Source: Escherichia phage APECc02
DNA: 64,000 nucleotides
Sequence record: NC_041869.1
Reading direction: 5' to 3' (one strand)
In this document: one piece after another, positions 1-64,000 of the stretch
Position numbering within the stretch: the first letter of the stretch is position 1
Layout: every line of letters begins with the position of its first letter
Translations under genes and position numbers: made by a program
Notes under the pieces: generated by a model
Told to the model about the DNA's origin: nothing
Database searches by the model: none
What the model saw: the letters and a program-made list of their open reading frames with translations, nothing else

Positions 1-561
1 CTCCCAGTTAAAATTGATAACTGTGTTGGAGCACCCTACAAGGATAACCATATCATTGCTCGTAAGAGAAGTCAACAGGTCATACATGTCTGTATACTTC
101 GGAGCTACTTCTCCGAAGAACACCACATTAGGCTTAACCCAGGTATACTTTCCTGCGTCTACCTCAGAGTATCCAATGTCCTTAATGACGTCACTTCCTT
201 CATCGTCCTCATAGACTATTTCTGGCAAATACCCGTGGACATGTAAAATATCTTCATGTTTTACACCAGCACGCTCCAGCAAATCATCTACATTGGTGGT
301 AAGGTTGATCACACGACCAGACCAGCGGGAATACCACTCAGCGATCCGAAGATGTGCAAGGTTAGGCTCAACACTGCCTAAAGCTACACGACGTGCATTG
401 TAAAAGTCATGCACCTTATAGTAGTTCTTGGCAAAGGTGTGGATGTTGCACACCTCATCGATGCTGAAATTCTCCCACATTGCAGTGCTACCAGATCGGA
501 AAGTGGGAATACCAGATTCAGCGCTCAAACCAGCACCGGAGATAATAATCAGTCGTCGCAT
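1..561 (-). CDS. Sir2-family NAD-dependent deacylase/NADase-like protein (C-terminus cut by window edge)
   Basis: Reverse ORF running off window start; ATG at 561..559 with GAGGA upstream; translation MRRLIIISGAGLSAESGIPTFR...TTNVDDLLERAG...HVHGYL...VVFFGE...ILVGCSNTV matches the canonical Sir2 motifs (GAGxSxxSGIPxFR, TQNIDxLhxxAG, HG, VVFFGE); no Zn-ribbon cysteines. Confidence 0.7.
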   Translation of the reverse strand, partial: MRRLIIISGAGLSAESGIPTFRSGSTAMWENFSIDEVCNIHTFAKNYYKVHDFYNARRVALGSVEPNLAHLRIAEWYSRWSGRVINLTTNVDDLLERAGVKHEDILHVHGYLPEIVYEDDEGSDVIKDIGYSEVDAGKYTWVKPNVVFFGEVAPKYTDMYDLLTSLTSNDMVILVGCSNTVINFNWE

Positions 562-569
562 AAGTGTCC

Positions 570-920
570 TCAGTAGATGTTTTGTTTAATCTCTATTCCA
601 AACTTTTTAAACGAGTCAGCTGCAAGCATGAATTTACGAGCCGCTGATGGGTTAGAAGTATGCACGAAAATCTTCACGTTGTCAACTACAGGAGGCTTAC
701 CAAATACAAATTTTTCCTCTAGGATGCAGAAGCAATCGTATCCTTCAAAAATTTCTCCCAAGTCGCTGTCAAAATGCCACTCAGAAACTCGTCTATAAAG
801 CTTTCTCTTGTCATTGATGAAATCCATAAACTCAGAAGAGTTCTTCAGCCAAAGAGCATCTTGGAGCCCGTAATTTGACGGATCTCTCAAGTCATCCAGC
901 CACACAATCAACTTCTTCAT
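570..920 (-). CDS. hypothetical protein (116 aa), translationally coupled between RNA ligase and Sir2 genes
   Basis: ORF from track; start overlaps ligase stop by 4 nt; stop 8 nt before Sir2 start; no motif recognised. Confidence 0.5.
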   Translation of the reverse strand: MKKLIVWLDDLRDPSNYGLQDALWLKNSSEFMDFINDKRKLYRRVSEWHFDSDLGEIFEGYDCFCILEEKFVFGKPPVVDNVKIFVHTSNPSAARKFMLAADSFKKFGIEIKQNIY

Positions 921-1852
921 TGCATATAGTCCTCGTTGTGGAAATAGTAGTCAAGTATCTCGCGGCGTTCCTGCTCAAGGAGACAGTTCCACACATCTTC
1001 TGTGTAATTGCTACGAATGAAGTTTACCATGCCGTAAAACTCTTCGTCAACACGTTTAAAGATATCCTCATCCCAAATCTTCCAAGCTTTACCTCTCATT
1101 ACGGCCTTCCGTGCCAAATAGTACGGAGACTTGATCTTCAGCTGCAGATCATAAGGGTAGTAAGGCTTACGAATCATATACCCTTCACCTCTTGTTTCTG
1201 CAGCTAATTCTTTTGCATAACTGAACGGAATTTCACGCACAGTGTGAGGACGTTTTGCACCAAGGTATTTGGCAATCCCATCTAAAGCTGCCTCTGGTAG
1301 CATTATTCCAGAATCATTATATCTGCAACCTATCAAATATGCGCCATGATCTTCCTGAACAATATGCGGATCTGAAGGGTGACAAATTTCAAACATGAAT
1401 GTCATGTTTTCATTGCCCATAACCTTCTTGATAAGATCTAAATTACCACATTGCTCCTGGATGGTTTCCTTTGCGAGGTTACAATATGGAGAATCAAGAG
1501 ATCCGGTTGTTGAGAACAATAGTTCACCTTTATGAGAGGATACCACACCAAGGAATCCGTTCTTTTTCTCTACCGCCGTCACAAGCTTATTGTCAGGCAG
1601 GTTGGTGGAGTTTTCTCCCAAGTTAAACACTTTTGTGAAGGGCCATGCCACAACATTTCCTTCATTACCGACAACAATGCCTCGGCACTCCAGTAAACGA
1701 GGGGACAAATGCCATAAATTGTTGTAAAATACTTTTCTGGCATATTTATAGATCTTTAACCCAAGATCCGGGTAATATCTACTGGTTACAAGACCTTTGT
1801 CAACTAGGTCGTCTGCATTAAAATACTTCATCATACGTTCCTCATTTGTCAT
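917..1852 (-). CDS. ATP-dependent RNA ligase-like nucleotidyltransferase
   Basis: 311 aa ORF; covalent nucleotidyltransferase motifs in correct order: motif I KxNG (EKKNGF), motif IV EGxxxK (EGYMIRK), motif V LKIK; adjacent to kinase and phosphatase genes. Confidence 0.6.
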   Translation of the reverse strand: MTNEERMMKYFNADDLVDKGLVTSRYYPDLGLKIYKYARKVFYNNLWHLSPRLLECRGIVVGNEGNVVAWPFTKVFNLGENSTNLPDNKLVTAVEKKNGFLGVVSSHKGELLFSTTGSLDSPYCNLAKETIQEQCGNLDLIKKVMGNENMTFMFEICHPSDPHIVQEDHGAYLIGCRYNDSGIMLPEAALDGIAKYLGAKRPHTVREIPFSYAKELAAETRGEGYMIRKPYYPYDLQLKIKSPYYLARKAVMRGKAWKIWDEDIFKRVDEEFYGMVNFIRSNYTEDVWNCLLEQERREILDYYFHNEDYMQ

Positions 1853-1895
1853 TTTGTCAGTCTATCCTGCCACACAAATAACCTAGTGTCAACAC

Positions 1896-1924
1896 TTGAA
1901 ATTAACAAAACAGTTAGGTATACT
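1896..1924 (+). promoter_or_regulatory. sigma70-like promoter TTGAAA-17-TATACT upstream of kinase gene
   Basis: -35 at 1896-1901, -10 at 1919-1924, in divergent intergenic region. Confidence 0.4.
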
Positions 1925-1952
1925 ATCGTTGAAATTAAAACGGAGTATTACT

Positions 1953-2363
1953 ATGTCTAAAATGCTATATATCGTGCGTGGTCTACCAGGGTCTGGCAAA
2001 TCAACACTGGCAAATGCGCTATCTTTAGAAGGTCTGTATCCACATTTTGAGAACGACATGTTCTGGTACGACGATGATGGAAATTACAACTGGGATGCAA
2101 GTAAAGTAACACTTGCAGCAAAATGGTGCAAAGATAACGTAGAAGATATGATGCGTATGGGATACGACCGTATCGTGGTAAGTAATACGTTTACAAAAGA
2201 AAAATATGTGCAAGAATATATTGACATGGCGATCAGTCATGGGTATAGTTATACCGTGATCGTGGTTGAAAACCGCCATGGTAATAAAAGCATTCATGAT
2301 GTTCCAGACAGGGTTGTGGATCGTATGGAACGCCAGCTTAAAAATTGCATTAAACTTAAATGA
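1953..2363 (+). CDS. P-loop polynucleotide kinase-like protein
   Basis: ATG at 1953 with GGAG upstream; Walker A GLPGSGKST near N-terminus; small AAA_33/Pnk-kinase-like size (136 aa). Confidence 0.6.
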   Translation: MSKMLYIVRGLPGSGKSTLANALSLEGLYPHFENDMFWYDDDGNYNWDASKVTLAAKWCKDNVEDMMRMGYDRIVVSNTFTKEKYVQEYIDMAISHGYSYTVIVVENRHGNKSIHDVPDRVVDRMERQLKNCIKLK

Positions 2364-2370
2364 GGAATGT

Positions 2371-2925
2371 ATGAAATACTTTGTAACAAGCGACACACAC
2401 TTTCTCCACCAGCGGGTCATGGAGTTCGACTCATGTCAAAAACACAGATCTCAGTATGATCACAATCTTGACAGTATGAATGCGGGAATCATCACCGAGT
2501 GGAACTCTGTTGTGTCACCTGCAGACACTGTGTTCCACCTGGGAGATATTGCGTGCACTAATGATAAGAATATCAACAAATTGCTCCCAGATGTTCTAAA
2601 TATGTTGAACGGACATATTATTCTTGTTCGTGGTAACCATGACACAAGGACGACTGTCAGAATTATGAAAGAGTTCGGTCATGAGGTTGTAGATTATTAC
2701 GAGCTTCGCCACAACAAGAATTTGATCTGTATGAGCCATTACCAGTTTGCAAAGTGGAACAGAAAGCCTCACGGATCAGTCCAACTGTTCGGTCATGCTC
2801 ACGGAACCACACAGCAGTTGTTTGGCAGGCAGTTTGATGTCGGTTGGGATGTGTGGGGGAGACTCTTACCATTAGAAGAGGCATACCGTATTGCAATGAG
2901 TCTTGCTATTGACAGCGGGGAGTAA
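2371..2925 (+). CDS. calcineurin-like metallophosphoesterase (putative 2',3'-phosphatase)
   Basis: ATG 2371 with GAGG upstream; motifs DTHF, GDI, GNHD typical of metallophosphoesterases. Confidence 0.75.
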   Translation: MKYFVTSDTHFLHQRVMEFDSCQKHRSQYDHNLDSMNAGIITEWNSVVSPADTVFHLGDIACTNDKNINKLLPDVLNMLNGHIILVRGNHDTRTTVRIMKEFGHEVVDYYELRHNKNLICMSHYQFAKWNRKPHGSVQLFGHAHGTTQQLFGRQFDVGWDVWGRLLPLEEAYRIAMSLAIDSGE

Positions 2926-2972
2926 TCCCTGCTATTTTAAAGAAAATTGCCACACAAGGAGAATCAGGAGAT

Positions 2973-3323
2973 ATGAAAGATGGGGATAAGCTGCTATATC
3001 TTAAAGTCCCCCTTGAAATACTGTCTATGTCAAAAGTTTTGAATGACACAACTGGGGAGGTTGTTGTTCTTGACTTGTATGACAAGATCGTATACTGCTA
3101 CCTGCACAACTGGTATAAGCTTGGAGGAAGTTCACGCTTCACACCCAGCACAAGGAAAATTGCAGCAGATGTTGGGATAAAGAAAACAAAAGCAGCAGCG
3201 TGCGTTAAAACTTTAGAATGTGCAGGAGTGGTTGAAATATCCACACAAGGGAGAGGTAAAAGATGCACATTTTCCAAAGTTTTGCCACCAGAAGAGGTTA
3301 TTCGAATGTCAACAACTGGTTAG
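2973..3323 (+). CDS. hypothetical protein, possible DNA-binding (helix-turn-helix-like segment)
   Basis: 116 aa ORF immediately upstream of iteron array; segment TPSTRKIAADVGIKKTKAAACVKTLECAGVVE resembles HTH. Confidence 0.4.
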   Translation: MKDGDKLLYLKVPLEILSMSKVLNDTTGEVVVLDLYDKIVYCYLHNWYKLGGSSRFTPSTRKIAADVGIKKTKAAACVKTLECAGVVEISTQGRGKRCTFSKVLPPEEVIRMSTTG

Positions 3324-3397
3324 ACCAGTAAAAACTTAAATATCTGTACTATAAGGATTCGTATGTTTTATGTTCGCTCTGGAACAGAGGTTAGTAA

Positions 3398-3480
3398 CTG
3401 TCCGTGATACGGACACTACTGTCCGTCACGCGGACACATCTGCCCGTAATACGGACACTAACTGTCCGTGATACGGACAC
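3398..3480. repeat. array of four 17-bp palindromic sites TGTCCGT-N3-ACGGACA at 21-bp spacing (iterons/operators)
   Basis: Copies at 3398-3416, 3419-3437, 3440-3458 (one arm degenerate CTGCCCGT), 3462-3480; followed by an AT-rich tract 3481-3600. Confidence 0.75.
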
Positions 3481-3983
3481 ATAAAGAATATAACTAAAAT
3501 AACTAAATAATAAAAAATAAAAGATCTAGTACTTATGGTACTAAGTACATATACTTAACTTATGTAGAATATACTAGATCCTAAGTACCATGTTTTAAAT
3601 TTATTACTTACTATGGGTAGTGTCGGCCCTTCATTGGCACTCGCCTACGAGGGGCGAGATGCCGGGCCTCCCTGGTGCACACAATAACAGAAGTGCATAC
3701 ATGCAGGTCTGTTAACATGTGTGGGAGCGAAGCGATAGCGCAGGCCAAAGGCCGAGCACTGATGTGGACCACCGACGAAAGCTTGCCAGCGCCGTAAGGA
3801 GTCGGTTGAGAGTCTCCCGCGCGAGCTTGGATGAAGTTTATGTGTGGAAACGGACAAGAAGGCCCCTAAATCGCTCCACAGCTATATAAACTATACCAGG
3901 TAAGGCAATCGCACCAGTTTGATAGAAAAGCTCGTTACAAAGCGATACAGTGAGTTTTTCTATAACTTGAAGAGGAGGTAGTT

Positions 3984-4562
3984 ATGAGTCCACGCAAAGA
4001 TGACCGTGAAAAGATTGCAAAACGTTATCAGAATGAAGAACAGATGGAGAAAACTTTCAAGTGGAAGCCAGGTTTCCAGCGTAATCATTCTAACGCTCGT
4101 GATCGTAAGCATCCGGATAAGTGGTTAACACCGCCAAATGATGGCATTCAGGTTGGTGATGAGAAGGAGCTGTCACCTGGAAAAGATGGCAACTACATTC
4201 GAACTAAGGAAGCAGGTCCAAAGGATGACAGCTATCTTGTAGATAAGGTTCTTGACGGTGTTGATGTAGGTGTTGACACTGTACGAAACCTTTTTCTTGG
4301 TTGGTATCGCACAGGGTTTTTCGACATCAAGGCTATTCGTCGTGTTTGTGATATTAAAAAGTCTGCCTACGATGATGATTCCCTACATCGCACTCTGAGA
4401 CAATACTCAGAGAGATACGGTCATCCAGTTATCACTCTTGACGATATTAACGAAGTTATGTATCATGTAGAGGTTGTTGCAGGTAGGTTCGGTGATGCAT
4501 ATCTCGGTATTCTCTCTGCAAAGGATGAGGTAATGTTAAATAAGATTTACTATGAACGCTGA
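3984..4562 (+). CDS. hypothetical protein
   Basis: 192 aa ORF with GAGGAGG RBS. Confidence 0.5.
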   Translation: MSPRKDDREKIAKRYQNEEQMEKTFKWKPGFQRNHSNARDRKHPDKWLTPPNDGIQVGDEKELSPGKDGNYIRTKEAGPKDDSYLVDKVLDGVDVGVDTVRNLFLGWYRTGFFDIKAIRRVCDIKKSAYDDDSLHRTLRQYSERYGHPVITLDDINEVMYHVEVVAGRFGDAYLGILSAKDEVMLNKIYYER

Positions 4563-4572
4563 GGGGCGATTA

Positions 4573-4761
4573 ATGAACAATCCGGTAGCAAAGAACTGTA
4601 ATAAATTCAACAAGTCTGCGATTCACACTGACAGGAAAAAGAGTTGGTTTCCTGACATTGACGAGGAGCTTGAGAGTTACTTTGAAGATTTAGTCACCAA
4701 TGCAGAGGAGGTTGCGATTAAAGAATACGCAGACAGGAGGGATAAGGCCGGAATCTGTTGA
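4573..4761 (+). CDS. hypothetical protein
   Basis: ATG 4573 preceded by GAGGGG; 62 aa. Confidence 0.4.
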   Translation: MNNPVAKNCNKFNKSAIHTDRKKSWFPDIDEELESYFEDLVTNAEEVAIKEYADRRDKAGIC

Positions 4762-4786
4762 CAAAAATAATGTTACCTGATAAGAT
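4758..4786 (+). promoter_or_regulatory. sigma70-like promoter TTGACA-17-TAAGAT
   Basis: -35 4758-4763, -10 4781-4786, upstream of 4838 gene. Confidence 0.45.
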
Positions 4787-4837
4787 CTGCAATATGATGT
4801 GATACAATTTTAACTTACGAGGTCTACAGGTAATGCT

Positions 4838-5080
4838 ATGTTTAAGGTTAAGCTCGTTTTTCGTTCCATGAATGAGGATTATTTAGAAGATGAAGGTGAA
4901 TTTCGTGCACTGGATGATGCAATAGATTTTGCCAACGACTTAGCTTGTATGAATACGGGTTATGGGCTATGCTGTTGGGATGGTGGTGTTCAGATCGGTG
5001 ATAGCAAGATCTTCTACTTCTACCCTGAGCCCGATAACAAACAAATTAAGTATGTTTTATTTATTTGTGCTTTACAATGA
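4838..5080 (+). CDS. hypothetical protein
   Basis: 80 aa ORF. Confidence 0.45.
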   Translation: MFKVKLVFRSMNEDYLEDEGEFRALDDAIDFANDLACMNTGYGLCCWDGGVQIGDSKIFYFYPEPDNKQIKYVLFICALQ

Positions 5081-5367
5081 GGTTGTTTTCGTGTATCATG
5101 ATGAATATCCAATTTAAAGATGAATTTGATGGCTTTATCTCCGGATGCTTTGAAACAGGGTTCGGAGAAGGCTGAGTTACCCTTAGAGGGCTTGATAGTG
5201 CACCACACTTAAAATGGTAGGGGCAGCCAGCACATGACGATGTGACCCCAGCCAACCTGTAATAAGGTCGAGCCAAAGCGCGGTAATGGGCTCTGGTAAC
5301 CCACTTGTTGGGTCTTGCTGGTCCAGGACGCTGGACAAGTCGCAGGGAATACCACCCTGCGGCGAAC

Positions 5368-5396
5368 TTGACAATCAGTATTTGCTATGATAAAAT
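5368..5396 (+). promoter_or_regulatory. sigma70-like promoter TTGACA-17-TAAAAT
   Basis: -35 5368-5373, -10 5391-5396, 29 nt upstream of ATG 5425. Confidence 0.5.
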
Positions 5397-5424
5397 CCAC
5401 CTATCACGTGATAATGGAGGAAAC

Positions 5425-5763
5425 ATGGCGGATACAACTAAAAAGCGTCGCCGTAGAGGCAGACCTCTGAAAGAGGAGTCCAACGCCATTCAGCTAGAGA
5501 AGAACATCCTTGATATGAAGGAATCTTTTATAGCGATGGTTCCAGAAGCTCACAAAGTTTTAAGAGAGCTGATGTTGGACCCGAAAACCAAACAAAATAT
5601 TCGTCAAAGCATTGCAGAGTATGTTCTTGATAAGGCAGACCGAATGCAGGAAGAATATGATGAGATGTTTGGTGAAGAGGAAGAGGTGGTAGTAGAAGAG
5701 GCTGAAAAACCAGCACCTTTTATGCCATTTACCACAGAAATACAGCCTGTTGGCAATAGTTAA
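5425..5763 (+). CDS. hypothetical protein, basic N-terminus (KKRRRRGRP) and acidic C-terminus
   Basis: ATG 5425 with GGAGG RBS; 112 aa. Confidence 0.5.
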   Translation: MADTTKKRRRRGRPLKEESNAIQLEKNILDMKESFIAMVPEAHKVLRELMLDPKTKQNIRQSIAEYVLDKADRMQEEYDEMFGEEEEVVVEEAEKPAPFMPFTTEIQPVGNS

Positions 5764-5772
5764 AATATTTTC

Positions 5773-5801
5773 TTGACAAACTTTGCTTAACAGTGTAATA
5801 T
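5773..5801 (+). promoter_or_regulatory. sigma70-like promoter TTGACA-17-TAATAT driving tRNA array
   Basis: -35 5773-5778, -10 5796-5801. Confidence 0.5.
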
Positions 5802-5859
5802 TGTAAACATGGTCTCCCACCTTTTCTGGCGGCTAAGGTGTAAAAGAAAGCCACCCAGT

Positions 5860-5934
5860 GCCCTGTTAGCTTAGTGGATAAAGCAGCGGCCTTCTAAGCC
5901 GTTGACACTGGTTCGAGTCCAGTACGGGGTGCCA
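5860..5934 (+). tRNA. tRNA-Arg (anticodon TCT)
   Basis: Manual cloverleaf fold: acceptor GCCCTGT/ACGGGGT, anticodon loop CTTCTAA, T-loop TTCGAGT, encoded CCA. Confidence 0.8.
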
Positions 5935-5938
5935 AATT

Positions 5939-6025
5939 GGGGAGTTATCCCGTAGAGGTAGCGGTGTAGACTGTAAATCTATTGTCATTGCGACTCGGGT
6001 GGTTCGACTCCACCACTCCCCACCA
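5939..6025 (+). tRNA. tRNA-Tyr (anticodon GTA), long variable arm
   Basis: Acceptor GGGGAGT/ACTCCCC, anticodon loop CTGTAAA, T-loop TTCGACT, encoded CCA. Confidence 0.8.
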
Positions 6026-6139
6026 AATTTACATTTTTAAATGCATAAATCATACAGATAATGGCATTGATATTTATCGTCGTTTATACTAGTCACTAAC
6101 TGCTCGAAAATCAGTGTCATTATCAGTATTGTTTATAAA

Positions 6140-6230
6140 TGAGGGTAGGGAGCAATGGTGCTCAAGCGGTCTTGAAAACCGTCCCGTTGAGGATGACTCG
6201 ATGATGGTTCGATTCCATTACCCTCAGCCA
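6140..6230 (+). tRNA. tRNA-Ser (anticodon TGA), long variable arm
   Basis: Acceptor TGAGGGT/ACCCTCA, anticodon loop CTTGAAA, T-loop TTCGATT, encoded CCA. Confidence 0.7.
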
Positions 6231-6328
6231 TATTGTTGACCTTGTAATTAAGCGAAAGCCGGAAGCAGAACCGGATTATCAAATGTTACAGTCGTCATCG
6301 CCGACTAGCAACATGGTCAACATACTGA

Positions 6329-6427
6329 GCTAGGTAAGCCCTTTGGCAAGGGCGAGGATTTTTAATCCTGAAAATAGACGAGGTAGTCGTTGAATACATA
6401 GGTGGTTCGATTCCATCACCTAGCACC
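6329..6427 (+). tRNA. atypical tRNA-like gene (possible tRNA-Lys TTT variant or pseudogene)
   Basis: Perfect acceptor GCTAGGT/ACCTAGC, D-arm GCCC-TTTGGCAA-GGGC, T-arm GGTGG-TTCGATT-CCATC, but anticodon arm is AGGA-TTTTTAA-TCCT (4-bp stem) or 5-bp stem with 5-nt loop, then about 30-nt extra arm; only CC encoded at 3' end. Confidence 0.35.
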
Positions 6428-6432
6428 TTTTT

Positions 6433-6508
6433 GCTGATGTAGCACAATTGGTAGTGCAATTGATTTGTAATCAATAGGTTGCAGGTTCGAGTCCTGCTAT
6501 CAGCACCA
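6433..6508 (+). tRNA. tRNA-Thr (anticodon TGT)
   Basis: Acceptor GCTGATG/TATCAGC, anticodon loop TTTGTAA, T-loop TTCGAGT, encoded CCA. Confidence 0.8.
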
Positions 6509-6509
6509 T

Positions 6510-6584
6510 GGCCCTGTAGCTGGAAGGTTCAAGCAAGCGACTCATAATCGCCAGACGGTGGTTCAATTCCACCCAGGGCCACCA
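6510..6584 (+). tRNA. tRNA-Met/Ile2 (anticodon CAT)
   Basis: Acceptor GGCCCTG/CAGGGCC, anticodon loop CTCATAA, T-loop TTCAATT, encoded CCA. Confidence 0.75.
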
Positions 6585-6595
6585 AATAATAAATA

Positions 6596-6672
6596 CTCCG
6601 CGTAGCTCAGCTTGGTAGAGCGCCTGATTTGGGATCAGGAGGTCGAGTGTTCGAATCACTCCGTGGAGACCA
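6596..6672 (+). tRNA. tRNA-Pro (anticodon TGG)
   Basis: Acceptor CTCCGCG/CGTGGAG, D-stem GCTC/GAGC, anticodon loop TTTGGGA, T-loop TTCGAAT, encoded CCA. Confidence 0.75.
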
Positions 6673-6718
6673 CTTTCAGTTATACTTTAAACATATACAA
6701 ACAAAAGGAACCTTTAAA

Positions 6719-6988
6719 ATGTATACACTTAAAATTGTAGAGCGTGTAAATCCAACCCATACTGTAGATTTTCGTGACGATTTCAATCCTCTGGCTGTAA
6801 ATCTTCGAGAGTCATATCATGAACTCAGCTGCGATGCAGTGGTGGTCTTTTTTGAAGACAACTCTGAAGGGGCAGTAGCTTGTGTTGTTGATAGTGAGCA
6901 GAAGTTTTATATTTACAGAGATGTAGATGCATACTTGATGAATGAAAATGCAGTTACTGTTAGAATCATCCACCGAGTGCCTCGATAA
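6719..6988 (+). CDS. hypothetical protein
   Basis: ATG 6719 with AAGGAA RBS; 89 aa. Confidence 0.45.
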   Translation: MYTLKIVERVNPTHTVDFRDDFNPLAVNLRESYHELSCDAVVVFFEDNSEGAVACVVDSEQKFYIYRDVDAYLMNENAVTVRIIHRVPR

Positions 6989-7044
6989 GTATTAGTCTCC
7001 TTTTAGTTAGTTTCGATCTATTTAGGTTACTCAATTTTAACCCG

Positions 7045-7084
7045 CCCCGTTAGCTGTATAGCTGTATAGCTGCGGGGTTTTTTC
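7045..7084 (+). terminator. rho-independent terminator candidate
   Basis: CCCCG...CGGGG stem followed by T7 run; loop contains AGCTGTAT x3. Confidence 0.5.
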
Positions 7085-7101
7085 GTTTCTGGAGCCTTAA
7101 A

Positions 7102-7500
7102 ATGATTTCAGTTTTAACATGGCTGAGTAGGTATAGAGGGATCATAAAAGGTTTAGTTTTTGCAGCTGCGCTAGGTACAGCTTATCTTGGGGCCGTATAT
7201 TGGTTTAACTCTAAGCTTAATGAAGCCTACCAAGAGGGTGTGTCAGCAACAGAGTTAAAGTGGGAACGGATCCTTGATCAGCAACAAAAGCAGGCCGACA
7301 AAATTAAAATGGGCCACGCAGAGGAGGTTAAAAACCTTGAAAAATCCCTTTCTGATCTGCAGGATAAATTAAATATGGCTGAGAAGGCAGGTAAAGAAAA
7401 GCAGATTATCTACCTCCAGTCACCTGAAGGCAAGAAGTCAACACTTCCTGATCAGCTTATAGATATTTATAATGAGAGTATCAATCAGGAGGATCAATGA
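7102..7500 (+). CDS. i-spanin-like protein (N-terminal TM helix plus coiled coil)
   Basis: Hydrophobic segment LVFAAALGTAYLGAVYWF then charged coiled-coil; followed by overlapping lipoprotein gene. Confidence 0.55.
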   Translation: MISVLTWLSRYRGIIKGLVFAAALGTAYLGAVYWFNSKLNEAYQEGVSATELKWERILDQQQKQADKIKMGHAEEVKNLEKSLSDLQDKLNMAEKAGKEKQIIYLQSPEGKKSTLPDQLIDIYNESINQEDQ

Positions 7501-7784
7501 GAGTTGCTACACTGTTTATTGCGTGCTTGTTATTATGTGGGTGTGCAACCAGCGTTGAGAGAGAATACAAGATTGACCCTCCGGATGTAGGAAGGTTGAT
7601 TGTTAAACCCCCGGAAGGTGCCATGAAACCACCTGCTAAAGCTATGCCTTTGAAGAAAGGTGCTCCAGATGCAGTAAATTCTGGCATTATGAGGGATAAT
7701 AATTTGTCTTGTAGCAATGATAGAGCTAAATTGATCATTTTGCAAGACTATATTAGAACACTGTTTCCAAAGGAGAGAGGTTAA
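7497..7784 (+). CDS. o-spanin-like outer-membrane lipoprotein
   Basis: Signal/lipobox LLLCGC then Pro-rich mature region; start overlaps upstream stop (ATGA). Confidence 0.55.
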   Translation: MRVATLFIACLLLCGCATSVEREYKIDPPDVGRLIVKPPEGAMKPPAKAMPLKKGAPDAVNSGIMRDNNLSCSNDRAKLIILQDYIRTLFPKERG

Positions 7785-8218
7785 TGTCTAAGATTTCTAA
7801 GATTTACGGACCGTGTTCTGAAAAGCAGAAGATGATCCTCGAAAACGATGCAGATATTTTGGTAATCGGCGGTGCCGCAGGGTCTGGCAAGTCGTTCCTC
7901 TTGCAGTTGATGCCGCTTAAAATTATTGATGACCCACACAGCTCTGTGGTTATGTTCCGAAGAACAACCCCGCAGTTGGAAGGTGAGGGTGGACTATGGC
8001 CTAAAGCAGTAGCTATTTATAGTGATCTGCCTGAAAACATTAAGCCAAAGTTTAGAGAGAAGGATCATAAGTTCATTTTTCCACGGTTTGATCCGAGCAC
8101 TGGCAAGTGGGATAGAAGCAAAAAGGGAGCTGTTGTAAAATACTGCCACATGGAGTATGTACAAGATAAGCTTAACCATCAGGGGCTTGAGTACACCATG
8201 GTTTGCTTCGATGAGGGT
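7784..8218 (+). CDS. terminase large subunit, exon 1 (ATPase domain)
   Basis: Walker A GGAAGSGKS, Walker B-like MVCFDE; ORF stops at 8219-8221 immediately after DEG, inside intron. Confidence 0.75.
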
Positions 8219-9101
8219 TAATTTGTAGCTCTCGTAAAACCTCCCTAATTGCGGGGAAATCTTTATTATTGACACCACCAACCTGTTATGGTAACATAAT
8301 AGAGGCTTCGAAGAGAGATCGAAGGTATGGTAACAGTGTGTTAATTTAGATAATCCGCAGCGAAGCATCCGAGAGGATGAACGTTCAACGACTAGTCGAA
8401 AGACGTAGAATCAAGCGATTCGAAACGGGAGGGTGAATGTGTAATACTAAAAAATGTATGGATTGCCAAAGAGTTCTGCCTATTGATGATTTCTTTTTAT
8501 CATCTAAGAGCAAGGATGGATACTCAGGTACATGCAAGGAATGCTATATGTACTACAGGAAGGGTGGATCTCGTAAAAACAAAAATATGGTTAAGAGAGA
8601 TGACGCAGCATTGTTTATTCAAGACTTGCTGAAGAAAGGTGAACTTTTTGAATGCAAATCTTGTCATGAAAGTATGCTCGCTGATAGTTTTTACACAAAA
8701 CGTGACTATGGTAAAGTATATCTGGTTACGAACAGGTGTAAGATGTGTGAAAAGTTTTATCAGATTGAGAAGAAATTTCACATAACAAAAGATGAATACT
8801 ATCGTCTACTCTCAGATCAAGATCATAAGTGTGCCATTTGTAGAATATCTCTTAATGAGTATAGGACGCAAGGGTACAGAGATTTCTTTTGTGTTGATCA
8901 TGACCATAAAACTGGTGCTGTAAGAGGGTTGCTTTGTGATAAATGCAACAGAGCTTTAGGTTTCTTCCAAGAAGATGAGGAAACTATTCTTAGAGCGGCA
9001 GAGTATTTACACATTCATAAGATATAGTCTGGTCTGCATGGAGACATGCAGCTGCCTGAAAATGGCGGGGCAAGACTAGCGACCTTGCCCGAACATAAAC
9101 G
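8219..9101 (+). mobile_element. group I intron with embedded HNH homing endonuclease gene
   Basis: Conserved core elements P (aattgcggggaaatc 8247-8260), Q (aatccgcagc 8352-8361), R (gttcaacgactagtc 8383-8397), S-like (9072-9084); exon 1 ends in T 8218, intron ends in G 9101; flanking exons are in frame. Confidence 0.75.
8437..9027 (+). CDS. HNH (endonuclease VII-like) homing endonuclease, intron-encoded
   Basis: GGGAGGG RBS; Cys-rich N-terminus; motif FCVDHDHKTGAVRGLLCDKCNRALG. Confidence 0.8.
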   Translation: MCNTKKCMDCQRVLPIDDFFLSSKSKDGYSGTCKECYMYYRKGGSRKNKNMVKRDDAALFIQDLLKKGELFECKSCHESMLADSFYTKRDYGKVYLVTNRCKMCEKFYQIEKKFHITKDEYYRLLSDQDHKCAICRISLNEYRTQGYRDFFCVDHDHKTGAVRGLLCDKCNRALGFFQEDEETILRAAEYLHIHKI

Positions 9102-10223
9102 ACACAGTTCGAATGGGAGCAGATAGACTATCTGATGTCTCGTCTGCGATCTCAGTCAAAGTATCCATCAAGAATGGTTATCAGCTGTAACCCTGATTCA
9201 GAACACATGCTTGCCAAACTGGTTAGGTGGTGGTTGGACGATGAAGGGTATCCAGATCCGGAGAAATGTGGTAAGAAAAGGTATTTTATCAGGCGTGACG
9301 GTGAATTTATCTGGGGAGACTCTAAAGAGGAGTTGATAGAGAAATACACCACGGTTAACGGACTGGGTGTGGAGATCAAGCCAAGACCGTTGTCATTCTC
9401 GTTTATAGGCGCAACAATATTCGATAATCCTGTCTGCTTGAGAGACAACCCAGAATACCTTGCTTTCCTTGAAGGTCTGCCTGAGCTTGAAAAAGCCCAG
9501 CTTCTTCATGGTAACTGGTTTGCAAAGCCTGAGGGTGCAAACTATTTTCAAAGATCTTTCCTTCGTGATGCCGATAGAGTACCTCTTGGATCAGTGTCTT
9601 GCAGGGCATGGGATAAAGCAGGAACCGAGAGAACTTCCGGTAATAAATTTCCTGACTTTACCGCCAGTGTCAAGGTAAGTAAAGATAGCGACGGCTTTTA
9701 TTACCTGTCCGGGGATTATTGTCCTGAGAACGTGGATGACGGGAGGTATTCCACAGGTCTGGAAGGCAAGTTCTGTAAAAAGGCTGGTGAACGAGATGTG
9801 ATCATCAGGAAACAGGCGCAGTTTGATGGTGATGATTGTATAATCGTATTCTCTGTGGACCCCGGTCAGGCAGGTAAGAGTGAGTTCTTAACCTCCTCCA
9901 GATCCTTGCTTGCCGAAGGGTTTAGGGTTGAAGAAGACCCAATGCCTTCCAACAAATCTAAACTGACAAGGTTCTCACCTTTTGCCAATCTTGCCCAACA
10001 AGGAATGGTGAGGATTGTAAAATCCAGTTTCCATCCTGATACTCTGGAAGCATTTCTGACTGAACTTGAAAAATTCAACGGGGAAAGATCAACATTTAAC
10101 AGAAAAGACGACTGGGCCGACTGTGTAGCTTCTGCGATTAATTTCCTGGAGAAAGAGGAGGTAGCACTTCCTTGTGTGATTCCATCAATCTCATCACCTT
10201 CTATGTTCAAGCGTTTTATCTAA
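9102..10223 (+). CDS. terminase large subunit, exon 2 (nuclease domain)
   Basis: Same frame as exon 1 when 8219-9101 is removed, giving ...FDEG-TQFEWEQIDYLMSRL...; long ORF directly upstream of portal gene. Confidence 0.7.
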   Translation, partial: TQFEWEQIDYLMSRLRSQSKYPSRMVISCNPDSEHMLAKLVRWWLDDEGYPDPEKCGKKRYFIRRDGEFIWGDSKEELIEKYTTVNGLGVEIKPRPLSFSFIGATIFDNPVCLRDNPEYLAFLEGLPELEKAQLLHGNWFAKPEGANYFQRSFLRDADRVPLGSVSCRAWDKAGTERTSGNKFPDFTASVKVSKDSDGFYYLSGDYCPENVDDGRYSTGLEGKFCKKAGERDVIIRKQAQFDGDDCIIVFSVDPGQAGKSEFLTSSRSLLAEGFRVEEDPMPSNKSKLTRFSPFANLAQQGMVRIVKSSFHPDTLEAFLTELEKFNGERSTFNRKDDWADCVASAINFLEKEEVALPCVIPSISSPSMFKRFI

Positions 10224-10226
10224 GTG

Positions 10227-10255
10227 TTGCCAATCTTAATTAGATGTGGTAGAAT
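10227..10255 (+). promoter_or_regulatory. promoter TTGCCA-17-TAGAAT (TGGTAGAAT extended -10)
   Basis: Between terL and portal. Confidence 0.35.
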
Positions 10256-10273
10256 AGAGTAATCGGAGATACT

Positions 10274-10300
10274 AGCCCTCTAACACGAGGGCTATTTTGT
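10274..10300 (+). terminator. hairpin AGCCCTC-TAACAC-GAGGGCT followed by T-rich tract (attenuator/terminator candidate)
   Basis: Perfect 7-bp stem, then ATTTTGTT. Confidence 0.35.
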
Positions 10301-10325
10301 TATACTGTTTTGAGGGGTAAAGCTT

Positions 10326-11882
10326 GTGTCCAAAAAGAACCGCAGGAAACACAACGCCACAGCCAAAACTGTGAATAAATCTGGGAACGCAGGCGCACCA
10401 ACTCATAATGTTCGTATGAGTGAGATCGGTTCTGGCGCACTTTCCCAAATTATGGCAGAATCGCAATCTATGATGGTTGAGGAATTGCGTTGGCCTCAGC
10501 TGATTGCCACCGTGGAGACTATGAAATGTGATTCCACAGTTGCTACTGCCTTAGATACAAAATATGTTTTCATCACGAAAGCATTCAATGATTTTAAGAT
10601 CCTCTATAATGTTAAAAGTGAAGACTCTAAGAAAGCTGCCGAGCTTATAGAGTATTCTTTGCGTAATTTGGCAAACCAACAAACTCTTCGAGATATTGCA
10701 AGAAGCGCAGCTACCTTTAACGAGTATGGTTTTTCACTGTTTGAGAAAGTATACCGCAGAGAGAAAGAAGGTAAATATGCCGGGATGCTTCTTATTGATA
10801 AAATTGCATTCCGACCTCAGGCCAGTTTGTCCAGATCAGAGCCGTTTGTCTTTGACAAGAATAGTAGAACACTGACAGGTATTTATCAATCACCTAATGC
10901 ATTTCTAAACACTCAGAATGCACGCTGGGCTGGACCTCTTGCTGCAATGCCTTCAAAAGGCTTTAATGAGCCTGAAATTTTCATCCCTGCTAAAAAGCTT
11001 ATGCTCATGACCCTGTCAGGAACAGAATCTAACCCTGCAGGTGTGTCACCGATGATAGGTTGCTACAGATCTTTCCGTGAGAAAGTTCTGATTGAAAACC
11101 TTGAGGTTGTTGGCTGTTCCAAAGACCTTGGTGGTGTGCTTGAGCTGAAAATTCCTTCCAATATTTTGAACAAGGCCAGCATTGACCCGAATTCAATGGA
11201 AGGGAGAATGGTTGCAGACCTTATGCTTGACGCAGCAAACGCCCATAGTGGTGAGCAAAGTTTCTTTATACTTCCGTCTGATAGAGATAAGTCTGGTAAA
11301 GAGCTTTACTCCATGACCCTGAAGGGGGTTGACGGTATGGGTAAGCAGTATTCCACTAAAGATTTGATTGATGCCCGTAAGAAGGCGATTCTTGACCGTT
11401 TCGGTGCTGGCTTTATTAACCTCGGTAACGATAACGTTGGATCCTTCTCTCTGTCTGAGTCAAAACAGTCTATCCATGGTCATTTTGTTCAGCGTGATAT
11501 AGATATTATCACTGAGGCCTTCAATAAAGATCTTATTCCACAGCTTCTGGCATTGAATGGTATCATCCTTGAAGATGATGATATGCCTAAACTGAAACCT
11601 GGTCTGATTGAAGAAGTGGATATGGAGAGCTTCTCCAAGTTTGTCCAGAGGATCGGTGCTGTAGGTTACTTGCCAAAAACTCCTGCAGTAATTAATAAGA
11701 TTCTTGAAGTTGGCGGGTTTGATGAAAGATTTGACGAGGACATGGATCAGGAAGAGCTGATGAAGCTCTTGGGCCAGGACATTAGTAGGGCTGGTGATGG
11801 AATGGCTGCAGGATCCACTGGCAACGGCACTTCTAAGATGTCATCAACCAGAGATAATTCCATATCCAACATGGAAAATTAA
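10326..11882 (+). CDS. portal protein (putative)
   Basis: GTG start; 518 aa; position directly after terminase and before scaffold/capsid genes. Confidence 0.55.
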   Translation: MSKKNRRKHNATAKTVNKSGNAGAPTHNVRMSEIGSGALSQIMAESQSMMVEELRWPQLIATVETMKCDSTVATALDTKYVFITKAFNDFKILYNVKSEDSKKAAELIEYSLRNLANQQTLRDIARSAATFNEYGFSLFEKVYRREKEGKYAGMLLIDKIAFRPQASLSRSEPFVFDKNSRTLTGIYQSPNAFLNTQNARWAGPLAAMPSKGFNEPEIFIPAKKLMLMTLSGTESNPAGVSPMIGCYRSFREKVLIENLEVVGCSKDLGGVLELKIPSNILNKASIDPNSMEGRMVADLMLDAANAHSGEQSFFILPSDRDKSGKELYSMTLKGVDGMGKQYSTKDLIDARKKAILDRFGAGFINLGNDNVGSFSLSESKQSIHGHFVQRDIDIITEAFNKDLIPQLLALNGIILEDDDMPKLKPGLIEEVDMESFSKFVQRIGAVGYLPKTPAVINKILEVGGFDERFDEDMDQEELMKLLGQDISRAGDGMAAGSTGNGTSKMSSTRDNSISNMEN

Positions 11883-11949
11883 AAATTATCAACACAGGGG
11901 GTTGCAAAACCTCCTTTGGCGTGATAAAATAATCCACATGGGGAATAAG

Positions 11950-12369
11950 ATGCCACAGGAAGAAATGATTTCCTACGAAATCATCTACGAACCTGACACT
12001 AAAGATGCTCACGGTGAGTGGATGAGTAAAGACACCATCAAAAAGGCTAAAGATAACTGGGACGCAGCATACGCCGCAGGCCTAGTTTCTGAAAACCTTT
12101 TTCACTTGACCTCTACAGATGCTTTCACTATTGAAAAGACGTGGATTCAAGAAGAGTTTGATGTTGTAGTAATTGGCACTGAGCAGGTCATCAAGGCTGG
12201 CTCTTGGGTTGCTAAAGTTAAATACAATAATCCTGAATTATGGGAAGCTAAGAAGGCTGGCATTGTTGGTGGCCTAAGCATTCAGGCAACAGGTAATGTT
12301 GATGAAGAAACTGGTGAAATTACCAACGTAAACTTCGGGATCAGTGTTGTAGAAGAGGGCAATGAATAA
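11950..12369 (+). CDS. head morphogenesis protein (hypothetical)
   Basis: 139 aa ORF between portal and scaffold. Confidence 0.4.
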   Translation: MPQEEMISYEIIYEPDTKDAHGEWMSKDTIKKAKDNWDAAYAAGLVSENLFHLTSTDAFTIEKTWIQEEFDVVVIGTEQVIKAGSWVAKVKYNNPELWEAKKAGIVGGLSIQATGNVDEETGEITNVNFGISVVEEGNE

Positions 12370-13346
12370 TGTCTGAAAAAACGATTACTATTAAAGAGAA
12401 GGGGATTGCCCTGTGCCATAAGGCGCAAGGCTATAGCGCTAACAACAGACCTGTATCTCTTTTGATGAAGAGTGATCTTAAGCCTGAGCAGTTAACAGAC
12501 GATATTGTTAAGGCACTTCGCCAAGTTACTGTGGAGCTTAGTTTTGAAGAATACCTGCGTCGTTTCTTCGATATGTGGTATGATGATGCTAAAGCACTTG
12601 CACACATGCTCGGTTTTGAGATTGAAGAGGAGGCTTGGGCTAAAGAGCATCCTGATTGGGAATGGGCGCAAGCTGACGCAGAGTCTTGTATTGCATGGCT
12701 GGAAGAGCGTTGTGATAACGTGACCATTCATAAAGCTGCAAAAGAAGGTAAGCAGCTTAGCGTGGTAGATCAGTACAGCCTGTTAAAAACACAACAGATT
12801 TTTGAACAAGTAACCGCTGATCTCTTCGATAAAGAAGGGAACCTGATCAAGGCGGTACAGGAACCCGCTGAGGTGGATAAAACTGCCGAGGTGGATGATG
12901 TTGCAAAATCCGCAAATACCGAGGAGAATCCGGTGGACGTAACCAAAACTAAAGAGTATCTGGATCTGCTGAAGCAAGTAGAAGAGCTGAAAGCAACCCA
13001 GAGTAAAGCTGAAGAAATCATCAAGGCCCAGGTTGAAGTTGAAAAAGCTAAAATGCTGACTAAGGCTCAAGCTTTAAGCTTTGTTGGTGAAGAAGATCAT
13101 GCAACCCTGGTTGACTTCATGCTGGAAAAAGCTAACGAACCTATCGTAGCTATGCTGGAGAAAGCTCAAGCAAAAATTGAAGAGCTGGAAGCAGAGGTGC
13201 ATAAAACCAAAGAAGAGTTTGCCACCACTGAACATGGTAATGATGGCGAACCTGTTGTGGATGATATTGCGAAATCCGCAGAAGAAATTCTTGCTGAAAA
13301 CGTTGCAAAAGCACTTGCTCGTGCACGTGCAGAATCTACCAAATAA
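12369..13346 (+). CDS. capsid scaffolding protein (putative)
   Basis: 325 aa, acidic, long predicted coiled coil, immediately upstream of decoration and capsid genes. Confidence 0.5.
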   Translation: MSEKTITIKEKGIALCHKAQGYSANNRPVSLLMKSDLKPEQLTDDIVKALRQVTVELSFEEYLRRFFDMWYDDAKALAHMLGFEIEEEAWAKEHPDWEWAQADAESCIAWLEERCDNVTIHKAAKEGKQLSVVDQYSLLKTQQIFEQVTADLFDKEGNLIKAVQEPAEVDKTAEVDDVAKSANTEENPVDVTKTKEYLDLLKQVEELKATQSKAEEIIKAQVEVEKAKMLTKAQALSFVGEEDHATLVDFMLEKANEPIVAMLEKAQAKIEELEAEVHKTKEEFATTEHGNDGEPVVDDIAKSAEEILAENVAKALARARAESTK

Positions 13347-13365
13347 GACATTAACGGGGAAATAA

Positions 13366-13755
13366 ATGATTACCGCTCAATATTCTGATATCGTGCTCGG
13401 CAAAGTTGATTCTAGCGATGCTGGCTACAATTTTAAAGAGATGGAAATTACACTGACAGAGCACCATCATGCTGGTACTGTTGTAACAGAAACTGGCACT
13501 ATCGCTAACGATGATGGCTCAGACGTTTATGGTGTTCTTGTAGACCGAGCTCTGGTAAAAGATGCAGGAAAAGTTCATCTCGCTGAGCCTCTGCAAACAG
13601 GTCAGAAATATAAACTGGTTGTTGCAGTTCACGGTGTTACCTTTGCAAAAGATAAGCTGCTAGGGTCTAACGGTGAAGCAGCTAAGCAGGCTGTTCTTGA
13701 AAAGCTGGAAGCTCTGGGTAACAAAGTTCACGTCCAGACTCTTGGTGAAGAGTAA
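13366..13755 (+). CDS. head decoration protein (lambda D-like position and size)
   Basis: 129 aa ORF between scaffold and major capsid gene. Confidence 0.5.
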   Translation: MITAQYSDIVLGKVDSSDAGYNFKEMEITLTEHHHAGTVVTETGTIANDDGSDVYGVLVDRALVKDAGKVHLAEPLQTGQKYKLVVAVHGVTFAKDKLLGSNGEAAKQAVLEKLEALGNKVHVQTLGEE

Positions 13756-13803
13756 GCCCTAAATTGTTCGGGAAAATATTTAAGTTTTACTTTGGAGAAA
13801 TAA

Positions 13804-14811
13804 ATGATTACTCGTAAAGATGAATTTGGCATTGTTGATTTAGGTGCTACTCTGGACCTTGTTCCGCGTCAATTCCGACTGATTACTGGTATGGATCTGT
13901 TCGAAACCCGTCTCGGCACCTCAACAATTGCTCAGATTGAGCGTGTTGATGAAGTTGTAACCGACATTCCGGCACGCCGTCGTGGTGGTGAGCGTAACTA
14001 CGTTGGTAGTGAACGTGCTCAGGTTAAAAACCTGAACATCCCGTTCTTCCCTCTGGACAAAGGCATCACCGCAGCAGATGTTCAGAACTTCCGTCGTTAC
14101 TTCACCCCTGATGCTCCGAAAACTGTTCAGGACGTAGTAACCCGCGTTGTTCGCCGTATCCGTGTTTCTCATGAAGCACTGCGTGAGAAAGCGCTGTTCC
14201 AGGCTATTCTGGGTAAATCCTATGCACCTGGTGACACAACCTGTCAGTATGACTACTACACTCTGTGGGGTGTGTCTCAGAAGTCTGTTGAGATTGACCC
14301 TGCAAAAGCAGATCAGGATCCGATGGAGGTTCTGGAAGAAGCTCGTCTGCACATCGCGCTGCAAGCTGGCGATAACGCAGCTGGCTATCGTATTGTAGCC
14401 CTGTGCTCACCAGAGTTCTTCAGTGCTATTACCCATCACCCTCTGGTAGAACTGGCATACACCTATTACGGCTCTGCTCAGGAACCTCTGCGTCGCCGTC
14501 TGGGTGCTGGCGGTCAAGACAGCGTATACCGTGTGTTTGAGCATAAAGGTATCACCTTTATCGAAGATATCTCTGGCAATATTCCTAAGAAAGAAGCTCG
14601 CATTCTGCCGATGGGTATTGATCAGATGTTCCAGCTGCACTTTGCTCCGGCAGACGATGTTAACGAAGCAAACACTCCAGCACAGGAACTGTACATGTGG
14701 TATAAACACTCTGCATACCTGCGTGAAGAGAAGATTGAATCTGAAACTTCCATGCTGGCAGTTAACACCCGCCCAGAGCTGGTTGTTAAAGTAACTCTGA
14801 AAAGTGAATAA
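13804..14811 (+). CDS. major capsid protein
   Basis: 335 aa; gene order; highly expressed-type codon usage; strong terminator downstream; C-terminal SMLAVNTRPELV resembles lambda E-type ending. Confidence 0.7.
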   Translation: MITRKDEFGIVDLGATLDLVPRQFRLITGMDLFETRLGTSTIAQIERVDEVVTDIPARRRGGERNYVGSERAQVKNLNIPFFPLDKGITAADVQNFRRYFTPDAPKTVQDVVTRVVRRIRVSHEALREKALFQAILGKSYAPGDTTCQYDYYTLWGVSQKSVEIDPAKADQDPMEVLEEARLHIALQAGDNAAGYRIVALCSPEFFSAITHHPLVELAYTYYGSAQEPLRRRLGAGGQDSVYRVFEHKGITFIEDISGNIPKKEARILPMGIDQMFQLHFAPADDVNEANTPAQELYMWYKHSAYLREEKIESETSMLAVNTRPELVVKVTLKSE

Positions 14812-14835
14812 TCACTAAGGTGATTCATCCCATAT

Positions 14836-14866
14836 GGGGAGGGGGTTCTCCCCTCCCCTTTTTATT
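14836..14866 (+). terminator. rho-independent terminator
   Basis: GGGGAGGGGG-TTCT-CCCCTCCCC followed by TTTTTATTTATT. Confidence 0.7.
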
Positions 14867-14891
14867 TATTAGGGTTTACCAGGAGTGTCCC

Positions 14892-15737
14892 GTGAAGAGA
14901 GCTGTATATCCAGTTGAGTATGATCCTCTATTAAGAGTTTTCAACAATCAGTTAAGTTTTTATCAATTTTTAGCACAATATAATCCAGAAATCAATGTTG
15001 GTTTATCAGCCCTGCTGCCACCAACAGAATTCGTTATCGGCAGTGTTCACTATCCATGTAGAACGATTGTAGACTTCTTCGAGAAGATTGCAAAACATAC
15101 AGGCCTGCCAATTGATACTGGTATTTCAACTATCCGTATGGGTGTTATTCTTCTGTTCTTCACAGAGAACCTTGATGAAAGCACTTTAACACTGCAAAGC
15201 GGGGATGTCAATATCACACTCACCCCGTCAGTGTTTAAAGAGGTAGATGCGGCTTTCCAAGTTTCCGTGGCAGAGGGCCATCTATGGGACCCTGTAGGGA
15301 TGCCTAAAAAAGTGACCATAAACGATGAGCAATGCAACATTGTTTATGAAGAAGATACCCAAACTTTCACCATTGAGTGGCCTAAGAAACGTTCTCAGGT
15401 TGTAAATCTTGGGCTGGTTTCTACGATAGCTCCACCGCCTGAACCAGAGCCTGAGCCGCCTGTAGGCCCTACTGAACCCAGTGGTGACGGTGAAGAATCT
15501 CCAGATCCGGCTGCACCGGAAGGCACTGAGCAGGATCCTGAACAGGCACAAGAATCAAGATCTTCTCGCAGTGATGTTGATGCCCTACTACAGCAGGCCG
15601 CAGCTCTTAACAACGAAGATGACAAAAGTGGTTCAAAAGATGCACTCCAAACCTTCGCCAAAGAGTACGGTGTTACCTTAAGTAAGGCAAAAACTTTCCA
15701 AAATATGATGAAAGATTTTGAGGCTGCACTGGCATAA
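14892..15737 (+). CDS. hypothetical structural protein with PEPEPEPP low-complexity linker
   Basis: GTG 14892 with AGGAG RBS. Confidence 0.45.
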   Translation: MKRAVYPVEYDPLLRVFNNQLSFYQFLAQYNPEINVGLSALLPPTEFVIGSVHYPCRTIVDFFEKIAKHTGLPIDTGISTIRMGVILLFFTENLDESTLTLQSGDVNITLTPSVFKEVDAAFQVSVAEGHLWDPVGMPKKVTINDEQCNIVYEEDTQTFTIEWPKKRSQVVNLGLVSTIAPPPEPEPEPPVGPTEPSGDGEESPDPAAPEGTEQDPEQAQESRSSRSDVDALLQQAAALNNEDDKSGSKDALQTFAKEYGVTLSKAKTFQNMMKDFEAALA

Positions 15738-15796
15738 TTTTGTTAAGGCCCCTTCCAAATCAGGAATGGGGCTTTATTTTTACGAGGTATTTTCAA

Positions 15797-16417
15797 ATGG
15801 CATGGTATGAAGATGAAGAGATTATCACGTCCCCGCCTAACCATGATGGTGTAGTTGATACCCCAGAAGAACCACCAAAAGAAGATCCTGTACCTCCGGA
15901 ACCTGATCCAGACCAACCTCTTATTAATATTATGAGGTTGTTGCTTGGCAATGTTGATGAGGAAACCCTCCCTGACGAGGTAATTAAAACATTCCTTGAC
16001 ATGGAGAAGCTGAAACTAAATTATCCGGCAGACCCTGATAAGCTACCTCTGCTTAAGTACAATGTGCTTGTGCAGCTTGTGCGGTGGCTGATGATGCAGG
16101 AAGTGTCCAGCGGTAATGCAAGTATAACTTCCCGTCTGGAAAAAATAGGTGATGAGACCATAGAGATTCGTGGTGGATCTTCCTACGCCCAATGGAAAGA
16201 CTTTCTTGATTGGCTGCTGGCACACCCTGACTATGTAGATTCTGAGCTGGATGCTTACAGCAGAATGATTATCATTGGTGGTGTTCGTGTAGACGAAGGA
16301 ATTCGGGTTAAATTTAATGAAAACAGCAACGGACCGTTCGATGTCCAGGGGATTACACCTATCAGTGGTCTAAATAACCAACCTCCTCGCCACCCAAGAC
16401 GCAAACGCAGTTTTTAA
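15797..16417 (+). CDS. head-tail connector/adaptor protein (putative)
   Basis: 206 aa; position between capsid and tail genes. Confidence 0.4.
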   Translation: MAWYEDEEIITSPPNHDGVVDTPEEPPKEDPVPPEPDPDQPLINIMRLLLGNVDEETLPDEVIKTFLDMEKLKLNYPADPDKLPLLKYNVLVQLVRWLMMQEVSSGNASITSRLEKIGDETIEIRGGSSYAQWKDFLDWLLAHPDYVDSELDAYSRMIIIGGVRVDEGIRVKFNENSNGPFDVQGITPISGLNNQPPRHPRRKRSF

Positions 16418-16423
16418 AAATTG

Positions 16424-16452
16424 TTGCTTTTGATGTATCTTTGTGGTAAAAT
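16424..16452 (+). promoter_or_regulatory. promoter TTGCTT-17-TAAAAT with TGGTAAAAT extended -10
   Basis: Upstream of 16471 gene. Confidence 0.4.
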
Positions 16453-16470
16453 ACATTAGTGAGGGATATA

Positions 16471-16929
16471 ATGCTAAAGGTTAAATGTCAAACAAGGTTC
16501 AACCTAAAGCGCTTAGATCGCTTCTACAAAGACCTTGTGAGACTTGAAAGTAAAACAATAACCTACGGCTTTTATGACGAACCTCACCCGTCAGGCTTAA
16601 ATATGGCAACATTGGCAGCCATTCACAACTTCGGTTGGAACGGGCTGCCTGTTCGCAATTTCATGGAGACAGCCTTTGCATTTCATAGTGCTCAACTGCA
16701 GACTTTGACAGAAAAATTGTTGAGAGCTATGGCTAGAGGATCAAGTGCAGAGGCTATTCTTAAGCAGATGGGGGACACAGGGGCCAAAGCTATCCAGTTT
16801 GTTATTGAGGCTGGGCAGTTTAGTAATCCTACTGTTAGTGAGCAGTGGGCACAAGAAAAGGGCTTCAACGAGGCTATGCGGCATTACGATGTGCTGCTTG
16901 AATCTGCAACCTTTAAAATCGGACAGTAA
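16471..16929 (+). CDS. hypothetical head-tail joining protein
   Basis: 152 aa, GAGGGA RBS. Confidence 0.4.
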   Translation: MLKVKCQTRFNLKRLDRFYKDLVRLESKTITYGFYDEPHPSGLNMATLAAIHNFGWNGLPVRNFMETAFAFHSAQLQTLTEKLLRAMARGSSAEAILKQMGDTGAKAIQFVIEAGQFSNPTVSEQWAQEKGFNEAMRHYDVLLESATFKIGQ

Positions 16930-16944
16930 AAATAAGGGGGTTGA

Positions 16945-17370
16945 GTGGCAGCAGGTTATAAGCTGATAGGAAAGAACAGACTAATACCTCGTAAAACATT
17001 CAAAGGTCGCCACAGAGTGTATAACAAAACAGTTGGTGGCCCTTTTGCCAACGAGGGGTTAGAACTTGAGTATGAAGAGTTCGATGTCTTAGAGTGCGTT
17101 GTGCAGCCGTTGACAGGAAGGGCAGCTAAAGATTACTCCTCTCAAATAAACCCTGAAGGTGACAGACAGTACGAGGCTTTTACAGTTTACTCCTCAACCA
17201 AGTTGTATAGTCCGGATGAAGGAACATATGCAATGGCTGACCAAATTCAGCTGCCCGACATCCGTGGTGACTTGAAATGGTTTACTGTTTTAAAATGCGA
17301 TGCATATGTTACCTCTGGTGGTGGGAGATATAGATTTTTTGTGGTAGAAGAGCCTGAAGGAGAAAACTGA
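16945..17370 (+). CDS. hypothetical head-tail joining protein
   Basis: GTG start, 141 aa. Confidence 0.4.
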   Translation: MAAGYKLIGKNRLIPRKTFKGRHRVYNKTVGGPFANEGLELEYEEFDVLECVVQPLTGRAAKDYSSQINPEGDRQYEAFTVYSSTKLYSPDEGTYAMADQIQLPDIRGDLKWFTVLKCDAYVTSGGGRYRFFVVEEPEGEN

Positions 17371-17921
17371 TGGAAGCTTTCGAAAAAGTTTTTTCTGATC
17401 TTGAAACAACCATTGCTAAGCTCGTCAAGGTTGCCACAGGAAGAACTGTAGTTCTGGCAGAAAGCTTTACCATACCTAAGCCGGAAGGTGAGTTTGTACT
17501 TTTACAAACCTTGGCGATCAATCCAACCACTTGGGAAGATAATGAGTTTCAAGACGCGGAGGGTAATGCCTACGTCACCCACAGTTACACTGTTACTTAT
17601 CTGTTAACAGCTTATCGTGGCAGGGCATATGCTGCACTTAGCAGAGTATTGCAAGCAATAAACCTTCCGATGTTTTATGACAAGTATTTCCCTCTGGGAT
17701 CGTGCTTTGCCTACTCTAACAATTCAACAATCTCACCTCAAAGAGTGCCGTTGAATAAGCAGACGTATGAAAATAGAGCCACTGTGATGCTGACATTTAA
17801 CGTAAGGTTTGTTGAAACAGACATTGGGGCTTTTGAGGATCTTCAGGGAATTAAGGCTGAAATAACCACACACTTCCCTTCACCCAATTCTGGTAAAGCG
17901 GTTACAGACAGTGGTCAGTAA
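17370..17921 (+). CDS. hypothetical tail completion/terminator protein
   Basis: 183 aa, overlapping start/stop with upstream gene. Confidence 0.4.
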   Translation: MEAFEKVFSDLETTIAKLVKVATGRTVVLAESFTIPKPEGEFVLLQTLAINPTTWEDNEFQDAEGNAYVTHSYTVTYLLTAYRGRAYAALSRVLQAINLPMFYDKYFPLGSCFAYSNNSTISPQRVPLNKQTYENRATVMLTFNVRFVETDIGAFEDLQGIKAEITTHFPSPNSGKAVTDSGQ

Positions 17922-17993
17922 TCGTTATAATTGTGTAGTGTAATGATTACACTGCGTGTTTGATATCCGTGCACAGATATTAAGAGGAAACAA

Positions 17994-19370
17994 ATGCCAT
18001 ATTTAGATAAAGTGGTAGATGTTACAGTTAACCTCGGAACCCAGCCTATTGACACTGTAGGTTTCGAAACTCCCCTGTTCATCGCTATCCACAACAACTT
18101 TACTGAGCGAGCTCGCGTATACGCTGAGCTGGATCAGATGGTGGAAGATGGTTTCGCACAAGGCTCTGCAGCGTATGAGTTTGCAGCAAAAGCTTTTGGT
18201 GGTGTATTCCCTCCACAATACGTTATGATCGGCAGACAGGCCAAAGAAAAGACCACTGTAGATTTTAAAGGTATTGCTGCCGCAGCTGATACCGATGTCG
18301 TAATGACTATTGCAAAAGGTAGCTACAATACTTCTTTGATAGTGCCTATCTCTGGTGGAACAGGTGCAACTCAGATTGCAGAGTCAATGAAGACTAAAAT
18401 TGAAGCAGATGATAGCTTGAACGATATCACTGTAGAGGCTGCTGAAGGTGTTCTCACCATCACGGGTGATTGTACTGTTGGTTATCATACTGGCAACTAT
18501 ACAATCAAAAATATCGCCAATGCTGAAAAACCTTCTACAGTAGTTGATAAGATCAATGCTGAGCGTGACAATTGGTACTTCCTGTGCCATGAAGACCACA
18601 CCGACATTGAAGCATGTGCTAAGTGGGCTCAGGCTAACTACAAGCTGCATGTCTACTCTACTGCAGAAGATGTGACTGGTAAAGATAATAACATCGCCAC
18701 CAAACTGATGGCTGCACAATATGACAGTGTTGGCATGTACGATCCTCGTGCTGATAAAGATTTTCCAGAGGGTGGTATCGTAGGCGCTATGGCATCCAAC
18801 GATCCGTCTTACGGTGACAGCTTGCACTTAAAACAGATGCCGGGTGTGATTGCACCATCTCTGACTTTAACTCAGCGTATGGCGATTTGGGAAAACCACG
18901 TTAACTTCTACAGGATGATTAACGGTGTCGGTGCTTTCTGGGAAGGCAAGTGTGCTTCAGGTCAGTATGCAGACGCTATTCGTTTTGCACACTGGATCAA
19001 GTTCAGATCTGAAGAATCCATGTTTGGGTACATGCATCGTCGCTCCAATATGGGTTTAAGCATGAAGATGTCTGATGATGATCTTCCGGTTATCAAGTCT
19101 GTCCTGATGAACAACCCAATCAACACTGGCATTAAGAATGGTGCGATCCTGACAGGTTTCGACGAAGACAATAATGTATTCTACGACCCGATCATCACAG
19201 TTCCTAAACGTGCAGAAATCCCAACCAATCAGTTGGCTGCTCGTGTTCTGGAAGGTGTGAAAGTAGAACTGGTGTATAACAACGCCCTGCACTTCGTTCG
19301 TATCCGGATCAATGTCCTTCTGGACAAAGTTGGTTCTAAATCCACCAATGCTGTTGCAATGACTGAATAA
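17994..19370 (+). CDS. major tail protein (sheath-sized, 458 aa; sheath vs tube not resolved)
   Basis: Large ORF two genes upstream of the frameshifted tail chaperone; strong RBS. Confidence 0.45.
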   Translation: MPYLDKVVDVTVNLGTQPIDTVGFETPLFIAIHNNFTERARVYAELDQMVEDGFAQGSAAYEFAAKAFGGVFPPQYVMIGRQAKEKTTVDFKGIAAAADTDVVMTIAKGSYNTSLIVPISGGTGATQIAESMKTKIEADDSLNDITVEAAEGVLTITGDCTVGYHTGNYTIKNIANAEKPSTVVDKINAERDNWYFLCHEDHTDIEACAKWAQANYKLHVYSTAEDVTGKDNNIATKLMAAQYDSVGMYDPRADKDFPEGGIVGAMASNDPSYGDSLHLKQMPGVIAPSLTLTQRMAIWENHVNFYRMINGVGAFWEGKCASGQYADAIRFAHWIKFRSEESMFGYMHRRSNMGLSMKMSDDDLPVIKSVLMNNPINTGIKNGAILTGFDEDNNVFYDPIITVPKRAEIPTNQLAARVLEGVKVELVYNNALHFVRIRINVLLDKVGSKSTNAVAMTE

Positions 19371-19380
19371 GGAAGCCTAG

Positions 19381-19854
19381 ATGGAAACTCAAATTTTAAC
19401 TCCTTATGCGTATGACCCTAAAAAGGTCAAACTGTATCTGATGCAGCAGCGTGTCACTGGCTTCGCTGCTGACACCAAGATTGTTGTTTCAAGAAACGAA
19501 GACAACATTTACCCTCACGTCGGTGTGGATGGTGAAATGTCTGCGGCTCTGTCTCGTAACCAATCTGGTGTTATGACCGTGTCTTTGCAGAACACTTCTG
19601 TATGGAACGCTTACCTTTCTGACTGGCAGAAACAGGCATCGATTACTGGTCTGGTATTCTTCCCAGTTCTGCTGGAAGGTAGCCAGGGTCCTGGTATTTC
19701 CACAATTGGTTGGATCCAGAAACAGCCTGACCTGACTTACGGAACCGAAGTAGGTCAACTGGACTGGGATATCGGTATTCTGGATGCATGGCTCAACCGT
19801 GATAACATCACTGGTGCTCTTACTGGCCTCGCAGGTCTTGCAGGTATTATCTAA
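19381..19854 (+). CDS. tail tube-like protein (putative)
   Basis: 157 aa ORF immediately upstream of chaperone; followed by strong terminator. Confidence 0.4.
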   Translation: METQILTPYAYDPKKVKLYLMQQRVTGFAADTKIVVSRNEDNIYPHVGVDGEMSAALSRNQSGVMTVSLQNTSVWNAYLSDWQKQASITGLVFFPVLLEGSQGPGISTIGWIQKQPDLTYGTEVGQLDWDIGILDAWLNRDNITGALTGLAGLAGII

Positions 19855-19872
19855 GGGCACACTTTAGCATAA

Positions 19873-19900
19873 GCCTCACCTTCGGGTGGGGCTTTTTGCT
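19873..19900 (+). terminator. rho-independent terminator
   Basis: GCCTCACC-TTCG-GGTGGGGC then TTTTTGCTTTT. Confidence 0.7.
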
Positions 19901-19944
19901 TTTATGGTTTTGACACACGTTCTTGAATTGCTTGGAAGGTTAAA

Positions 19945-19973
19945 TTGACAATGCACCATAATCATGGTAAAAT
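19945..19973 (+). promoter_or_regulatory. promoter TTGACA-17-TAAAAT (TGGTAAAAT)
   Basis: -35 19945-19950, -10 19968-19973. Confidence 0.5.
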
Positions 19974-20016
19974 ACACAAATATGGTGCACAACATGACTA
20001 ATAAGGATGCTATAAA

Positions 20017-20490
20017 ATGGCTATAAACTTTAGACCTACAACAGAGATTGATTTAGCAGGGCACAACTTTGTGATCACCCACTGGGGACCGATGAAAGCA
20101 ATGAAAAACATGCCTAAAATCGGTAAGATTGTGGCTGTCCCGCTAGGTGCTATCGGTGGATCTATTATCTCAGGCGGTCAGAACATGGCAGAGGTCCTTC
20201 CTACAGCTCTGGCTTACCTGTTCCAAGAACTTGATGATAACTCTATCGAAGAGTTATTTAAAATTTTGTTCGAAGATATTACCGTAGATGGTGTGGATAA
20301 GCTTAACCCGGATGTTGTGTTTGCAGGGCATCTGCTGGAGATGATTAAGCTGGCAGGTAAGGTTCTGGAGGTTAACTACGGCTGTTTTTTCACACAAGAC
20401 GGTTTAGGAAGCCTTCTGGAGATGTTACAGCAGATGGGTATGATTCAGCAGGTGAACAACCTGGATCAGACTCCGGAAGAGCAGGAATAA
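20017..20490 (+). CDS. tail assembly chaperone (G-like)
   Basis: 157 aa ORF directly upstream of tape measure with slippery heptamer near 3' end. Confidence 0.7.
   Translation: MAINFRPTTEIDLAGHNFVITHWGPMKAMKNMPKIGKIVAVPLGAIGGSIISGGQNMAEVLPTALAYLFQELDDNSIEELFKILFEDITVDGVDKLNPDVVFAGHLLEMIKLAGKVLEVNYGCFFTQDGLGSLLEMLQQMGMIQQVNNLDQTPEEQE
20385..20391 (+). other. -1 programmed ribosomal frameshift slippery site T TTT TTC
   Basis: X XXY YYZ heptamer in chaperone frame; -1 frame is open from 20376 to 20750. Confidence 0.65.
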
Positions 20491-20750
20491 GCAAGGTTGT
20501 TGTGAGGGCCAGTGAGTGGGCAGCCAAGAACAGTTCACTCAACTGGTTCGACTTTCTTTGGTGTAGGGTGCTCAAGAATTTCAAAGGGGAAAATTTTGAA
20601 TCGCTAAATCTTGCAGATATGGCGTATTTCCTGAAGCTCTGTGAGTATCTTGATATCGAAGAATTCCTAGATACCGTCCAAAACAGGGAAATGGAGCGGG
20701 AGCAGAAGGCTGCCGCAGCTGCTGCGAAAGCTAAGCGCAGGAGAGGATAA
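20385..20750 (+). CDS. tail chaperone -1 frameshift extension (GT-like product with 20017..20390)
   Basis: -1 frame open across the 3' end of the chaperone gene and through ORF 20502..20750. Confidence 0.6.
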   Translation, partial: FFHTRRFRKPSGDVTADGYDSAGEQPGSDSGRAGISKVVVRASEWAAKNSSLNWFDFLWCRVLKNFKGENFESLNLADMAYFLKLCEYLDIEEFLDTVQNREMEREQKAAAAAAKAKRRRG

Positions 20751-20754
20751 TCTA

Positions 20755-20792
20755 AGGGCCGGATTCCTTTTCTGGGATCTGGCCCTTTTTAT
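20755..20792 (+). terminator. hairpin plus T-run
   Basis: GGGCC...GGCCC then TTTTTATT. Confidence 0.45.
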
Positions 20793-20804
20793 TATGAGGA
20801 AACC

Positions 20805-23141
20805 ATGGCTACAAACAAAATAGTTGCCACAACAGTCAACAAGATTGGCTTTGAGATAGAGAACTCCTCCTACAAAAAAGCTGTAGAGAAAATTCGCAGT
20901 ATTGGGAGGGAGTTCAGGAAACTGGGCGAGGATTTTAACTCAGCCAACCCCATGAGTAGATGGCAGGCGGTAGCTGTTAAAACCCAGCAGACAATGCAGC
21001 GGGTTGCCAGACAGCAATCTCAGGCAAATGCTAAACTGCACAGAGAGAGCGTAGCACAGGCCAAGAAAGAGGCTGCAGTAAGGGCTGCAATAGAACGTAG
21101 GGAGAATGCGAGACGTAAACAAGCTGTAGGTAATCTTACCGCTAAAAATCCAGAAATGGCTAGGATGCGTAAGTTCTACCAGCAGCAAGCTAAAGAGGCC
21201 AAAAAGGCTGCCAAATCTGCACCAGTGTCTTACGGTGGTTATAAGGCACCTAAGGCAAGAGTTTTGGCTAATGCCAAATCTTTCAAATATATCCCAGGTA
21301 ACCCTAATATGGGTGGTGTGGCTTCCGACCCTAACCTTGTGAAAGCTCAGACAGCCGCTATGAATCGTTATCATAGACAGCTAAGAAGAGACAGTAAAGC
21401 TGGTATGGATAATAGGCTTATGTCGGATCGTGAGGCAAGGAGAACCCACCTCTACAACTCCGCGATAAGACTTTCTGCCAAGTATGGGGCCGGATTCCGT
21501 GGAAGCTTGCCAGGATACTCAGAGTTAGAGTCCAGGTTTGCTCGCGGGGAGATGAAGAAGTCAACCTTTAACGCCCACCTGTCAGCGCTGCAGTCTGGGT
21601 TTAAAAGCGCCACCAGCCAAACGCTTACACTAGGCGATGCCATGAGAGACTTACGTAGATCTGTTATTAATGCAACAGCTGCGTATACAGCTTTTTCTGG
21701 ATTTGCTGCGGTTAACAGATCCGGTCACATGATGGAGGGGGCAAGTGCTGCTCTTACTGCTGTCACTGGAGATCCAAACAAAGCCAACAGTGAGGTTGCG
21801 TTTGTCCAGCAAGAGGCTATGCGTCTTGGTTTTGATCTCAAATCTGGTCTTCAAGGTTACGCCCAGATGTCGGTAAACGCCAAAAACCAGATGACAAATC
21901 AGGAAGTGCATGAGCTGTTTTCTGCATACTCCCAGTATGCTGCTGCTTATGGTGCCGATGAGGTAAAATACCAGCGCGGTATTATGGCTATCCAACAGAT
22001 GCTTGGCAAGGGACAAGTAATGTCCGAAGAACTGAAGCAACAACTTGCTGAAGCATTGCCTGGTGCATACGAACCTTTTATCAAGGCCACCAAAGAGGCT
22101 TTTGGTCTTTCTGAACTCTCCATGGATCAGTTCATGGACATGATGAAGAAAGGTGAGGTTAAAACAGCCAAGATCATGAAGTATGTGGCTAAGTACATGA
22201 ACGAGGCATCTGCAGCTGGTTATGAAAGAATGCAGAAGTCTAACGTGCTGGCAGAAAACAGACTGAAAACCTTCATCGAACTGACTCGTCAGAAACTGTT
22301 CACCCGTTGGTCTGACGAACTAACAGAGTTCTATTATACACTAATCCGCACTGGTGAGACTCTGCAATTTGTGTGGGATGCCTCTGGTGATTTTGTTAGC
22401 GGGTTTGTGAGAGGCCTTAACTGGGTAGTTGGTGAACTAAACAACACTATAGTCAAGATCCGCATGTTTTTCCTTGAATGGGGGATTAAATGGGGATTCA
22501 TAACAGCTAAGACGAAGGAATATTCTGAAGAGCTTCATGACACCTTTAGCTATGCTAAATGGGCAGGGTTTGCTGCTGCCATCATGCTGGTAGTCAACGC
22601 CCTAACAAAAGGTTTTGTCATGGCATCCATGCTTGTAAAAACCTTTAAATTCCTTAACTCTCTAAGGGGTGCAGCTGGAGCAGCGGGTGCCGCTACTACA
22701 GAAGGATCTGGTGGTGGAGCTCCGGCAGGAAAAGGTGGGGGTGGCCTCAAGACACCTGGTGGCAAAGTTGGTCTGCTCGGTAAGCTGGGCATTATCGGTA
22801 CAATACTAAGCGCCGGGGAATTATTTAATGACCGTTACAACCCACTAAGTGAAAGAAATCAGCAGCTAGATACTATCAGCGATATGATTCGCAAAGATAT
22901 CATATCGGGAGGTAACGGGTTTGTTAATCCTTTGGACACCTTACCTGGCGGGACTCTTCCGTTGCCGGGTGGCCCTGGTTTTGCTTCTCAATTAAGAACT
23001 ATGGAAATGCTACCTTTAGAGATCAGTGATGGGAAAATCACGATTTCAATAGATGAGGGTGAGTTTAACAAAATATTTGATGCAAAACTTGAGTGGGAGA
23101 ACAATAAAGATATCAACTTCATGTCTACCGACCTTTGGTAA
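20805..23141 (+). CDS. tail tape measure protein
   Basis: 778 aa, coiled-coil-rich, Gly-rich stretch GAAGAAGAATTEGSGGGAPAGKGGGG, follows chaperone/frameshift pair. Confidence 0.8.
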   Translation: MATNKIVATTVNKIGFEIENSSYKKAVEKIRSIGREFRKLGEDFNSANPMSRWQAVAVKTQQTMQRVARQQSQANAKLHRESVAQAKKEAAVRAAIERRENARRKQAVGNLTAKNPEMARMRKFYQQQAKEAKKAAKSAPVSYGGYKAPKARVLANAKSFKYIPGNPNMGGVASDPNLVKAQTAAMNRYHRQLRRDSKAGMDNRLMSDREARRTHLYNSAIRLSAKYGAGFRGSLPGYSELESRFARGEMKKSTFNAHLSALQSGFKSATSQTLTLGDAMRDLRRSVINATAAYTAFSGFAAVNRSGHMMEGASAALTAVTGDPNKANSEVAFVQQEAMRLGFDLKSGLQGYAQMSVNAKNQMTNQEVHELFSAYSQYAAAYGADEVKYQRGIMAIQQMLGKGQVMSEELKQQLAEALPGAYEPFIKATKEAFGLSELSMDQFMDMMKKGEVKTAKIMKYVAKYMNEASAAGYERMQKSNVLAENRLKTFIELTRQKLFTRWSDELTEFYYTLIRTGETLQFVWDASGDFVSGFVRGLNWVVGELNNTIVKIRMFFLEWGIKWGFITAKTKEYSEELHDTFSYAKWAGFAAAIMLVVNALTKGFVMASMLVKTFKFLNSLRGAAGAAGAATTEGSGGGAPAGKGGGGLKTPGGKVGLLGKLGIIGTILSAGELFNDRYNPLSERNQQLDTISDMIRKDIISGGNGFVNPLDTLPGGTLPLPGGPGFASQLRTMEMLPLEISDGKITISIDEGEFNKIFDAKLEWENNKDINFMSTDLW

Positions 23142-23153
23142 TAAACTGTGCAA

Positions 23154-23178
23154 GGGGGCTCCGGCCCCCTTTATTTTA
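23154..23178 (+). terminator. rho-independent terminator
   Basis: GGGGGC-TCCG-GCCCCC then TTTATTTTAT. Confidence 0.65.
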
Positions 23179-23184
23179 TCGGTG

Positions 23185-23213
23185 TTGTAAAAACGGCTAT
23201 TTTATGATACAAT
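23185..23213 (+). promoter_or_regulatory. promoter TTGTAA-17-TACAAT
   Basis: Upstream of 23247 gene. Confidence 0.4.
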
Positions 23214-23246
23214 ATCTAGATGGTATCGGAGTGTCCTGGAGAGGTT

Positions 23247-24131
23247 ATGCCAAGCAATATAGTTGATGAAAAAGACCTGTACAAGCCTCAAGAGGTTAAA
23301 TCTCCAAAGGCTGAAAAGGCAGAGCAGCAAACTGAAAGCGATGTAAAGTACACTATGTTTGTCAGCGGTCTTAACTATGGCGGTCGCAATACGGGGATGA
23401 AGGGTAAAAACTTTACTAACGATCTTGCCATTATCTTCGATCAGGTTGAGAATTACTCTTTCAAACATTCTGTTGATAAGACTGGGTTTGCGGTGGAAGA
23501 TAAATCTACCCTGTCAGACCACGCCGTAATTAAAGATGGTGTATTTTCTTTTACTGGTAGGGTAAATACATCCCCACACATAATCTATGAGCAAAACTAC
23601 ATTGATAGGAATACTGACTCTAAAAACCCTGCAGCATCTATGCGACCAGGCGCTGCATTGGAGGCTTTGACTGAGATTATCAATAAGCGACAGTTGGTTT
23701 CTTTGGTTACCGAGGAGAGACTTCTTGAGAACTACATCATAACCAGTCTTTCTGCCAACAAGTCTGTTGGTGAAGGCGCTGCAATGGTGTTTGATGTAGA
23801 ACTTACAGAGTTCCGCACATTCTACTTGAATAAGGTTGTTAATGCAACTGTATACAGCAATCCTAAGAAAGTAGGCAAGACCCAACAAAAAGGCGCTGTC
23901 AACGACTGTAAGAATGGTAGTAACGTAGGTAACAAGAGGGACACAGGAGCATTCGCAGACACTGCATCCACAAACGCTGCAGAGGAGTGGCAGCCATACA
24001 AATCTATGATGTGGACAGATGAAAACGGTGTTACCCAATCGGCTGCGGATTGGTATTATCAGGAATATGGAAGACCTTCTACCATAGTCCCATCTGAGCA
24101 GGGAAACTACAACAAAGTTAACGGGAAATAA
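23247..24131 (+). CDS. hypothetical tail protein
   Basis: ATG 23247 with GGAGAGG RBS; 294 aa. Confidence 0.45.
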   Translation: MPSNIVDEKDLYKPQEVKSPKAEKAEQQTESDVKYTMFVSGLNYGGRNTGMKGKNFTNDLAIIFDQVENYSFKHSVDKTGFAVEDKSTLSDHAVIKDGVFSFTGRVNTSPHIIYEQNYIDRNTDSKNPAASMRPGAALEALTEIINKRQLVSLVTEERLLENYIITSLSANKSVGEGAAMVFDVELTEFRTFYLNKVVNATVYSNPKKVGKTQQKGAVNDCKNGSNVGNKRDTGAFADTASTNAAEEWQPYKSMMWTDENGVTQSAADWYYQEYGRPSTIVPSEQGNYNKVNGK

Positions 24132-24143
24132 GGGGAGCGTATA

Positions 24144-24524
24144 ATGGAGCTTAAAGATTGGTGCATAATCACCTTTGTGTGGGACATTGACGGCTTTCCT
24201 GACCAAACCATGCGTGTTGTTTTAGACAATGAAACGTATGAAATGCGTATGCAATGGAATGAGAGGGATGAGTCCTGGTGGTTATCTCTTGGTCCAGTAG
24301 GTGATAGCCCTTTAGTAACCAGAAAAGTAACAGCTTGTCAAGATATTTTAGACGGGCTGCATTACAGAGATGATTTACCGAAAGGAAGACTGATGGTGCT
24401 GTCGTTTAAAGACGATCAATATTGGGGTAGAGTTGGAAGATATAACCTTGGGGCGAGATCTGAGCTACAACTTGTATACGGCACCCCGGTTGATCTTTAC
24501 AAGGAACAGCAAGGGTTAGAATAA
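24144..24524 (+). CDS. hypothetical tail protein
   Basis: 126 aa ORF. Confidence 0.45.
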   Translation: MELKDWCIITFVWDIDGFPDQTMRVVLDNETYEMRMQWNERDESWWLSLGPVGDSPLVTRKVTACQDILDGLHYRDDLPKGRLMVLSFKDDQYWGRVGRYNLGARSELQLVYGTPVDLYKEQQGLE

Positions 24525-25528
24525 TGGCAGAGTACAGACGTAGAACATGGCGATTATTGTTTGGTCGTCCTGTAGAACATGGCGGCAAATCAAAAACCAA
24601 TATCCCAAAATCTGTTGAAAAGAAAGGGGAGAGTGATTCCGGAGTTTATGAAGTTAGCTCGGACACTGGTGCTGCCAATATAGAGTTTGACATACAAAAG
24701 GACAATACCAAAGAGCCAAACAAAGGTTATGTGACAGTTTACAACCTGTCTGACGATACAGTTAACTATCTGGACATGCATCAGGCTGATGCCCTTGCAG
24801 TTATGTTTGAAGCTGGCTATGATGATGAGAACCAGTTAATATTCTCCGGAACTGTGGAGTTTGTTGAAGACAGATGGGAAGGTCCGACCAGAAAAACTAA
24901 GTTCATCTTCGGGGATGGCACTGAGAACATCATTAAGTGCCAAAGCACAAGATCTTATCAGAAAGGCACACCTCTGAACTCTGTGCTTAATGACCTGCTG
25001 AAGGATATGAACTTGCCAAAAGGTAGGGTTGTTGGTTTTGGAAACCAGACTTTGCAATACTCTATGGCTTTCTCTGGAAACACTGCAGAGAACCTCCGCA
25101 GGTTTGCAAGGCTGACCAACTCCACATTTAGCGTTCAGGATGGGGCTTTGTATTGGACCAAGGTTGGAAAAAGGTTCAAAGACTCTGTGTTTGAAATAAG
25201 TGCAGAGTCTGGGATGCACGGATCTCCTACCCCTAAAAACCCAGAACCTGCTAAAAAACGAAAAGCTAAAGCTGCTGCCAAAGGTGGTTCGACATCTAAA
25301 AAGAAAAAGAAAAACCCGAGAGAGGATGTTGGCCTTACTGTAACCACATGCCTTAACGGAGCTATCCTCCCAGAGTCCACTATTTATCTTAAAAGCAAGC
25401 AATATACAGGCTTCTATAAGGTGATCACGGTGCATCATAAGGGCACCATAGAAGGTGGTGATTACACTACAGAGCTTGGCCTTGGGGAAACAGTGGGTGG
25501 AGTTGTTGACAAAACTGAGGAGGTATAA
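24524..25528 (+). CDS. hypothetical tail/baseplate protein
   Basis: 334 aa; Lys-rich internal linker. Confidence 0.4.
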   Translation: MAEYRRRTWRLLFGRPVEHGGKSKTNIPKSVEKKGESDSGVYEVSSDTGAANIEFDIQKDNTKEPNKGYVTVYNLSDDTVNYLDMHQADALAVMFEAGYDDENQLIFSGTVEFVEDRWEGPTRKTKFIFGDGTENIIKCQSTRSYQKGTPLNSVLNDLLKDMNLPKGRVVGFGNQTLQYSMAFSGNTAENLRRFARLTNSTFSVQDGALYWTKVGKRFKDSVFEISAESGMHGSPTPKNPEPAKKRKAKAAAKGGSTSKKKKKNPREDVGLTVTTCLNGAILPESTIYLKSKQYTGFYKVITVHHKGTIEGGDYTTELGLGETVGGVVDKTEEV

Positions 25529-26205
25529 TGGCAATAAATAGGAAAGATGCTGCTGTAAGATCCTTTATAGAAAAAATAATGAGGGACTACCACACCAGTA
25601 TCAGGGCCAGAGTTGTCAGTGTAGACTACAGTATCCCTTCTGCAGCCGTGCAGCCAATTGCTGAAACCACGTTTGATGACGGGGATGTAGAGAGATACCC
25701 TCTTATCTATGACGTTCCAATTCAGGTGATGTCTGCAAACAGCGGAAAGGCAAGGTTAACACTCCCTATTAAGGCTGGAGATGTTGTAGGATTGCAGTTT
25801 TCAGAGAGAAATGAAAACAATAACGACGATCAACAAACTCACGGTCTGTTTCCGGGGTGGGCAATAACCTCTGTTCATTCAGACTCAAACGCTTTACAGA
25901 TCGATCCTGATAACGTAGAGTTATGGAATGATAGGGTTTATTTTAAACTGACACCTTCTGGAGATTTTGAGCTTCAAACACCCGGTGGGACATTACGGTG
26001 CGACAGCAGCGGGGAGTTTTCTTTCACTAACGGGGCTGCCAATTTGCGAGCTGCTGTGGATGGGAATATCAGAATGAATGGTGCTACAATAGACCCATCT
26101 GGTAGAATTATAACTGCTGCTGGCGTGGATTTGGATTCATTCTATGCAGAATATAAAGGTCATACCCACTCTTGCCCTGATGGCGAGACAAGTGGACCAC
26201 ACTAA
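25528..26205 (+). CDS. baseplate spike-like protein (gpV-like apex motif)
   Basis: C-terminal GHTHSCPDGETSGP resembles the HxH metal-binding apex of P2 gpV-type spikes. Confidence 0.45.
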   Translation: MAINRKDAAVRSFIEKIMRDYHTSIRARVVSVDYSIPSAAVQPIAETTFDDGDVERYPLIYDVPIQVMSANSGKARLTLPIKAGDVVGLQFSERNENNNDDQQTHGLFPGWAITSVHSDSNALQIDPDNVELWNDRVYFKLTPSGDFELQTPGGTLRCDSSGEFSFTNGAANLRAAVDGNIRMNGATIDPSGRIITAAGVDLDSFYAEYKGHTHSCPDGETSGPH

Positions 26206-26217
26206 TAGAGGGCTTTA

Positions 26218-26934
26218 ATGGCTACGCTTTATAGTGATATATTGATGGACCCACAGACAGGCGATTTGGCGATAGACAAAGGTCTTGAGTTGATAGATTC
26301 AAACCAGGTAAGTCTGCGCCAGCGCTTGTGGATGAGGTTTAATACGTGGAAGGGGAGCTGGTACTTTGACGAACTGTTTGGCTTCCCTTATATGGACTTT
26401 CTCAGTAAGAAGGTCATGAAGACTGTTCTTGATAACAAGATCATGGAAGTGGCAAGACAAGAGCCGGATGTGCTAAACATCATAAACTTCCAGTCTACCA
26501 TGGACCGAAGATCGAGAACATACCAAGCGTTCTTTGAGGTTGTTACCAAAGAGAACGAGATTGTAAGGCTGGCTTTCGTAGGTCTTGATCAGTTCACCTA
26601 CCCACAACCTGATTCTGGGACAACCTCTCTCTGTGATGATGAGGGTTGGATTAAGTGGGCTAATAAACTGTACTACCTGATCAACTTCAGATTACCTAGA
26701 ACCGGAGATGCCACATGGTGGAACCAGTATGCTGGTCCTGAGATGGAAAACCCGATCCCTGTAGGCTCTCTGTTGACTCAGGATAAAGATCTGCTGATGA
26801 CTGAGGCAGAACAAACCATTAACCGCAATACCTGGACGCTTGCTCCAGATGAGCGCGAATACTCTGGTGTTATTGCTACCTCCAATGATGAGGCTATTGC
26901 CAACCAGTCTGGTCGTGCTATTGATGTTAACTAA
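26218..26934 (+). CDS. baseplate wedge-like protein (gp25/W-like N-terminal domain, extended)
   Basis: N-terminal pattern GDLAIDKGLELIDSNQVSLRQRLWMRFNTWKGSWYFDELFG typical of small baseplate wedge proteins. Confidence 0.4.
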   Translation: MATLYSDILMDPQTGDLAIDKGLELIDSNQVSLRQRLWMRFNTWKGSWYFDELFGFPYMDFLSKKVMKTVLDNKIMEVARQEPDVLNIINFQSTMDRRSRTYQAFFEVVTKENEIVRLAFVGLDQFTYPQPDSGTTSLCDDEGWIKWANKLYYLINFRLPRTGDATWWNQYAGPEMENPIPVGSLLTQDKDLLMTEAEQTINRNTWTLAPDEREYSGVIATSNDEAIANQSGRAIDVN

Positions 26935-26943
26935 GGAGAAATC

Positions 26944-27612
26944 ATGGCTGTAGCTTATCCTACAATACCAATTCCAGATCTTGAAGATGCAGAAACAGTC
27001 CTGAGTGATGACTTCTTGGTTGTCAACCAGACTGATGGGACAAGAAAGGCTAAGATTGACGATGTTGTCAACGATCTTAGCATTACTAAGATAGTCTATT
27101 TCACAGAAGGTGGTTATCTTAAGAGCAAGAAGGACTTTGCTTATGACCCAGAGACTAAGCGCTACTACACGTGGAACGGGGATTATCCTAAAATAATCCT
27201 ACCAGACTCCACTGTAGAGGGTGCTGGGGGCGTGTCTGCAAATGCCTGGTCTGTTTTTGGTGAGCTTGCTGCAACTTCTTCTGGCAGAATAGTTGATTAC
27301 GGATCTATCGGTGGTCAGCTTGATATGGATCTTGAAGTTGCGGATACCTTTAAGGTTCGACTAACTTCAAATACTACAATCTCTTTTGAAAATCAAACAG
27401 AAGGTCTTGAAGGGGTGGCGAGAACTATAACCGTATGCATTACTCAGACCTCTGGCGGCAACAAAGTCTATTGGCCTGGTAATGTTAAATGGTCCTACGG
27501 AAGAGATCCTATCCTAACATTTACAGCTGGTGCAACAGATATTTTCAAGTTGGAAACCTACGACAACGGGTTAACTTGGTACGGGGCACTGATTATCGCA
27601 GGAGCTATCTAA
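26944..27612 (+). CDS. tail fibre-like protein sharing N-terminal anchor domain with 30247 gene
   Basis: N-terminal 100 aa alignable with N-terminus of the 1479-aa fibre. Confidence 0.45.
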   Translation: MAVAYPTIPIPDLEDAETVLSDDFLVVNQTDGTRKAKIDDVVNDLSITKIVYFTEGGYLKSKKDFAYDPETKRYYTWNGDYPKIILPDSTVEGAGGVSANAWSVFGELAATSSGRIVDYGSIGGQLDMDLEVADTFKVRLTSNTTISFENQTEGLEGVARTITVCITQTSGGNKVYWPGNVKWSYGRDPILTFTAGATDIFKLETYDNGLTWYGALIIAGAI

Positions 27613-27613
27613 G

Positions 27614-30211
27614 ATGCGTATTCAACATAACATTGATAACGTATTTCAGATGATTGAGGGGCACAGGAAGTGCCTCGATAACAACACAGGTATTACCAAC
27701 ACCCCTACACAAAATAAGCTAGTAAACCCTGATGGTCTTATAGCTGCAGGGTGGGCAGGTAATAAGATAAATAATGATTGGGCAATGCATGAGTCCCAAG
27801 CTGTGTTGATTCTGGGATACATTGAAGCATACAGGGCATCGAAAAGCGATTTCTATCTGGATAGGGCAAAAGATGCTTGGGAAGCTTACAATAGCCATCT
27901 TCTGGGTGCATATGCAGTAGAAAGTAAAATGCAAAGATTGTCCCACTACCCTCTATCCACAGATGGGGTTCCATCACATGGTGGGTTTAAAGATGTGGTG
28001 GTGTCTTTTACCAACGGTAGAGGAAAAATCCCAGCTGGATCTCCGACATGGGGGGAATACCTTGACAAGGCATTCCAAGCGTATAACGGTGTGTTAGGAA
28101 GAAACACTGTAGACTCTGATGTTTACGGTGGCACAGATGCTAACCCAGATTGGACAACATCCGGATTAAGTTGGTGGGTTGAGTGGTACATAGCATGGGA
28201 TGGTAACCGCTATTGGGCTAACGGTAGCATAGCCGACAGTGGTCATACGTCTGTAGAGTTCGGCACAATCCAATTACAAGATAAGGGTGTTACAGGAAGC
28301 CACAAGGTAACCTATTGTGTGAGATTACCTCAAGAGCAAGGTGGATCGGTGATACCTGCAGGATCCCCTGTAATTGTAAATCCCATAAACGTGGTTGCAG
28401 ATAATCAGGCCCCAGAGTTGGACGGGGAAGAAATGTGGTGTGACGCTTGTTATCAACTCTACACCTTGACAGGTGAGGAAAAGTATTACACCGCGTTTAA
28501 ACAGTCTTACAACAAATTGCTTAATTTCAGTGATATAAACGCCTACGACAAACTGTTTAGGAAGACCACGTTGATTAAGGCACCGTTTACAGATGGTACT
28601 TGTCTTGTTGCAGGAACAGTTCCTGTCATGAGCAGGGACAGTGACGGGTATATCAATTTTAGAATGAACGCACGCCAGCCTTGCGAAATAATTCAAAAAG
28701 GGACTACATACAAAATAGGCAGAGATGCTGAAATTGTTATGAATTTCGGAGGAGAAGGGGTTCTGTTCCAGCCACATTTCATCCTTAATGATGGCAACAA
28801 TAACAAAAAACAGTACAGGATAGGGGTTCCTTTTGGAGGGGCAGGGGTAACAGAAATAGTTGCCAAGGTTACTGATTTCGTAGAGGTAGTTGGTAAAGAC
28901 GGTAATCCGTATCTCTTACCTAAAGAGGAAAACATTGCCGTAAGCGGTGGTGCTGGTGTTAGTATGCAGTATGATACCGACATCTACAACCACTCTGACA
29001 ACTTCACCCGTTGTAATATAGCAAGAGGTAAAGTAACTTTCAATTTTGGAAGAGAGATTTCTTTAAACTCAGTAACTTATCGATCAGATGATGAGATGGT
29101 AAGGGTCAAATTTCTTGACAAAGATAGGTGGTTATGGTATGCTGATCTATATGCCACTAATGGACAATGGATAACAGAAACTCTTACTCTAGGAGACTTC
29201 AAACTAGATCCGACACAACCTCATCACACCGAAGAAGAGATTAAACCTTTCTTTGCTAATCCTAAGGGGCTCACCTCTGTAGATTTCAGCCTAAGCGACA
29301 GACAGATAGGTAATGGCTTGTTTGATCTATATTGCGTCAACACACTGCCGCAATTTTATATTGCAGATAGGGATGCTTATCTAATCTGGTTTAGCGTATG
29401 GATGGCAAGCAAGACAGAATCAACCGCTAAGGTTGGCGATTGCTATGTCAGAAACTACAAGCAAGGTGCATACAGGCACACACCAGGTGTGTTCCCTGCC
29501 GGAAAGGTGATAGATAAGGAAAACTATCTCTTAGAGGAAAAGCCAAATTGGCCCTACCCTGGCATGCAATACCCAGCAGTATACTGCATGGGTGCAGAAA
29601 ACATAGATCGCCATAGATTGTCAAATACAATAGGCTTTCTGTATGACGCTCAAGTCTGGTATAATAATACATTTAAGACAGAGGGTCCAGTTGCCTCGCG
29701 TTATGTATGGCAGAGAGGTAATGAAGGGCTGACTGGTTGGTGGGAGATGGTAGATAACTCTAAGCTCCAGTCAAGATCTTTTGTTGCTGCGTGCCGCACA
29801 ATCTATGAGCTCAAGAAACATAAAGAACCTGTTGATGAAAGATTATTCCTGTTCTGCCAGAAATGGGCATGGTTCCTCAACAGATTCCAGTCATCTCATT
29901 CAGGAAATCTACCTACAGACTTTAACACCTCTGGGGGATATTCTTATCAGGACAGAGGAGACAGGATGTGGGTGGTAGGTGAATGGCTTGCAGGTTGCTG
30001 CTGGCTAGGTCTGTGCGGGTATTCAGAGACAATACCTCAAATAGATATTGTTGTAGAGGCCTGTGTGAAGCTACTGCAAAAGCACCACTTCATTAATGGG
30101 GATAATGTTTTAAACGGCTGCTGGGCAGTTTCTGATCCGGTTGGCTATCACTCTGGCGAAATCCTTCGCGGTCTGGGCCTTTATGCTCAATACCGTGGAT
30201 TGTACCTTTAA
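27614..30211 (+). CDS. large tail-associated protein, possible glycan-degrading domain
   Basis: 865 aa; no confident motif. Confidence 0.4.
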   Translation: MRIQHNIDNVFQMIEGHRKCLDNNTGITNTPTQNKLVNPDGLIAAGWAGNKINNDWAMHESQAVLILGYIEAYRASKSDFYLDRAKDAWEAYNSHLLGAYAVESKMQRLSHYPLSTDGVPSHGGFKDVVVSFTNGRGKIPAGSPTWGEYLDKAFQAYNGVLGRNTVDSDVYGGTDANPDWTTSGLSWWVEWYIAWDGNRYWANGSIADSGHTSVEFGTIQLQDKGVTGSHKVTYCVRLPQEQGGSVIPAGSPVIVNPINVVADNQAPELDGEEMWCDACYQLYTLTGEEKYYTAFKQSYNKLLNFSDINAYDKLFRKTTLIKAPFTDGTCLVAGTVPVMSRDSDGYINFRMNARQPCEIIQKGTTYKIGRDAEIVMNFGGEGVLFQPHFILNDGNNNKKQYRIGVPFGGAGVTEIVAKVTDFVEVVGKDGNPYLLPKEENIAVSGGAGVSMQYDTDIYNHSDNFTRCNIARGKVTFNFGREISLNSVTYRSDDEMVRVKFLDKDRWLWYADLYATNGQWITETLTLGDFKLDPTQPHHTEEEIKPFFANPKGLTSVDFSLSDRQIGNGLFDLYCVNTLPQFYIADRDAYLIWFSVWMASKTESTAKVGDCYVRNYKQGAYRHTPGVFPAGKVIDKENYLLEEKPNWPYPGMQYPAVYCMGAENIDRHRLSNTIGFLYDAQVWYNNTFKTEGPVASRYVWQRGNEGLTGWWEMVDNSKLQSRSFVAACRTIYELKKHKEPVDERLFLFCQKWAWFLNRFQSSHSGNLPTDFNTSGGYSYQDRGDRMWVVGEWLAGCCWLGLCGYSETIPQIDIVVEACVKLLQKHHFINGDNVLNGCWAVSDPVGYHSGEILRGLGLYAQYRGLYL

Positions 30212-30215
30212 CATA

Positions 30216-30235
30216 GGGGGCTGTTTGCCCCCTTT
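30216..30235 (+). terminator. hairpin GGGGGC-TGTTT-GCCCCC with short T tract
   Basis: Weak T-run. Confidence 0.35.
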
Positions 30236-30246
30236 CAGGAGAAAGA

Positions 30247-33200
30247 ATGGCTGATATTAAAGTTGTCAGAATCGAATCTCTTCCTGCCACTACCGCAGTG
30301 ACAGAGGATGATTACCTGGTTGTTCAACAACCAGACCTGACCCGTCGTGTAAAAATTGGCGATGTTGTCCATGTGGATGGGACTGTTTCTCATGTAATCT
30401 CCTTTAAGGAAGGTGGTAAGTTAAACGGCCCAATGGATTTTGCCTACTTCGAAGAGGAAGACCTCTACCTGCGTTGGAAAGGCGAATTTCCACACACTGT
30501 TCCTGCACTATCTTCACCGTACTCCGATGGTGGGATTACTGACGCTGCATGGATGGTATATACAGATCCGTCCTTAAGGGAGGAGCTGGAATCTACCATT
30601 GGCGCATCTATGATCATGACAGCCGAAGGGCAGTCTGTCCAGGATGTAATGGATGTTACTGTTCAAACAGCTAACGATGCTAAAGCACTTGCACAGCGTG
30701 TGGATTTTGGTACAGTGCACACTGTAGGTGATGTTATTCACCTTGATAACTTTGTAGGTCCTGCAGTTATTGAAGAGGGAAGAACCACCAACTACCCTTC
30801 TGTAGCAGCTGGTGAAAAATTTCTGAACGGTGTGGTATCTCGTCGTGATACTACAACTGTTGATGGTATTTTCCGTGGCGCTACCTCCGGGGCCATGTAT
30901 ACCATTGCAGTAACCAATGGTGTAGCAACAACAAAAAGAATAGCACTTCGTGATGAATTTAAACGCCTGGAGGCAAACAGCCCAACAAGAACAGTTATCC
31001 GTGCTGGAGATGATTTAAACACGGCAGGGTACTTGCAGCTTGATGCAACAGGCCGCTGGGGTATGTGGAACCAACAAACAGCCTCGTGGCAACCTCTTGC
31101 TATAGAGCAAGGCGGTACAGGAGCCAGGGATGCCGCAGGTGCACGTATTAACTTAGGGGCTTTCTATAAGCAACGTGCAGCCCTTGAGCCAAATTTCAAT
31201 ATCAATAACTTGACTGGTAATCAGGATGGTGTATACTACCAGCCGATGACTGCTTATGCAACCGAGGCAAATGGTTACCCTGCAGGTTCTGGTGCTGGTC
31301 ACTTGATTGTTTGGCAGAACAATGCTAACGGCGGTACAGGTTGTCGTCAGGAATACTATCCATTCTCTAACGTAGATGTTTGGTATTTGAGAACCTATCA
31401 AGCCAACACAAACCAGTGGACTGCATGGCAGCCGATGGTCAGACCTCGTAACGATGATACCTTTAGATCGCACATCGGTCTCGGGTCTAGAAATTCCCCT
31501 ACCTTCGGGCACCTTTACCTGTCTCAAAGTTCTGCTGATGTTAAGTCAGCATCAGGTATTGTTAACGGGGACAAATACAGCGCTGACGGTGTCCTTGAGC
31601 ATGGTTATAGGATCTACTCTGAGGTAAGAAACGACAATAAGGCTTGGTTGACAATCCACCTGCACAAAGGTGCAAAAGGATCTGAAACCCATAGATATTT
31701 AGGTTTCCGCGAAGACGGTGTATTAGACTGCCCTAAATACATGCAGGTTGGGGATCTTACTGGTCAGCTGACAAACTGGGGACTTGGAGAGTGGATACGT
31801 AGTTCAGGAGCAGAAAGAGGCTTCTGGGGATCTAAGAAAGCCGCCAAGATGGTTATCTGGGATGGCGGGATGGACGAATCCGGTAACGGCACTCTGGAAT
31901 GGGGTGTTTATAACAACCGGAAGGCCAAGTGGGAACCTCTACCTCAAGCCGCAGGTGGCACCGGGGCTACAACTCTAGTAGATGCTCAGAATCTGTTCAA
32001 AGTTCCTATAGCAGCAGGTGTGAAAGACTTCTTAACACTGCCAAGAACCGCAGGGATGGAAGATGGGAAATACTACCCGATCATCGTTAGAACAGATCCG
32101 TACTATGCTCCAGCAACTGGTACTGATATTACCATAGTTACCAGATCGTCATCTGGAAATGACCCTATGAACTGTGCTACCTTACAGTGTCACTATAGAA
32201 CTGGTGGTTGGACAGACAGAGGAGACTCTTTCTACGGGGTAGTAAATTTCTACCAGAATGAAAAAGCAATTCTTGGGATGGTTGCTCCAACAAGGGGTAA
32301 ACAAGAATATGTTGCTTTCTATGCAGAGGCGCGTGCTTTCCCTGTCAGCATATACGCAAGTAGAAATGTTGTCGAGGTGTTTACCAGGGAGCAAGATTAC
32401 CAGGTTGGCTCTGTAACAGACAATCAGGACGGTGTTAAGTTCGTTGCACCTCTCCAGTCAGCAGATTTGAATCTTGCTGTTCTTGGAGATAATAATACCA
32501 ACACCAGACCTATTGTTGACTTCAAAGGGACTTCAGGGTTCTACACTGGTGGCGGCACACAGTGGCACTATATAGGCACTGCTGAACGCTATGCTGTGAT
32601 GAGCAAAATGAATATGCCAAAAGTCGAGCTATGGGCAGACGGTCTTGACTATTTGTGCTACGGCAGTCCTAGAAAGGCGTTATTCTCTAATGCAGGCTTC
32701 CAGTGTGCATCAGATGGGACAGAGGATCTGACTAACGGTACGTTTACCTCTAAATGCGGTAATGGTGCTGGTCTCAAAGGTCAGGCAGAGTTCAGATCTA
32801 CTCCAGAGGCTGGTCAAGTTATTGTTCGTGATGTTGTAGGTTCTGCTCACAGATTCTACAACTTCAACAAAGATGGCACTTTCTCAGCTCCTGGTGGTTT
32901 TGTATGCCACACAGGTGCAGACTGGAACAACCAGTTCGGGAATAACAACCCTTCTAAAATAATGGCTGGTAACGTCAACGGACCTGAAGGTTCCATGGTT
33001 GTAGCAGGGTTGTCGGTTGGTTTTTCTGGAAACTACGCTTTCCAGATGGCAGGTCGTTTAGACCAGCTGTATACTCGTTCCATAGAGCAGGGAAACCACA
33101 GAGCGTGGAACAAAGTTATTCAGCACCGTGGTCAAGGGTTGGGAACTAATGACCTTAACGACTACAAGGCAGATCGTGAAGGGATTTACCATCAAGAGGC

Positions 33201-34686
33201 AAATGCCAACGCCACAGCGGAAAGAAATTACCCACCAGGACAGCAGATGGCTGGTACGCTGATCGTTCTTAGAAACTCCGCTAACGAAGGAACAGGTTGT
33301 ATCCAGATATATAAAATGTATCTTGGTGGAACATGGGAAAGGTATTACAATAACCTTGGCAGCGGAATGGCTTGGAGTCCTTGGAAGAGAACAAGCTTCC
33401 CAGAAAACACAACTGCTCCAGTTATGCCTGACTTGTGGTTGCCTTTAACCTCTAACCTAAAACCTGCATTGGGTGAAGGTGAGATGGTCTTCTCCAGACC
33501 TTCCACAGCAACCTATTTCACTAAGCGGGGTGTTATGGCTGTTGCACAAGCAAACCAACCACGTTTTGAAAGAGATGGGTTGCTTATCGAGGGGCAAAGG
33601 ACAAACCTCATGCTCAACAGTGAGGACCCAAGCAAGTGGGGTGCACAGCAAGCGATTACTGTCGGTAGCACTGTAACAAATACTAACGGCACAAAAGGCG
33701 CAAGATTTACAGTAAACACCACATCCGGTGTAGAAACAACAGCGTTAAACCTTGCCACTGTTCCAGCCACTAGGGGTGCCGATGTGACAGGTGCTGAGAA
33801 ATTCTGTACTGGGTCTATTATTGCAAGGGGAGGTAAAGCGAACCAGAGATTACGTGTAAGATTCGACATGTATGACGGATCCACCACAGTATTCCAAGGT
33901 GACGCTTATGTTAACCTGTCAACACTTGAAGTTAAAACAACAGGGGATGCAGCTGGGAGAATTAAAGTAAAAGCTGAGAGATGGCAAACAGCCGGACCTG
34001 CTTGGGTAAGGATTGCCGCTACGTTTGAGGCAGCGGCCTCTGACAAGAATATCGGTTGCCAGTTCCAGATTGCCCCGCCGGAGAGTTCTCAACATGCCGT
34101 AGGGGATTGGGTTGACGTTGCAATACCTCAGTTTGAGTTGGGATCTTGTGAGTCCTCGTTTATCCCTACAGGGTCTTCACCTGTAACCAGGGCGGCAGAT
34201 CTTTGTAAATTTCCAATGACGGATAACCTAGCGCCCAGACCGTTCACTATCGCCGCTACGGTTGATGCCAACTGGAGAGGCTGGGGCAAAGCTCCTAACG
34301 CAGCTCCTAGGGTTATTGATACAGAAGGTCATCAATCCGGTGCTGCATTTATCATGGGGTTTGGCTCTGCAACAAATATTGCAGATGATGGTTATCCATA
34401 CTGCGATATTGGTGGGTCAACCAGACGTGTCTATGAGATGGCTAAAGCGCGTAAATTGAAGATTGGGTTCAGGATAAAAGGGGACGGTAAAACATGCTCT
34501 TTTGCTAATGGATTGGTAAGTACGGAAACACAGTCTTCTTGGGAGTTCCTGGCAGGAGGCGCTTTCCTCCGCATTGGTGGTAAAACGGCGACAGGTGAAA
34601 GACACCTATTTGGTCATATTAAGGACATAAGAGTTTGGAACTCTGCGTTGACAGATACTCAACTCATGATGGGGAGTGTTGAATAA
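30247..34686 (+). CDS. tail fibre/tailspike protein (1479 aa)
   Basis: Very long ORF, Gly/Thr/Asn-rich; N-terminal anchor domain shared with 26944 gene. Confidence 0.6.
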   Translation: MADIKVVRIESLPATTAVTEDDYLVVQQPDLTRRVKIGDVVHVDGTVSHVISFKEGGKLNGPMDFAYFEEEDLYLRWKGEFPHTVPALSSPYSDGGITDAAWMVYTDPSLREELESTIGASMIMTAEGQSVQDVMDVTVQTANDAKALAQRVDFGTVHTVGDVIHLDNFVGPAVIEEGRTTNYPSVAAGEKFLNGVVSRRDTTTVDGIFRGATSGAMYTIAVTNGVATTKRIALRDEFKRLEANSPTRTVIRAGDDLNTAGYLQLDATGRWGMWNQQTASWQPLAIEQGGTGARDAAGARINLGAFYKQRAALEPNFNINNLTGNQDGVYYQPMTAYATEANGYPAGSGAGHLIVWQNNANGGTGCRQEYYPFSNVDVWYLRTYQANTNQWTAWQPMVRPRNDDTFRSHIGLGSRNSPTFGHLYLSQSSADVKSASGIVNGDKYSADGVLEHGYRIYSEVRNDNKAWLTIHLHKGAKGSETHRYLGFREDGVLDCPKYMQVGDLTGQLTNWGLGEWIRSSGAERGFWGSKKAAKMVIWDGGMDESGNGTLEWGVYNNRKAKWEPLPQAAGGTGATTLVDAQNLFKVPIAAGVKDFLTLPRTAGMEDGKYYPIIVRTDPYYAPATGTDITIVTRSSSGNDPMNCATLQCHYRTGGWTDRGDSFYGVVNFYQNEKAILGMVAPTRGKQEYVAFYAEARAFPVSIYASRNVVEVFTREQDYQVGSVTDNQDGVKFVAPLQSADLNLAVLGDNNTNTRPIVDFKGTSGFYTGGGTQWHYIGTAERYAVMSKMNMPKVELWADGLDYLCYGSPRKALFSNAGFQCASDGTEDLTNGTFTSKCGNGAGLKGQAEFRSTPEAGQVIVRDVVGSAHRFYNFNKDGTFSAPGGFVCHTGADWNNQFGNNNPSKIMAGNVNGPEGSMVVAGLSVGFSGNYAFQMAGRLDQLYTRSIEQGNHRAWNKVIQHRGQGLGTNDLNDYKADREGIYHQEANANATAERNYPPGQQMAGTLIVLRNSANEGTGCIQIYKMYLGGTWERYYNNLGSGMAWSPWKRTSFPENTTAPVMPDLWLPLTSNLKPALGEGEMVFSRPSTATYFTKRGVMAVAQANQPRFERDGLLIEGQRTNLMLNSEDPSKWGAQQAITVGSTVTNTNGTKGARFTVNTTSGVETTALNLATVPATRGADVTGAEKFCTGSIIARGGKANQRLRVRFDMYDGSTTVFQGDAYVNLSTLEVKTTGDAAGRIKVKAERWQTAGPAWVRIAATFEAAASDKNIGCQFQIAPPESSQHAVGDWVDVAIPQFELGSCESSFIPTGSSPVTRAADLCKFPMTDNLAPRPFTIAATVDANWRGWGKAPNAAPRVIDTEGHQSGAAFIMGFGSATNIADDGYPYCDIGGSTRRVYEMAKARKLKIGFRIKGDGKTCSFANGLVSTETQSSWEFLAGGAFLRIGGKTATGERHLFGHIKDIRVWNSALTDTQLMMGSVE

Positions 34687-35018
34687 TGAATATTTTTACC
34701 CTTGGATTCACTGACAGGGAGGACTTTAACGGTTTCATGGATGAAATCGGCTTTTATGAGAATGAGGTGTTGCAAAACACCCTTCTTGTAGAGGTTGTCG
34801 GGTTCATTTACACAGAGACTGGAGACACTTATGAGGCCGAAGATGAATTTGGCAACATGGTTGTCTACCCGGTTTGCGAGAAAAGTGAATTGTTTTATGT
34901 TAACGTTCTGGCTCTGGACGAGGATGCAGAAAACATCGTCTCTAAAAGCGGAAAAGTTGTAGATCCGATAAGGTTGAACATGTTCGACCCATCAGTATCC
35001 ACCTTGGAAGCACTTTAA
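34686..35018 (+). CDS. hypothetical protein (possible fibre chaperone)
   Basis: 110 aa, overlapping start with fibre stop. Confidence 0.35.
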   Translation: MNIFTLGFTDREDFNGFMDEIGFYENEVLQNTLLVEVVGFIYTETGDTYEAEDEFGNMVVYPVCEKSELFYVNVLALDEDAENIVSKSGKVVDPIRLNMFDPSVSTLEAL

Positions 35019-35025
35019 AGTATTG

Positions 35026-35050
35026 CCCTCGCTTCGGCGGGGGTTTTTTG
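35026..35050 (+). terminator. rho-independent terminator
   Basis: CCCTCGC-TTCG-GCGGGGG then TTTTTTG. Confidence 0.7.
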
Positions 35051-35086
35051 TTTGTATTGCGTATTAACTTAAAATCTGGTAAAATA

Positions 35087-35095
35087 ACTATCATA
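35087..35095 (+). promoter_or_regulatory. extended -10 element TGGTAAAAT
   Basis: Same motif as other late promoters in window; no clear -35. Confidence 0.3.
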
Positions 35096-35116
35096 ATTGT
35101 TTAACCTGGAGGCATA

Positions 35117-35707
35117 ATGTTTTTATGGGAAAGGCCTAGATACCTTCCAGATATTAGATTAGAGTTGCTGGCAGATATTGTCACGTTTAAAAGTCCGTTT
35201 ACAGGTAAAACGCAAAAAGTAACCTATGCCACGCCTAACTGGAAAGGCACTTTGACGGTCTCCAATATCAGCGAGTCACAGTTACTAGAGCTTAAGAGCT
35301 TTGTTGATCAGGTGTATAAAGATGGGAACATCTTTCTTATTAAAACTTACGGTCACTCGGTAACAGCTAACGAGCCAATCGCCCTTGGGCCTACTGGTAA
35401 CGACGATTTTTTGAAGACTGTTGGGTGGGAGCCAAACAGAGACATAGCCAGAGCCGGGGATAAAATATCTGTCAATGATGAATTGAAAGTGGTAACAGCT
35501 CCAGTGCGTAGCGATGGTGTTGGGTCTGCTGTTATAGGCATATCTCCAAGACTTAGAAAACCTATTGCCGCAGGGGACACCATGAAGATAATAACTCAAT
35601 CTCCGAAGGGTAGGTTTCATATCAGAGATATTTATAAAATTAAGCAAAAAGTCGATGCTATGCAAAAAGGTGATAATATAGTTATCAACTTCTTTGAGGA
35701 TTTCTAA
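35117..35707 (+). CDS. tail tip protein (lambda M-like position)
   Basis: 196 aa; first gene of L/K/J-like block. Confidence 0.35.
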   Translation: MFLWERPRYLPDIRLELLADIVTFKSPFTGKTQKVTYATPNWKGTLTVSNISESQLLELKSFVDQVYKDGNIFLIKTYGHSVTANEPIALGPTGNDDFLKTVGWEPNRDIARAGDKISVNDELKVVTAPVRSDGVGSAVIGISPRLRKPIAAGDTMKIITQSPKGRFHIRDIYKIKQKVDAMQKGDNIVINFFEDF

Positions 35708-36260
35708 GATGATCAGAGCGCCATTAGATAATTTATTTCTTGAAAAGCTGGAGCTTGATGGTGTTGAGATCTTAATTGCTGCAAAGCTGGAGCTACCGAC
35801 AGGAACTGTCAGGGTGTGCTCAGGCACTGGTGTTGTAGTAATTGAGGGGCAACATTTTATAGGGATAGGTGGATCAGCAACATTAACCGCTGTGTCTGAG
35901 AAAGATGCCACCAACTTCGGATCTGTGGTAGCGACATTGAACGGGTTTGATCCTAAGTATGTGGGTGATCTGCTAAAGACTGAGTATTCTGGTTGTCGTG
36001 CCACGTTGTACATTACCGCTATGGAGAATGGTCTGCCTGTTACAACTAATGGCTTGTTTGACGGCCTTATAACAGATATGGCTATTCAGACAGGTGAGAA
36101 TAGCGCTTTGTCCATATCCATCTCTTCCATCTTTAACAGTTGGTTAAGAGGTTTTCCTTATCGGTACACGGAGGAAAGCCACAGCTCAAGAAACGATAAT
36201 GACAGATTTTTTAAATATGTGGATCAGGTGGCGAGCCGCCCGATCATTTGGGAGGTTTAA
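35694..36260 (+). CDS. minor tail protein L-like
   Basis: 188 aa; N-terminal pattern LFLEKLELDG...VRVCSGTGVVVIEGQHFIGIG resembles lambda gpL family. Confidence 0.45.
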   Translation: MRISKMIRAPLDNLFLEKLELDGVEILIAAKLELPTGTVRVCSGTGVVVIEGQHFIGIGGSATLTAVSEKDATNFGSVVATLNGFDPKYVGDLLKTEYSGCRATLYITAMENGLPVTTNGLFDGLITDMAIQTGENSALSISISSIFNSWLRGFPYRYTEESHSSRNDNDRFFKYVDQVASRPIIWEV

Positions 36261-36685
36261 TGAGCACACACCCTCGTTTAGTGGATTGGCAAGAAAGATT
36301 GTGGAAAGTGTTTGACGAAGAGGCCACCATACCTTTTGAATGGGGATTCCACGATTGTTGCACCTTTGCAGCTAAGTGTGTTGATGCCCAATACGGAACA
36401 GATTTTCTTTCTAACTTCGAAGGAACGTATAAAACAGAGTTGGAAAGCAAAAGATGGTGCATGCTTCGTTTCAAAACTACACACCTGCCTACTATTTTTG
36501 ATCTCTTTATGACTCGACTGGATACTCCTAAACAGGTTCAGCGTGGCGATATTGTTATTTTCGAAGGTCTGAACGGGCTCACCGCTGGTGTGTTCTGGAA
36601 CAACCAGATTTGGGCGAAAGGTGATAAAGGGGTCTTTATGTTCGACATGAAAGATTCTATCGTTGTTGATGTCTGGAGGTATTAA
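36260..36685 (+). CDS. tail assembly protein K-like (NlpC/P60-like Cys motif)
   Basis: ATG 36260 with GGGAGG RBS; HDCCTF and GDIVIFEG motifs. Confidence 0.45.
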   Translation: MSTHPRLVDWQERLWKVFDEEATIPFEWGFHDCCTFAAKCVDAQYGTDFLSNFEGTYKTELESKRWCMLRFKTTHLPTIFDLFMTRLDTPKQVQRGDIVIFEGLNGLTAGVFWNNQIWAKGDKGVFMFDMKDSIVVDVWRY

Positions 36686-39600
36686 TGCCAATTGCAATGA
36701 TTGATAACATCGTTGCTTCTGCAAGATCTTCAAGTTATGACTGGAACGCATCCAAGGCAGCTCTGGCTGACAGCCTGAACACTGTGACCACCAGAACTTT
36801 GGATAAGATTTTTGAGGGCAACAAATCTTACAGAAGTCAGCAAGATAGACAAAAGCTTCTCAGATCTTCTGCTGCACCTTGCTCTGTAGTGTATGGAAAG
36901 ACACGCACATCTGGATTGCTTGCGTTTTTGGAGCAGGATAGCGACAGAACCCTCCATTGTGCTATTGTTCTTGCCAATCACCCTCTGGAAGGTATAGAAG
37001 ATATACTTATCGACGGTAATCCTATTTCCTCGTATGGAGATCTGGTATCGTGGGAGCTACATAACGACAGAAAAACATCTGATCCTTTCATGGGTACACA
37101 CTGCCCATCATGGTCACCTGACATGATAGGTAGAGGGATCAGTTGGCTACGTGCCAGCTTCAGGTTTGACCCTAACAAGTTTCCTTTTGGGTTGCCAAAC
37201 GTTACACTCGTTAAGGTTGGTAAAAAATGCTATGATCCTCGCATCAGTAAAGAGGTGTATACCAATAACGCGGCCTTGGTGATTCTAGACTATTTAAGAA
37301 CGTACCTTAAATGTCCTGACGAAACCATCAACTGGGAGTCCTTCAAGGAGGCTGCTAACATATGCGACGAGGCGGTAAAAAACGCAGACGGAACCAGTGA
37401 GCGCCGATACACCATTAATGGCGAGTTTGACATGGACGAGGCTCCGGCAAGCATTATGGCAGAAATGCTGAAAGCTTGTGGCGCAGATCTCAGCTATGTA
37501 GCTGGTAAGTATGGTTTGCTGGTTGGTGCATACTATGGCCCGGCAACAATGACGCTGAGTGAGGATTGTGTCTGTGGTGAGGTCAAGATCTATCCGGAAG
37601 CCTCATTTGACAAAAGATCCAACACAATAACTGGCAGATTCACTAGTCCGACCAAAGGGTATTCTGAAACAGATTTTCCATCAGTGTTTGTCCCAGAGTG
37701 GATAGAGAAGGATGGAGAAAGAAAGATAATCGATATAGACTATCGCTTTGTTACCAGTCCTTATCAAGCTCAGCGTGTTTCTGCAATCTTCCTAAGACGT
37801 GCCAGAGCTGGCAGGATTATTGAAGTCACCTGCAATATGCGAGGTTTCAAATTTAAACCTGGTCGTTACGTTACAATGGACCTCCCAAGTATTGGTATAG
37901 TGGGCCAAGAAATGAGAGTTCTTGAATGGGAGTTTACCAAAAAGGGTGGTGTCAAGGTAAAACTTCGTCAAGATGCTAAAGAGTGGAATGATGCCACAGG
38001 ACAACTTCCGGATTCTGGCGATGTAGATATTCCAATATCTCCATCTGGTGTAGCTCAACCGCAAAACTTCAGATATTCCGTTCTCCAAGCTGGAGAAGTA
38101 ACTCACGGTGTTTTGGCTTGGGACAACGTTGGGACCTACGCTCAAAATATTGTGCAGGTAAGAAAGAACGGAGAGATTGTTTGGACAGCACAAACAGTTG
38201 AGCAGTTTGTCCGAGTAGAAGGCTTGACCAAAGGGTCATACACAGCAACCGTGGTTGCAACATCTTATAAAGGTGGCGTATCTCCGGAAGCATATTGTGA
38301 GTTCAACATTCAGGCACCTGAAGCTCCTGTTTCTGTGGAGGTTAAACAGGGATACTTTGCTATTACCCTGATCCCGCACAGCAGAGACTTGGCTAGTGTA
38401 AGCACCCAGTACGACTTTTGGACATCTGGGATGACAAGATTGCCAGATACCAGTGATGCAACCGTTACTTCAAAAGCCACTCGTATGGGTGTTGGTTCAA
38501 CTTGGACATCTGAAGGTCTGCAGAACGATAAGATTTATTACTGGTATATCAGGACAACAAATGCTTTTGGTTCATCTGCTTTTGTGGAGTGTGCAGCCCA
38601 CTGTTACACATCCATAGAAGATCTTATGCCACAGATTGATGCTGAGTTCAAAAAGACAGAGACTTATAAAGAGCTTACCGCCAATCTTGATAATGCAGTC
38701 AAGGAAATGGATAAAAATGTTGGTGCAGTCAATGACCGTGTTACTAGCATTTTTGAAGAGCTTGGGGATACAATAGAGGGTGTTGTCAGAGAGACGACAG
38801 AAAAATTTACAGGGGTTAATGGAGAAATTTCTGCCCTTAACAGTAAGCTGGTAGCAGCTCAGCAATCCTTTGACGATAAACTTGCAGCAGAGTCTGGTAG
38901 GCTTGGGTCACTAATCGAGACAACAAATAGATCAACCGTTGATCTTGTTAATCGTAAAACTCAAGCATTGAGTGAGCAAATAACTGCAACGCAAGGTACT
39001 CTGCGGGAAGAGTTGAAGAACACTGAGAGCAAACTTAACTCCTCTATTCAAGAAACCAACAAGGCAACAACCGATCTGCTAAATAAGACAACGGAAGCTA
39101 TTAAGCAGGATCTGGTGGCAGCTACAGGGAAGATCACCAAGCTGGAAGATGATGTGCAGAAAGAGGTTGCCAATCTGCAAGCATCTATTCAAGAAACTAA
39201 TAGTACAACAGTTGATCTTGTTAATAATACAGCCACAGCGATCCGTCAAGAACTTACCTCTGCAAAACAAGAAATTGTTGACGAAATGGGTAATATTGAT
39301 GAGCTCAGGGCTACAGTATCTAATACCTCTAAAGCTGTAACAACACTTGAGGGTAAAATAGATGCTCAGTGGGGAGCTAAGATTCAGGTAGACTCCGCAG
39401 GGAATAAATATGTTGCAGGTATCCAGCTGGGGATGGAAGGATCTGGGGGCCAAGTTCAATCCTACTTCATGGTTAGTGCAAACAATTTTGCGGTATACAA
39501 CCCCGGAAATGGAACAGCAACCCTTGCTTTCGCAATCAAGAACAACCAAGCGTTCTTGAAAGACGCTTTTATAGAGAATGGCACGATCTCCTCTGCCAAG

Positions 39601-40284
39601 ATCGCACAAGAAATTTCGTCAAACAACTACGACGGCAACGGGTACCATAAATACGGTTGGTATATTAACAAGAACGGGCACGCCCAATTCATGGATGTGT
39701 GGGTGAAAGGCAACATCAACGCCAGTTCTGGTAACTTCACAGGGGCAGTTAACGCCACTAGTGGTACCTTCCGTGGGGATGTTTATGCCAATAATGGTAG
39801 CTTTAGAGGCACCATAGATGCAACCGGAGGTACCTTCCGTGGTCGTGTAGAGGCTTCTGTTATCCGCGCTAACCAGTTCGAAGGTGCAATTGTTGCACAC
39901 AGGACTTACGGGGATTGTGCCCCAGTATATAACTCCCAGCAAAGGGTTTGCCGTTGGAGGTGGAGATACGTAGATAACGTTTCAGGTCAGGGTAAGAACG
40001 TAACATTCTTCTTTAAACTGAATGGTACTCTTGCCAGCTCCCAACTGAATGCATGGATAGCTGGTCATCAGATCCTTGCTGGCAAGAAGTATTTTAACGA
40101 CAACAACGGCATGTGTGCGGTAGGGATAACAGGTCTGGGTGAACAAACTATAGACATTGTTATCGAGATTTACACACCGTGGTCAACGTCGAGCGTGACA
40201 GGTGTCACAATCTCCTGTCCTACTGTGATAGTAAGTCGTTCAAACTCTAGCTTCCAGGGACCTTGGAACGAGTCTCACGACTAA
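36685..40284 (+). CDS. host specificity protein J-like central tail fibre
   Basis: 1199 aa; segments QGYFAITLIPH, IYYWYIRTTNAFGSSAFVE, KYVAGIQLGMEG align with lambda gpJ (recalled from memory, not searched); C-terminal G(S/T)FRG repeats. Confidence 0.65.
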   Translation: MPIAMIDNIVASARSSSYDWNASKAALADSLNTVTTRTLDKIFEGNKSYRSQQDRQKLLRSSAAPCSVVYGKTRTSGLLAFLEQDSDRTLHCAIVLANHPLEGIEDILIDGNPISSYGDLVSWELHNDRKTSDPFMGTHCPSWSPDMIGRGISWLRASFRFDPNKFPFGLPNVTLVKVGKKCYDPRISKEVYTNNAALVILDYLRTYLKCPDETINWESFKEAANICDEAVKNADGTSERRYTINGEFDMDEAPASIMAEMLKACGADLSYVAGKYGLLVGAYYGPATMTLSEDCVCGEVKIYPEASFDKRSNTITGRFTSPTKGYSETDFPSVFVPEWIEKDGERKIIDIDYRFVTSPYQAQRVSAIFLRRARAGRIIEVTCNMRGFKFKPGRYVTMDLPSIGIVGQEMRVLEWEFTKKGGVKVKLRQDAKEWNDATGQLPDSGDVDIPISPSGVAQPQNFRYSVLQAGEVTHGVLAWDNVGTYAQNIVQVRKNGEIVWTAQTVEQFVRVEGLTKGSYTATVVATSYKGGVSPEAYCEFNIQAPEAPVSVEVKQGYFAITLIPHSRDLASVSTQYDFWTSGMTRLPDTSDATVTSKATRMGVGSTWTSEGLQNDKIYYWYIRTTNAFGSSAFVECAAHCYTSIEDLMPQIDAEFKKTETYKELTANLDNAVKEMDKNVGAVNDRVTSIFEELGDTIEGVVRETTEKFTGVNGEISALNSKLVAAQQSFDDKLAAESGRLGSLIETTNRSTVDLVNRKTQALSEQITATQGTLREELKNTESKLNSSIQETNKATTDLLNKTTEAIKQDLVAATGKITKLEDDVQKEVANLQASIQETNSTTVDLVNNTATAIRQELTSAKQEIVDEMGNIDELRATVSNTSKAVTTLEGKIDAQWGAKIQVDSAGNKYVAGIQLGMEGSGGQVQSYFMVSANNFAVYNPGNGTATLAFAIKNNQAFLKDAFIENGTISSAKIAQEISSNNYDGNGYHKYGWYINKNGHAQFMDVWVKGNINASSGNFTGAVNATSGTFRGDVYANNGSFRGTIDATGGTFRGRVEASVIRANQFEGAIVAHRTYGDCAPVYNSQQRVCRWRWRYVDNVSGQGKNVTFFFKLNGTLASSQLNAWIAGHQILAGKKYFNDNNGMCAVGITGLGEQTIDIVIEIYTPWSTSSVTGVTISCPTVIVSRSNSSFQGPWNESHD

Positions 40285-40292
40285 CCTTTAAA

Positions 40293-40318
40293 GCCCCGCT
40301 TCGGCGGGGTTTATTTTT
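40293..40318 (+). terminator. rho-independent terminator
   Basis: CCCCGC-TTCG-GCGGGG then TTTATTTTTAT. Confidence 0.7.
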
Positions 40319-40327
40319 ATGCTCAGA

Positions 40328-40356
40328 TTGACTATTGTTACAAAATTTGGTAAAAT
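40328..40356 (+). promoter_or_regulatory. promoter TTGACT-17-TAAAAT (TGGTAAAAT)
   Basis: -35 40328-40333, -10 40351-40356. Confidence 0.5.
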
Positions 40357-40389
40357 ACCTTGTAGAGATTTTCATACCGGAGGAGTGAC

Positions 40390-41880
40390 GTGGCTAAGTA
40401 TGGATTGACAGAGGCTGGTTTCGTTATACCAACCCTAAATGACCTAATCGTTGAAACTAAGCAAAGCCTGATCCGTGCTTTTGGCGAAAACTTCAACGTA
40501 CAGAGTAACTCCGTTGCAGATAAGCTGACCACTATCTTCAACGAGCGAGAGTATCAACTTATTCTTATGGCAGCATCTGTATACGCATCACAGACGCTGT
40601 ATGGGGCAGAAGGTATTTATCTGGATGAGCTTCTTGGAAGACAGGGTATTTACCGAAGAGGCCGTTCTAAATCATCAGGTACCTGCCAGTTGACGATCAA
40701 CACAACTGTGCCGTACAATATGATTTATGATTCCAAAACTTATACGCTGGATAGTGGCAACTTTGTTCTTAGCAATGATGTGCAAGTGGCAGGGAATCTT
40801 ATTGCTCACAGAATAAATGCTCCAGACCTGAGGATTGGTAAATACAACTTTCAAATTACCAACCAGACAGATGGAAGTATCAAAACAAAAAGTTTGGTTT
40901 TAACAGATAAGGCTCTGGACTCTTCTGATCTGCCAAGCTTTTACGGAGAGATTAAGCAATTCATTGTCGATAATACAACCCTGTTGAACGACGATTTGAT
41001 TCAGATCGATATGTTGACAGGAACGTTGTGGATAGGGTACAATTCGAATCTTGATCAAGTTGGACTTAATAGTAGGGTAGATTTCAGAGTATCCCCGATT
41101 GTAGGGGAAAGAACTATCACCCTGGATGTTATCGCTAACGAGGCTGGTGAGCTGTCAAGAGAGGCAGAAACCGTGACAACAATGTCACCTACTCCCAGTG
41201 GATTTATCAAGCTTACCAACAGAGAAAGATTCAATGAGGGCAGGGATGTTGAGAAAGACTCAGAGTATCGCTTAAGAGCTTCCAGCACAAAACAGTTAAC
41301 ATCTAAGGCTACCCGTCCTGCAATCCTTAGCGCTGTAAGCGAGGTGAAAGGTGTTGAGAAAGTGAGAGTGTTCTCTAACAATACCGATAAAACTGATGCT
41401 AAAGGTATACCTCCTTACAAGTTCCAAGTGGTTGTGTTTGGTGGTGCAACGGAGGACATTTGCCAAGCACTTTACCAAACTATAGCCTGTACGAACAGGA
41501 CTTATGGTAATATTTTCTACGATGTCACTACATCTGACGGTCAAACTGAAAGAATTTATTACTCCAAGGCAAATACCTACCGCTTGGATGTAAGAATTAC
41601 CTACTCCGGTGCTGCGCTTTCCACAACCGAAAAAGATGCCATTGTAGAGGCTCTTTTGCAGGTTGTTAACGGACTGGATGTTGCAGATACGTTATACAAT
41701 ATCCAATTGGTCGGTGCTGCATCCGCTGCTGTGTCAATAGGCAGATTTAATAGACTGGTAATTCAAGTTAAATCCGTAGGAGCTTCTGATGAAGCTTACA
41801 CTACAAACGATATTGTTGCGAACATGACCGAGGTGTTTGACCTCGACGAAAGTAATATAACTTTCCAACAAACTATTTAA
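40390..41880 (+). CDS. baseplate J-like/tail protein (putative)
   Basis: GTG start; segment GIYLDELLGRQGIYRRGRSKSSGTCQLT resembles baseplate J family signature. Confidence 0.4.
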   Translation: MAKYGLTEAGFVIPTLNDLIVETKQSLIRAFGENFNVQSNSVADKLTTIFNEREYQLILMAASVYASQTLYGAEGIYLDELLGRQGIYRRGRSKSSGTCQLTINTTVPYNMIYDSKTYTLDSGNFVLSNDVQVAGNLIAHRINAPDLRIGKYNFQITNQTDGSIKTKSLVLTDKALDSSDLPSFYGEIKQFIVDNTTLLNDDLIQIDMLTGTLWIGYNSNLDQVGLNSRVDFRVSPIVGERTITLDVIANEAGELSREAETVTTMSPTPSGFIKLTNRERFNEGRDVEKDSEYRLRASSTKQLTSKATRPAILSAVSEVKGVEKVRVFSNNTDKTDAKGIPPYKFQVVVFGGATEDICQALYQTIACTNRTYGNIFYDVTTSDGQTERIYYSKANTYRLDVRITYSGAALSTTEKDAIVEALLQVVNGLDVADTLYNIQLVGAASAAVSIGRFNRLVIQVKSVGASDEAYTTNDIVANMTEVFDLDESNITFQQTI

Positions 41881-41891
41881 GGCGGCGAGAT

Positions 41892-42578
41892 ATGGCAGAG
41901 ATTAAGTCGGATGTTAACCACATCCACACTCTGCCAGATTTTGTTCAGGGGGGTCTTGACTACCTGCCTGGAGATTTTCTGGCTGAGAAGGTTAATTTAG
42001 TCACATTCTTAACCGTATACCTTAAAAGGTTGGAGGATGTTGATAAGATGCTGGTAGGTTTGGCTGAAGGAAGATTGCTTAACAATGCCAGCGGAAGATA
42101 CCTTGACGAAGTTGGTAATCAACTTGGTATTCTTAGGAATGGACTTTCAGATGCTGATTTTCGTGCCACACTAATTATTCAGCAGGCCGCAGCATCAAGG
42201 GGCGGGACTCGCGAAGATGTCATCTCCACCTTGCGACAATTGTTCGGAAGAGACAATTTCGATACGTGGAAAGGAGACAACTTCAGGTTTGACATAAATA
42301 TTAGAAAAACTTGCTTTGACATATTGCAGTCTATAGATCAGATCTTAGATATGCTACCATTGCCTTGTCATTTGCGTCTTACAGAATCGCAAGGGCAAGC
42401 TTTTGGTTTTGAAGGGGACTCTACAGCTCTTGGCTTCGGATCAGTGTGGGAAGAAAACCAATTCGGAGTTGGTGGGCTGGCTACTTTGCTATATGTTCCT
42501 GACGTAAGACCTGATTGGGACACCACAACCATTTATTGTGAAAGTATTACAGTAAACGCAACTAGACAGGAGGGTTAA
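41892..42578 (+). CDS. hypothetical tail protein
   Basis: 228 aa. Confidence 0.35.
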   Translation: MAEIKSDVNHIHTLPDFVQGGLDYLPGDFLAEKVNLVTFLTVYLKRLEDVDKMLVGLAEGRLLNNASGRYLDEVGNQLGILRNGLSDADFRATLIIQQAAASRGGTREDVISTLRQLFGRDNFDTWKGDNFRFDINIRKTCFDILQSIDQILDMLPLPCHLRLTESQGQAFGFEGDSTALGFGSVWEENQFGVGGLATLLYVPDVRPDWDTTTIYCESITVNATRQEG

Positions 42579-44650
42579 TGGCAACAGCTGTTTTTAAACC
42601 TTACCGTGATTACTCTACAATGGCTGCACAGTTTCACTACCGAACAGTTCAGGATACTGCCGTTCCTGGTAGGGATTATAATCATGTTGAGGGCGATGTA
42701 ACTATCCCAATTGGGGCAACCAGTATTGAGATCCCCGTGGAAATTGTTGACAAATTACCCAACAGGTTACCAAGAAGCTTCTTTATGGAGTTTTCATCAA
42801 AATCTCAAGGGGTGATGATTGGGACACAAAGGGCGAAATGTACAATAGTTTCAGATGAGAATCTTGACAGGATATCCTGGGATACTGTTGAGGAGAGAAT
42901 GTTTCACCCAAGATATTGGGTTACAACCACTCAGCAGACTGAAAGTACCTGTATTGTTGCAGATGACAACTGTTGTATTAACCGTTTAGTGTCAAGAACA
43001 TATGGAGGTATGGCTGGGTGCATTTGGGAAACAGTTGACAAGTATGACCATTTCGGTATTGGGTTTGATGATCACTATGAGATGAGAAACACCAAGCTTT
43101 GGTTCAGAATGTCAATAACCAATGCCAGCAACTTCTCCACTCCTGAAAAGATGATTATGACTGTAGACCTTGTTGATGGCACAATCATCTATGTTCCTTT
43201 AGCTCAATATGCTGTCAGCATCTCAGAGGATAAGAATGTTGCAGAGATTCATATTGATTTCGAGGACTGCGTCGGGATGGATCAGAACAACAACATGATG
43301 GGTGTTGATCCTCGGCAGGTGAGAAGGATTTTAATACCGCTTATGCCTAAAGACTGGGTAAGTAATAGCACAGACCCGAGAACGGAAAATGTAGAGTGTG
43401 AGTTGCGCCTAGATCTGCTTCAGCCAGACACGGGCTGGAAAATGATGCAACTTAACAATATTCAGGTTAAAGAGCACGACGTCGGGATCTGCACCGCATA
43501 TGACGATATGTGGAACGTATCTCCTTTAAGGGTGTTGAACAATATCAAGCGTCTGGGCTATACCGGAACCATAAACCACTATGTTGGTATGAGTCATTAT
43601 TATGACTACACATGGTCAGGAACCCAATGGTCTATAAACAGAACAGGGGCGCTAAACGCTGCAGCTTATAAATGGCATGATGATTTTATGTACAATGCCA
43701 AACGACACAACTTCGACGTTATGCAGTCTGTAAGTTTTGAGCTTTACAGCGATGCCTGTCCGTTGGAATGGACCCAAAGAGACTGGAACGATAACTACGC
43801 TAAAACAGGGTATACACCTTGTAGCTACCTCCTGTCTCCAACCATTGAAGAGGGTATGAATTTCCTTACGGCAGTATTTAAGAATTTTGCATCAGCCGCT
43901 ATGAGAAACAACCTGCCAGTGATTATGCAGGTTGGTGAACCGTGGTGGTGGTTCAATACCGATACTCGTAGACCTTGTATTTATGATTACCCTACAAAAC
44001 AGGCGTTTTATGATGAGACAGGTGAGTATGCATTAGATATTGGGACTATTGACGATCCTAAAACTGGCGGTGTTTACGACAAGTATGTAGCATTTTGTCG
44101 TGGTAAGCTTGGCGCTCGTATTGCGGCTATTTCAAAGGCAATAAAGGCACACGCTGCATCAGCTCAGATGACAGCTTTACTGTTTTTCCCAACTATTATG
44201 GAAACCGAGCTTACGCAAAAGCTGAACCTTGCCGACCAATATAAAAAAGAAGCAGGTGCTCTTGATTTCTTCTGCACCGAGTGCTACGATTGGGTGATGC
44301 AGGGAGGTATTGAAAAGGCAAAAGAGTCTGTAAACATACCTATCGTTAAGTTAGGTTGGCAACCGTCTGAAATACAATACCTTGCAGGGTTCGTTCCTAG
44401 TAAAGAGCTTGCTCCGGTATATGGCTACGACCCAACCAGGAATTACCAAGAATTTTTATGGAGATGTATTTGCGGAAACATGGCAACTATAGAGTATAGA
44501 TATCCTGAGGTAAAACAGTATGTGTGGGCATACCCGCAAGTAATGTCTGACAGCATCACTGTTACCGCTAGAGATTCTACCGTGCTTCATATGGGGCAGG
44601 TTGCTCTGAAAGGGTATGTAGAAGATGTTGTCCCGCCAGACTTCTCATAA
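42578..44650 (+). CDS. tail fibre/tailspike protein, possible glycosidase-like C-terminal domain
   Basis: 690 aa, aromatic-rich C-terminal half. Confidence 0.4.
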   Translation: MATAVFKPYRDYSTMAAQFHYRTVQDTAVPGRDYNHVEGDVTIPIGATSIEIPVEIVDKLPNRLPRSFFMEFSSKSQGVMIGTQRAKCTIVSDENLDRISWDTVEERMFHPRYWVTTTQQTESTCIVADDNCCINRLVSRTYGGMAGCIWETVDKYDHFGIGFDDHYEMRNTKLWFRMSITNASNFSTPEKMIMTVDLVDGTIIYVPLAQYAVSISEDKNVAEIHIDFEDCVGMDQNNNMMGVDPRQVRRILIPLMPKDWVSNSTDPRTENVECELRLDLLQPDTGWKMMQLNNIQVKEHDVGICTAYDDMWNVSPLRVLNNIKRLGYTGTINHYVGMSHYYDYTWSGTQWSINRTGALNAAAYKWHDDFMYNAKRHNFDVMQSVSFELYSDACPLEWTQRDWNDNYAKTGYTPCSYLLSPTIEEGMNFLTAVFKNFASAAMRNNLPVIMQVGEPWWWFNTDTRRPCIYDYPTKQAFYDETGEYALDIGTIDDPKTGGVYDKYVAFCRGKLGARIAAISKAIKAHAASAQMTALLFFPTIMETELTQKLNLADQYKKEAGALDFFCTECYDWVMQGGIEKAKESVNIPIVKLGWQPSEIQYLAGFVPSKELAPVYGYDPTRNYQEFLWRCICGNMATIEYRYPEVKQYVWAYPQVMSDSITVTARDSTVLHMGQVALKGYVEDVVPPDFS

Positions 44651-44662
44651 TCAGGAGATAAA

Positions 44663-45703
44663 ATGTCAAAACCTAGTTTTCCATTAGAGATTTGGGCAGA
44701 GGAGGATCAGGTTCTGCCTAACACCCACAGACAGAACAGGCTACGCCCGATTGATGATTTGTGGAGAAAAGGTTGGGATCTTGGTCAAAAGCCCTCATGT
44801 GAAGAACTTAACTATATTTTCAATATGCTCGGGACTTGGGCAAAATACATTGCTGACGAGCAGATCCCCGCTCAAGAAGGCCGTTATCTGGTACGTGATA
44901 ATAACTTGAGCGATCTTTTGAACATCCCTGTTGCCCGTAGAAACCTTGGGATTATCACTAAGGAAGAGGCAGACGCCAGGTATGTAAAAGTTACAGGTGA
45001 TACAATGACAGGCCCCTTGGGGTTGCAACGTATCAACTTTAAAGCTGCCGAGACAGATAAGGCTTGGATAGAGACAACTATTGGCCCAGATAAGACAACT
45101 CTCGACTTTGGGTTAAGTGATAATACCGGGTCGTTTGATGATGGTGGTACATCTACAGTGGATGCGTTCCGTTGGAGATTCCAGCCAACTCAGCCGGATA
45201 TTAATCCAGAGTTCACTTTGATGTACCTTAACGCGATCACGGCTAACCGTGCGCTGTTGAAAGTGGTAGGCAATGTTGAAGTTGTCGATAACATGAGGTG
45301 CAATAACCTTACTATCAGCAATACAGCGACATTCACCAACTGTAATGTGGCTAGTCAGTTGACGGCTGGGTCAGTGTATGTTAATGGTGGTGCAAGTTGT
45401 GACAGTATGGTTGTAAGAAGCCAGCACTGTGTTGTCGGTAACAGAAATGTGGTTCGCTCTGTGAACGGAGTGACGGCTAACGGTAACGGTGATGTAACGA
45501 TCACTATCCCGCAGACAGGTGTGCAAGACATCAGAATCGGTGCAAGACTTGTGGACGGAGTTTCTGAATCTCCAATCCGCAACGGCTACGTTGTCACAGG
45601 CTGGCATTTCGGTGACAAAAAAGAGATGCGTGGTTCAACCTACTGGGCAGGACCTTTACAAAAACTTGTAAATGGTCAATGGATCACTGTTAATTATGCA
45701 TAG
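44663..45703 (+). CDS. receptor-binding tail fibre protein (paralog A)
   Basis: 346 aa; termini conserved with 46718 gene (ends GPLQKLVNGQWITVNYA). Confidence 0.55.
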   Translation: MSKPSFPLEIWAEEDQVLPNTHRQNRLRPIDDLWRKGWDLGQKPSCEELNYIFNMLGTWAKYIADEQIPAQEGRYLVRDNNLSDLLNIPVARRNLGIITKEEADARYVKVTGDTMTGPLGLQRINFKAAETDKAWIETTIGPDKTTLDFGLSDNTGSFDDGGTSTVDAFRWRFQPTQPDINPEFTLMYLNAITANRALLKVVGNVEVVDNMRCNNLTISNTATFTNCNVASQLTAGSVYVNGGASCDSMVVRSQHCVVGNRNVVRSVNGVTANGNGDVTITIPQTGVQDIRIGARLVDGVSESPIRNGYVVTGWHFGDKKEMRGSTYWAGPLQKLVNGQWITVNYA

Positions 45704-45717
45704 ATCGGAGGACTAGC

Positions 45718-46302
45718 ATGAAAATACTTCAAGAGTTTAAACTTTACCAACCGGGATCTGGCGAATACCGCACCAACAAGGAAACCAAGGAGCTGACCCC
45801 TCAAGAGGTTGAGGATTACACAGCATACACTGGGTATTTTTTACGTAATGATGATGGCGATTGGTATGTGCAGTCACGAACATTGCGACAAGAAAATCCG
45901 GGTTGTATCTTCCTACTTGTTGACGAGAAGGGAATTCTTAAGACATCTACAGAAGAACCTGATGCCTTATGGCCTGCTCCAGGTCTTCGTGTGGTTATCG
46001 CCAAAAAAGAAGAGGTACCAGAAAACATTATGCTTCACCACGACGCTTTGCGTTTAGTTGGTGATGAATTTGTCACAGATAATGAATTCTTTGTTCAACA
46101 GGCAGAGGGTGTCATAGAGACAGAACTTGCTTGGGCTACTGCTAGAATTGGTGCCTATCAAGACGTGATTGACCTTGAATATGATCTTACTGATGACCAG
46201 AAACGTAACATCAGAGATTTGAAAATGTACAGGGTAAAACTTCTTGAAATAGATACATCTAAAGCCCCTGACATTTTCTTCCCGGAGCGACCTACCCTCT
46301 AA
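45718..46302 (+). CDS. tail fibre assembly protein (Tfa-like)
   Basis: 194 aa; C-terminal DDQKRNIRDLKMYRVKLLEIDTSKAPDIFFPERP matches the conserved Tfa ending. Confidence 0.7.
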   Translation: MKILQEFKLYQPGSGEYRTNKETKELTPQEVEDYTAYTGYFLRNDDGDWYVQSRTLRQENPGCIFLLVDEKGILKTSTEEPDALWPAPGLRVVIAKKEEVPENIMLHHDALRLVGDEFVTDNEFFVQQAEGVIETELAWATARIGAYQDVIDLEYDLTDDQKRNIRDLKMYRVKLLEIDTSKAPDIFFPERPTL

Positions 46303-46313
46303 GAGGAGGTGTT

Positions 46314-46628
46314 GTGGAGTTGGATTTGGCGGCATTGTACGGTATCTGCATGGGTACCGTTGTCCCGATCTGTGTATGGGCTTTCAACCAGTGGCACACC
46401 AAATGGAAAGGCATTTCCAAGAGGTTGGATGAACTGGAGAAAGACCTCATCTTAGTGAAAAACAGTATGGTTACAAAAGATAAACTTGATTCCGTTATCG
46501 AGACCCGGTTAAGCAAGCTAGAGGCCGATATTAACGACCTTAAGCAGGATGTCAGGACAGATGTCTCCGGTATCCGAGCTGATGTACAAAAGATTTTGCA
46601 CATGCTCGTAGAGCATAGTAAAAGGTAA
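46314..46628 (+). CDS. hypothetical membrane-anchored coiled-coil protein
   Basis: GTG start with AGGAGG RBS; N-terminal hydrophobic helix LAALYGICMGTVVPICVWAF. Confidence 0.45.
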   Translation: MELDLAALYGICMGTVVPICVWAFNQWHTKWKGISKRLDELEKDLILVKNSMVTKDKLDSVIETRLSKLEADINDLKQDVRTDVSGIRADVQKILHMLVEHSKR

Positions 46629-46717
46629 ACAAAGGTCAGAACGGAAAGGACTCCGTTCTTGCATTTTGTTCTCTAAAGTGTTAAAATAGTCCTAAGGAAT
46701 TTTCTCAGGAGAACGCG

Positions 46718-47761
46718 ATGACTAAACCAGTTATCCCTCTTGATATTTGGGCCAATCAGGATGTTGTGCTTGAAAATACGGGAGAGTTGAATAAGTCTCA
46801 ACCAAAAAAAGAAGAGAGATTGAAAGGTTGGGATATGGCACAAAGAGTGGCATGTGAAGTTGTTAACTTTGAACTTCACATGCTTTCTGCGTGGTTAAAG
46901 CATCTAACAGAAGATGTTGTCCCAGGATGGGATAATAGATTCTTAAGGGTCACTAATAATCTAGCAGACGTTCCAGACAAAGCTGCTGCACGTCAAGTTC
47001 TCAATGTATACTCGCCTGAAGAAATGGACGATTTGTATGTTGACAAGTCTGGAGACATAATGACTCAGACTCAAACTTTAGGTCTTCAAAGAATCGAGTT
47101 TGCATCTGCGTCAACAGACAATGCGGCAATATATACCACCATAACTCCAGACAAGACGACGATGGATTTCTGGATTATGGACAACATCGGTGGTGCTGAC
47201 GGCACAGACCTTGATGATCCTTCTCACCAAATAGACGGGTTCCGTTGGAGATTTCAACCTTCTGGTGGGCAGCCTGTGTTTTCGGCTATGAAGCTCAATG
47301 CTATAACTGCCAACCGTGCAAGACTGGCCATCCAAGGAAATCTTGAATGCAACGATGCAAAAAGTTCCTCTGCAAATGCCAATGCGGTCACGATACCAAG
47401 AGCCACTGTTAACGGACAACAATCCTGCGGAAGCGCTCAAATAGGTGGAAGAGTTGATTGTAACGATGAAACAGTCAGGGGTCAATATGCAACAGTTGGT
47501 GGAAGAAACGTGGTCCGCAGGGTAAATGGTAACGGCGCAGACAGTAGTGGTAACCTTACTATCCCTATGCCCAGCAGAGGGGTTGATGATGTAAGGATAG
47601 CAAACCGTTTCAAAACCACCTACAGAGAGTCAAGAGTCTACCCTGGACATGTGATGTGCTCTGGTAACTACGCTTATAAACACCCTTATCAAGGTGATTA
47701 CTGGACAGGTGCTATCCAAAAACTTGTAAATGGTCAATGGATCACTATATCTTATGCTTAA
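46718..47761 (+). CDS. receptor-binding tail fibre protein (paralog B)
   Basis: 347 aa; ends GAIQKLVNGQWITISYA; N-terminus similar to paralog A. Confidence 0.55.
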   Translation: MTKPVIPLDIWANQDVVLENTGELNKSQPKKEERLKGWDMAQRVACEVVNFELHMLSAWLKHLTEDVVPGWDNRFLRVTNNLADVPDKAAARQVLNVYSPEEMDDLYVDKSGDIMTQTQTLGLQRIEFASASTDNAAIYTTITPDKTTMDFWIMDNIGGADGTDLDDPSHQIDGFRWRFQPSGGQPVFSAMKLNAITANRARLAIQGNLECNDAKSSSANANAVTIPRATVNGQQSCGSAQIGGRVDCNDETVRGQYATVGGRNVVRRVNGNGADSSGNLTIPMPSRGVDDVRIANRFKTTYRESRVYPGHVMCSGNYAYKHPYQGDYWTGAIQKLVNGQWITISYA

Positions 47762-47772
47762 AAAGAGGGTAA

Positions 47773-48039
47773 ATGAAACTAACTCAGTTTTTATGGGGAC
47801 TGGTTGCGGCATCTGATGACCCTACGAAAGTGTCCCAAACTAAGCTATGGTCGAACATAGGCATGGCGGTGATGACTGGGGTGTTTATTCATATGGGGTA
47901 TAATGATACGCTTCCTGAATGGTATGCGTGGATATACGCGCCTTCAGTAGCTTGCCCCCAGCTTATTAGCAAATTCATCTCGCTCCGGTGGGGTTGCCAG
48001 CACCCTGACCACGTTAAAAACGAAGAGCAAAAAGCTTAA
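47773..48039 (+). CDS. hypothetical small membrane protein (two predicted TM segments)
   Basis: 88 aa; hydrophobic segments FLWGLVAASD and IGMAVMTGVFIHM, charged C-terminus. Confidence 0.4.
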   Translation: MKLTQFLWGLVAASDDPTKVSQTKLWSNIGMAVMTGVFIHMGYNDTLPEWYAWIYAPSVACPQLISKFISLRWGCQHPDHVKNEEQKA

Positions 48040-48048
48040 GGAGAAATC

Positions 48049-49809
48049 ATGGCGCAAGACATGACAAGCTTTGAGCAGGCGGTAGATCAAGTAATTGTTG
48101 ATTCTGAACGTTTGCACTTGGTTGTCAACGGTAACGCTGTGGATGAAGTTGTCGTAGAGGATGGGACCACCATCCCTACGGTACGAAAAGCCATGCTTGA
48201 CAACCTTTATTTTAAAACGCCACCGATCCCTTGGGCGTATGGTGCATCCACAACAGTTTTTAACCAGCTGTACGAGTTTAAAGGGGACACAGGCCCTCAG
48301 TGGTGGTACGCTCCCGCAGCATCAAAATCTAACCCGGTTAGAATGCCAGCAGATCCTTCACAATCTCCAAACTGGAGATTATATACCGACTCTGCAGTAA
48401 TGGCAAAATACTACGCAAAACTTAACAGCCCGAGGTTCGAAGGTGACCCACGAGTACCTACACCTCCAATGGACGATAAGTCAGAGTCCATAGCAAACAC
48501 AGAGTTTGTTGTTGACTATGTTGATAGCATATTTAAAGCCATGGAGGGGATGAAAGTTACTGTAGGGTCTTTGGTGGTAAAAGGTCTTACAGAACTCGCT
48601 AACACTATAGTTGGTGGCACCCTTACCTTACATGGACCTGTTAATGGGGCAGATTCTACTGCACGCTTTAGGAATCTAATCCTCACGGCAAATACTTCTA
48701 CACTTACTTTTGCGTGGAGCGATCCTAAGCATGCAGACTGGAGAAGTACAGAGCTGCAACCTCATGAAGTGTCCACCCACAGGGTTATAGCTGACAGGGT
48801 TATAGCTGACACTATAACTTCTGGGAAACCAGTGGCTAATAATAACGATGTGCATTTTGATGGTCTGGGTAATAACTTTTTTGACTACGTGTACATTCGT
48901 GGTAATGCCATGAAGGCAGCAACCGAACCGACATTGCAGGTCGATGGGACCACCAGGGTTAAGAACCTTGAGGTGACAGGTACCGTTACAGGGATAACAT
49001 ACTCTGTCGATGGCACCATGATCTACCCTAGCTATATTGAAAGCACGGGTGATGCATTGATAAATGGCGATTTGGAGGTTGGCGGGTCTGTAGTTATTCG
49101 AGGTACAGCCTCTATCCAAAATATAGCTCTGAATACTCTAAGAGTCAATGAGCGTGCAACTTTTGAAGGAGAAGGGCTTACAGCCAATAAAGGTACAATT
49201 ACCGAGCTAACCACCACCACTTTAACTGCAACAACTGCAAACTCTGAAAACTGCAACATTACCAGAAACTTGCAGGTAAATGGAGATGTTAGTTTAAACG
49301 CCGCAGGGACTGGCACCACCCACCTTCACAACCTTGAAATATCCGGCACAGTGACCGGGTGGCTGCCAGACTTCTCTAATGTCAACTTTGTCTGTAATGG
49401 CATTAACTCCAGTGGTAAGATAACCACCTCTCAAGAAATTGAGGCGGGTAAAACCATTACTGCCCCTACTTTCCACGCAGGAAAGGTAGATTTTGACTTA
49501 GAGGAGGTTGACGCGTCCAGTGGGACATGGACACCTAACGGGCAGGCCAGCATGTATGTTGTCCACGCGAAAGGGGATTTTACAATAGGACAGTGGCCTG
49601 GGACATCAGCGGAAGATAAACCTTATCCATTCACTGCAGTTATCTATGTCATTCAGGATGCTGTAGGTCACAACGTGACTTTGCACGATAAGTATGCTAT
49701 CCTGTCGGCAACACCTGTTATTAACAACAAGGCTAACAGTGTTACCTTGCTGCAATTAACGTATTGTGGTGTTGGTGATATTGTAGACGTAGTAATTGCA
49801 CAACGTTAA
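48049..49809 (+). CDS. tail fibre protein
   Basis: 586 aa, Thr/Gly/Asn-rich repetitive beta-type sequence. Confidence 0.5.
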   Translation: MAQDMTSFEQAVDQVIVDSERLHLVVNGNAVDEVVVEDGTTIPTVRKAMLDNLYFKTPPIPWAYGASTTVFNQLYEFKGDTGPQWWYAPAASKSNPVRMPADPSQSPNWRLYTDSAVMAKYYAKLNSPRFEGDPRVPTPPMDDKSESIANTEFVVDYVDSIFKAMEGMKVTVGSLVVKGLTELANTIVGGTLTLHGPVNGADSTARFRNLILTANTSTLTFAWSDPKHADWRSTELQPHEVSTHRVIADRVIADTITSGKPVANNNDVHFDGLGNNFFDYVYIRGNAMKAATEPTLQVDGTTRVKNLEVTGTVTGITYSVDGTMIYPSYIESTGDALINGDLEVGGSVVIRGTASIQNIALNTLRVNERATFEGEGLTANKGTITELTTTTLTATTANSENCNITRNLQVNGDVSLNAAGTGTTHLHNLEISGTVTGWLPDFSNVNFVCNGINSSGKITTSQEIEAGKTITAPTFHAGKVDFDLEEVDASSGTWTPNGQASMYVVHAKGDFTIGQWPGTSAEDKPYPFTAVIYVIQDAVGHNVTLHDKYAILSATPVINNKANSVTLLQLTYCGVGDIVDVVIAQR

Positions 49810-49818
49810 TATATCTAA

Positions 49819-49844
49819 CCGCTCCTGACGGGGCGGTTTTCTTA
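49819..49844 (+). terminator. rho-independent terminator
   Basis: CCGCTCC-TGAC-GGGGCGG then TTTTCTT. Confidence 0.6.
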
Positions 49845-49857
49845 TCTGGAGAACACA

Positions 49858-50295
49858 ATGCTTCCAATCCCTTTGCTAAAACTTGGTCGTCATTTCCTCG
49901 ATAAGAGGGGTGGAATTAAGGAACTTGCTGTTCTGTCATACCCAATAGACAACAGTGATGGTACAAGCAACACAGTATCCTATGTAAATAGCTTAGCTAT
50001 ACTTTTTGATGATGGTCAGCTTAATATTACTGGCTATAATAGGTTCGGAGAGTGTCGGACTGGAGATCTTGATACAATAAACTATCCTAATGAGGCAGCT
50101 TGGAACGTAGACCATGTTTGGAGAGCTGACCGTGCATTTGTAATCCGCACATTCGATAATAAATTTTTCTATATTGGTTGCACAGCTGGTCTTATCGGGA
50201 TCGGAGGCAGCAGGTGGAAACGATGTTTGTGTCAGAGAGTGGGCACCTTTGCCGGAACAGATCGTAACAGGGTTGCATTTGGACACCCATCCTGA
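49858..50295 (+). CDS. tail fibre-like protein, N-terminal segment (frame 1)
   Basis: GGAG RBS; overlaps open frame 2 from 50144. Confidence 0.4.
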   Translation: MLPIPLLKLGRHFLDKRGGIKELAVLSYPIDNSDGTSNTVSYVNSLAILFDDGQLNITGYNRFGECRTGDLDTINYPNEAAWNVDHVWRADRAFVIRTFDNKFFYIGCTAGLIGIGGSRWKRCLCQRVGTFAGTDRNRVAFGHPS

Positions 50296-51223
50296 GAGAC
50301 TTGTTGAAGTAATGGGTGGCGTAAACAATACAGTGTGGGTAATTGCTGCACCAGAGGCTGATGGTATGCTTCACCTGTACGGCTCTGGCAATAATACTTA
50401 CGGCTCTCTTCATGTTGACAAAAGTCAACACGCTACTCCAGTTAAGATCGGTGAAACATCTGAAAGTCCAGAGACAGGTCCTTGGAAAAATCCAAGAATT
50501 AATTGTGAAGTTCATGACAACTCGGTTATTTTTGGTGGTCCTAACGGATTCTGGATTGCAGGTTACGATTTCTTAAGAAATAACAGCAAAAACACACTAG
50601 TTTATCCAGCCGAGCATGTGACTCTTGACCAGTTTAAAGGCATCCCGGTGGGCGAGACATGGAAAGGGTTCATGTGTGGACCTAATGGTGCAATTATAGC
50701 CACAGAAAGGATGCACAAACCTGATGACCAACAGCTTGTTAATGTGTTTTATGGTCAGGATGTTTGGGGTGACGACACGTGGAGAAGCCTTAACATCACC
50801 TATACCCATGAAGTAATTATGGCTCGCGGGTACGGGACTAGTGGAATTTTCTTCAATAATGGTACAAAACAGTACCGTGGTTTCTCCAGAAACCTGTGTA
50901 ACGATATTGGTGCTCAATCTGCTAATAATAGTCCTAGGGCCAATTTTATTCATTACAGAGCGCTGGCAACAGCTAAGTTTGTTGAACAGACAGAGCCAGT
51001 AAGCTGGACAGAAAGCGTTTATTTTCAAGGGATCCACAGGGAAGGTTTCTTAGGCACATTCTGTGTGGTAAATGGAAAGCTTTGGTGGTCAGGAATACCA
51101 CGTGGTAGTTTTTCAGGATCTAATAACCTCTTTAGCGGCAGACTTAACAGCCAAGGGTTGCTAAAGTTTTCTCAGGTATTAAATGGAATCTACCTGTCCA
51201 AAGTATTTCATGGAAGCAAATAG
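50174..51223 (+). CDS. tail fibre-like protein, middle segment (frame 2; no ATG/RBS, likely continuation)
   Basis: 349-codon ORF; first in-frame start candidate is TTG without RBS. Confidence 0.4.
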   Translation: MVAQLVLSGSEAAGGNDVCVREWAPLPEQIVTGLHLDTHPERLVEVMGGVNNTVWVIAAPEADGMLHLYGSGNNTYGSLHVDKSQHATPVKIGETSESPETGPWKNPRINCEVHDNSVIFGGPNGFWIAGYDFLRNNSKNTLVYPAEHVTLDQFKGIPVGETWKGFMCGPNGAIIATERMHKPDDQQLVNVFYGQDVWGDDTWRSLNITYTHEVIMARGYGTSGIFFNNGTKQYRGFSRNLCNDIGAQSANNSPRANFIHYRALATAKFVEQTEPVSWTESVYFQGIHREGFLGTFCVVNGKLWWSGIPRGSFSGSNNLFSGRLNSQGLLKFSQVLNGIYLSKVFHGSK

Positions 51224-51324
51224 GTGATAACAAGCTGCTGGTTACCCCTGCCTGTCAGTTCAACGCAACTCTTAACGTTGATCCTGCTGTTGCGGCAAAC
51301 TCAGCTAAAGCTTCTGACTTCTCT

Positions 51325-52530
51325 GTGTCTAACACTGCTATGGCAGATGTGAGGAAGATTGACACGCTGAACGCCAGAATTACCTGTAAAAACACTTATG
51401 GCACATTCCAAATCATCAACAACTTCACAGATGCTGATTCTAAGGTAGTGAGGACAGCAAGCCAGACTCTGAGTTTAGGGACTCTGGCCTATGCGGCCCT
51501 GATCACCGAACAGTCGGCAACACTCCAAGGAGGCGGTGTAGGCAAGTCCATTGCAACACCTGTGTGGAAGCCGAATGAGTGGGTTGTGTTTGATTTGACT
51601 GTGGACTTCTCCAGTGATAATAACTGGACATGGGTAAGGAATTGTTTGTCACAGTTGATGGGCGGTCCAAGCTCCGTTAGTGATAGTCACGACTCTACTG
51701 ACCCGAGTGTGTTCCAGGTAGGTAAAACTCACCCAGAGACTGGAGAAACGTTGCCTGACAGGAAGTATGCGTTGGTTTGCATCTCTTACGGGAAGGCAGA
51801 TGTCACCTTCTCAGGGACACACACTTATAACGGAACCTACAATTTCTCAAGGAAGTATAGTCTCAAAGCAGGGAACATTATAGACGAGGTTGGTGCACTG
51901 TATAATCCTGGCAACGGCATAGGGATTGTGGGTGGTCAACTGCAGATGCAGGAACCTTCTATTACCCCTTCCAACGTATCTGGGATTAGAAAGACTTGGG
52001 AAAGTAGCAATACCAACATTGCAACAGTGGATGCTACCACAGGACTGGTAACATTTAAAGCTACTGGGAATGTCACCATAAAGTTTGTAGTTACAGATGA
52101 TGCAGGCCGCAAAACGTCCTCAACATCATTCACTGTCAAACAGATGGCACCTCAGTGGTTTATTTGGGAAGGAAATCCTCTTGACGGGGCCTACCCTAGA
52201 CCTGCAGGAACGTCTAATATGAGGGTCTTTACCGGTCCGGTAATGAACAATCCGACCACAACCACCAACCCTACATTTTTTGGTGCTTACATACCTGAAA
52301 TTATTGGCCTACCAAGGAACCAGATACAACTGCTTTTCGGAGCAGGTGTTGATGGTCTAGCCACTTTTGGGTACAGTGACAACATTGATGCAGCCAGAAG
52401 CTCGGGTTGGATTGGATTTAAGTTTCAGTGGAACCCTGGTGGTAGAACATTAGGTCTTGCAAGCATAGGTGTTATGCTACCTGGTAACCAGCAATACCAT
52501 CTCGAAGCTTATACAAACTTCCCTAGTTAA
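51325..52530 (+). CDS. tail fibre-like protein, C-terminal segment with bacterial Ig-like (BIG2-type) domain
   Basis: Frame 1 is open from 51148; Ig-like segment ITPSNVSGIRKTWESSNTNIATVDATTGLVTFKATGNVTIKFVVTDDAGRKTSSTSFTV. Confidence 0.45.
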   Translation: MSNTAMADVRKIDTLNARITCKNTYGTFQIINNFTDADSKVVRTASQTLSLGTLAYAALITEQSATLQGGGVGKSIATPVWKPNEWVVFDLTVDFSSDNNWTWVRNCLSQLMGGPSSVSDSHDSTDPSVFQVGKTHPETGETLPDRKYALVCISYGKADVTFSGTHTYNGTYNFSRKYSLKAGNIIDEVGALYNPGNGIGIVGGQLQMQEPSITPSNVSGIRKTWESSNTNIATVDATTGLVTFKATGNVTIKFVVTDDAGRKTSSTSFTVKQMAPQWFIWEGNPLDGAYPRPAGTSNMRVFTGPVMNNPTTTTNPTFFGAYIPEIIGLPRNQIQLLFGAGVDGLATFGYSDNIDAARSSGWIGFKFQWNPGGRTLGLASIGVMLPGNQQYHLEAYTNFPS

Positions 52531-52540
52531 CAGGAGGAAA

Positions 52541-52572
52541 ATAAAAAGGGGCCAAACGGCCCCTTTCTTTTT
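52541..52572. terminator. bidirectional rho-independent terminator between convergent operons
   Basis: A-run, GGGGCC-AAAC-GGCCCC, T-run. Confidence 0.7.
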
Positions 52573-52576
52573 ATAA

Positions 52577-52777
52577 TTAGTAATATTCCCAACACGACCC
52601 ATCTTCAGACGGCTGGACACGCTTACCTTCATGATCGACATAGGTGTAACCACAGCCTTCACAGATAACAGGTGCCGCATAACCTTCCTTCCACTGCTTC
52701 TCCGTGATCAATCCTTTCAGATCTCCGCAGTCACGACCAAACAACTCTTCAGAACAGTCTTTACAAAAATCAGCCAT
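52577..52777 (-). CDS. hypothetical Cys-rich (zinc-ribbon-like) protein
   Basis: 66 aa; CKDC...CEGCG. Confidence 0.4.
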   Translation of the reverse strand: MADFCKDCSEELFGRDCGDLKGLITEKQWKEGYAAPVICEGCGYTYVDHEGKRVQPSEDGSCWEYY

Positions 52778-52843
52778 CTCTATCAGTCTCCATATTTAAC
52801 CAATCTATATTACATATTGCCGAAGAAACAGTATTTCATTTCA

Positions 52844-53062
52844 TCACAGATCTCCAACAACTTCCCAAATACCCCAGTGAGCATCTATATCCTTGATAAA
52901 GTATCTTTCTCCACGGTTTGTCCACACACCTATCCCAACTTTACCATCTATCCCATTGTATACATCTGCCTCATACTCTTTGCCCGGTGTAAAGTGTACA
53001 CCCATCATAAGGGCTGTTATTCCGTTAGGATTTTTAAATTTAACAAATTTTACTTTGCTCAT
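52844..53062 (-). CDS. hypothetical protein
   Basis: 72 aa. Confidence 0.4.
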   Translation of the reverse strand: MSKVKFVKFKNPNGITALMMGVHFTPGKEYEADVYNGIDGKVGIGVWTNRGERYFIKDIDAHWGIWEVVGDL

Positions 53063-53063
53063 A

Positions 53064-53393
53064 TTACTTAATCCTTGCAGTTACAGTAGCGCTATACCCC
53101 ATGTAGTTATGAGACATAAAGAATGTAAGCCCTTTAAGTTCAGGATTCTTTCTAAGAAATCGTTTCAATTTTCGAATGCAATTAACACCATGATCATAGT
53201 TTGAGAAATTAAATTTAATACCCTGCTCCATCATAGTGCACACTTCTTCATGGGTATGCCATTGTCTATCGTGGTCACAAAACCAGTAACCAATACCTTC
53301 TTTTTCTTGGATATGCAATCCCCAAAATACTTTATGCATTGGATATTTTGGTTTTCTACCATGATAATGTAGTTTAATATTCACATGTGCCAT
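53064..53393 (-). CDS. hypothetical protein
   Basis: 109 aa. Confidence 0.4.
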   Translation of the reverse strand: MAHVNIKLHYHGRKPKYPMHKVFWGLHIQEKEGIGYWFCDHDRQWHTHEEVCTMMEQGIKFNFSNYDHGVNCIRKLKRFLRKNPELKGLTFFMSHNYMGYSATVTARIK

Positions 53394-53562
53394 TTTTTGT
53401 TACTCCGTTCTGTATCTGTGATAATGAGAATAGCAAACTGGGGTGTGTGCTGTCAACAACATTTTTTAAGCGTTTTGGGGAAGTTTTTTGAAAGGTGGGT
53501 GTAATCACAAGAGAGGGTGGAGTTATTGAAGGCACAGGCCTCTTTTGAGGCCTTAAAATCGA

Positions 53563-53943
53563 TTATGACACTTTGACGTAGCGCTCTGACAGAGCTGGAA
53601 AGCCAAAAGCAGTACCTACACTGCCGTACGCTATCCACCATTGAAGTTCATCGTGACACCATTTTCCGATCAGAAAGGTGCTTGGGTAGCGGGTCAGTAT
53701 TTTGGCATAAGCTTTAGGGTCTGCATCCTCTGGGATAATGATGCTTGGAACATCTTTGTTATGACCACAGCAGCAGTTTAGAGTTTTCAATCCTGCCGCC
53801 CATAGACTCATGATAGGCTTAGCCATGCACTTATCAAGGCACACACGTTTTTTGCCGTCTCGAAGTTTTTTAGGCACATCGACGATAACATTTGGATGCT
53901 TGGCACCTTTCACTTTCCAATTATAGGATTTACACTTGCACAT
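53563..53943 (-). CDS. hypothetical Cys-rich protein
   Basis: 126 aa, CxC...CCCGH. Confidence 0.4.
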   Translation of the reverse strand: MCKCKSYNWKVKGAKHPNVIVDVPKKLRDGKKRVCLDKCMAKPIMSLWAAGLKTLNCCCGHNKDVPSIIIPEDADPKAYAKILTRYPSTFLIGKWCHDELQWWIAYGSVGTAFGFPALSERYVKVS

Positions 53944-54150
53944 TTAATCAGTCTCCGTCTAGAAAGCAATACTTTACTTAAAATCTTTGTCACCTATTAC
54001 GATTGCACGAATCCACTCATTGTGATGTTCAATGGCGGTAAGGTGTAACATAATGCAGTGATTGTCATTACTAAACACGGTGCGGTAAGCTTTGGCAGCA
54101 CCATGATATAACTTCCACATCAGGTAATGATATCTTCGCCTCATGACTCT

Positions 54151-54621
54151 TTACTCCGGTTCAGGGTCTGGGTAATCTTCAATAATAAAGGGCCATCCGT
54201 TCCGCTTAGCCTCAGACTTATACTCAATCTCCTTCATTGCAAACTCTAACTGATTCTTAGCCGGAATACATGCCGGAGAATCATCAATCCAGATATCTGG
54301 GTAGATATCAAACTGCGCCAGATAGGCTGCCTTCTGAACACCACCAGTATAAAACACACCAACATCAAGCTCCTTGCGCCAATACTCAATGTCTACATTG
54401 TCTTGAGTAATGAATCGGAAAGTCACAAGGTAGACTGTCCACCCCTCCTTCTTCAGATCCCTGGTCAGGCGGGAGAAGATGAAAGGGCTCGCATTAAACG
54501 TTCCATCAAAGTCAATGGCAATGATGTGCGTGCCGTGGCGAGTCTCATATGGATTGCTCGTGGTAAGATTGCTGTAATTAAAAGGGACTTCTTCCCCGCA
54601 GTAGCTGTAGTCCATATTCAC
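54151..54621 (-). CDS. HAD-superfamily phosphatase
   Basis: Motif I IAIDFDGT (DxDGT). Confidence 0.6.
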   Translation of the reverse strand: MNMDYSYCGEEVPFNYSNLTTSNPYETRHGTHIIAIDFDGTFNASPFIFSRLTRDLKKEGWTVYLVTFRFITQDNVDIEYWRKELDVGVFYTGGVQKAAYLAQFDIYPDIWIDDSPACIPAKNQLEFAMKEIEYKSEAKRNGWPFIIEDYPDPEPE

Positions 54622-54893
54622 ACCTTCTCGTTGATAAATTTACGGGCGGTTTGGTGAGTTGTTTCTGCTGTCTTCAGAATGATATTAATTTTATTGTCAA
54701 GATCATTCATCTCTGCAGTTAATTCAGGAATCTCTCCGGCATGCATGGTAAAATCATACATAGACATGCCCAGAATCTCATTGATGCGGCGGTTGCATTC
54801 TGCAGCACGCTGGTTCATTTTCCAAGCTAACACCAAAGCCTCCTGCGTAGCCTCTAGTGCAAAATCTAATACGTCGGCCTCTTCTTTCGTCAT
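54618..54893 (-). CDS. hypothetical protein
   Basis: 91 aa, overlaps downstream start by 4 nt. Confidence 0.4.
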   Translation of the reverse strand: MTKEEADVLDFALEATQEALVLAWKMNQRAAECNRRINEILGMSMYDFTMHAGEIPELTAEMNDLDNKINIILKTAETTHQTARKFINEKV

Positions 54894-54952
54894 CTCAGTC
54901 TCTCCTGTTGTATTGTTGTTGGTAGGTGCATGAATACCTTATAACTCACCTT

Positions 54953-55519
54953 TTATTCAAACTGTAATAGCAAGTCCACTACCGCGCTAGGTCTGTCAAC
55001 AAATTCCCCAGGTCCACATGCCCACAGAGGGTATCCGTCTACATACCGCCAAATCCAACCTGCGGTGTGGAGTTCGAGCAGGGCAGTGCCGTCCTTACTG
55101 TCAACCACTCTTTCCCACAGTGTTGGGCAGCGAAGCTTGAGAATCGGATCACCCCCCTTATACCCGTCCATGTAGATACCCATTGCAAAGTTCAGCATCA
55201 TCTTTTTGTGCACTGATCTCTTACTGAGGGTGCTCATCACTTCCTCTTTGTGAATGTTTGTAAGCTTCTCTTTGGCTACCCGCAGATCGTTGCAACCATT
55301 GTTCAGCAGATCTTCCAAACACTTAATCCGAAGGTCGTGAATGTCTTTGTCGTGTACCGTTGGCACAGGGTCGTAGCGGTATAGCACTGTTGATACGAGG
55401 TTGCTCGGGTGTGGGTCTGACAGCAACCCATAGCCCCAATACTCTTCTGTATCTGAAAGGACAAGACACCCAATGTCTCTGTCAAGCTTTCCTGTGTTGT
55501 AAGCCACATTGACCGCCAT
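54953..55519 (-). CDS. hypothetical protein
   Basis: 188 aa. Confidence 0.45.
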   Translation of the reverse strand: MAVNVAYNTGKLDRDIGCLVLSDTEEYWGYGLLSDPHPSNLVSTVLYRYDPVPTVHDKDIHDLRIKCLEDLLNNGCNDLRVAKEKLTNIHKEEVMSTLSKRSVHKKMMLNFAMGIYMDGYKGGDPILKLRCPTLWERVVDSKDGTALLELHTAGWIWRYVDGYPLWACGPGEFVDRPSAVVDLLLQFE

Positions 55520-55521
55520 GA

Positions 55522-55767
55522 CTATAGCTCCACTAGCAAAGTGCTTTCAAAGTGACGTTCATGCAGACCGTTGTAAGGGACCACTTCCACAACGCCATCA
55601 CGGACATATGGGGCCATCATGGTGGTATAATCTCCAAACGGGTTGGTATTGTCACTAACCACAACCACCTTCTGCCCTTCCTTGGCAGAGTGCCAAATAG
55701 ATCTGCACTTCATCAGGTGTTCGAGAGCCCCAGGTAAAATTTTGTTACGTTCTTTACGGGTCTTCAT
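55522..55767 (-). CDS. hypothetical protein
   Basis: 81 aa. Confidence 0.4.
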   Translation of the reverse strand: MKTRKERNKILPGALEHLMKCRSIWHSAKEGQKVVVVSDNTNPFGDYTTMMAPYVRDGVVEVVPYNGLHERHFESTLLVEL

Positions 55768-56213
55768 AACAGGTATAGCTCCTTATGAAAGTGATCTTTT
55801 AATTTCTCACTGAGAAACTTCTTGATACCTTCCTCTAAAGTGTTTTCGATGTAGTCCAGCTTAACTGCTTCGATGGACATATCATAGATCGCCAGCTCTA
55901 AGCTGTCAAGTCCCATCATAGCATGAACCATAAGATTTTCATCTTCAGATACATTCAGGGGACTTCCTATGACATCTGGAGGCAGAATAGTTTCCCAATT
56001 ATTCTGGGTGGTAGTTCTCCCTCCCTCTGCTTTACGGCGCAGTTCGAATGTGTTCTTAGTGTAGAACACTTCATAAGAAACGATACGACTGTCGCTCTCA
56101 TAATAAACGAAGTTCAGGTAGGAGCCTAGCCGCAGTCGGCAAACTTCCACCCCAAACCATTGTTTCTTATAAGAATTTAGGCTAATGCTGTCGCATTCAC
56201 GTTTGCTCAACAC
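55764..56213 (-). CDS. hypothetical protein
   Basis: 149 aa. Confidence 0.45.
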   Translation of the reverse strand: MLSKRECDSISLNSYKKQWFGVEVCRLRLGSYLNFVYYESDSRIVSYEVFYTKNTFELRRKAEGGRTTTQNNWETILPPDVIGSPLNVSEDENLMVHAMMGLDSLELAIYDMSIEAVKLDYIENTLEEGIKKFLSEKLKDHFHKELYLL

Positions 56214-56229
56214 GGCTCTCTCCTTTTTG

Positions 56230-56463
56230 TTAATCTTCGTAAATCAAGATTTCTGCTTTAGGTTTTCGTGCTTTCAGGTCCAGCTCTATCCAGTGCACCA
56301 TAGCTGTTTCAAGAAAAACAGCTTGGATGCATCCGTCCTCAGCGTGCCCTACCAACATAACAAGATCTTCACCTTCGTCATCTGCATCACGAACATAAAG
56401 AATCTCTCCAGATTCAAAGTCTTTCACAACCTGATTGTTGGATAATTTACGAATTTTTGCCAT
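56230..56463 (-). CDS. small paralog family member D (77 aa)
   Basis: Shares G-E-(I/V)-h...D...V core with upstream paralogs. Confidence 0.5.
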   Translation of the reverse strand: MAKIRKLSNNQVVKDFESGEILYVRDADDEGEDLVMLVGHAEDGCIQAVFLETAMVHWIELDLKARKPKAEILIYED

Positions 56464-56464
56464 A

Positions 56465-56728
56465 TCAGAAACCCTCTAAAAAGCTCTTGTAGAAAACAAT
56501 CTCAGTATCCACACCAGTCACGATCTTGTCGTTCCTGATTTCATCGGTAAGATAGGTGTCAAAACGCAGAACCTGTGTGGTGTTGTCACACATCCACTCT
56601 GCTGTGACCATGGCGAAAATCTTAGCATCTTCATTATCTGGTGTGAATGTTACCACCTCACCGCATTTAAACTTTTCGATAGGTTGAGTGTTAGCTTTCG
56701 GTTCTGCGATAGTGATTTTTGTGGTCAT
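56465..56728 (-). CDS. small paralog family member C (87 aa)
   Basis: KCGEVVTFTPDNEDAKIFAMV aligns with PCGTVVSCDGDGIQNIVMIV of member B. Confidence 0.55.
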   Translation of the reverse strand: MTTKITIAEPKANTQPIEKFKCGEVVTFTPDNEDAKIFAMVTAEWMCDNTTQVLRFDTYLTDEIRNDKIVTGVDTEIVFYKSFLEGF

Positions 56729-56991
56729 TATTCTCCTCCTTCTTTTGAATAGCTTGTCTCTCCAAGGATGGTAATTTTGGTGTCAAGCTCTGTAACTTTC
56801 ATGTTTGGTGGCAGATCGTACAACTCATTATTTTCTAAATCAAACCCCCACACACAATGTTCTCCTGTTTTGACAATCATAACTATGTTTTGAATGCCGT
56901 CTCCGTCACAACTTACCACGGTCCCACACGGGAAGCTGTCTGCACGCTTTTTGTTCTTCACCTTAGAATTGAATACAATGCTAGTAGCCAT
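56728..56991 (-). CDS. small paralog family member B (87 aa)
   Basis: About 40 percent identical to member A by eye (MAT..F.S..K.KK, GTVV, VK, FDL, LP..VTE.D..I.ILGE). Confidence 0.55.
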   Translation of the reverse strand: MATSIVFNSKVKNKKRADSFPCGTVVSCDGDGIQNIVMIVKTGEHCVWGFDLENNELYDLPPNMKVTELDTKITILGETSYSKEGGE

Positions 56992-57254
56992 TATTGTTCC
57001 TCCACCATAACTTCGCCAAGAATTTCTATGCAGGCATCCATTTCTGTAACAACCAAACTGTGAGGTAGTTCTACAAACACCTTTCTGAACAAGTCAAATA
57101 CCCCAACATATATGTTTGCAGGATGTGATTTTACAACAAGTGCTGTATTCACATCCCCAAGCTCATCAACAAACATCACCACAGTGCCTGGAGCTACGGA
57201 AGACAGATACTTCTTAGTTTTACGGTTTGATGCAAATTTTAACTCTGTTGCCAT
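56991..57254 (-). CDS. small paralog family member A (87 aa)
   Basis: Identical length to B and C; TAATG stop/start overlaps. Confidence 0.55.
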   Translation of the reverse strand: MATELKFASNRKTKKYLSSVAPGTVVMFVDELGDVNTALVVKSHPANIYVGVFDLFRKVFVELPHSLVVTEMDACIEILGEVMVEEQ

Positions 57255-57269
57255 AAATAATCTCCTCCT

Positions 57270-58751
57270 TTATTTAGCGTACTCGATTAATTCCACAGTT
57301 TTCCCAAAGCTCGGGATATAATTTTTATTATACCCCTCGGTGAGAACCCATAAAGTATCGTACTTTTTCCACTTGTTGTCAACAGCCTTTTGTTCAAAGT
57401 TATGCTCAAAGTATAGGTCGGTCAGGACGATGACATCTTTTGCATTCGGTATATTGGCATCCAGATACTCGAACACGCAAGCAGCTGTTGTGCCCCATGT
57501 TGAGTGGACCTCATAGTTGATCATCTCGTCTATGTTGCCGCGAGTGTATACTTTGACCTCTCCAACCTCGGTTGACCAACAGAACATTGTAACCTTAAAC
57601 TCTTTATACAGATTGCACAATCCGGTGATTTCATTGAACATTTTCTTTAAAGTTCTTTGAGAGATCGAGCCAGAAACGTCTAAAGCCACCACAATATCTA
57701 TAGTGTTTTCAGGATTACGACCGGGAACAATAACGTGCTGGTTCTTGTTTATAGCCCCAACTTTTCGCATTGTGCTGGTCAAAGAACCAGATCGGCGACC
57801 AGGTTTTCTGTAGGTCAGTTCAGCCTTTCGTTTAGACAACATGCGTTGCTTAATAATGTCTATATAGTTGATTACAGGCTTACCCCTGTTCTTGACAAAC
57901 TCACGCACCGCCTCAGGGCAACGGCCTCCGGAAGCTTGCATTGCTGCCTCCAGCATGTCACCAGAGTCCTGCATGGCCTGATCTTTATCAGATTGGCTGA
58001 TTACAGGTTGTGGCTGATCATACCCCATAGCCTTTCCAAGATCATCGCTGGTGCCACCGTTCCCACTCATGTGATCATCGGTTTGTCGCTTATCTCCTTG
58101 AGAGTTCTCACCTTTACCGCTCTTACTTTTACCGTTATTCTGATCTCTTTGCTTATCAAGAACTGCATAGACGTTCTCAGCAATCCATCCATGAAACTTC
58201 ATGTCACAGTAGCAGCTGGCTAAGAAGCCAAAAGGCTTACCTTTTACGAACGTAGTGCTTTTCCCTTTCGGGAAGAAAACACAAGGTGGCTTGCTAAAGT
58301 CAACCACAAGACCTGTGTTGATAACGTGATCACAAGCAATATTGAACAGTTCCGGCTCAAAGCTTTTACCACGGACCAGGTGATCACAGATAATATGACC
58401 CACCTCATGTGACAGAAGAAAGGCTACCTCTTTCACAGATTTGGGGGAATAGAAAACTTCAGCCATCTCAAACTGCTCGTCAGTTAGAGAAGCCTTAAGA
58501 ATAGCCTTGCGTTCATCAGCCAACCCCATAATGAACTCAGGACTGTAATAGATGCGTTTATGGTCGGTTGCCATGGTGGAGCACCATGTGTGGTTTTCTA
58601 CGAACTGCAACCCTGACAGCAGTGTGCCATAAAACGGCAGCTTTTCAAGGAGATACATACGTGCAGCCTGCAACATTCTCAGGGCATCATCTTTTTGTGA
58701 GGCAATGATTTCTGAACTTCTGCTATCCATTAAAACTCCAGAAGGGGCCAT
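57270..58751 (-). CDS. metallopeptidase-vWA fusion protein (HExxH N-domain, von Willebrand A C-domain)
   Basis: HEVGH zinc-binding motif; MIDAS-like VVALDVSGSIS. Confidence 0.65.
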   Translation of the reverse strand: MAPSGVLMDSRSSEIIASQKDDALRMLQAARMYLLEKLPFYGTLLSGLQFVENHTWCSTMATDHKRIYYSPEFIMGLADERKAILKASLTDEQFEMAEVFYSPKSVKEVAFLLSHEVGHIICDHLVRGKSFEPELFNIACDHVINTGLVVDFSKPPCVFFPKGKSTTFVKGKPFGFLASCYCDMKFHGWIAENVYAVLDKQRDQNNGKSKSGKGENSQGDKRQTDDHMSGNGGTSDDLGKAMGYDQPQPVISQSDKDQAMQDSGDMLEAAMQASGGRCPEAVREFVKNRGKPVINYIDIIKQRMLSKRKAELTYRKPGRRSGSLTSTMRKVGAINKNQHVIVPGRNPENTIDIVVALDVSGSISQRTLKKMFNEITGLCNLYKEFKVTMFCWSTEVGEVKVYTRGNIDEMINYEVHSTWGTTAACVFEYLDANIPNAKDVIVLTDLYFEHNFEQKAVDNKWKKYDTLWVLTEGYNKNYIPSFGKTVELIEYAK

Positions 58752-58763
58752 TGGCCCCTGTCA

Positions 58764-59804
58764 TTATTTAACGTGTTTGAAAATACCTGCCAACTCGGTC
58801 ATTGTCATGCGGGTGGTCTTCATAAGATCTGTCATAGCTTTCTCCATAATTGGAGATACTACCATAAAGTTTCCTTTAGTGAAACCTTTATTCCAGTCGG
58901 TCACCAGTAGTGGTTTAAGTCCAGCTCCGAGACGTTCACCAGTTAAAGCACAGCATTTGCGAATATACGAACTCTTAAACTGGCTGAACGACAGATCAAC
59001 TTTCATACCTGCATCGTAGAACGTTTGACAATAGAAAGTGTAAGCCTTAGCAACCTCAACATCATCAGGCAGTGCAGGAACCTCTTCTGCAATCTCCTCT
59101 TCGACCTTCTGAGGCTCTTTTTCCTTTTCAGAGTTCTGTTCTTCAATTTCTTCTGTCACAGTTTCGTTTACGATGTCTGAAATGTGTTTGTTGGCTGCAC
59201 GATCAGCCATGAAATTTTTAAAGTCCTGCATTGGTGACATATCTTCTTCCTCTTCGTCAAAAAGTGCTAGTTTATCTTCTTCTGTCCCGTATTGCAAGAT
59301 GAAATCTTCAAAAGTATAATCACCTTTCAACTTCTCCATACGCTCTTCGCTCAGGTGGAGCATCATCTGCTGGACAATTTTTCGATCAGTTTTGTCTTTA
59401 ATCAGGATTGCAGTCTTTTTATCTACCAGACAGTCCTTCAGAGAGTTGCACCTCAATCCTACCACACAACAATTATCAATTGCGTAAGGACCTTCATCAT
59501 CTATCCGCTCCAGAGATGGATAGAAAGGATTTCCCAGCCCGTTTTCATCTGTGTGCATGTCGAAAGGTATAAGAGTGTAGTCGCATACCCCTTCTCCTAA
59601 AAGTTTTTTACCAAATAGGAGGTATTCTTCCCACGACAGGTCGAACTCTATATCTCGTTTCCGTGCATTATTCTGTTTGCGTCTATATTTTTTGAGCAGG
59701 CGCTCTAACTCTTCTGGTGTATAATATTTTTCAAGATTCATGAGTTGTTTCTCGTGCTCTGTAAGTGAAGAAATCGTATCAACTGTCCCAACAGATGTCA
59801 ACAT
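58764..59804 (-). CDS. hypothetical protein with acidic linker
   Basis: ATG at 59804 (track uses TTG at 59807); first gene of leftward operon. Confidence 0.45.
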   Translation of the reverse strand: MLTSVGTVDTISSLTEHEKQLMNLEKYYTPEELERLLKKYRRKQNNARKRDIEFDLSWEEYLLFGKKLLGEGVCDYTLIPFDMHTDENGLGNPFYPSLERIDDEGPYAIDNCCVVGLRCNSLKDCLVDKKTAILIKDKTDRKIVQQMMLHLSEERMEKLKGDYTFEDFILQYGTEEDKLALFDEEEEDMSPMQDFKNFMADRAANKHISDIVNETVTEEIEEQNSEKEKEPQKVEEEIAEEVPALPDDVEVAKAYTFYCQTFYDAGMKVDLSFSQFKSSYIRKCCALTGERLGAGLKPLLVTDWNKGFTKGNFMVVSPIMEKAMTDLMKTTRMTMTELAGIFKHVK

Positions 59805-59814
59805 CAAAAACGTG

Positions 59815-59843
59815 TTGACTTTACGCTAAATCTCCGATATAGT
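59815..59843 (+). promoter_or_regulatory. sigma70-like promoter TTGACT-17-TATAGT
   Basis: In divergent intergenic region 59805-59883. Confidence 0.5.
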
Positions 59844-59883
59844 GCACCCATTCGAAAGAAAACTAACATAGGAGCACTTACTC

Positions 59884-60783
59884 ATGGCAAATCTTAACAG
59901 TTTTAGCACCAGGTGGCAACAGGATATAACAACCAATCTCTCAGCTGGAGATATCCTTTCTGCAATTTACGAAGCTCTGGATGATAAAGCTACTTCAAAA
60001 GCGGTTTGTACCAACCCACTAATTCCTATAGTGATGAAGGTGATTGAGCGTAGATTGGTATCTGGGTCTGATAAGTGGACATATTTAGATAATGAAGGAC
60101 ACACCTATTCCAACGGGTATGTCGATATAAAAGTAGAATACGCGGTATCATACCGCCGGAGCGGTTCTGTAACTTTCAACTTCTCTGGAGGTTTTCGATC
60201 TCTGGCTACTTCACCTTTTGTTTCCTCAGAGGAGAAGTATGAGCTGCCATTTCTTTGGATGATGGCTAACGCGACAGGAAAAACCCCCGTTAGCATCCGA
60301 GTAAAATACAACTACAACGGATCTAGTAAGATCTATGCCGAAAGTGCCTCAGCAAGTTTTTATTTTGTGATGGGAGATGGAATCCTCAAACATATAAAGA
60401 TGTGTGATATGCATGATGTTATAAATGAAGTGACTGATAAGAATGTTCTGGTGAAGGATCTCAACAATTTTTATACACCGGGAGACTATTACGTCAACCG
60501 TCCACTGTGCATCTTTAATGCTGCACACCCTTTAGGTGAGTATTTGATTGCCAATAGTGATATTGCCAATAACCGCTTCGAGGTAGCAAGAGTACAGAAT
60601 GAGGTATTGACATCTTGCAAGAGCGGTGATAAGTTCACCGAAGAAGAGATGGGCGTTTTAGAAATGATGGGATATAAGTGTAGCCTTTGGGTAGATGAGG
60701 TGTTTAATGACGGCATCTATGGACAGGATATTTACCCGTTAAAGAAGTATACTGATTCCAGTTTAATTTGCGCGGAGATTTGA
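59884..60783 (+). CDS. hypothetical protein
   Basis: 299 aa. Confidence 0.5.
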   Translation: MANLNSFSTRWQQDITTNLSAGDILSAIYEALDDKATSKAVCTNPLIPIVMKVIERRLVSGSDKWTYLDNEGHTYSNGYVDIKVEYAVSYRRSGSVTFNFSGGFRSLATSPFVSSEEKYELPFLWMMANATGKTPVSIRVKYNYNGSSKIYAESASASFYFVMGDGILKHIKMCDMHDVINEVTDKNVLVKDLNNFYTPGDYYVNRPLCIFNAAHPLGEYLIANSDIANNRFEVARVQNEVLTSCKSGDKFTEEEMGVLEMMGYKCSLWVDEVFNDGIYGQDIYPLKKYTDSSLICAEI

Positions 60784-60785
60784 CT

Positions 60786-61058
60786 ATGATGAAGGCATGT
60801 GGTAGTGTATACTATGTGGGTGAGAATGTTCAGGCAGATAGCGTGTGGAAATCTATTAAGTCTACCACCGACGATGCCTTCTTGAGCGGACTATGTTTCC
60901 CCAACCCGGGAGACATCCTCCCTCACCCTGGAGATTTTGTTGTTAACAAGATGGACGGTTATACCGTGTGCCTGATGGTTGAAAAAATCTTTTTAGACAC
61001 TAGACACAATCACCGTCTTGTGTTAAAATTTCAAGAATGTAAAATGACAATTGCCTAA
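60786..61058 (+). CDS. hypothetical protein
   Basis: ATG 60786; 90 aa. Confidence 0.4.
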   Translation: MMKACGSVYYVGENVQADSVWKSIKSTTDDAFLSGLCFPNPGDILPHPGDFVVNKMDGYTVCLMVEKIFLDTRHNHRLVLKFQECKMTIA

Positions 61059-61071
61059 GGAGGCCTTACCT

Positions 61072-61428
61072 ATGTCTAAAGTTACTTATCGTGCAGCTAT
61101 TTACTGCAATGAACACCCAATCAATAATGATGGTCACTGTCTTTTTAAAGAAAATCAGTTGGGCTGTATTGTCCTCCCTGATGAAGGGAAAGGTTATCTG
61201 ATTGCATTGACAGGGTTTGAGCCTGAAGCTTTGGAAGCCAACCTGGACTACCTGGTAGAAGAGGGTGCTGCAGACCTGGTTGCCAATGGCCTCTCCATAA
61301 ACCTCGACGAAGTGGAGCGCTTCATGGGCAATTACCGTGTAGTGCGTGAGTTTACTATCGAGGTGGAAACTCCAGAGTGGGGTAGCACTGAAACTAACGC
61401 CGAAGAAAAAGAAGAGGAGGTAGAATAA
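61072..61428 (+). CDS. hypothetical protein
   Basis: ATG 61072 with AAGGAGG RBS. Confidence 0.5.
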   Translation: MSKVTYRAAIYCNEHPINNDGHCLFKENQLGCIVLPDEGKGYLIALTGFEPEALEANLDYLVEEGAADLVANGLSINLDEVERFMGNYRVVREFTIEVETPEWGSTETNAEEKEEEVE

Positions 61429-61685
61429 TGAAAGTGCAGATTTTGACTAATGCCGAGAAGATGTTTATTGAAGATACGCCTTTTGAAGCTGGTGAGCTAC
61501 AGTTCGTTTATTTTGTTGACTTAGATAAGGTGTTCCCTGCACTGAATCTGGGTCTGGATGAAGTTCCTCATAAGGTTTTGTGCCAAGTTGTTCGTGCTTT
61601 AGCGGCAGATGGGGAGTTCCACACTCTTGAAGATATCCAGACCTACGGGTATCTTGAACTACAACGAGAAGAAGAGGTGGATTGA
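61428..61685 (+). CDS. hypothetical protein
   Basis: 85 aa. Confidence 0.4.
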   Translation: MKVQILTNAEKMFIEDTPFEAGELQFVYFVDLDKVFPALNLGLDEVPHKVLCQVVRALAADGEFHTLEDIQTYGYLELQREEEVD

Positions 61686-61687
61686 TA

Positions 61688-62068
61688 ATGGCCCGATGGA
61701 AGACAACAGTTGACCTTCATGATCAGTGGTTAGGACGCATCGCTGAAGACGGGAAACTAGTAGAGTGGGACAATAAGCATGTTAGCGAGTTGGCAAGCAT
61801 TGTGGCTGGCAAGTTACGCTCCAAGTTCCCTGAACAACTGGATCCTGATAATTCAAAGTTCGATCCTGAGTTGGAGGATGTTGTATACTACTTCGATACC
61901 GTGGATGACTACGATGCGTGGCTTGCAGCACGGGAGCTTTACCCACAAGGCTCCGCTATGCGCCAGATGGAAGAAGATTATCCTCCGTGTGAGCAATTCA
62001 ATAGCGCAATGACTTGCCTCTATGATTGGGCAGATAAGAACCTTGTCTGGATTCGAACTGCATTCTAG
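61688..62068 (+). CDS. hypothetical protein
   Basis: ATG 61688. Confidence 0.4.
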   Translation: MARWKTTVDLHDQWLGRIAEDGKLVEWDNKHVSELASIVAGKLRSKFPEQLDPDNSKFDPELEDVVYYFDTVDDYDAWLAARELYPQGSAMRQMEEDYPPCEQFNSAMTCLYDWADKNLVWIRTAF

Positions 62069-62083
62069 TAGGTGGTGGCAGGG

Positions 62084-62377
62084 ATGCCGCTTAGAAGAGT
62101 AATAAACATGTTATACCAGAAACACGAACTTTGTGCAGAAAAAGAGTTAAATTTTGACAAAGTTATCCACAGATATTGTTACGGGAAACCCGGAAGATAC
62201 CTAAAAAGGTGCACTCCAGCATTCTTTCACCCCAGCAGGCGACTAAGCCCTGAAGAAGCAACAGCAGAAAGGGTTGCATACAACTGGGAAGTTGTGTACG
62301 ATATTGACAGATCCGATGTGACATCTGTTTTGGAAAACTTCGAAAACACTTACACACAAGTAGAGGACTTTTACTAA
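62084..62377 (+). CDS. hypothetical protein
   Basis: ATG 62084. Confidence 0.4.
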   Translation: MPLRRVINMLYQKHELCAEKELNFDKVIHRYCYGKPGRYLKRCTPAFFHPSRRLSPEEATAERVAYNWEVVYDIDRSDVTSVLENFENTYTQVEDFY

Positions 62378-63561
62378 TGTCAAGAAACGTATTTGAAAGT
62401 GGTCAAATCACTGTCCGTGAGTTGCCAGCTATCATTCAGTTTGCCCAGCGTCATAACCGATCTGTCCTGATTTTAGGACCAATGGGCGTGGGAAAGAGCC
62501 AGGTGATGAAGCAGATCGCCGATAATATGTTCGGTGAGCGAGATGACAACCTGGTTGACGTGCGGCTGTCAGATAAAGATCCTGCCGACTTATCTGGGCT
62601 ACCTATCCCTGTAGAAGCTGATGGAACTACACGTACAGTGTTTGCAATTCCAGAATTTTGGCCTGCAGATCCGAACTGGAGTGGAATTATCTTTCTGGAT
62701 GAGCTTACTCATGCAGATAACTATCTGCAAAAGGTTGCAATGCAGATTATGCTCGACCACAAGTGCGGCACCTATGCATTCCCTAAAGGCTCTGTTTTTG
62801 TGGCTGCGGGTAACCGTTCTACAGATGGTGCTGTTCTTTCGGCGCTCGAAGCTCCTCTGGCTAACCGCTTTATCATTGTAGAGGTTACAAGCAATGCAGA
62901 GGTGTTTATTGAGGACTACGCATTCCTCAATGGGGTGCACTCCTCTGTAATTGGGTATCTGAAAAGAGTTCCATCAGCTATCGATAATTATGAGGCTATG
63001 GCTGAGATTAATTGTCCATCTTTTGCCACACCGCGATCTTGGGTTGCTGCATCTGACATCTTGCACGATTTTGACAGCGGTATTATTTCTGACGCTATGG
63101 CCCGTGTTCTTCTGCAAGGTGCTATTGGTCACACTGCAGCGGTAGAGATCTGGACCTACCACACCAAGAAACGCAACTTACCGGAAATCGGTCGGATTAT
63201 GGCAGGGGGTTGCAAAGAATACATAGGTCCTAAACAGCCAGACATCTTGTGGATTCTTGGGTCTGAAGGTTGTATCGCTATTCGTAATATGATGGAAAAT
63301 GCAAGTATCTCCGACGAAGATCTTGTTAGCTGTGTGGCAAACTTCCTCGATTTCCTTTGGGAAAATTTCAAGGACGAGAACCGAGATTTTGTATTCTCAG
63401 TCTTTATGGCGATGATGAAACCTAATGCCTTAGGAAATGCCTTGCTTATCGGTAAAGGGCGTGACAAGATTGTTGCTCAGCTGATTAAAGCATACCCAAA
63501 CCTGATGAAGATTGTAAAAGAGTTTGGTGAAGAGTTTAGCGCCATTTTGGCTAAAGCTTGA
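62377..63561 (+). CDS. AAA+ ATPase (MoxR/CobS-like)
   Basis: Walker A LILGPMGVGKS, Walker B IIFLDELTHA. Confidence 0.7.
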   Translation: MSRNVFESGQITVRELPAIIQFAQRHNRSVLILGPMGVGKSQVMKQIADNMFGERDDNLVDVRLSDKDPADLSGLPIPVEADGTTRTVFAIPEFWPADPNWSGIIFLDELTHADNYLQKVAMQIMLDHKCGTYAFPKGSVFVAAGNRSTDGAVLSALEAPLANRFIIVEVTSNAEVFIEDYAFLNGVHSSVIGYLKRVPSAIDNYEAMAEINCPSFATPRSWVAASDILHDFDSGIISDAMARVLLQGAIGHTAAVEIWTYHTKKRNLPEIGRIMAGGCKEYIGPKQPDILWILGSEGCIAIRNMMENASISDEDLVSCVANFLDFLWENFKDENRDFVFSVFMAMMKPNALGNALLIGKGRDKIVAQLIKAYPNLMKIVKEFGEEFSAILAKA

Positions 63562-63570
63562 GGAGGTTGT

Positions 63571-63951
63571 ATGGCTAAAGTAGGTAAGCGGGGAAACTAC
63601 CTGGTAGTATTGACCGAAGAGCCGGAGAAGGAGTACGAATGCAGCTCCACTTGCGTGATCGATATCCGAGAAAAAGATGTAGATGAAATCTGGTTTGAAA
63701 TATTGGACGCTTGCGATAGCAGTGATTATTTCTTCATCTATGTCAACGATAAGGCTGGGTTCTTCCATGACGACGGAGAGTTGCCGTATGAAATCTATGA
63801 ACTTGTAGAGGCTTGCCATCGTGGAGATGCGGAGTTGTTTGGCTTACGGCTGAAAAGCGGTAAATTCTTCTATCAAGATGAGTGCATGAATCTTCATAAC
63901 TTTGTAGAGGGAACTTGCAACGATGGAGAGATTTTGGCACACTACGATTAA
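63571..63951 (+). CDS. hypothetical protein
   Basis: 126 aa, GGAGG RBS. Confidence 0.45.
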   Translation: MAKVGKRGNYLVVLTEEPEKEYECSSTCVIDIREKDVDEIWFEILDACDSSDYFFIYVNDKAGFFHDDGELPYEIYELVEACHRGDAELFGLRLKSGKFFYQDECMNLHNFVEGTCNDGEILAHYD

Positions 63952-63963
63952 TTTCTAAGACCT

Positions 63964-63986
63964 CCCCCGCTTCGGCGGGGATTTTC
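63964..63986 (+). terminator. rho-independent terminator
   Basis: CCCCGC-TTCG-GCGGGG then ATTTTCT. Confidence 0.6.
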
Positions 63987-64000
63987 TATTTGGAGTTATT

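Follow-up and report, generated by a model that had tools for sequence, protein, structure and literature searches.

Sirtuin genes placed among RNA-repair genes have been described in phages by Iyer, Burroughs, Anantharaman and Aravind (2022, Viruses 14:1977, PMC9503650), whose section 3.7.3 defines a type 2 neighbourhood that has Escherichia phage V5 and Proteus phage Mydo as its prototypes. Its gene set consists of a sirtuin, a tRNA ligase like that of T4, a protein with a cREC domain (the domain is defined in PMC7824862), a nucleotide kinase, a pyrophosphatase of the MazG superfamily and a calcineurin-like phosphoesterase. The sirtuin was predicted there to strip 2′-phosphates from RNA using NAD+, as KptA/Tpt1 does, and the neighbourhoods of its clade were reported to be without a Macro-domain partner. 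ADP-ribosylation of proteins is known for some sirtuins, and defence systems employ sirtuin domains as NADases (reviewed in PMC9503650). In Tpt1 catalysis (PMC6097658, PMC6573784), a nucleophile hits C1″ of NAD+ and attack by the ribose O2″ then gives a 1″,2″-cyclic product; these steps would parallel the two-step sirtuin reaction. The literature searched yielded no phage sirtuin that had been tested biochemically or genetically; looking for experiments on phage sirtuins, on cREC or on a KptA-like sirtuin returned only the two computational papers from the Aravind group.

The stretch of DNA analysed here, referred to as the window, covers 64,000 nt of Escherichia phage APECc02 (NC_041869.1), an rV5-like phage (Vequintavirus) that shares approximately 98 % nt identity with many sequenced phages. 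Its left end carries the same neighbourhood (Table 1). The sirtuin/ligase/cREC arrangement, which an earlier sequence-only reading of the window had noticed with the middle ORF as an unknown, is already known, having been described in 2022 by Iyer et al., and is annotated in >100 genomes. All members of the type 2 gene set are in or beside the window, the MazG-like gene being seen in relatives only. In the window the sirtuin gene is represented by only 74 % of its length, and the MazG-like gene lies past the left edge. In relatives (97–98 % identity) the MazG-like gene is next downstream of Sir2 and is followed by a GC-rich hairpin/terminator; its assignment was supplied by PHROGs (phrog_671, 1e-21), Pfam giving a sub-threshold PRA-PH match alone (E 0.08).

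Table 1. Features of the sirtuin/RNA-ligase gene cluster in the window
Feature	Positions	Strand	Basis
Sir2/sirtuin gene, N-terminal 187/253 codons	1..561	-	ATG 561-559; exits left window edge; translation, PF02146, phrog_2162 2e-108
Spacer, 8 nt, between cREC stop and Sir2 start	562..569	-	direct sequence reading
cREC domain protein, 116 aa	570..920	-	PF20274; ATG overlaps ligase stop codon
T4 Rnl1 (RnlA)-type RNA ligase, 311 aa	917..1852	-	PF09511, phrog_562 4e-66
Divergent intergenic region between leftward ligase-cREC-Sir2 and rightward kinase-phosphoesterase	1853..1952	.	plus-strand promoter-like site
P-loop kinase, polynucleotide-kinase type, 136 aa	1953..2363	+	PF13671 AAA_33 2.7e-10; phrog_2071, phrog_505 (polynucleotide kinase)
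Calcineurin-like metallophosphoesterase, 184 aa	2371..2925	+	PF12850 + PF00149; phrog_547 4e-51

On the minus strand the gene order is ligase, cREC, Sir2, with the kinase (annotated as polynucleotide kinase in relatives) and the phosphoesterase transcribed divergently. The start codon of cREC and the stop codon of the ligase share an ATGA at 917–920, while the TGA of cREC (570–572) lies 8 nt ahead of the Sir2 ATG (559–561), with a Shine–Dalgarno-like GAGGA spanning the cREC stop codon. Given the ATGA overlap at one end and the 8 nt gap at the other, cREC overlaps the ligase and is closely spaced to Sir2, so that overlap exists on one side only of the 116 aa ORF, which had first been read as translationally coupled to both neighbours. 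The tight leftward string of Sir2 with the RNA ligase stands as described, and a scan of the window found no minus-strand terminator-like site between the ligase, cREC and Sir2 genes, which are probably co-transcribed. No consensus promoter for the string was found on the minus strand, where a TTGACA at ~1893–1888 has a poor −10 element. On the plus strand, a promoter-like TTGAAA-17-TATACT at 1896–1924 corresponds to a site annotated by PhagePromoter in phage Gotham.

The minus strand of window positions 1–561 translates to 187 codons without a stop. All four of the Sir2 core motifs quoted in the sequence-only reading are present in this translation: GAGLSAESGIPTFR at aa 9–22, TTNVDDLLERAG at aa 88–99, HG at H109-G110 and VVFFGE at aa 146–151. 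The fragment matches Pfam PF02146 over profile positions 1–178 of 180 (E=1.1e-27, 97.6 bits, cut-off 24). The NAD-binding loop (G9-R22), N90 and D92 (inside TTNVD), H109-G110 and F149-G150-E151 are all found in the window Sir2, and in 29 diverse homologues these elements vary little or not at all. Across the 29, S16, G17, F21, R22, N90, D92, H109, G110, F148, F149, E151, G176, S178 and N179 are invariant; the catalytic core is intact. In the same homologues the sirtuin TQNID has become TTNVD throughout the clade, its Gln replaced by an invariant Thr. The gene is cut by the window edge, as had been supposed; the full-length protein has 253 aa in near-identical phages (RudolfGeigy orthologue, L001:4800-5561).

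The zinc module with its four cysteines (CxxC...CxxC) is absent, in agreement with the earlier claim: no Cys occurs from H109 to K143 (HG to KPNV) in the window Sir2, and the fragment has no cysteines other than C38 and C177. The HG–KPNV segment could be located in 115 of 120 homologues, where it holds 0–2 Cys, the pattern being unmatched in the other 5. As far as these homologues indicate, the zinc-binding cysteines are missing from the whole phage Sir2 clade. Structure prediction of Sir2 and its 116 aa partner had been suggested as a check, and the AF2 model of Sir2 (pLDDT 88.6, pTM 0.87) retains a three-stranded beta module in the zinc-less region (strands 110–118, 124–128 and 142–146; pLDDT >90). 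A Foldseek search of this model against the PDB gave CobB (6rxq/1s5p, E ~3e-19, TM up to 0.85), then Sir2Af1 and SIRT5, with TM 0.75–0.84 overall. The protein is accordingly modelled, and predicted, to take the two-domain sirtuin fold.

The 116 aa ORF had been regarded as uncharacterised, yet it belongs to a named family, matching PF20274 cREC_REC with E=1.7e-13 and 51.4 bits (cut-off 27). It is predicted to be a cREC domain protein that processes cyclic phosphates. In 20 homologues D9, D10, D51, D53, T88, S89 and K96 are invariant, a receiver-like acidic active site. Its AF2 model (pLDDT 91.9) consists of alternating beta and alpha elements; in the PDB, receiver domains were the top matches but weak ones (Sln1 REC, TM 0.56, E 0.02), with no fold match at E<=0.001, and no close relative with a solved structure was found. 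The ligase (917–1852) matches PF09511, of T4 Rnl1 type, with E=6.4e-15, and its motifs KKNG and LKIKS can be read in the sequence. Against TIGR02308 it covers model positions 32–251 of 373 only, far below the cut-off, and the counterpart of the C-terminal third of T4 RnlA is unmatched. At E<=0.01 a sequence search of the PDB returned no match for the ligase or the kinase, and for the phosphoesterase a single one, to an uncharacterised Aquifex protein.

Among 50,697 phage records, 1013 have Sir2, T5-like, V5-like and jumbo phages being represented, and 760 have the ligase. The two are largely uncoupled across phages: Salmonella phages show 289 records with Sir2 vs 14 with the ligase, Pseudomonas phages <9 vs 177, and T5-like phages by the hundreds carry Sir2 without this ligase, while in phAPEC8-like phages both are there, ~30 kb apart. 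Where linkage exists it persists through rearrangements. At 14 of 78 Sir2 loci, with Sir2 proteins just 44–57 % identical, a span of 7 kb takes in ligase, kinase, phosphoesterase and MazG, and in Mydovirus-like loci the order has been rearranged to ligase-cREC-kinase-Sir2. In the T5-like phage SP15, HAD_SAK_2 (5e-20), known as the ‘Swiss Army Knife’ phosphatase domain of RNA repair, lies two genes away from Sir2, and a 607 kb phage contig has an Rnl1 ligase (2.7e-28) 1.2 kb from a Sir2 of the same clade; both are further, independent RNA-repair contexts of the clade. For phAPEC8 and a number of jumbo or Vibrio phages, most Sir2 neighbours are without a Pfam family, so these loci add no context.

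We tentatively favour the reading that Sir2 is a zinc-free sirtuin from a phage-specific clade, competent in catalysis and acting in an accessory module for the repair of breaks in RNA (probably tRNA). In the pathway that we infer, a metal-independent host ribonuclease would cut tRNA or another RNA, giving 2′,3′-cyclic phosphate and 5′-OH ends; cREC and/or the calcineurin-like phosphoesterase would open the cyclic phosphate, the P-loop kinase would phosphorylate the 5′-OH, and the Rnl1-type ligase would seal the break. The leftover 2′-phosphate would then be taken off by the sirtuin with NAD+ through ADP-ribosyl transfer, as in the unrelated KptA/Tpt1, and the ADP-ribosyl product may be degraded by cREC and the downstream MazG-like pyrophosphohydrolase. 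This prediction originates with Iyer et al. (2022, PMC9503650), and the suggestion in the sequence-only reading that the enzyme might act on RNA ends agrees with it, the published proposal being a prediction only. Consistent with it are the intact sirtuin core and the confident CobB/Sir2Af1/SIRT5-like model, the close packing of ligase, cREC and Sir2 beside the divergent kinase and phosphoesterase genes, with the MazG-like gene following in relatives, the survival of the linkage through rearrangement, the contexts in SP15 and the 607 kb contig, and the parallel with Tpt1 chemistry. In the HIDEN-SEQ supplement (transposon data) on the relative Bas54, all five module genes were dispensable on the hosts tested, which fits the expectation for a conditional counter-defence function.

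Several observations count against the break-repair module, beginning with the uncoupling of sirtuin and ligase across phages. With the kinase, the metallophosphoesterase and the ligase, breaks could be healed and sealed in the manner of T4, which would leave no 2′-phosphate to remove, and E. coli already encodes KptA. The residues Y54 and R57 of the window Sir2 are aligned to the FY-x-x-R found in CobB and SIRT5 (Y102 and R105 in SIRT5), and FY[NG]xRR is kept in 119 of 120 clade homologues. In the class III sirtuins SIRT5 and CobB this Y-x-x-R binds succinyl- or malonyl-lysine, so protein deacylation is the simplest reading of its retention. Sir2 would then deacylate protein lysines with NAD+ in the ordinary manner of CobB and SIRT5, perhaps by desuccinylation or deacetylation, and so reset host or phage protein acylation in the infected cell, and its linkage to RNA repair would be an incidental clustering of accessory early genes. 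We consider this somewhat less likely, although the nearest relatives in sequence and structure (CobB, Sir2Af, SIRT5) are all protein deacylases, the residues of deacylation chemistry are all retained together with this acidic-acyl recognition pair, and Sir2 occurs without this ligase in hundreds of T5-like phages. The clade is also acidic (median pI 5.1), which gives no hint of RNA binding and is unexpected for an RNA-binding enzyme; net charge is a proxy and not decisive, and argues only mildly against RNA binding. The best NCBIfam matches are likewise protein-deacylase models, yet the scores against these CobB-type models (equivalogs NF040867, NF001755 and NF001752 and subfamily NF001753, with curated cut-offs) lie far below the cut-offs, at 120.3 vs 243, 101.6 vs 320, 90.9 vs 318 and 71.6 vs 221 bits; the best subfamily model gives the 120 bits and the CobB equivalog the 101.6. 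With scores under half of the cut-offs, membership among CobB orthologues was rejected, CobB-like activity remaining a functional rival. Deacylation is further opposed by the recurrence of RNA end-processing linkage in three gene arrangements, kept through changes of order, and by the clade-wide loss of the zinc cysteines and change of TQNID to TTNVD.

It is improbable that Sir2 is instead an NAD+-consuming ADP-ribosyltransferase or NADase directed at host functions or NAD-based immunity, as the sequence-only reading suggested, which would blunt defence through a modified host protein or altered NAD+/ADP-ribose signalling. Such activities are known for some sirtuins and defence sirtuin domains (PMC9503650), and the dispensability on laboratory hosts seen in Bas54 is typical of anti-defence genes; insertions in the sirtuin gene were not depleted (log2 fold change 0.13, adjusted p = 1.0) in two Bas54 comparisons whose underlying host conditions are not identified, which tells against this role. 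The analogy with defence SIR2 effectors drawn in the sequence-only reading did not hold: SIR2_2 (PF13289) scored 13.2 bits on the window Sir2 against a cut-off of 24.5, no PADLOC family matched at E<=0.01, and a defence-type SIR2 NADase was ruled out on these grounds. By its profile matches the window Sir2 is of the canonical CobB/SIRT5-like type. No Macro-domain partner, as accompanies protein-ADP-ribosylating sirtuins, was found among the module genes and the selected Sir2 neighbours scanned, and NAD+ depletion would make little sense for a phage in need of NAD+. Most unlikely of all is an RNA or nucleotide substrate other than the 2′-phosphate, such as an acyl or toxin-installed group on tRNA, or NAD-capped RNA. 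The RNA-processing gene context would suit this too, tRNA clusters are typical of the phages that bear the clade (seven tRNA genes lie 3.4–4 kb from the sirtuin here), and the anion-binding Y-x-x-R pocket could perhaps hold a nucleotide phosphate. It is pure inference, however, as nothing in the data indicates a specific alternative, and we know of no sirtuin with such a substrate.

The break-repair reading can be taken one step further, to a possible but more doubtful proposal: the phage sirtuin may be a non-homologous replacement of Tpt1/KptA, and the first sirtuin with a nucleic acid as its physiological substrate. It would remove 2′-phosphates during the repair of defence-inflicted tRNA breaks, with cREC and the MazG-like protein clearing ADP-ribose cyclic phosphate and the Y-x-x-R pocket re-used for the RNA phosphate. 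The core of this idea was published as a prediction in 2022, and experimental proof alone would be new. If the prediction is right, sirtuins gain a non-protein class of substrate, RNA 2′-phosphates, and phages run a yeast-like tRNA repair (cyclic-phosphate opening, kinase, ligase, 2′-phosphate removal) from unrelated parts, presumably surviving host defences that cut tRNA. As the family is large, the function of the sirtuin matters for phage counter-defence. The gene cluster itself is a re-discovery of an annotated and previously analysed set and of modest interest; what the sequence-only reading observed is confirmed, and its interpretation is partly supported.

Among known systems, the type 2 neighbourhood of Iyer et al. 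has a gene set identical to that of this V5-like window and its relatives, and nothing substantive differs. The defence SIR2 NADases (ThsA, DSR, SIR2-HerA, SIR2-pAgo) have a distantly related NAD-binding Rossmann domain of another subfamily, PF13289. CobB of E. coli and human SIRT5, which are protein lysine deacylases of class III, are of the same fold as the phage Sir2 (TM 0.75–0.84) at ~27 % identity and have in common with it GAGxS...GIPxFR, N/D, HG, the FGE loop and Y-x-x-R; the phage protein differs in the loss of the zinc cysteines, TTNVD in place of TQNID, a phage-restricted clade and RNA-repair neighbours. With the tRNA repair by T4 Pnkp and Rnl1, which counters the PrrC anticodon nuclease, and with bacterial Pnkp with its calcineurin-type phosphatase, the module shares an Rnl1-type ligase, a P-loop 5′-kinase and a 3′-end phosphoesterase. 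Unlike in T4 Pnkp and Rnl1, the kinase and the phosphatase come as two small separate proteins, cREC, the sirtuin and the MazG-like protein are extra, and the ligase departs from T4 RnlA in its C-terminal third; the T4 phosphatase is also of a type different from the calcineurin-type phosphatase of the module. KptA/Tpt1 is alike in the proposed role, the NAD+-dependent removal of an RNA 2′-phosphate in a kinase/cyclic-phosphodiesterase/ligase pathway, and, going by the cited Tpt1 papers, in chemistry, nicotinamide being released by both enzymes and the second step being attack by the ribose 2″-OH in both. The two are not homologous, Tpt1 having an ADP-ribosyltransferase fold and the phage Sir2 being a Rossmann-fold sirtuin, so the likeness would be a functional analogy and not family membership.

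The arrangement of a sirtuin gene beside RNA-repair genes at the left end of the window is real and conserved. The Sir2 frame is open up to the window edge, as the sequence-only reading had recognized, and is 253 aa long in near-identical phages. The ligase and 116-aa ORFs overlap by ATGA, while the 116-aa ORF and Sir2 lie 8 nt apart, with a GAGGA straddling the stop codon of the former. In near-identical phages Sir2 is followed 3′ by a gene of 237 aa, beyond which lies a GC-rich hairpin terminator that is also marked by the ARNold annotation in phage Gotham. The 237-aa gene is a nucleotide pyrophosphohydrolase by PHROGs (phrog_671, 1e-21), with a sub-threshold MazG-like (PRA-PH) match in Pfam; PHROGs and Pfam assignments are in accord for the ORFs of the module. 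Nucleotide identity of the left end to the best-matching rV5-like Escherichia phages is 96.7–97.9 %, the matching phages being Vequintavirus members such as Phage 203/206, rV5_ev147, slur16 and the BASEL phage RudolfGeigy. A 4-kb left-end query is matched by 118 phage records, with at least 80 % of the query covered in 116. Eighteen records matching this region are labelled 'Campylobacter phage' (host Campylobacter jejuni) and are 90–99 % identical to E. coli V5-like phages; these labels probably reflect host mislabelling or contamination of deposits.

Features of the RNA-repair module and the neighbouring long tRNA
Feature	Position (nt)	Strand	Assignment
Sir2 fragment, 187 codons open	561 down to base 1	-	PF02146 Sir2, E=1.1e-27
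cREC ORF, 116 aa	570-920	-	PF20274 cREC_REC 'cyclic-phosphate processing receiver domain', E=1.7e-13
RNA ligase ORF, 311 aa	917-1852	-	PF09511, T4 Rnl1-type, E=6.4e-15
P-loop kinase, 136 aa	1953-2363	+ (divergent)	AAA_33 / Zeta-toxin-type P-loop kinase, E=2.7e-10
Calcineurin-like phosphoesterase, 184 aa	2371-2925	+ (divergent)	Metallophos_2 / Metallophos, E about 2-4e-06
Unusually long tRNA, 97-99 nt	6329-6427	+	Rfam tRNA, 35.5 bits

The locus is an instance of exactly the V5-type sirtuin neighbourhood described by Iyer et al. 2022 (PMC9503650). The module is already annotated in more than 100 genomes and was analysed in print in 2022; a literature search found no experimental follow-up of that neighbourhood. 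The worth of the locus lies in a predicted sirtuin function open to direct test.

Linkage was assessed in 78 Sir2 loci (76 from IMG/VR and 2 GenBank relatives), whose ORFs were searched with iterated profiles seeded from the window proteins. Ligase, kinase, phosphoesterase and MazG-like genes all lie within 7 kb of Sir2 in 14 loci, on contigs of 90–153 kb with Sir2 44–57 % identical to the reference; cREC was found in 10 of the 78. Mydovirus-like loci have the one-strand order ligase-cREC-kinase-Sir2, and since gene order varies between groups, the association outlasts rearrangement. The T5-like phage SP15 carries a HAD_SAK_2 'Swiss Army Knife RNA repair' phosphatase domain (5e-20) two genes from Sir2, and a 607-kb phage contig carries an Rnl1 ligase (2.7e-28) 1.2 kb upstream of it, two independent contexts that point to RNA ends. 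However, the ligase occurs in 760 phage records with a host spectrum very unlike that of Sir2: 289 Salmonella phage records have Sir2 versus 14 with the ligase, and 177 Pseudomonas phage records have the ligase versus fewer than 9 with Sir2. In phAPEC8-like phages, moreover, about 30 kb separates the two genes. The sirtuin is thus not an obligate partner of this ligase.

Other neighbours recur as well. A DUF7277-DUF7275 protein about 2 kb upstream of Sir2 (E = 1e-75, 9e-56) is shared by phAPEC8 (locus L080:2793–3734) and a Vibrio phage contig of 244.8 kb (L063:4099–4857), which are otherwise very different. An ATP-dependent DNA ligase gene is kept within a few kb of the module, on its downstream side, in both V5-like and Mydovirus-like phages (L001, RudolfGeigy, 2162–3445; compared loci L024:7777–9075 and L053:8087–9382), and the region resembles a general block for nucleic-acid repair.

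The RNA ligase matches only positions 32–251 of the 373 in the T4 RnlA model, and thus has no recognizable counterpart of the RnlA C-terminal third. Its widespread label, 'RNA ligase and tail fiber attachment catalyst', goes back to T4 gp63, and a tail fiber role for this shorter ligase is putative. The long tRNA belongs to a seven-tRNA cluster at 5860–6672. ARAGORN assigns it no anticodon; relatives annotate it as tRNA-Lys, and its sequence has TTTTTAA as the anticodon loop (UUU, Lys) along with an extra arm some 25 nt long. This class-II-like tRNA-Lys, 3.4 kb from the module, might be related to host nucleases targeting tRNA-Lys.

The 116-aa ORF, previously read as unknown, is a member of a named family. 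Residues invariant across 20 homologues, each of them annotated PF20274, are W7, D9, D10, R12, P14, F50, D51, D53, G55, H87, T88, S89, N90, P91 and K96, which make up an acidic pocket like that of receiver domains. AF2 gives a confident model (pLDDT 91.9); receiver domains head its PDB matches, at weak scores (TM 0.56, E 0.02), and the PDB fold search returned no solved structure of a close relative. The family was named by Iyer et al. 2021 (PMC7824862), who predicted metal-independent opening of 2′,3′-cyclic phosphates or ADP-ribose cyclic phosphate; this function was still at the prediction stage in PMC9503650. In three of the compared loci (L041:6302–6787, L053:6079–6561 and also L055) the cREC slot between kinase and Sir2 is taken by a phrog_652 protein of some 161 aa, which lacks a Pfam family and may be a non-homologous replacement.

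Functional data were found in one place only, supplement file 9 of preprint 10.1101/2025.11.20.689424, which counts transposon insertions in the V5-like phage Bas54. In that table the sirtuin bas54_0207 has 50 TA sites and mean counts of 405.6 versus 442.6 (adjusted p = 1.0), and the cREC, ligase, kinase and phosphoesterase genes likewise tolerate insertions. The module is thus dispensable in the comparisons visible there; this fits an accessory, condition-specific role and is uninformative on mechanism. In one host comparison listed in the HIDEN-SEQ preprint supplement, the T4-like polynucleotide kinase gene bas37_0055 of T4-like phage Bas37 shows significant insertion depletion (log2 fold change -1.90, adjusted p 0.000), so RNA-end repair genes can gain conditional importance on some hosts; the HIDEN-SEQ rows listed contain no comparable depletion for the Bas54 module.

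Sir2 has 856 database homologues at E<=1e-5 and is present in 1013 of 50,697 phage records (tblastn), including V5-like, T5-like, phAPEC8-like, Mydovirus and jumbo phages. The Sir2 motifs claimed from sequence are all present (aa 9–22, 88–99, 109–110 and 146–151). Among 29 diverse aligned members (one sharing 96 % identity with the reference, the others 50–61 %), invariant columns include the NAD loop S16, G17, F21, R22; T89, N90, V91, D92; H109, G110; K143, P144, N145, V146, F148, F149, E151; and G176, S178, N179. TTNVD replaces the canonical TQNID clade-wide. The reported lack of zinc-ribbon cysteines also holds, none occurring in the segment that contains the ribbon in canonical sirtuins; this segment was located in 115 of 120 clade members and has 0–2 cysteines, so none of the 115 has a four-cysteine zinc site. 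The AlphaFold2 model from the clade alignment is confident (pLDDT 88.6, pTM 0.87) and retains a three-stranded beta module at that position. A CobB orthologue is ruled out, as no NCBIfam CobB model scores even half its cut-off; a defence-type SIR2 was rejected, no such model being matched.

The published RNA-repair model, in which the sirtuin takes off a 2′-phosphate with NAD+, is tentatively adopted here. Metal-independent host nucleases would leave 2′,3′-cyclic phosphate and 5′-OH ends; cREC and/or the metallophosphoesterase would open the cyclic phosphate, the kinase would phosphorylate the 5′ end, the Rnl1-type ligase would seal the break, and the sirtuin would mediate NAD+-dependent loss of the 2′-phosphate. 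In Tpt1, as described in PMC6097658 and PMC6573784, the 2′-phosphate attacks NAD+ C1″ and the ribose O2″ then attacks, giving a 1″,2″-cyclic product. Sirtuin deacylation runs through two matching steps, a carbonyl oxygen standing in for the phosphate oxygen; by this parallel, inferred from established mechanism, 2′-phosphate removal is chemically plausible.

The sequence-only reading is borne out in its observation and partly supported in its interpretation, which had offered a role at RNA ends or in NAD depletion and anti-defence; the latter is improbable, and some other nucleic-acid or nucleotide substrate for Sir2 very improbable. The main rival, rather unlikely itself, is that Sir2 is no more than a protein deacylase of the CobB/SIRT5 type. 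The Y-x-x-R pair of class III sirtuins recognizes succinyl and malonyl groups, and the F-Y-x-x-R-R motif (Y54, R57) aligned to that of CobB and SIRT5 is invariant in the phage clade; the acidic pI (median 5.1) and the many phages with the sirtuin and without this ligase also favour a deacylase. Among known structures, the Sir2 model adjoins E. coli CobB, Sir2Af1 and SIRT5 (Foldseek; E about 1e-19 to 1e-15, TM 0.75–0.85, ~27 % identity).

What the first reader, a model, noticed from the sequence alone, without database searches (positions are those of the whole stretch)
917..2925. Split RNA-repair cassette: RNA ligase divergent from P-loop kinase plus metallophosphoesterase
Seen in sequence: the 311-aa minus-strand ORF carries nucleotidyltransferase motifs I (KKNG), IV (EGYMIRK) and V (LKIK). 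Divergently transcribed are a Walker-A kinase (GLPGSGKST) and a DTHF/GDI/GNHD metallophosphoesterase. Established knowledge: kinase plus 2',3'-phosphatase plus ligase is the end-healing and sealing chemistry of T4 Pnk/Rnl1 and bacterial Pnkp/Hen1, used to repair tRNAs cut by anticodon nucleases. Inference: this phage encodes a three-gene tRNA repair system, and the kinase-MPP arrangement looks Pnkp-type rather than T4-type.
Basis: partly seen in the sequence, partly recalled or inferred. Interest (0 to 1): 0.7.

Follow-up and report, generated by a model that had tools for sequence, protein, structure and literature searches.

The report
Phage RNA end-healing and sealing cassette

Summary
The three ORFs exist and match RNA_lig_T4_1, AAA_33 and Metallophos. 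All catalytic motifs are invariant in their families.

- The ligase belongs to the T4 Rnl1 / fungal Trl1 clade.
- Across 80 diverse phage loci with this ligase, the kinase lies nearby in 74 and the phosphoesterase in 62. They are almost always co-directional and adjacent.
- In 12 loci the kinase and ligase are fused in one ORF.

Three corrections apply.
- The cassette here is larger than three genes. A cREC gene overlaps the ligase stop by 4 nt, and a sirtuin follows, cut by the window start.
- The phosphoesterase is of the uncharacterised Aquifex aq_1665 type, not the lambda-phosphatase/Pnkp type. There is no Hen1, so "Pnkp-type" holds only at superfamily level.
- The divergent "split" is a Vequintavirus-specific rearrangement.

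The window is about 97% identical to more than 100 sequenced rV5-like phages that carry these annotations. Iyer et al. 2022 described exactly this neighbourhood for phage V5. Transposon data for a 97%-identical phage call the ligase, kinase, phosphoesterase and sirtuin non-essential on E. coli K-12 (cREC intermediate). The cassette is known in silico and untested biochemically.

The parts
1..561 (-). N-terminal 187 aa of a sirtuin (SIRT5/CobB-like); the gene is cut by the window start and is 253 aa in relatives
   Evidence: Pfam SIR2 E=1.1e-27. GAGLSAESGIPTFR lies at 496-537 and the catalytic HVHG at 232-243. The full-length orthologue in OR062943.1 matches SIRT5 at E=2e-20. It lies directly downstream of cREC in all rV5-like records.
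   Evidence: Pfam cREC_REC PF20274 E=1.7e-13, 51.4 bits against a cut-off of 27. phrog_1479 E=1e-32. WLDDLRDP, HFDSDLGE and VHTSNP are conserved in 11 homologues. Its ATG overlaps the ligase TGA (ATGA, 4 nt), indicating translational coupling.
917..1852 (-). Short Rnl1-family ATP-dependent RNA ligase (maximal ORF 311 aa; likely start ATG 1834 or 1831)
   Evidence: Pfam RNA_lig_T4_1 E=6.4e-15. The family profile hits T4 Rnl1 2C5U at E=3e-14 over its residues 29-249. The AF2 model has pLDDT 91.4. Top Foldseek hits are the Trl1 ligase domain, T4 Rnl1 and Rnl3 at E about 1e-11. Motifs: ECRG 1679-1690, PFTKVFN 1622-1642, KKNG 1556-1567, FEICH 1379-1393, EGYMIRK 1166-1186, LKIKS 1127-1141.
1853..1952 (.). 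Divergent intergenic region between the ligase and the kinase; contains a sigma-70-like element on the + strand at 1896-1924
   Evidence: TTGAAA-17-TATACT scores 10/12, followed by GGAG 8 nt before ATG 1953. This is a consensus match only; function is not shown. GC skew changes sign near position 2000.
1953..2363 (+). Minimal stand-alone polynucleotide-kinase-like P-loop kinase, 136 aa
2371..2925 (+). Metallophosphoesterase of the Aquifex aq_1665 type, 184 aa
   Evidence: Pfam Metallophos_2 and Metallophos match; phrog_547 E=5e-52. All five metal-binding motifs are invariant. The family profile hits 1XM7 at E=1.2e-21 and gives no lambda-phosphatase or Pnkp hit at E<=1. The start lies 7 nt after the kinase stop and is preceded by GAGGA.

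Best explanation
The region is an RNA end-healing and end-sealing cassette of an rV5-like (Vequintavirus) phage.

1. The small P-loop kinase phosphorylates the 5'-OH.
2. The metallophosphoesterase, helped or bypassed by the cREC protein, opens and removes the cyclic or 3' phosphate.
3. The Rnl1-type ligase is adenylylated on Lys96, activates the 5'-phosphate and seals the break.

Ligase, kinase and phosphoesterase form the conserved core. cREC, the sirtuin and (outside the window) a MazG-like gene are an add-on restricted to Vequintavirinae-like phages. The add-on may give an NAD+-dependent route for a residual 2'-phosphate.

Shown here: protein family and fold assignments, conservation of catalytic residues, gene linkage and fusion, and (from published data) that the ligase, kinase, phosphoesterase and sirtuin are non-essential on E. 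coli K-12, with cREC intermediate.

Inferred: every enzymatic activity, RNA (especially tRNA) as the substrate, and the anti-defence role.
For: - Ligase: Rnl1 motifs are invariant and align to the corresponding T4 Rnl1 motifs (ECRG, PxxKxFN, KxxG, FE, EGY, hKxK). The model's best structural matches are all RNA ligases, at E about 1e-11 (Trl1 ligase domain, T4 Rnl1, Rnl3); the next tier (E about 1e-6 to 1e-5) is Rnl5 and T4 Rnl2, and DNA ligases first appear at E about 1e-5.
- The genome of a close relative already has a separate dNMP kinase.
- Phosphoesterase: the full metal-binding motif set is invariant.
- Linkage: among 80 IMG/VR loci whose ligase is 35-89% identical, the kinase lies within 8 kb in 74 and the phosphoesterase in 62. 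The median kinase-ligase gap is 81 bp. Gene order varies (MPP-Rnl-Kin or Kin-Rnl-MPP) but the genes stay co-directional.
- Fusion: 12 loci encode a single kinase-ligase ORF.
- cREC overlaps the ligase stop by 4 nt.
- In relatives with about 48% identical ligases the order is Rnl-cREC-Kin-Sir2 on one strand.
- HIDEN-SEQ data for Bas54/MaxBurger (96.8% identical here) call the ligase, kinase, phosphoesterase and sirtuin non-essential, with cREC intermediate. This fits an accessory, conditionally useful function.
- Iyer et al. 2022 (PMC9503650, section 3.7.3) reached the same reading for phage V5.
Against: - No activity has been measured for any protein of this family in the literature I could search.
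- The kinase lacks an Arg at the position three residues after the general base (T4 Pnk R38 in my recollection; R of RDDFR in the Pnkp1 alignment). Here it is F/W.
- Its SNT motif differs from the xDxTN motif of characterised polynucleotide kinases.
- The nearest solved relative of the phosphoesterase is a structural-genomics protein of unknown function.
- The ligase has only about 65 residues after motif V. By my recollection T4 Rnl1 has about 120 there, forming its tRNA-specificity domain, so tRNA specificity cannot be transferred.
- In the one clinical-isolate comparison visible in the HIDEN-SEQ supplement, none of the genes was depleted (log2FC +0.1 to +0.4).
Confidence: 0.65

Rival explanations
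1. Yeast-like, NAD+-dependent route as the main pathway in this phage. cREC opens the cyclic phosphate to a 3'-OH/2'-phosphate. The kinase phosphorylates the 5' end. The ligase seals and leaves a 2'-phosphate at the junction. The sirtuin then removes it by transfer to NAD+, as Tpt1/KptA does. The MazG-like and phosphoesterase proteins clear ADP-ribose-derived by-products. This is the proposal of Iyer et al. 2022.
For: - The best Foldseek hit of the ligase model is the fungal Trl1 ligase domain (9QW7, E=3.5e-12), level with T4 Rnl1.
- The order Rnl-cREC-Kin-Sir2 is contiguous in relatives.
- The sirtuin keeps its NAD+ motif and catalytic His.
- The proposal is published.
- The ligase-kinase module also sits next to NAD+ salvage genes in PaP1 and JSF12.
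Against: - Only 11 of 80 ligase loci have a sirtuin or cREC, whereas 62 have the phosphoesterase. The ancestral core therefore works without NAD+ chemistry.
- No sirtuin is known to act as an RNA 2'-phosphotransferase.
- Whether the ligase requires a 2'-phosphate cannot be read from the sequence.
Confidence: 0.15
2. DNA rather than RNA end repair. The kinase and phosphoesterase heal 5'-OH/3'-phosphate DNA nicks for the phage ATP-dependent DNA ligase encoded nearby. The RNA-ligase-like protein has some other role.
For: - A full-length ATP-dependent DNA ligase lies within 8 kb in 27 of 80 loci and 2.5 kb from the ligase in rV5-like genomes.
- The phosphoesterase has a weak match to the ligase-associated DNA-damage endonuclease PdeM (TIGR04123, E=1.9e-4, far below its cut-off).
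- T4 Pnkp acts on DNA as well as RNA (established knowledge).
Against: - The DNA ligase is never closer than 829 bp, whereas the kinase-RNA ligase median gap is 81 bp.
- The fusions join the kinase to the RNA ligase, not to the DNA ligase.
- The ligase fold matches RNA ligases, not DNA ligases.
Confidence: 0.08
3. Small-molecule rather than RNA chemistry. The kinase, phosphoesterase, cREC, sirtuin and MazG-like proteins process nucleotides, NAD+/ADP-ribose derivatives or cyclic-nucleotide immune signals, so the cluster is counter-signalling or nucleotide metabolism.
For: - Iyer et al. call the kinase a 'nucleotide kinase' and consider cREC a possible processor of cyclic ADPr phosphate.
- NAD+ salvage genes are neighbours in PaP1 and JSF12.
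- Metallophosphoesterases include cyclic-nucleotide phosphodiesterases; weak hits to GpdQ and Rv0805 appear.
Against: - The RNA ligase is the anchor gene and is fused to the kinase in 12 loci.
- The kinase fold is nearest to polynucleotide and tRNA kinases by a wide margin.
- A separate dNMP kinase exists in the genome of a close relative.
Confidence: 0.08
4. The ligase is chiefly a tail-fibre attachment catalyst, as T4 gp63 is and as the PHROG and many GenBank labels say. Its neighbours are functionally unrelated.
For: The label of phrog_562 and many record annotations say so. The rightward arm that begins with the kinase runs into structural genes.
Against: - In Bas54 the ligase tolerates insertions at 56 of 60 TA sites and is called non-essential. 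In the same study T4 and Bas37 rnlA are essential.
- The label is inherited from T4 by homology of the catalytic domain only.
- The tight linkage and fusion with a kinase are unexplained by this reading.
Confidence: 0.03

Closest known systems
Phage T4 Pnkp (PseT) plus Rnl1 (gp63) tRNA repair pathway countering the PrrC anticodon nuclease
   Same: - A phage-encoded 5' kinase, a 2',3' phosphatase function and an Rnl1-family ligase.
- The ligase shares motifs I, III, IV and V and the Rnl1-specific ECRG and PxxKxFN elements.
   Different: - The phosphatase is a binuclear metallophosphoesterase, not the DxDxT (HAD) domain fused to T4 Pnk.
- The kinase is a 136-aa stand-alone protein without an Arg three residues after the general base (T4 R38 by my recollection).
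- The ligase is about 305 aa with a helical tail of about 65 aa, against a C-terminal domain of about 120 aa in T4 by my recollection. It scores 39.6 bits against the 242-bit TIGR02308 equivalog cut-off.
- cREC and sirtuin partners have no T4 counterpart.
- The ligase is dispensable on K-12, unlike T4 rnlA.
Bacterial Pnkp/Hen1 RNA repair system (Clostridium thermocellum Pnkp; Capnocytophaga Pnkp1-Rnl-Hen1)
   Same: - Kinase plus metallophosphoesterase plus ligase chemistry.
- Pnkp1 is the fourth-best hit of the kinase profile and the best that is an RNA-repair kinase (E=8e-7).
   Different: - Three separate genes rather than one polypeptide.
- The phosphoesterase is aq_1665-like (GDIACTN, GNHD), with no detectable similarity to the lambda-phosphatase-like Pnkp module.
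- The ligase is Rnl1-type.
- No Hen1 methyltransferase occurs in the neighbourhood.
Fungal/plant Trl1 plus Tpt1 tRNA splicing pathway
   Same: - Ligase, kinase and cyclic-phosphodiesterase functions act together.
- The Trl1 ligase domain is the top Foldseek hit of the ligase model.
- Stand-alone fungal RNA 5'-OH kinases (9D8A, 9DRZ) are among the best sequence-profile hits of the kinase (PMC11571804).
- An NAD+-using enzyme sits in the same cluster.
   Different: - There is no 2H cyclic phosphodiesterase; cREC and/or the metallophosphoesterase stand in its place.
- There is no Tpt1/KptA; a Zn-module-less sirtuin stands in its place.
- A 2'-phosphate requirement of the ligase is unknown.
Sirtuin-centred phage RNA-repair neighbourhood 'type 2' of Iyer, Burroughs, Anantharaman and Aravind 2022 (prototypes: Escherichia phage V5, Proteus phage Mydo)
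   Same: This is the same locus: sirtuin, T4-like tRNA ligase, cREC, kinase, MazG-like and calcineurin-like phosphoesterase.
   Different: - That paper centres on the sirtuin and calls the phosphoesterase 'occasional'.
- Centred on the ligase, the data here show the reverse. Kinase (74 of 80) and phosphoesterase (62 of 80) are the common partners, and sirtuin/cREC (11 of 80) are a lineage-specific add-on.
- In my ligase-centred sample, every locus carrying a full-length sirtuin also carries the phosphoesterase.

Membership tests
T4 Rnl1 family RNA ligase (Pfam RNA_lig_T4_1) | Covalent nucleotidyltransferase motifs I (KxxG with the Lys nucleophile), III, IV and V | tested here: met
   K96-x-N98-G99, F154-E155, E223-G224 and K239-x-K241 are invariant in 64 homologues. 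They align to the matching T4 Rnl1 motifs (tKEDG, FE, EGY, fKIK) in the profile alignment to 2C5U.
T4 Rnl1 family RNA ligase (Pfam RNA_lig_T4_1) | Rnl1-specific N-terminal elements (the Arg of ECRG; the Lys and Phe of PxxKxFN) | tested here: met
   R57 (ECRG) and K74/F76 (PFTKVFN) are invariant and align to the same T4 motifs.
T4 Rnl1 family RNA ligase (Pfam RNA_lig_T4_1) | Score above the curated family threshold | tested here: met
   Pfam gives 56 bits against a 28.3 gathering score. The NCBIfam equivalog TIGR02308 (T4 RnlA) is NOT reached, with 39.6 bits against 242.25. It is a family member, not an equivalog of T4 RnlA.
T4 Rnl1 family RNA ligase (Pfam RNA_lig_T4_1) | C-terminal helical domain of about 120 aa that confers tRNA specificity in T4 Rnl1 | tested here: not met
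   Only about 65 residues follow motif V. They are modelled as four helices (243-306). The profile alignment to T4 Rnl1 stops at its residue 249. The size and role of the T4 domain are from my own knowledge.
T4 Rnl1 family RNA ligase (Pfam RNA_lig_T4_1) | ATP-dependent sealing of 3'-OH/5'-phosphate RNA ends | not testable with these tools
   Needs enzyme assays.
Polynucleotide 5'-hydroxyl kinase (T4 Pnk / CthPnk clade) | P-loop GxxGxGK[ST] | tested here: met
   GLPGSGKST at residues 10-18. G15 and K16 are invariant.
Polynucleotide 5'-hydroxyl kinase (T4 Pnk / CthPnk clade) | General-base Asp about 20 residues after the P-loop lysine | tested here: met
   D35 is invariant in both alignments. 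It aligns to the first Asp of RDDFR in Pnkp1.
Polynucleotide 5'-hydroxyl kinase (T4 Pnk / CthPnk clade) | Arg three residues after the general base, which contacts the substrate phosphate (T4 R38 and Cth R41 by my recollection) | tested here: not met
   The position is W in this protein and F/Y/W in the family (consensus EADxYF). In the Pnkp1 alignment the Arg of RDDFR pairs with this aromatic residue.
Polynucleotide 5'-hydroxyl kinase (T4 Pnk / CthPnk clade) | Lid Arg contacting the NTP (T4 R126 by my recollection) | tested here: inconclusive
   R108 (ENRHG) is present here and conserved in at least 90% of sequences in A5. It is replaced in several ligase-linked homologues. Its equivalence to T4 R126 rests on my reading of the motif, not on a printed alignment.
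Polynucleotide 5'-hydroxyl kinase (T4 Pnk / CthPnk clade) | Fold closest to polynucleotide kinases rather than nucleotide kinases | tested here: met
Bacterial Pnkp/Hen1 system | One polypeptide with kinase, metallophosphoesterase and ligase modules | tested here: not met
   There are three separate ORFs on two strands. The only fusions seen among relatives are kinase-ligase.
Bacterial Pnkp/Hen1 system | Lambda-phosphatase-like phosphoesterase module (GDxxDRG, GNHE) | tested here: not met
   The motifs are LGDIACTN and GNHD. The family profile finds aq_1665 (E=1e-21) and no lambda phosphatase or Pnkp phosphatase chain at E<=1.
Bacterial Pnkp/Hen1 system | Hen1 2'-O-methyltransferase partner gene | tested here: not met
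   The neighbours are cREC, a sirtuin, an HTH protein and small ORFs. The annotated relatives show no methyltransferase next to the cassette. The only SAM-dependent methyltransferase annotated in OR062943.1 is about 25 kb away.
Calcineurin-like metallophosphoesterase superfamily | Five metal-binding motifs: DxH, GDxx, GNH[DE], H, GHxH | tested here: met
   D8-x-H10, G58-D59, G88-N89-H90, H123 and G141-H142-x-H144 are invariant in 24 homologues. Pfam Metallophos_2 gives 28.1 bits against 27 and Metallophos 26.9 against 21.5.
cREC (PF20274, cyclic-phosphate processing receiver domain) | Family HMM above threshold and receiver-like acidic active-site residues | tested here: met
   51.4 bits against a cut-off of 27. 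The DD of WLDDLRDP, the DxD of HFDSDLGE and TSNP are conserved. Catalytic activity has never been measured (PMC9503650).
Trl1/Tpt1-type (2'-phosphate) ligation pathway | Tpt1/KptA 2'-phosphotransferase and 2H cyclic phosphodiesterase | tested here: not met
   No such domains were found in the neighbouring ORFs scanned or in the annotation of relatives. A sirtuin and cREC occupy those places, and their equivalence is hypothetical.

The most novel reading that the evidence does not exclude
In Vequintavirus the cassette may run a complete, yeast-style tRNA healing-sealing pathway built from non-orthologous parts. cREC would act as the cyclic phosphodiesterase. A Zn-module-less sirtuin would act as an NAD+-dependent RNA 2'-phosphotransferase, an activity never shown for any sirtuin. 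The aq_1665-type metallophosphoesterase would be a new family of RNA 2',3'-end phosphatases. Together they would make these phages resistant to a broad set of tRNA-cleaving defences. The idea was put forward in silico by Iyer et al. 2022 and remains untested.
Probability: 0.15. Interest if true: 0.7.

Novelty: already known. Interest (0 to 1): 0.33.

Why it matters
T4 remains the only phage in which tRNA repair has been shown to defeat an anticodon nuclease. tRNA-targeting defences (PrrC, RloC, PARIS, retron-associated nucleases, Cas13) are now recognised as widespread.

The ligase-kinase-phosphoesterase module found here occurs in at least 663 sequenced phages of Escherichia, Pseudomonas, Vibrio, Klebsiella, Acinetobacter and Streptomyces. 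If it works as predicted, RNA repair is a common phage counter-defence.

It would also assign the first function to two uncharacterised enzyme families (aq_1665-type metallophosphoesterases and cREC) and possibly a new chemistry to a sirtuin.

The value lies in experiments, however. The existence of the cassette and its likely role are already annotated and published.

Tried and rejected
- Single-sequence searches of the ligase and kinase against PDB sequences found nothing useful. Family profiles were needed.
- I looked for any characterised relative of the phosphoesterase. Only Aquifex aq_1665, a structural-genomics protein, came up. A literature search on it was empty.
- I tested the 'Pnkp-type' idea and rejected it at family level (and the membership table).
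- I considered the PHROG label 'tail fiber attachment catalyst' and rejected it, because the gene is dispensable in Bas54.
- I considered linkage to the nearby DNA ligase. It is looser than the RNA-ligase linkage.
- The HTH gene downstream (2973-3323) is not part of the module, being absent from all 80 related loci.
- The MazG-like neighbour gives no Pfam hit at E<=0.01, so I rely on the record annotation and on Iyer et al. for its name.
- I could not read Burroughs and Aravind 2016 (PMC5062991), which is not held.
- Both structure-prediction jobs went to the ligase and the kinase, so the phosphoesterase and cREC were not modelled.
- I wondered whether the odd 99-nt tRNA carries an intron that would need a splicing ligase. 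Manual reading shows a normal anticodon loop and a long extra arm instead.


Full report
**What the window is.** The region 400-3400 is 95-99% identical to 102 phage records, and 116 of the 118 matching records cover at least 80% of the query. These are Escherichia phages of the genus Vequintavirus (rV5-like), including the BASEL phages RudolfGeigy and MaxBurger. Those records annotate the genes variously as RNA ligase, polynucleotide kinase or ATPase, phosphoesterase, 'cyclic-phosphate processing domain-containing protein' and Sir2.

**Check of the observation.**
- The 311-aa minus-strand ORF (917-1852) matches Pfam RNA_lig_T4_1 (E=6.4e-15, 56 bits against 28.3) and phrog_562 (E=4e-66).
- The plus-strand P-loop ORF matches AAA_33 (E=4.8e-10), phrog_2071 (E=7e-59) and the polynucleotide-kinase family phrog_505 (E=5e-10).
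- The next ORF matches Metallophos_2 and Metallophos, and phrog_547 (E=5e-52).
- The quoted motifs are at the expected residues and are invariant in homologue alignments.
- Likely starts, judged from Shine-Dalgarno sequences and homologue N-termini, are ATG 1834 or 1831 for the ligase, ATG 1953 for the kinase and ATG 2371 for the phosphoesterase.
- The kinase stop and the phosphoesterase start are 7 nt apart.

- Directly downstream of the ligase, with its ATG overlapping the ligase TGA, lies a 116-aa cREC protein (570-920, minus strand; PF20274, E=1.7e-13).
- Window 1-561 (minus strand) is the N-terminal 187 aa of a sirtuin (PF02146, E=1.1e-27), cut by the window edge.
- In complete relatives the leftward series continues with a MazG-like 'nucleotide pyrophosphohydrolase', two small ORFs and an ATP-dependent DNA ligase.
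- The ligase is thus the first gene of the long leftward arm (replication and nucleotide metabolism).
- The kinase is the first gene of the rightward arm, which runs through tRNA, lysis, packaging and structural genes.
- The GC skew changes sign at this point.
- The 100-nt spacer contains a sigma-70-like TTGAAA-17-TATACT on the plus strand. That is a consensus match only.

**The ligase.**
- A profile of 23 homologues hits T4 Rnl1 (2C5U, E=3e-14) over its nucleotidyltransferase domain.
- The elements ECRG, PxxKxFN, KxxG (K96), FE (E155), EGY (E223) and hKxK (K239, K241) all align, and all are invariant.
- An AlphaFold model built on 64 sequences (pLDDT 91.4) has as best Foldseek matches the fungal Trl1 ligase domain, T4 Rnl1 and archaeal Rnl3, all at E about 1e-11 and TM about 0.6. 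Rnl5 and T4 Rnl2 follow at E about 1e-6 to 1e-5, and DNA ligases first appear at about 1e-5.
- It is therefore an RNA ligase of the Rnl1/Trl1 clade, but not an equivalog of T4 RnlA (39.6 bits against a 242-bit cut-off).
- It ends about 65 residues after motif V in a small helical bundle. By my recollection, T4 Rnl1 has a domain of about 120 residues there that confers tRNA specificity.

**The kinase.**
- The family is very large: at least 7,988 homologues of about 130 aa.
- A profile of ligase-linked members hits the RNA-repair kinase Pnkp1 (8e-7), the tRNA-dependent kinase PSTK (2e-6), mammalian PNKP, T4 Pnk (1e-5), CthPnkp kinase (6e-5) and stand-alone fungal RNA 5'-OH kinases (9D8A, 9DRZ; PMC11571804).
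- The P-loop and the general-base Asp (D35) are invariant.
- The Arg three residues after that Asp in characterised enzymes is replaced by an aromatic residue, and the xDxTN motif is SNT. This is a distinct subfamily.
- The genome of a close relative also carries a separate dNMP kinase.

**The phosphoesterase.**
- All five binuclear-metal motifs are invariant.
- The family profile finds only Aquifex aq_1665 (1XM7, E=1.2e-21), a structural-genomics protein of unknown function, then weak hits to GpdQ-like and YfcE-like proteins.
- It finds no lambda phosphatase or Pnkp phosphatase.
- 'Pnkp-type' is therefore true only in the sense that the phosphatase is a metallophosphoesterase and not the HAD domain of T4 Pnkp.

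**Linkage across phages.**
- I fetched 80 IMG/VR loci that encode this ligase at 35-89% identity and searched their ORFs with the window proteins.
- The kinase is within 8 kb in 74 loci, with a median gap to the ligase of 81 bp. The phosphoesterase is present in 62.
- cREC is present in 11 loci, the sirtuin in 11 and the MazG-like gene in 13.
- Gene order varies (MPP-Rnl-Kin, Kin-Rnl-MPP or Kin-Rnl), but the genes are co-directional in 79 of 80 loci.
- Only the closest relative (L003, 89% identical) shares the divergent layout of the window. The 'split' is therefore a Vequintavirus-specific rearrangement.
- In 12 loci the kinase and ligase form one ORF. An example is L051 7527-8825, with AAA_33 at residues 16-115 and RNA_lig_T4_1 at 184-367.
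- In the 146-149-kb relatives the order is MPP...Rnl-cREC-Kin-Sir2-DNA ligase on one strand.
- In sequenced phages the ligase is found in 663 records: Escherichia 197, Pseudomonas 175, Vibrio 83, Streptomyces 56, Klebsiella 36 and others.
- Pseudomonas phage PaP1 and Vibrio phage JSF12 show the same ligase-kinase pair with a phosphoesterase nearby (in PaP1 about 0.9 kb upstream, across three small genes), and in both it lies next to NAD+ salvage genes.
- A full-length DNA ligase is within 8 kb in 27 of 80 loci but never closer than 829 bp.

**Published functional data.**
- The HIDEN-SEQ preprint (10.1101/2025.11.20.689424) mapped transposon tolerance in Bas54, which is MaxBurger and is 96.8% identical to the window here (H17).
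- Its Data S2 calls bas54_0206 (MazG-like), 0207 (sirtuin), 0209 (RNA ligase), 0210 (polynucleotide kinase) and 0211 (phosphoesterase) non-essential. It calls 0208 (cREC) and 0212 (HTH) intermediate.
- In the clinical-isolate comparison held in the supplement none is depleted.
- The same study finds T4 and Bas37 rnlA essential. The V5-type ligase is therefore not needed for virion assembly on K-12, and the 'tail fibre attachment' label is inherited, not earned.

**Most likely mechanism.**
- The cassette is an accessory RNA healing-and-sealing module.
- The kinase makes a 5'-phosphate. The phosphoesterase, and cREC where present, resolve the 2',3'-cyclic phosphate. The Rnl1-type ligase then seals.
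- Family and fold assignments, catalytic-residue conservation, linkage, fusion and dispensability are shown.
- All activities, the RNA substrate, tRNA in particular, and the counter-defence role are inferred.
- The sirtuin, cREC and MazG-like genes are a lineage-specific layer. Iyer et al. 2022 propose that the sirtuin acts like KptA/Tpt1 on a 2'-phosphate. My data neither support nor exclude that, but they show that the core works in most phages without it.

**Comparison with what is known, and novelty.**
- The cassette works like T4 Pnkp/Rnl1 and like Pnkp/Hen1 but is a member of neither. It combines a T4-type ligase, a Pnk-fold minimal kinase and a phosphoesterase from a different family.
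- It is not new. GenBank records carry these product names.
- cRec and its operonic linkage to RNA ligases were defined in Iyer et al. 2021 (PMC7824862).
- Iyer et al. 2022 (PMC9503650, section 3.7.3) name Escherichia phage V5 as a prototype of exactly this neighbourhood.
- I found no biochemical or genetic test of it.
- My one refinement is to the published picture. Seen from the ligase, the phosphoesterase is the rule and the sirtuin the exception, and kinase-ligase fusions exist.

**Verdict.** The finding is already known as a computational prediction. Interest is modest and lies in the untested biochemistry.

Noticed in passing
window 6329-6427 (+): A 99-nt tRNA-like gene that ARAGORN could not type. 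Read by hand it has an anticodon loop UU-UUU-AA (tRNA-Lys UUU; its orthologue in RudolfGeigy is annotated tRNA-Lys), a 6-bp D stem with a 4-nt loop, and an extra arm of about 25 nt with its own hairpin. By my recollection, tRNA-Lys(UUU) is the target of PrrC and of PARIS AriB. The gene lies 3.4 kb downstream of the kinase and phosphoesterase genes.
   Followed up: partly
window 5860-6672 (+): A cluster of seven tRNA genes: Arg-TCT, Tyr-GTA, Ser-TGA, the odd Lys-like one, Thr-TGT, Met/Ile-CAT and Pro-TGG. Its content differs between close relatives: 241Ecol014PP lists four tRNAs and RudolfGeigy six.
   Followed up: no
window 1-561 (-); full gene in L001 6401-7162: The phage sirtuin is SIRT5/CobB-like (E=2e-20) and keeps the NAD+ motif and the catalytic His. 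Between the His and the second Rossmann half it has no cysteine pairs, so the usual zinc module seems to be missing.
   Followed up: partly
L084 (Pseudomonas phage PaP1) and L086 (Vibrio phage JSF12): In distant phages the same ligase-kinase pair sits next to NAD+ salvage genes: ribose-phosphate pyrophosphokinase in both, and nicotinamide phosphoribosyltransferase in PaP1. JSF12 also has a NinI/lambda-type phosphatase directly upstream of the ligase. This is a recurring RNA-repair/NAD+ association that does not depend on the sirtuin.
   Followed up: no
window 2973-3323 (+): An HTH protein (phrog_12838 'replication initiation protein', E=8.5e-80; weak HTH_36/DUF6945) lies directly after the phosphoesterase. 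It is absent from all 80 related loci. Its Bas54 orthologue (bas54_0212) is called intermediate and has low transposon read counts (about 13 against about 200 for its neighbours).
   Followed up: partly
L038-L056 group, e.g. L051 7527-8825: A clade of metagenomic phages encodes a 432-aa kinase-RNA ligase fusion and has no aq_1665-type phosphoesterase within 8 kb. I did not identify what supplies the 3'-end healing there. The neighbouring ORFs gave no Pfam hits apart from a DNA ligase, a weak Pyr_excise match and DUF3307.
   Followed up: partly
OR062943.1 17239-20168 (outside the window; L083): In this relative the anaerobic ribonucleotide reductase gene nrdD is annotated in three pieces, with an HNH homing endonuclease lying between the first two. 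Several other HNH genes lie in the leftward arm.
   Followed up: no

What the first reader, a model, noticed from the sequence alone, without database searches (positions are those of the whole stretch)
3376..3600. Iteron array of 17-bp palindromes followed by an AT-rich tract (candidate origin or operator)
Seen in sequence: four copies of TGTCCGT-N3-ACGGACA spaced 21 bp apart (two helical turns), then about 120 bp that is over 75 percent AT with additional short palindromes, all in a 660-bp non-coding interval downstream of a small HTH-like gene. Inference: a binding array for a dimeric DNA-binding protein, such as a replication initiator or a repressor controlling the rightward early genes.
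Basis: partly seen in the sequence, partly recalled or inferred. Interest (0 to 1): 0.6.

Follow-up and report, generated by a model that had tools for sequence, protein, structure and literature searches.

The report
Candidate replication origin of rV5-like phages
Four evenly spaced 17-bp palindromes sit beside the most easily melted DNA in this rV5-like E. coli phage genome, just downstream of a small gene related to the iteron-binding domain of a proven replication initiator, so this is most likely the phage's still-unmapped replication origin, though no experiment yet shows it.

Summary
The palindromes TGYCCGY-N3-RCGGACA start at 3399, 3420, 3441 and 3463 (spacing 21, 21, 22 bp). They are the only matches in the about 134.5-kb genome. 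A 127-bp tract of about 80% A+T follows.

The window is a Vequintavirus (rV5-like coliphage, 99.9% identical to phage AlexBoehm).

Evidence for an origin:
- **Conservation.** The array and the AT tract are 3-4 times more conserved than the flanking genes. Copy number varies by whole units (2, 4 or 6).
- **Melting.** The AT tract is the least stable 100-bp duplex in the whole genome.
- **Protein.** The upstream 116-aa protein is homologous to the N-terminal iteron-binding domain of the Vibrio satellite PLE initiator RepA (PDB 4RO3; E 7e-6, profile 1e-11).
- **Relatives.** Three other Vequintavirinae genera and Pseudomonas phage phiPMW pair a small homologue with their own, different repeats, mostly next to an A/T-rich tract.

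Best reading (about 0.55): an iteron-plus-unwinding-element origin with a binding-domain-only initiator.

Main rival (about 0.25): an operator array.

Nothing here shows binding or initiation. The rV5 genome paper could not define an origin, so this makes the question testable.

The parts
2909..2938 (+). Predicted sigma-70-type promoter (TTGACA-18-TATTTT, extended -10) upstream of the wHTH gene. Its transcription would run through the array and the AT tract.
   Evidence: Consensus scan only; no terminator-like site between 2800 and 4100.
2973..3323 (+). Gene for a 116-aa winged-helix protein (rV5 gp79). It is a homologue of the iteron-binding N-terminal domain of PLE RepA and is the candidate origin-binding protein. 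It has no C-terminal recruitment domain.
   Evidence: PDB 4RO3 E 7.4e-6 and profile E 1.2e-11. Reciprocal tblastn of 4RO3 finds Vequintavirus at 33-35% identity over 95-97% of the query. PHROG 12838 'replication initiation protein'. Pfam DUF6945 and HTH_36 both fall just below their cut-offs.
3376..3398 (.). Hypervariable 23-bp spacer between the conserved post-stop segment and the array.
   Evidence: 61% variable columns, against 3.7% in the array (alignment).
3399..3415 (.). Palindrome (iteron) 1, TGTCCGTGATACGGACA.
3420..3436 (.). Palindrome (iteron) 2, TGTCCGTCACGCGGACA. It is a perfect TGTCCGC...GCGGACA dyad in relatives Aya and L013.
3441..3457 (.). Palindrome (iteron) 3, TGCCCGTAATACGGACA.
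3463..3479 (.). Palindrome (iteron) 4, TGTCCGTGATACGGACA.
3480..3606 (.). AT-rich tract (about 80% A+T), the candidate DNA-unwinding element. It is the least stable duplex of the whole genome and is nearly invariant among relatives.
   Evidence: Nearest-neighbour dG -102.2 kcal/mol per 100 bp; next lowest -109.0; genome mean -133.6, sd 5.8. 5.5% variable columns.
3514..3526 (-). GATCTTTTATTTT, the only exact match in the 64-kb window to the E. coli oriC 13-mer consensus GATCTnTTnTTTT. It overlaps the 10-mer TAAAAGATCT shared with the AT tracts of Seunavirus, Mydovirus and Henunavirus.
   Evidence: The oriC consensus is from established knowledge (Bramhill and Kornberg 1988), recalled rather than looked up here.
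3527..3591 (.). Inverted-repeat block with three TAAGTAC/GTACTTA motifs (3529-3535 on the minus strand, 3542-3548 and 3582-3588 on the plus strand) and the second GATC (3577-3580). Possibly a second protein site or a cruciform; function unknown.
   Evidence: 3 of the 6 TAAGTAC occurrences in the window fall here. Inverted repeats I2 and I15. Invariant in 6 phages.
3607..3900 (.). GC-rich (54-57% GC) conserved non-coding segment. Whether it belongs to the element is uncertain; it could be a structured RNA or a leader.
   Evidence: No codon bias. Fold z-scores -2.7 and -2.9 on the two strands. Only 1 compensatory pair. No Rfam match.
1853..1895 (.). Divergent junction between the RNA ligase gene (minus) and the polynucleotide kinase gene (plus). 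The cumulative GC-skew turning point at 1911 lies 16 bp beyond it, 1.5 kb from the array.
   Evidence: It corresponds to the rV5 skew change at 66675-66725.

Best explanation
This is the cis-acting core of a phage replication origin of the iteron-plus-unwinding-element type, together with the gene for its binding protein.

Proposed mechanism:
1. Dimers of the 116-aa winged-helix protein (2973-3323) bind the four 17-bp dyads. The dyads lie on one face of the helix at two-turn spacing.
2. The resulting nucleoprotein complex destabilises the adjoining 127-bp AT tract, which is the weakest duplex in the genome. Transcription arriving from the promoter at 2909 may help.
3. The phage's own T7/ICP1-type replisome then enters. 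That replisome comprises a gp4-like primase-helicase, a Pol A polymerase and an SF1B helicase.

Shown here:
- the anatomy and the uniqueness of the array;
- its conservation and its change in whole units;
- the extreme duplex instability of the tract;
- the protein's homology to the RepA N-terminal domain;
- the recurrence of the gene + repeats + A/T-rich-tract module in other lineages.

Inferred, not shown: that the protein binds these sites, that the tract melts, that replication starts here, and how a protein without a recruitment domain hands over to the helicase.
For: 1. **One phased array of dyads.** There are four dyads at 21/21/22 bp, and the consensus occurs only here in 134.5 kb.
2. 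**Pattern of variation fits a dimer site.**
   - The 3-bp centre varies freely (GAT, CAC, AAT, GAG, TAC).
   - Arm position 7/11 switches T:A to C:G symmetrically.
   - The array grows and shrinks by whole units: 2 copies in phage navn, 4 in most, 6 in typing phage 14.
3. **Purifying selection at the DNA level.** The array has 3.7% variable columns and the AT tract 5.5%. The two flanking genes have 12.7% and 14.5%, and the spacer just upstream has 61%.
4. **Weakest duplex in the genome.** 3480-3579 is the least stable 100-bp duplex, about 5.4 sd from the mean. It contains the window's only exact GATCTnTTnTTTT.
5. **Protein homology.**
   - PDB 4RO3 matches at E 7.4e-6, and at 1.2e-11 with a family profile. 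The next hits are generic HTH regulators at about 1e-3.
   - 4RO3 is the N-terminal domain of PLE RepA. It crystallised as a dimer, and full-length RepA shifts the semi-palindromic repeat-3 iteron in EMSA. That repeat is needed for PLE replication (PMC7145576).
   - The reciprocal tblastn of 4RO3 against 50,697 phage records returns only ICP1-type Vibrio phages (whose hit position fits the nuclease Odn), the Vequintavirus gene and phiPMW.
   - Remote relatives are HTH_36 or DUF6945 proteins that PHROGs files as replication initiators, O-like proteins or DnaD-like loaders.
6. **Independent lineages repeat the architecture with different repeats.**
   - Seunavirus, Mydovirus and Henunavirus have a 105-aa homologue with two TCAAwTTGAGCAyAGGC repeats 23 bp apart. 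These are followed by an A/T-rich tract of about 45-80 bp and TAAAAGATCT, in the same polarity as here.
   - In the Henunavirus genome that tract is again the least stable duplex of 147 kb.
   - phiPMW has a 136-aa homologue beside three GGACAAAATGTCC dyads at a divergent junction about 2 kb from the published GC-skew minimum.
7. **Position.** The module lies 1.5 kb from the genome's cumulative GC-skew turning point, at the major divergence of transcription.
8. **Replisome type.** The rV5 paper describes a Pol A polymerase, a gp4d-type primase-helicase and a PIF1/RecD-type helicase, with the polymerase homologous to that of ICP1. This is the kind of replisome PLE RepA exploits.
Against: - There are no experimental data for binding, unwinding or initiation.
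- The protein is only 116 aa. It lacks the C-terminal domain that RepA_N-type initiators carry, so it may only bind DNA.
- Pfam hits (DUF6945, HTH_36) fall just below their gathering scores, and the RepA_N model itself did not match.
- The AlphaFold model was unusable (pLDDT 45), so the fold was not compared.
- GC skew in these phages follows transcription direction, as the rV5 authors noted. The skew argument is therefore weak, and the array is 1.5 kb from the turning point.
- An AT-rich, highly conserved tract could equally be a promoter or regulatory region for non-sigma-70 transcription.
- In Seunavirus, Mydovirus and Henunavirus the repeats sit between a promoter and the gene's ribosome-binding site, a classic autoregulatory position.
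- No DnaA boxes or IHF sites were found.
- T7-type replisomes can start from transcripts without any initiator protein.
Confidence: 0.55

Rival explanations
1. A purely regulatory operator array. The 116-aa protein would be a transcription factor (as many GenBank records call it) that binds the four dyads. It would repress, activate or block transcription entering the downstream leader, tRNA and late-gene unit, or autoregulate. The AT tract would be promoter or UP-element DNA. This is not exclusive of origin function, because Rep proteins commonly do both.
For: - Palindromic sites for a dimeric HTH protein are typical operators.
- In Seunavirus, Mydovirus and Henunavirus the repeats lie between a sigma-70-like divergent promoter pair and the homologue's ribosome-binding site.
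- In Aeromonas phage 4L372D a single palindrome sits just upstream of the ribosome-binding site of a gene that lies upstream of the homologue.
- The protein has no domain beyond the winged helix.
- The exact sequence of the AT tract is conserved, not just its composition.
Against: - No sigma-70-like promoter lies in or beside the array or tract; the nearest is 460 bp upstream of the array.
- In Vequintavirus the array is downstream of the gene, so it cannot act as a simple auto-operator.
- The site occurs only once in 134.5 kb.
- The specific homology is to an initiator's iteron-binding domain, not to a regulator family.
- This reading does not predict that the tract should be the least stable duplex in two unrelated genomes.
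Confidence: 0.25
2. A packaging recognition (pac) site. Terminase or an accessory protein would recognise the repeat array to start headful packaging.
For: - Vequintaviruses are reported as circularly permuted, headful packagers, and no pac site is known (PMC8407724, PMC13211470).
- The array is unique in the genome and lies 4.3 kb upstream of the large terminase gene at 7784.
- One GenBank record (MG065672) starts at the array.
Against: - Proximity to terminase is not conserved: the Henunavirus module is about 17 kb from its terminase gene.
- The adjacent protein is related to replication initiators, not to small terminases.
- The record start and two metagenomic contig ends at the array are what assemblers produce at repeats.
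- A pac site has no need for the weakest duplex in the genome.
Confidence: 0.05
3. RNA-level hairpins. The four palindromes would act in the transcript as 7-bp stem-loops that stabilise or process the 3' end of the upstream mRNA, in the manner of REP elements.
For: - The arms are conserved while the 3-nt centres vary, as expected for stems and loops.
- The array transcript folds far better than shuffles, z about -6.8 to -7.0 on the two strands. That is trivially expected for palindromes.
Against: - The arm mismatches are C.A in copy 3 and T.G in copy 2 on the plus strand. On the minus strand they become G.U and A.C. Neither strand therefore keeps all stems, and position 15 never compensates.
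- Strict two-turn phasing is a property of duplex DNA.
- No U-tract or terminator-like site was found.
- In the predicted folds, arms of neighbouring copies pair with each other rather than forming four separate hairpins.
Confidence: 0.05
4. A conflict-related element rather than the phage's own origin. The binding-domain-only protein and its sites would act against, or be exploited by, a satellite or defence system that uses RepA-like recognition, by analogy with ICP1 Odn and PLE.
For: - The same DNA-binding domain has been recruited for phage-satellite conflict (Odn; PMC8263062).
- A GIY-YIG fusion of this domain exists among the remote relatives (P0012).
Against: - The protein was found in all 117 Vequintavirus records at 88% identity or more, and the intergenic region in 117 records at 91% or more.
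- Analogous modules exist in sister genera, which suggests a core function.
- Nothing similar to the array or tract occurs in 5,426 complete E. coli genomes.
Confidence: 0.05

Closest known systems
Origin and RepA initiator of the Vibrio cholerae phage satellite PLE (RepA N-terminal domain, PDB 4RO3; Barth et al., NAR 2020, PMC7145576)
   Same: - The 116-aa protein is a sequence homologue of the RepA N-terminal domain (E 7.4e-6; profile 1.2e-11).
- The PLE origin is a set of three closely spaced semi-palindromic iterons in a non-coding region near the gene.
- The helper phage ICP1 has a Pol A polymerase and a gp4d-type helicase-primase, the families the rV5 paper reports for rV5.
   Different: - PLE RepA has a C-terminal domain; this protein does not.
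- The PLE iterons are about 30 bp and converge on a poly-A/T centre (TTTATAGG..TGAAAATCA..CCTATAAA). They have no sequence similarity to TGYCCGY-N3-RCGGACA.
- PLE is a satellite, whereas here the module is in a lytic phage.
- Binding and origin function are proven for PLE and untested here.
Phage lambda ori and O protein (established knowledge, not tested here)
   Same: - Four dyad-symmetric iterons of about 19 bp, bound by dimers of the O N-terminal winged-helix domain, lie next to an AT-rich region that unwinds.
- Transcription through the region activates the origin.
- The sister-genus homologue matches PHROG 'replication initiation O-like' families.
   Different: - Lambda ori lies inside the O gene.
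- O has a C-terminal domain that recruits P-DnaB, and lambda uses the host replisome.
- No direct match to Pfam Phage_rep_O was seen.
RepA_N plasmid initiators of Firmicutes (pSK41, pTZ2162; Pfam PF06970)
   Same: An N-terminal winged-helix dimer binds semi-palindromic iterons. PLE RepA, the homologue found here, was assigned to this family by structure.
   Different: - The Pfam RepA_N model did not match this protein at E up to 1.
- There is no C-terminal domain.
- The iterons lie outside the gene and do not converge on a poly-A tract.
Transcription-primed origins of T7 (promoters plus AT-rich region) and T4 (oriF, oriG) (established knowledge)
   Same: The replisome type is the same as T7's. 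An AT-rich unwinding tract lies in the path of a promoter's transcript.
   Different: Those origins need no sequence-specific initiator or iterons. Here an array of protein sites adjoins the tract.
ICP1 origin-directed nuclease Odn (PMC8263062)
   Same: It shares the RepA-N-terminal-like DNA-binding domain that recognises iterons.
   Different: Odn carries a T5orf172/GIY-YIG nuclease domain and cuts a foreign origin. The 116-aa protein has no catalytic domain.

Membership tests
Iteron-type (Rep plus iterons plus unwinding element) replication origin | Three or more repeated initiator-binding sites in helical phase | tested here: met
   Four dyads at 21/21/22 bp; they are unique in the genome.
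Iteron-type (Rep plus iterons plus unwinding element) replication origin | Adjacent AT-rich, easily melted region | tested here: met
   Least stable 100-bp duplex of 134.5 kb by nearest-neighbour energy. The same holds for the sister-genus module. Actual melting was not tested.
Iteron-type (Rep plus iterons plus unwinding element) replication origin | The cognate initiator encoded nearby binds the iterons | not testable with these tools
   The gene is adjacent and homologous to an iteron-binding domain. Repeats differ wherever the protein differs. Binding itself needs EMSA or footprinting.
Iteron-type (Rep plus iterons plus unwinding element) replication origin | Replication initiates at the site, or the site confers replication | not testable with these tools
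   No marker-frequency or plasmid assay is available. The rV5 paper left the origin undefined.
Iteron-type (Rep plus iterons plus unwinding element) replication origin | Host-factor sites (DnaA boxes, IHF); common but not universal | tested here: not met
   No TTATNCACA with up to 1 mismatch and no IHF consensus in 3300-4000.
RepA_N-family initiator (including PLE RepA) | N-terminal winged-helix DNA-binding domain homologous to RepA_N or the PLE RepA N-terminal domain | tested here: met
   4RO3 E 7.4e-6 with the single sequence and 1.2e-11 with the profile; the reciprocal tblastn also hits. Pfam PF06970 itself was not matched. Homology is therefore to the PLE branch only.
RepA_N-family initiator (including PLE RepA) | C-terminal domain that engages replication machinery | tested here: not met
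   The protein ends about 25 residues after the winged helix (116 aa). The downstream 192-aa protein has no detectable family or structure match.
RepA_N-family initiator (including PLE RepA) | Semi-palindromic iterons converging on a poly-A tract | tested here: inconclusive
   The sites are palindromic, but the centre is a variable 3-mer and not poly-A. The phiPMW homologue's sites, GGACA-AAA-TGTCC, do fit.
Repressor/operator array | Dyad sites overlapping or flanking a promoter | tested here: not met
   No sigma-70-like promoter lies within 3324-3983. Phage-specific promoter types could not be scanned.
Repressor/operator array | Sites at the regulator's own promoter (autoregulation) | tested here: not met
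   The array lies downstream of the gene and 460 bp from its predicted promoter. The feature is met in Seunavirus, Mydovirus and Henunavirus.
Headful pac site | Location in or next to the terminase genes, conserved across relatives | tested here: not met
   4.3 kb from the large terminase gene here and about 17 kb in Henunavirus.
Headful pac site | Virion DNA ends start at the site | not testable with these tools
   Only the packaging type is published: permuted, headful.
Known RNA family (Rfam) | Match to a curated covariance model | tested here: not met
   Only tRNAs reach threshold in the window. Nothing credible was found in 3300-4000.

The most novel reading that the evidence does not exclude
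Small proteins consisting of the RepA-N-terminal-like domain alone, each paired with its own dyad iterons and the genome's weakest duplex, could define a widespread and so far unrecognised class of origins in large lytic phages with T7/ICP1-type replisomes. Candidates seen here are Vequintavirus, Seunavirus, Mydovirus, Henunavirus and Plaisancevirus phiPMW. In this reading the initiator has no recruitment domain. It would work by remodelling DNA alone so that a phage helicase can enter, as was proposed for PLE RepA. The PLE RepA and ICP1 Odn binding domains would then descend from such phage origin-binding proteins.
Probability: 0.2. Interest if true: 0.7.

Novelty: new variant of a known kind. 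Interest (0 to 1): 0.5.

Why it matters
rV5-like phages are among the most commonly isolated E. coli myoviruses. They are used for O157 typing, in therapy cocktails and in the BASEL reference collection. Their origin of replication is unknown: the rV5 genome paper tried skew analysis and could not define one.

This finding gives a specific 230-bp candidate and a candidate binding protein that standard assays can test. If confirmed, it would:
- show how a phage with a T7/ICP1-like replisome chooses its start site using a minimal, binding-domain-only relative of a satellite initiator;
- link lytic-phage origins to the RepA/Odn domain exchanged in the ICP1-PLE arms race;
- supply a phage-dependent replicon useful for engineering these phages.

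Tried and rejected
- **Structure prediction.** The 116-aa protein with a 5-sequence alignment gave pLDDT 45. No fold search was run on it.
- **Protein homologue searches.**
  - The word-indexed search found only 5 near-identical clusters.
  - The same search with the 4RO3 fragment found nothing.
  - The all-against-library HMMER search gave only 10 hits, of which 5 were usable remote relatives.
- **IMG/VR.** No relatives of the protein were found. The exact palindrome pattern gave only scattered single chance hits.
- **E. coli genomes and plasmids.** Nothing similar to the array or tract was found in 5,426 complete E. coli genomes. The only plasmid hit is a mislabelled phage genome. There is therefore no evidence for a satellite or plasmid sharing the site.
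- **Rfam.** Nothing was found for the array, the tract or the GC-rich segment.
- **DnaA boxes and IHF sites.** None were found.
- **Sigma-70 promoters and intrinsic terminators.** None were found in the tract.
- **Coding potential of 3620-3889.** Rejected: variable columns by codon position are 13/10/14, and the synonymous fraction is about 0.3 in all frames.
- **Virion protein idea.** The rV5 supplement labels gp79 'structural protein (MS evidence)'. The support is two non-tryptic, low-scoring peptides, one of them about 3 Da off. I did not build on it.
- **Physical genome end at the array.** The start of record MG065672 and two contig ends at the array are best explained as assembly breaks at the repeat.
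- **Second TAAAAGATCT site.** The copy near 69.1 kb lies in ordinary coding DNA of 56% A+T and was dismissed.
Full report
**Identity of the window**

The region 2900-4600 is 99.9% identical to Escherichia phage AlexBoehm (Bas56). It is 91-99% identical to 118 records of the genus Vequintavirus, the rV5-like myoviruses.

On the plus strand the local gene order is:
- polynucleotide kinase;
- metallophosphoesterase;
- a 116-aa HTH protein (2973-3323);
- a 660-bp gap;
- a 192-aa protein of unknown function;
- small genes and a tRNA cluster;
- spanins and the large terminase.

The RNA ligase gene diverges on the minus strand at about 1853-1895.

**The observation**

Four 17-bp palindromes start at 3399, 3420, 3441 and 3463, spaced 21, 21 and 22 bp apart.
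- With up to two mismatches the pattern has 4 hits in 64 kb against 0.13 expected, and no shuffle reached 4.
- I stitched the window to the rest of the AlexBoehm genome, giving 134.5 kb. The consensus TGYCCGY-N3-RCGGACA occurs only at these four places.
- The following tract is 81% A+T over 3480-3579 and 80% over 3486-3605.

**Comparative anatomy within the genus**

I aligned six phages, including the most diverged available (Aya, 88% protein identity), and scored variable columns by segment.

| Segment | Variable columns |
|---|---|
| Array (3399-3479) | 3.7% |
| AT tract (3480-3606) | 5.5% |
| HTH gene | 14.5% |
| 192-aa gene | 12.7% |
| 23-bp spacer before the array (3376-3398) | 61% |

The tract is thus conserved in exact sequence, not only in composition.

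Copy number changes by whole units: 2 in phage navn, 4 in most phages and 6 in O157 typing phage 14. Phasing is always 21-22 bp.

Within sites the 3-bp centre is free (GAT, CAC, AAT, GAG, TAC). Arm position 7 and its partner 11 switch together from T:A to C:G. Position 3 tolerates C. This is the pattern expected for a dimeric protein reading two half-sites. It argues against RNA hairpins, because the mismatches cannot all be read as wobble pairs on either strand.

**The AT tract as an unwinding element**

By nearest-neighbour energies, 3480-3579 is the least stable 100-bp duplex in the window and in the whole 134.5-kb genome. Its value is -102.2 kcal/mol. The next lowest is -109.0, and the genome mean is -133.6 with sd 5.8.

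The tract carries:
- the window's only exact match to GATCTnTTnTTTT, the E. coli oriC 13-mer consensus (established knowledge, recalled, not a test of function);
- two GATC sites;
- three of the window's six TAAGTAC motifs, arranged as inverted repeats.

No DnaA box or IHF consensus is present. No sigma-70-like promoter or intrinsic terminator was found in the tract. The nearest predicted promoter is at 2909-2938, upstream of the HTH gene.

**The protein**

Family matches:
- Pfam gives only sub-threshold matches to DUF6945 and HTH_36.
- PHROGs places it in family 12838, labelled 'replication initiation protein'. It has weaker hits to the N-terminal parts of longer initiator families. These labels are annotations, not experiments.

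The informative result is the match to PDB 4RO3.
- The match has E 7.4e-6 with the single sequence.
- It improves to 1.2e-11 with a profile of the family plus sister-genus and remote relatives. All other structures are generic HTH regulators at about 1e-3.
- 4RO3 is the N-terminal domain of RepA of the Vibrio cholerae phage satellite PLE. It crystallised as a dimer and structurally resembles the RepA_N initiators.
- Purified RepA shifts the semi-palindromic repeat-3 iteron, which is required for PLE replication (PMC7145576).
- Searching the 4RO3 fragment against all 50,697 phage records returns only three groups: ICP1-type Vibrio phages (whose hit position fits the nuclease Odn), the Vequintavirus gene at 33-35% identity over 95-97% of the query, and Pseudomonas phage phiPMW.

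The protein is only 116 aa and has no counterpart of the RepA C-terminal domain.

The rV5 paper reports a Pol A polymerase homologous to that of ICP1, a gp4d-type primase-helicase and a PIF1/RecD-type helicase. Those are the families PLE exploits in ICP1.

**The module in other lineages**

The 116-aa protein, the intergenic DNA and the 192-aa gene are confined to Vequintavirus.

*Seunavirus, Mydovirus and Henunavirus.*
- They carry a 105-aa homologue (BLASTP E 1e-6; PHROG 8102 N-terminal part, E 1.4e-35; O-like families) at the major divergent junction.
- Directly upstream of its ribosome-binding site lie two TCAAwTTGAGCAyAGGC repeats 23 bp apart.
- An A/T-rich tract of about 45-80 bp comes next, followed by TAAAAGATCT.
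- The order matches the window: repeats, then the tract, then the GATC motif.
- I downloaded the whole 147-kb Henunavirus genome. There the tract is again the least stable 60-bp and 100-bp duplex.

*phiPMW.*
- It has a 136-aa homologue at a divergent junction (RNA ligase on one side, tRNAs downstream on the other).
- Three GGACAAAATGTCC dyads precede it.
- Its authors placed the GC-skew minimum about 2 kb away (PMC5587285).

The gene, the repeats and (outside phiPMW) the weak duplex therefore travel together, while the repeat sequence changes with the protein.

**Genome-level position**

The cumulative GC skew turns at window position 1911, the divergent junction 1.5 kb from the array. Its maximum is near 98.8 kb, at a convergent, gene-free region.

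This corresponds to the rV5 skew change at 66675-66725. The rV5 authors attributed that change to transcription orientation, and they left the origin undefined. I treat skew as weak, confounded support.

**Interpretation**

The simplest account of all the features is an iteron-type origin.
1. Dimers of the RepA-N-terminal-like protein occupy phased dyads.
2. They destabilise the adjoining weakest duplex.
3. The phage replisome enters.

The architecture parallels lambda ori (four dyad iterons plus an AT-rich region; established knowledge) and the PLE origin.

The chief uncertainty is that the protein lacks any recruitment domain. It may remodel DNA only, as suggested for PLE RepA. It may co-operate with transcription, as in T7 and T4 origins. 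Or it may be no more than a regulator.

Rivals:
- **Operator array.** This is the strongest rival, and it is not exclusive of origin function. It fits the position of the repeats in the sister genera. It fails here on promoter proximity, on the single-locus occurrence and on the extreme duplex instability.
- **pac site.** Published data show headful, permuted packaging. The distance to terminase is not conserved, however, and the neighbouring protein is initiator-like.
- **RNA hairpins and a conflict-related role.** Both are less likely, for the reasons given above.

**Novelty**

Parts of this are already in databases.
- A few records annotate a 'repeat_region'.
- RefSeq and PHROGs call the gene 'replication initiation protein'.

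Full-text searches found no paper that describes an origin for rV5-like phages or links the array, the tract and the protein.

If it is an origin, it belongs to a known kind but is a variant: the initiator is the binding domain alone.

Interest is moderate. A specialist would not be astonished. It does, however, turn an open question for a much-used phage group into a set of simple experiments.

Noticed in passing
window 3607-3900: A GC-rich (54-57% GC), conserved, apparently non-coding segment lies between the AT tract and the next gene. It shows no codon-position bias in any frame. Predicted RNA folds are more stable than shuffles on both strands (z -2.7 and -2.9). There is only one compensatory pair among six sequences and no Rfam match. 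The small ORFs annotated here (rV5 gene 78; bas56_0214 and bas56_0215) are probably spurious. It may be an ncRNA or a structured leader.
   Followed up: partly
window 3895-3960; L010 1440-1500; L011 760-790: The leader before the 192-aa gene shares AGGTAAGG with the divergent intergenic regions of both Stephanstirmvirinae phages examined (Justusliebigvirus and Phapecoctavirus), and GCTCGTTACArAGC with the Justusliebigvirus one. Those regions also have AT-rich tracts flanked by (T)AGATC(T) and GTAC-rich repeats, but no adjacent RepA-like gene.
   Followed up: partly
window 7784-9027: The large terminase ORF (Walker A motif at its start) stops at 8221 after 145 aa. An HNH-endonuclease-like ORF follows at 8437-9027. 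This suggests a terminase gene interrupted by a mobile intron or homing endonuclease.
   Followed up: no
window 5941-6020 and 6329-6425: Two members of the tRNA cluster score only just above the Rfam threshold (29.9 and 35.5 bits). One is 97 nt long, and different GenBank records annotate it as 'tRNA-OTHER' or tRNA-Lys. They may be tRNAs with long inserts or tRNA-like elements.
   Followed up: no
window 2973-3323 (rV5 gp79): The rV5 paper's Table S3 labels this protein 'structural protein (MS evidence)'. The evidence is two non-tryptic, singly charged peptides with XCorr of about 1.9-2.1, one about 3 Da off in mass. That is weak support for a virion location.
   Followed up: yes
AlexBoehm MZ501048 90470-92993 (L121 34470-36993), outside the window: A 2.5-kb stretch without annotated genes lies at the convergent junction, near the cumulative GC-skew maximum. 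It is possibly the 'non-coding' box in the rV5 map. It has no Rfam match.
   Followed up: partly
L012 (ends 113 bp after the gene), L013 (ends 168 bp after the gene), MG065672 position 1: Two metagenomic contigs end, and one GenBank record starts, inside or at the palindrome array. This is most simply explained as assembly breaks at the repeat rather than true DNA ends.
   Followed up: partly
CP057073.1 (PLSDB 'plasmid', 137,565 bp): A record filed as a non-mobilizable E. coli plasmid from cattle faeces encodes the 116-aa protein at 97% identity and has the size of an rV5-like genome. It is probably a phage genome carried in, or contaminating, the culture.
   Followed up: no
phage records MG0656xx: Eighteen records named 'Campylobacter phage', with Campylobacter given as host, match this E. 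coli phage region, about 97-98% identical where listed. This suggests mislabelling or contamination in that data set.
   Followed up: no
P0012 (228 aa, remote relative): A protein that fuses a GIY-YIG nuclease domain to the same DUF6945/RepA-N-terminal-like domain, the same domain pair as the ICP1 origin-directed nuclease Odn. The binding domain therefore seems to be reused in nucleases more widely.
   Followed up: partly
window 917-2925: RNA ligase, polynucleotide kinase and a metallophosphoesterase flank the divergent junction. The gene content resembles a tRNA-repair set next to the phage's tRNA cluster. The same genes neighbour the RepA-like module in Henunavirus, and an RNA ligase gene does so in phiPMW.
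   Followed up: no
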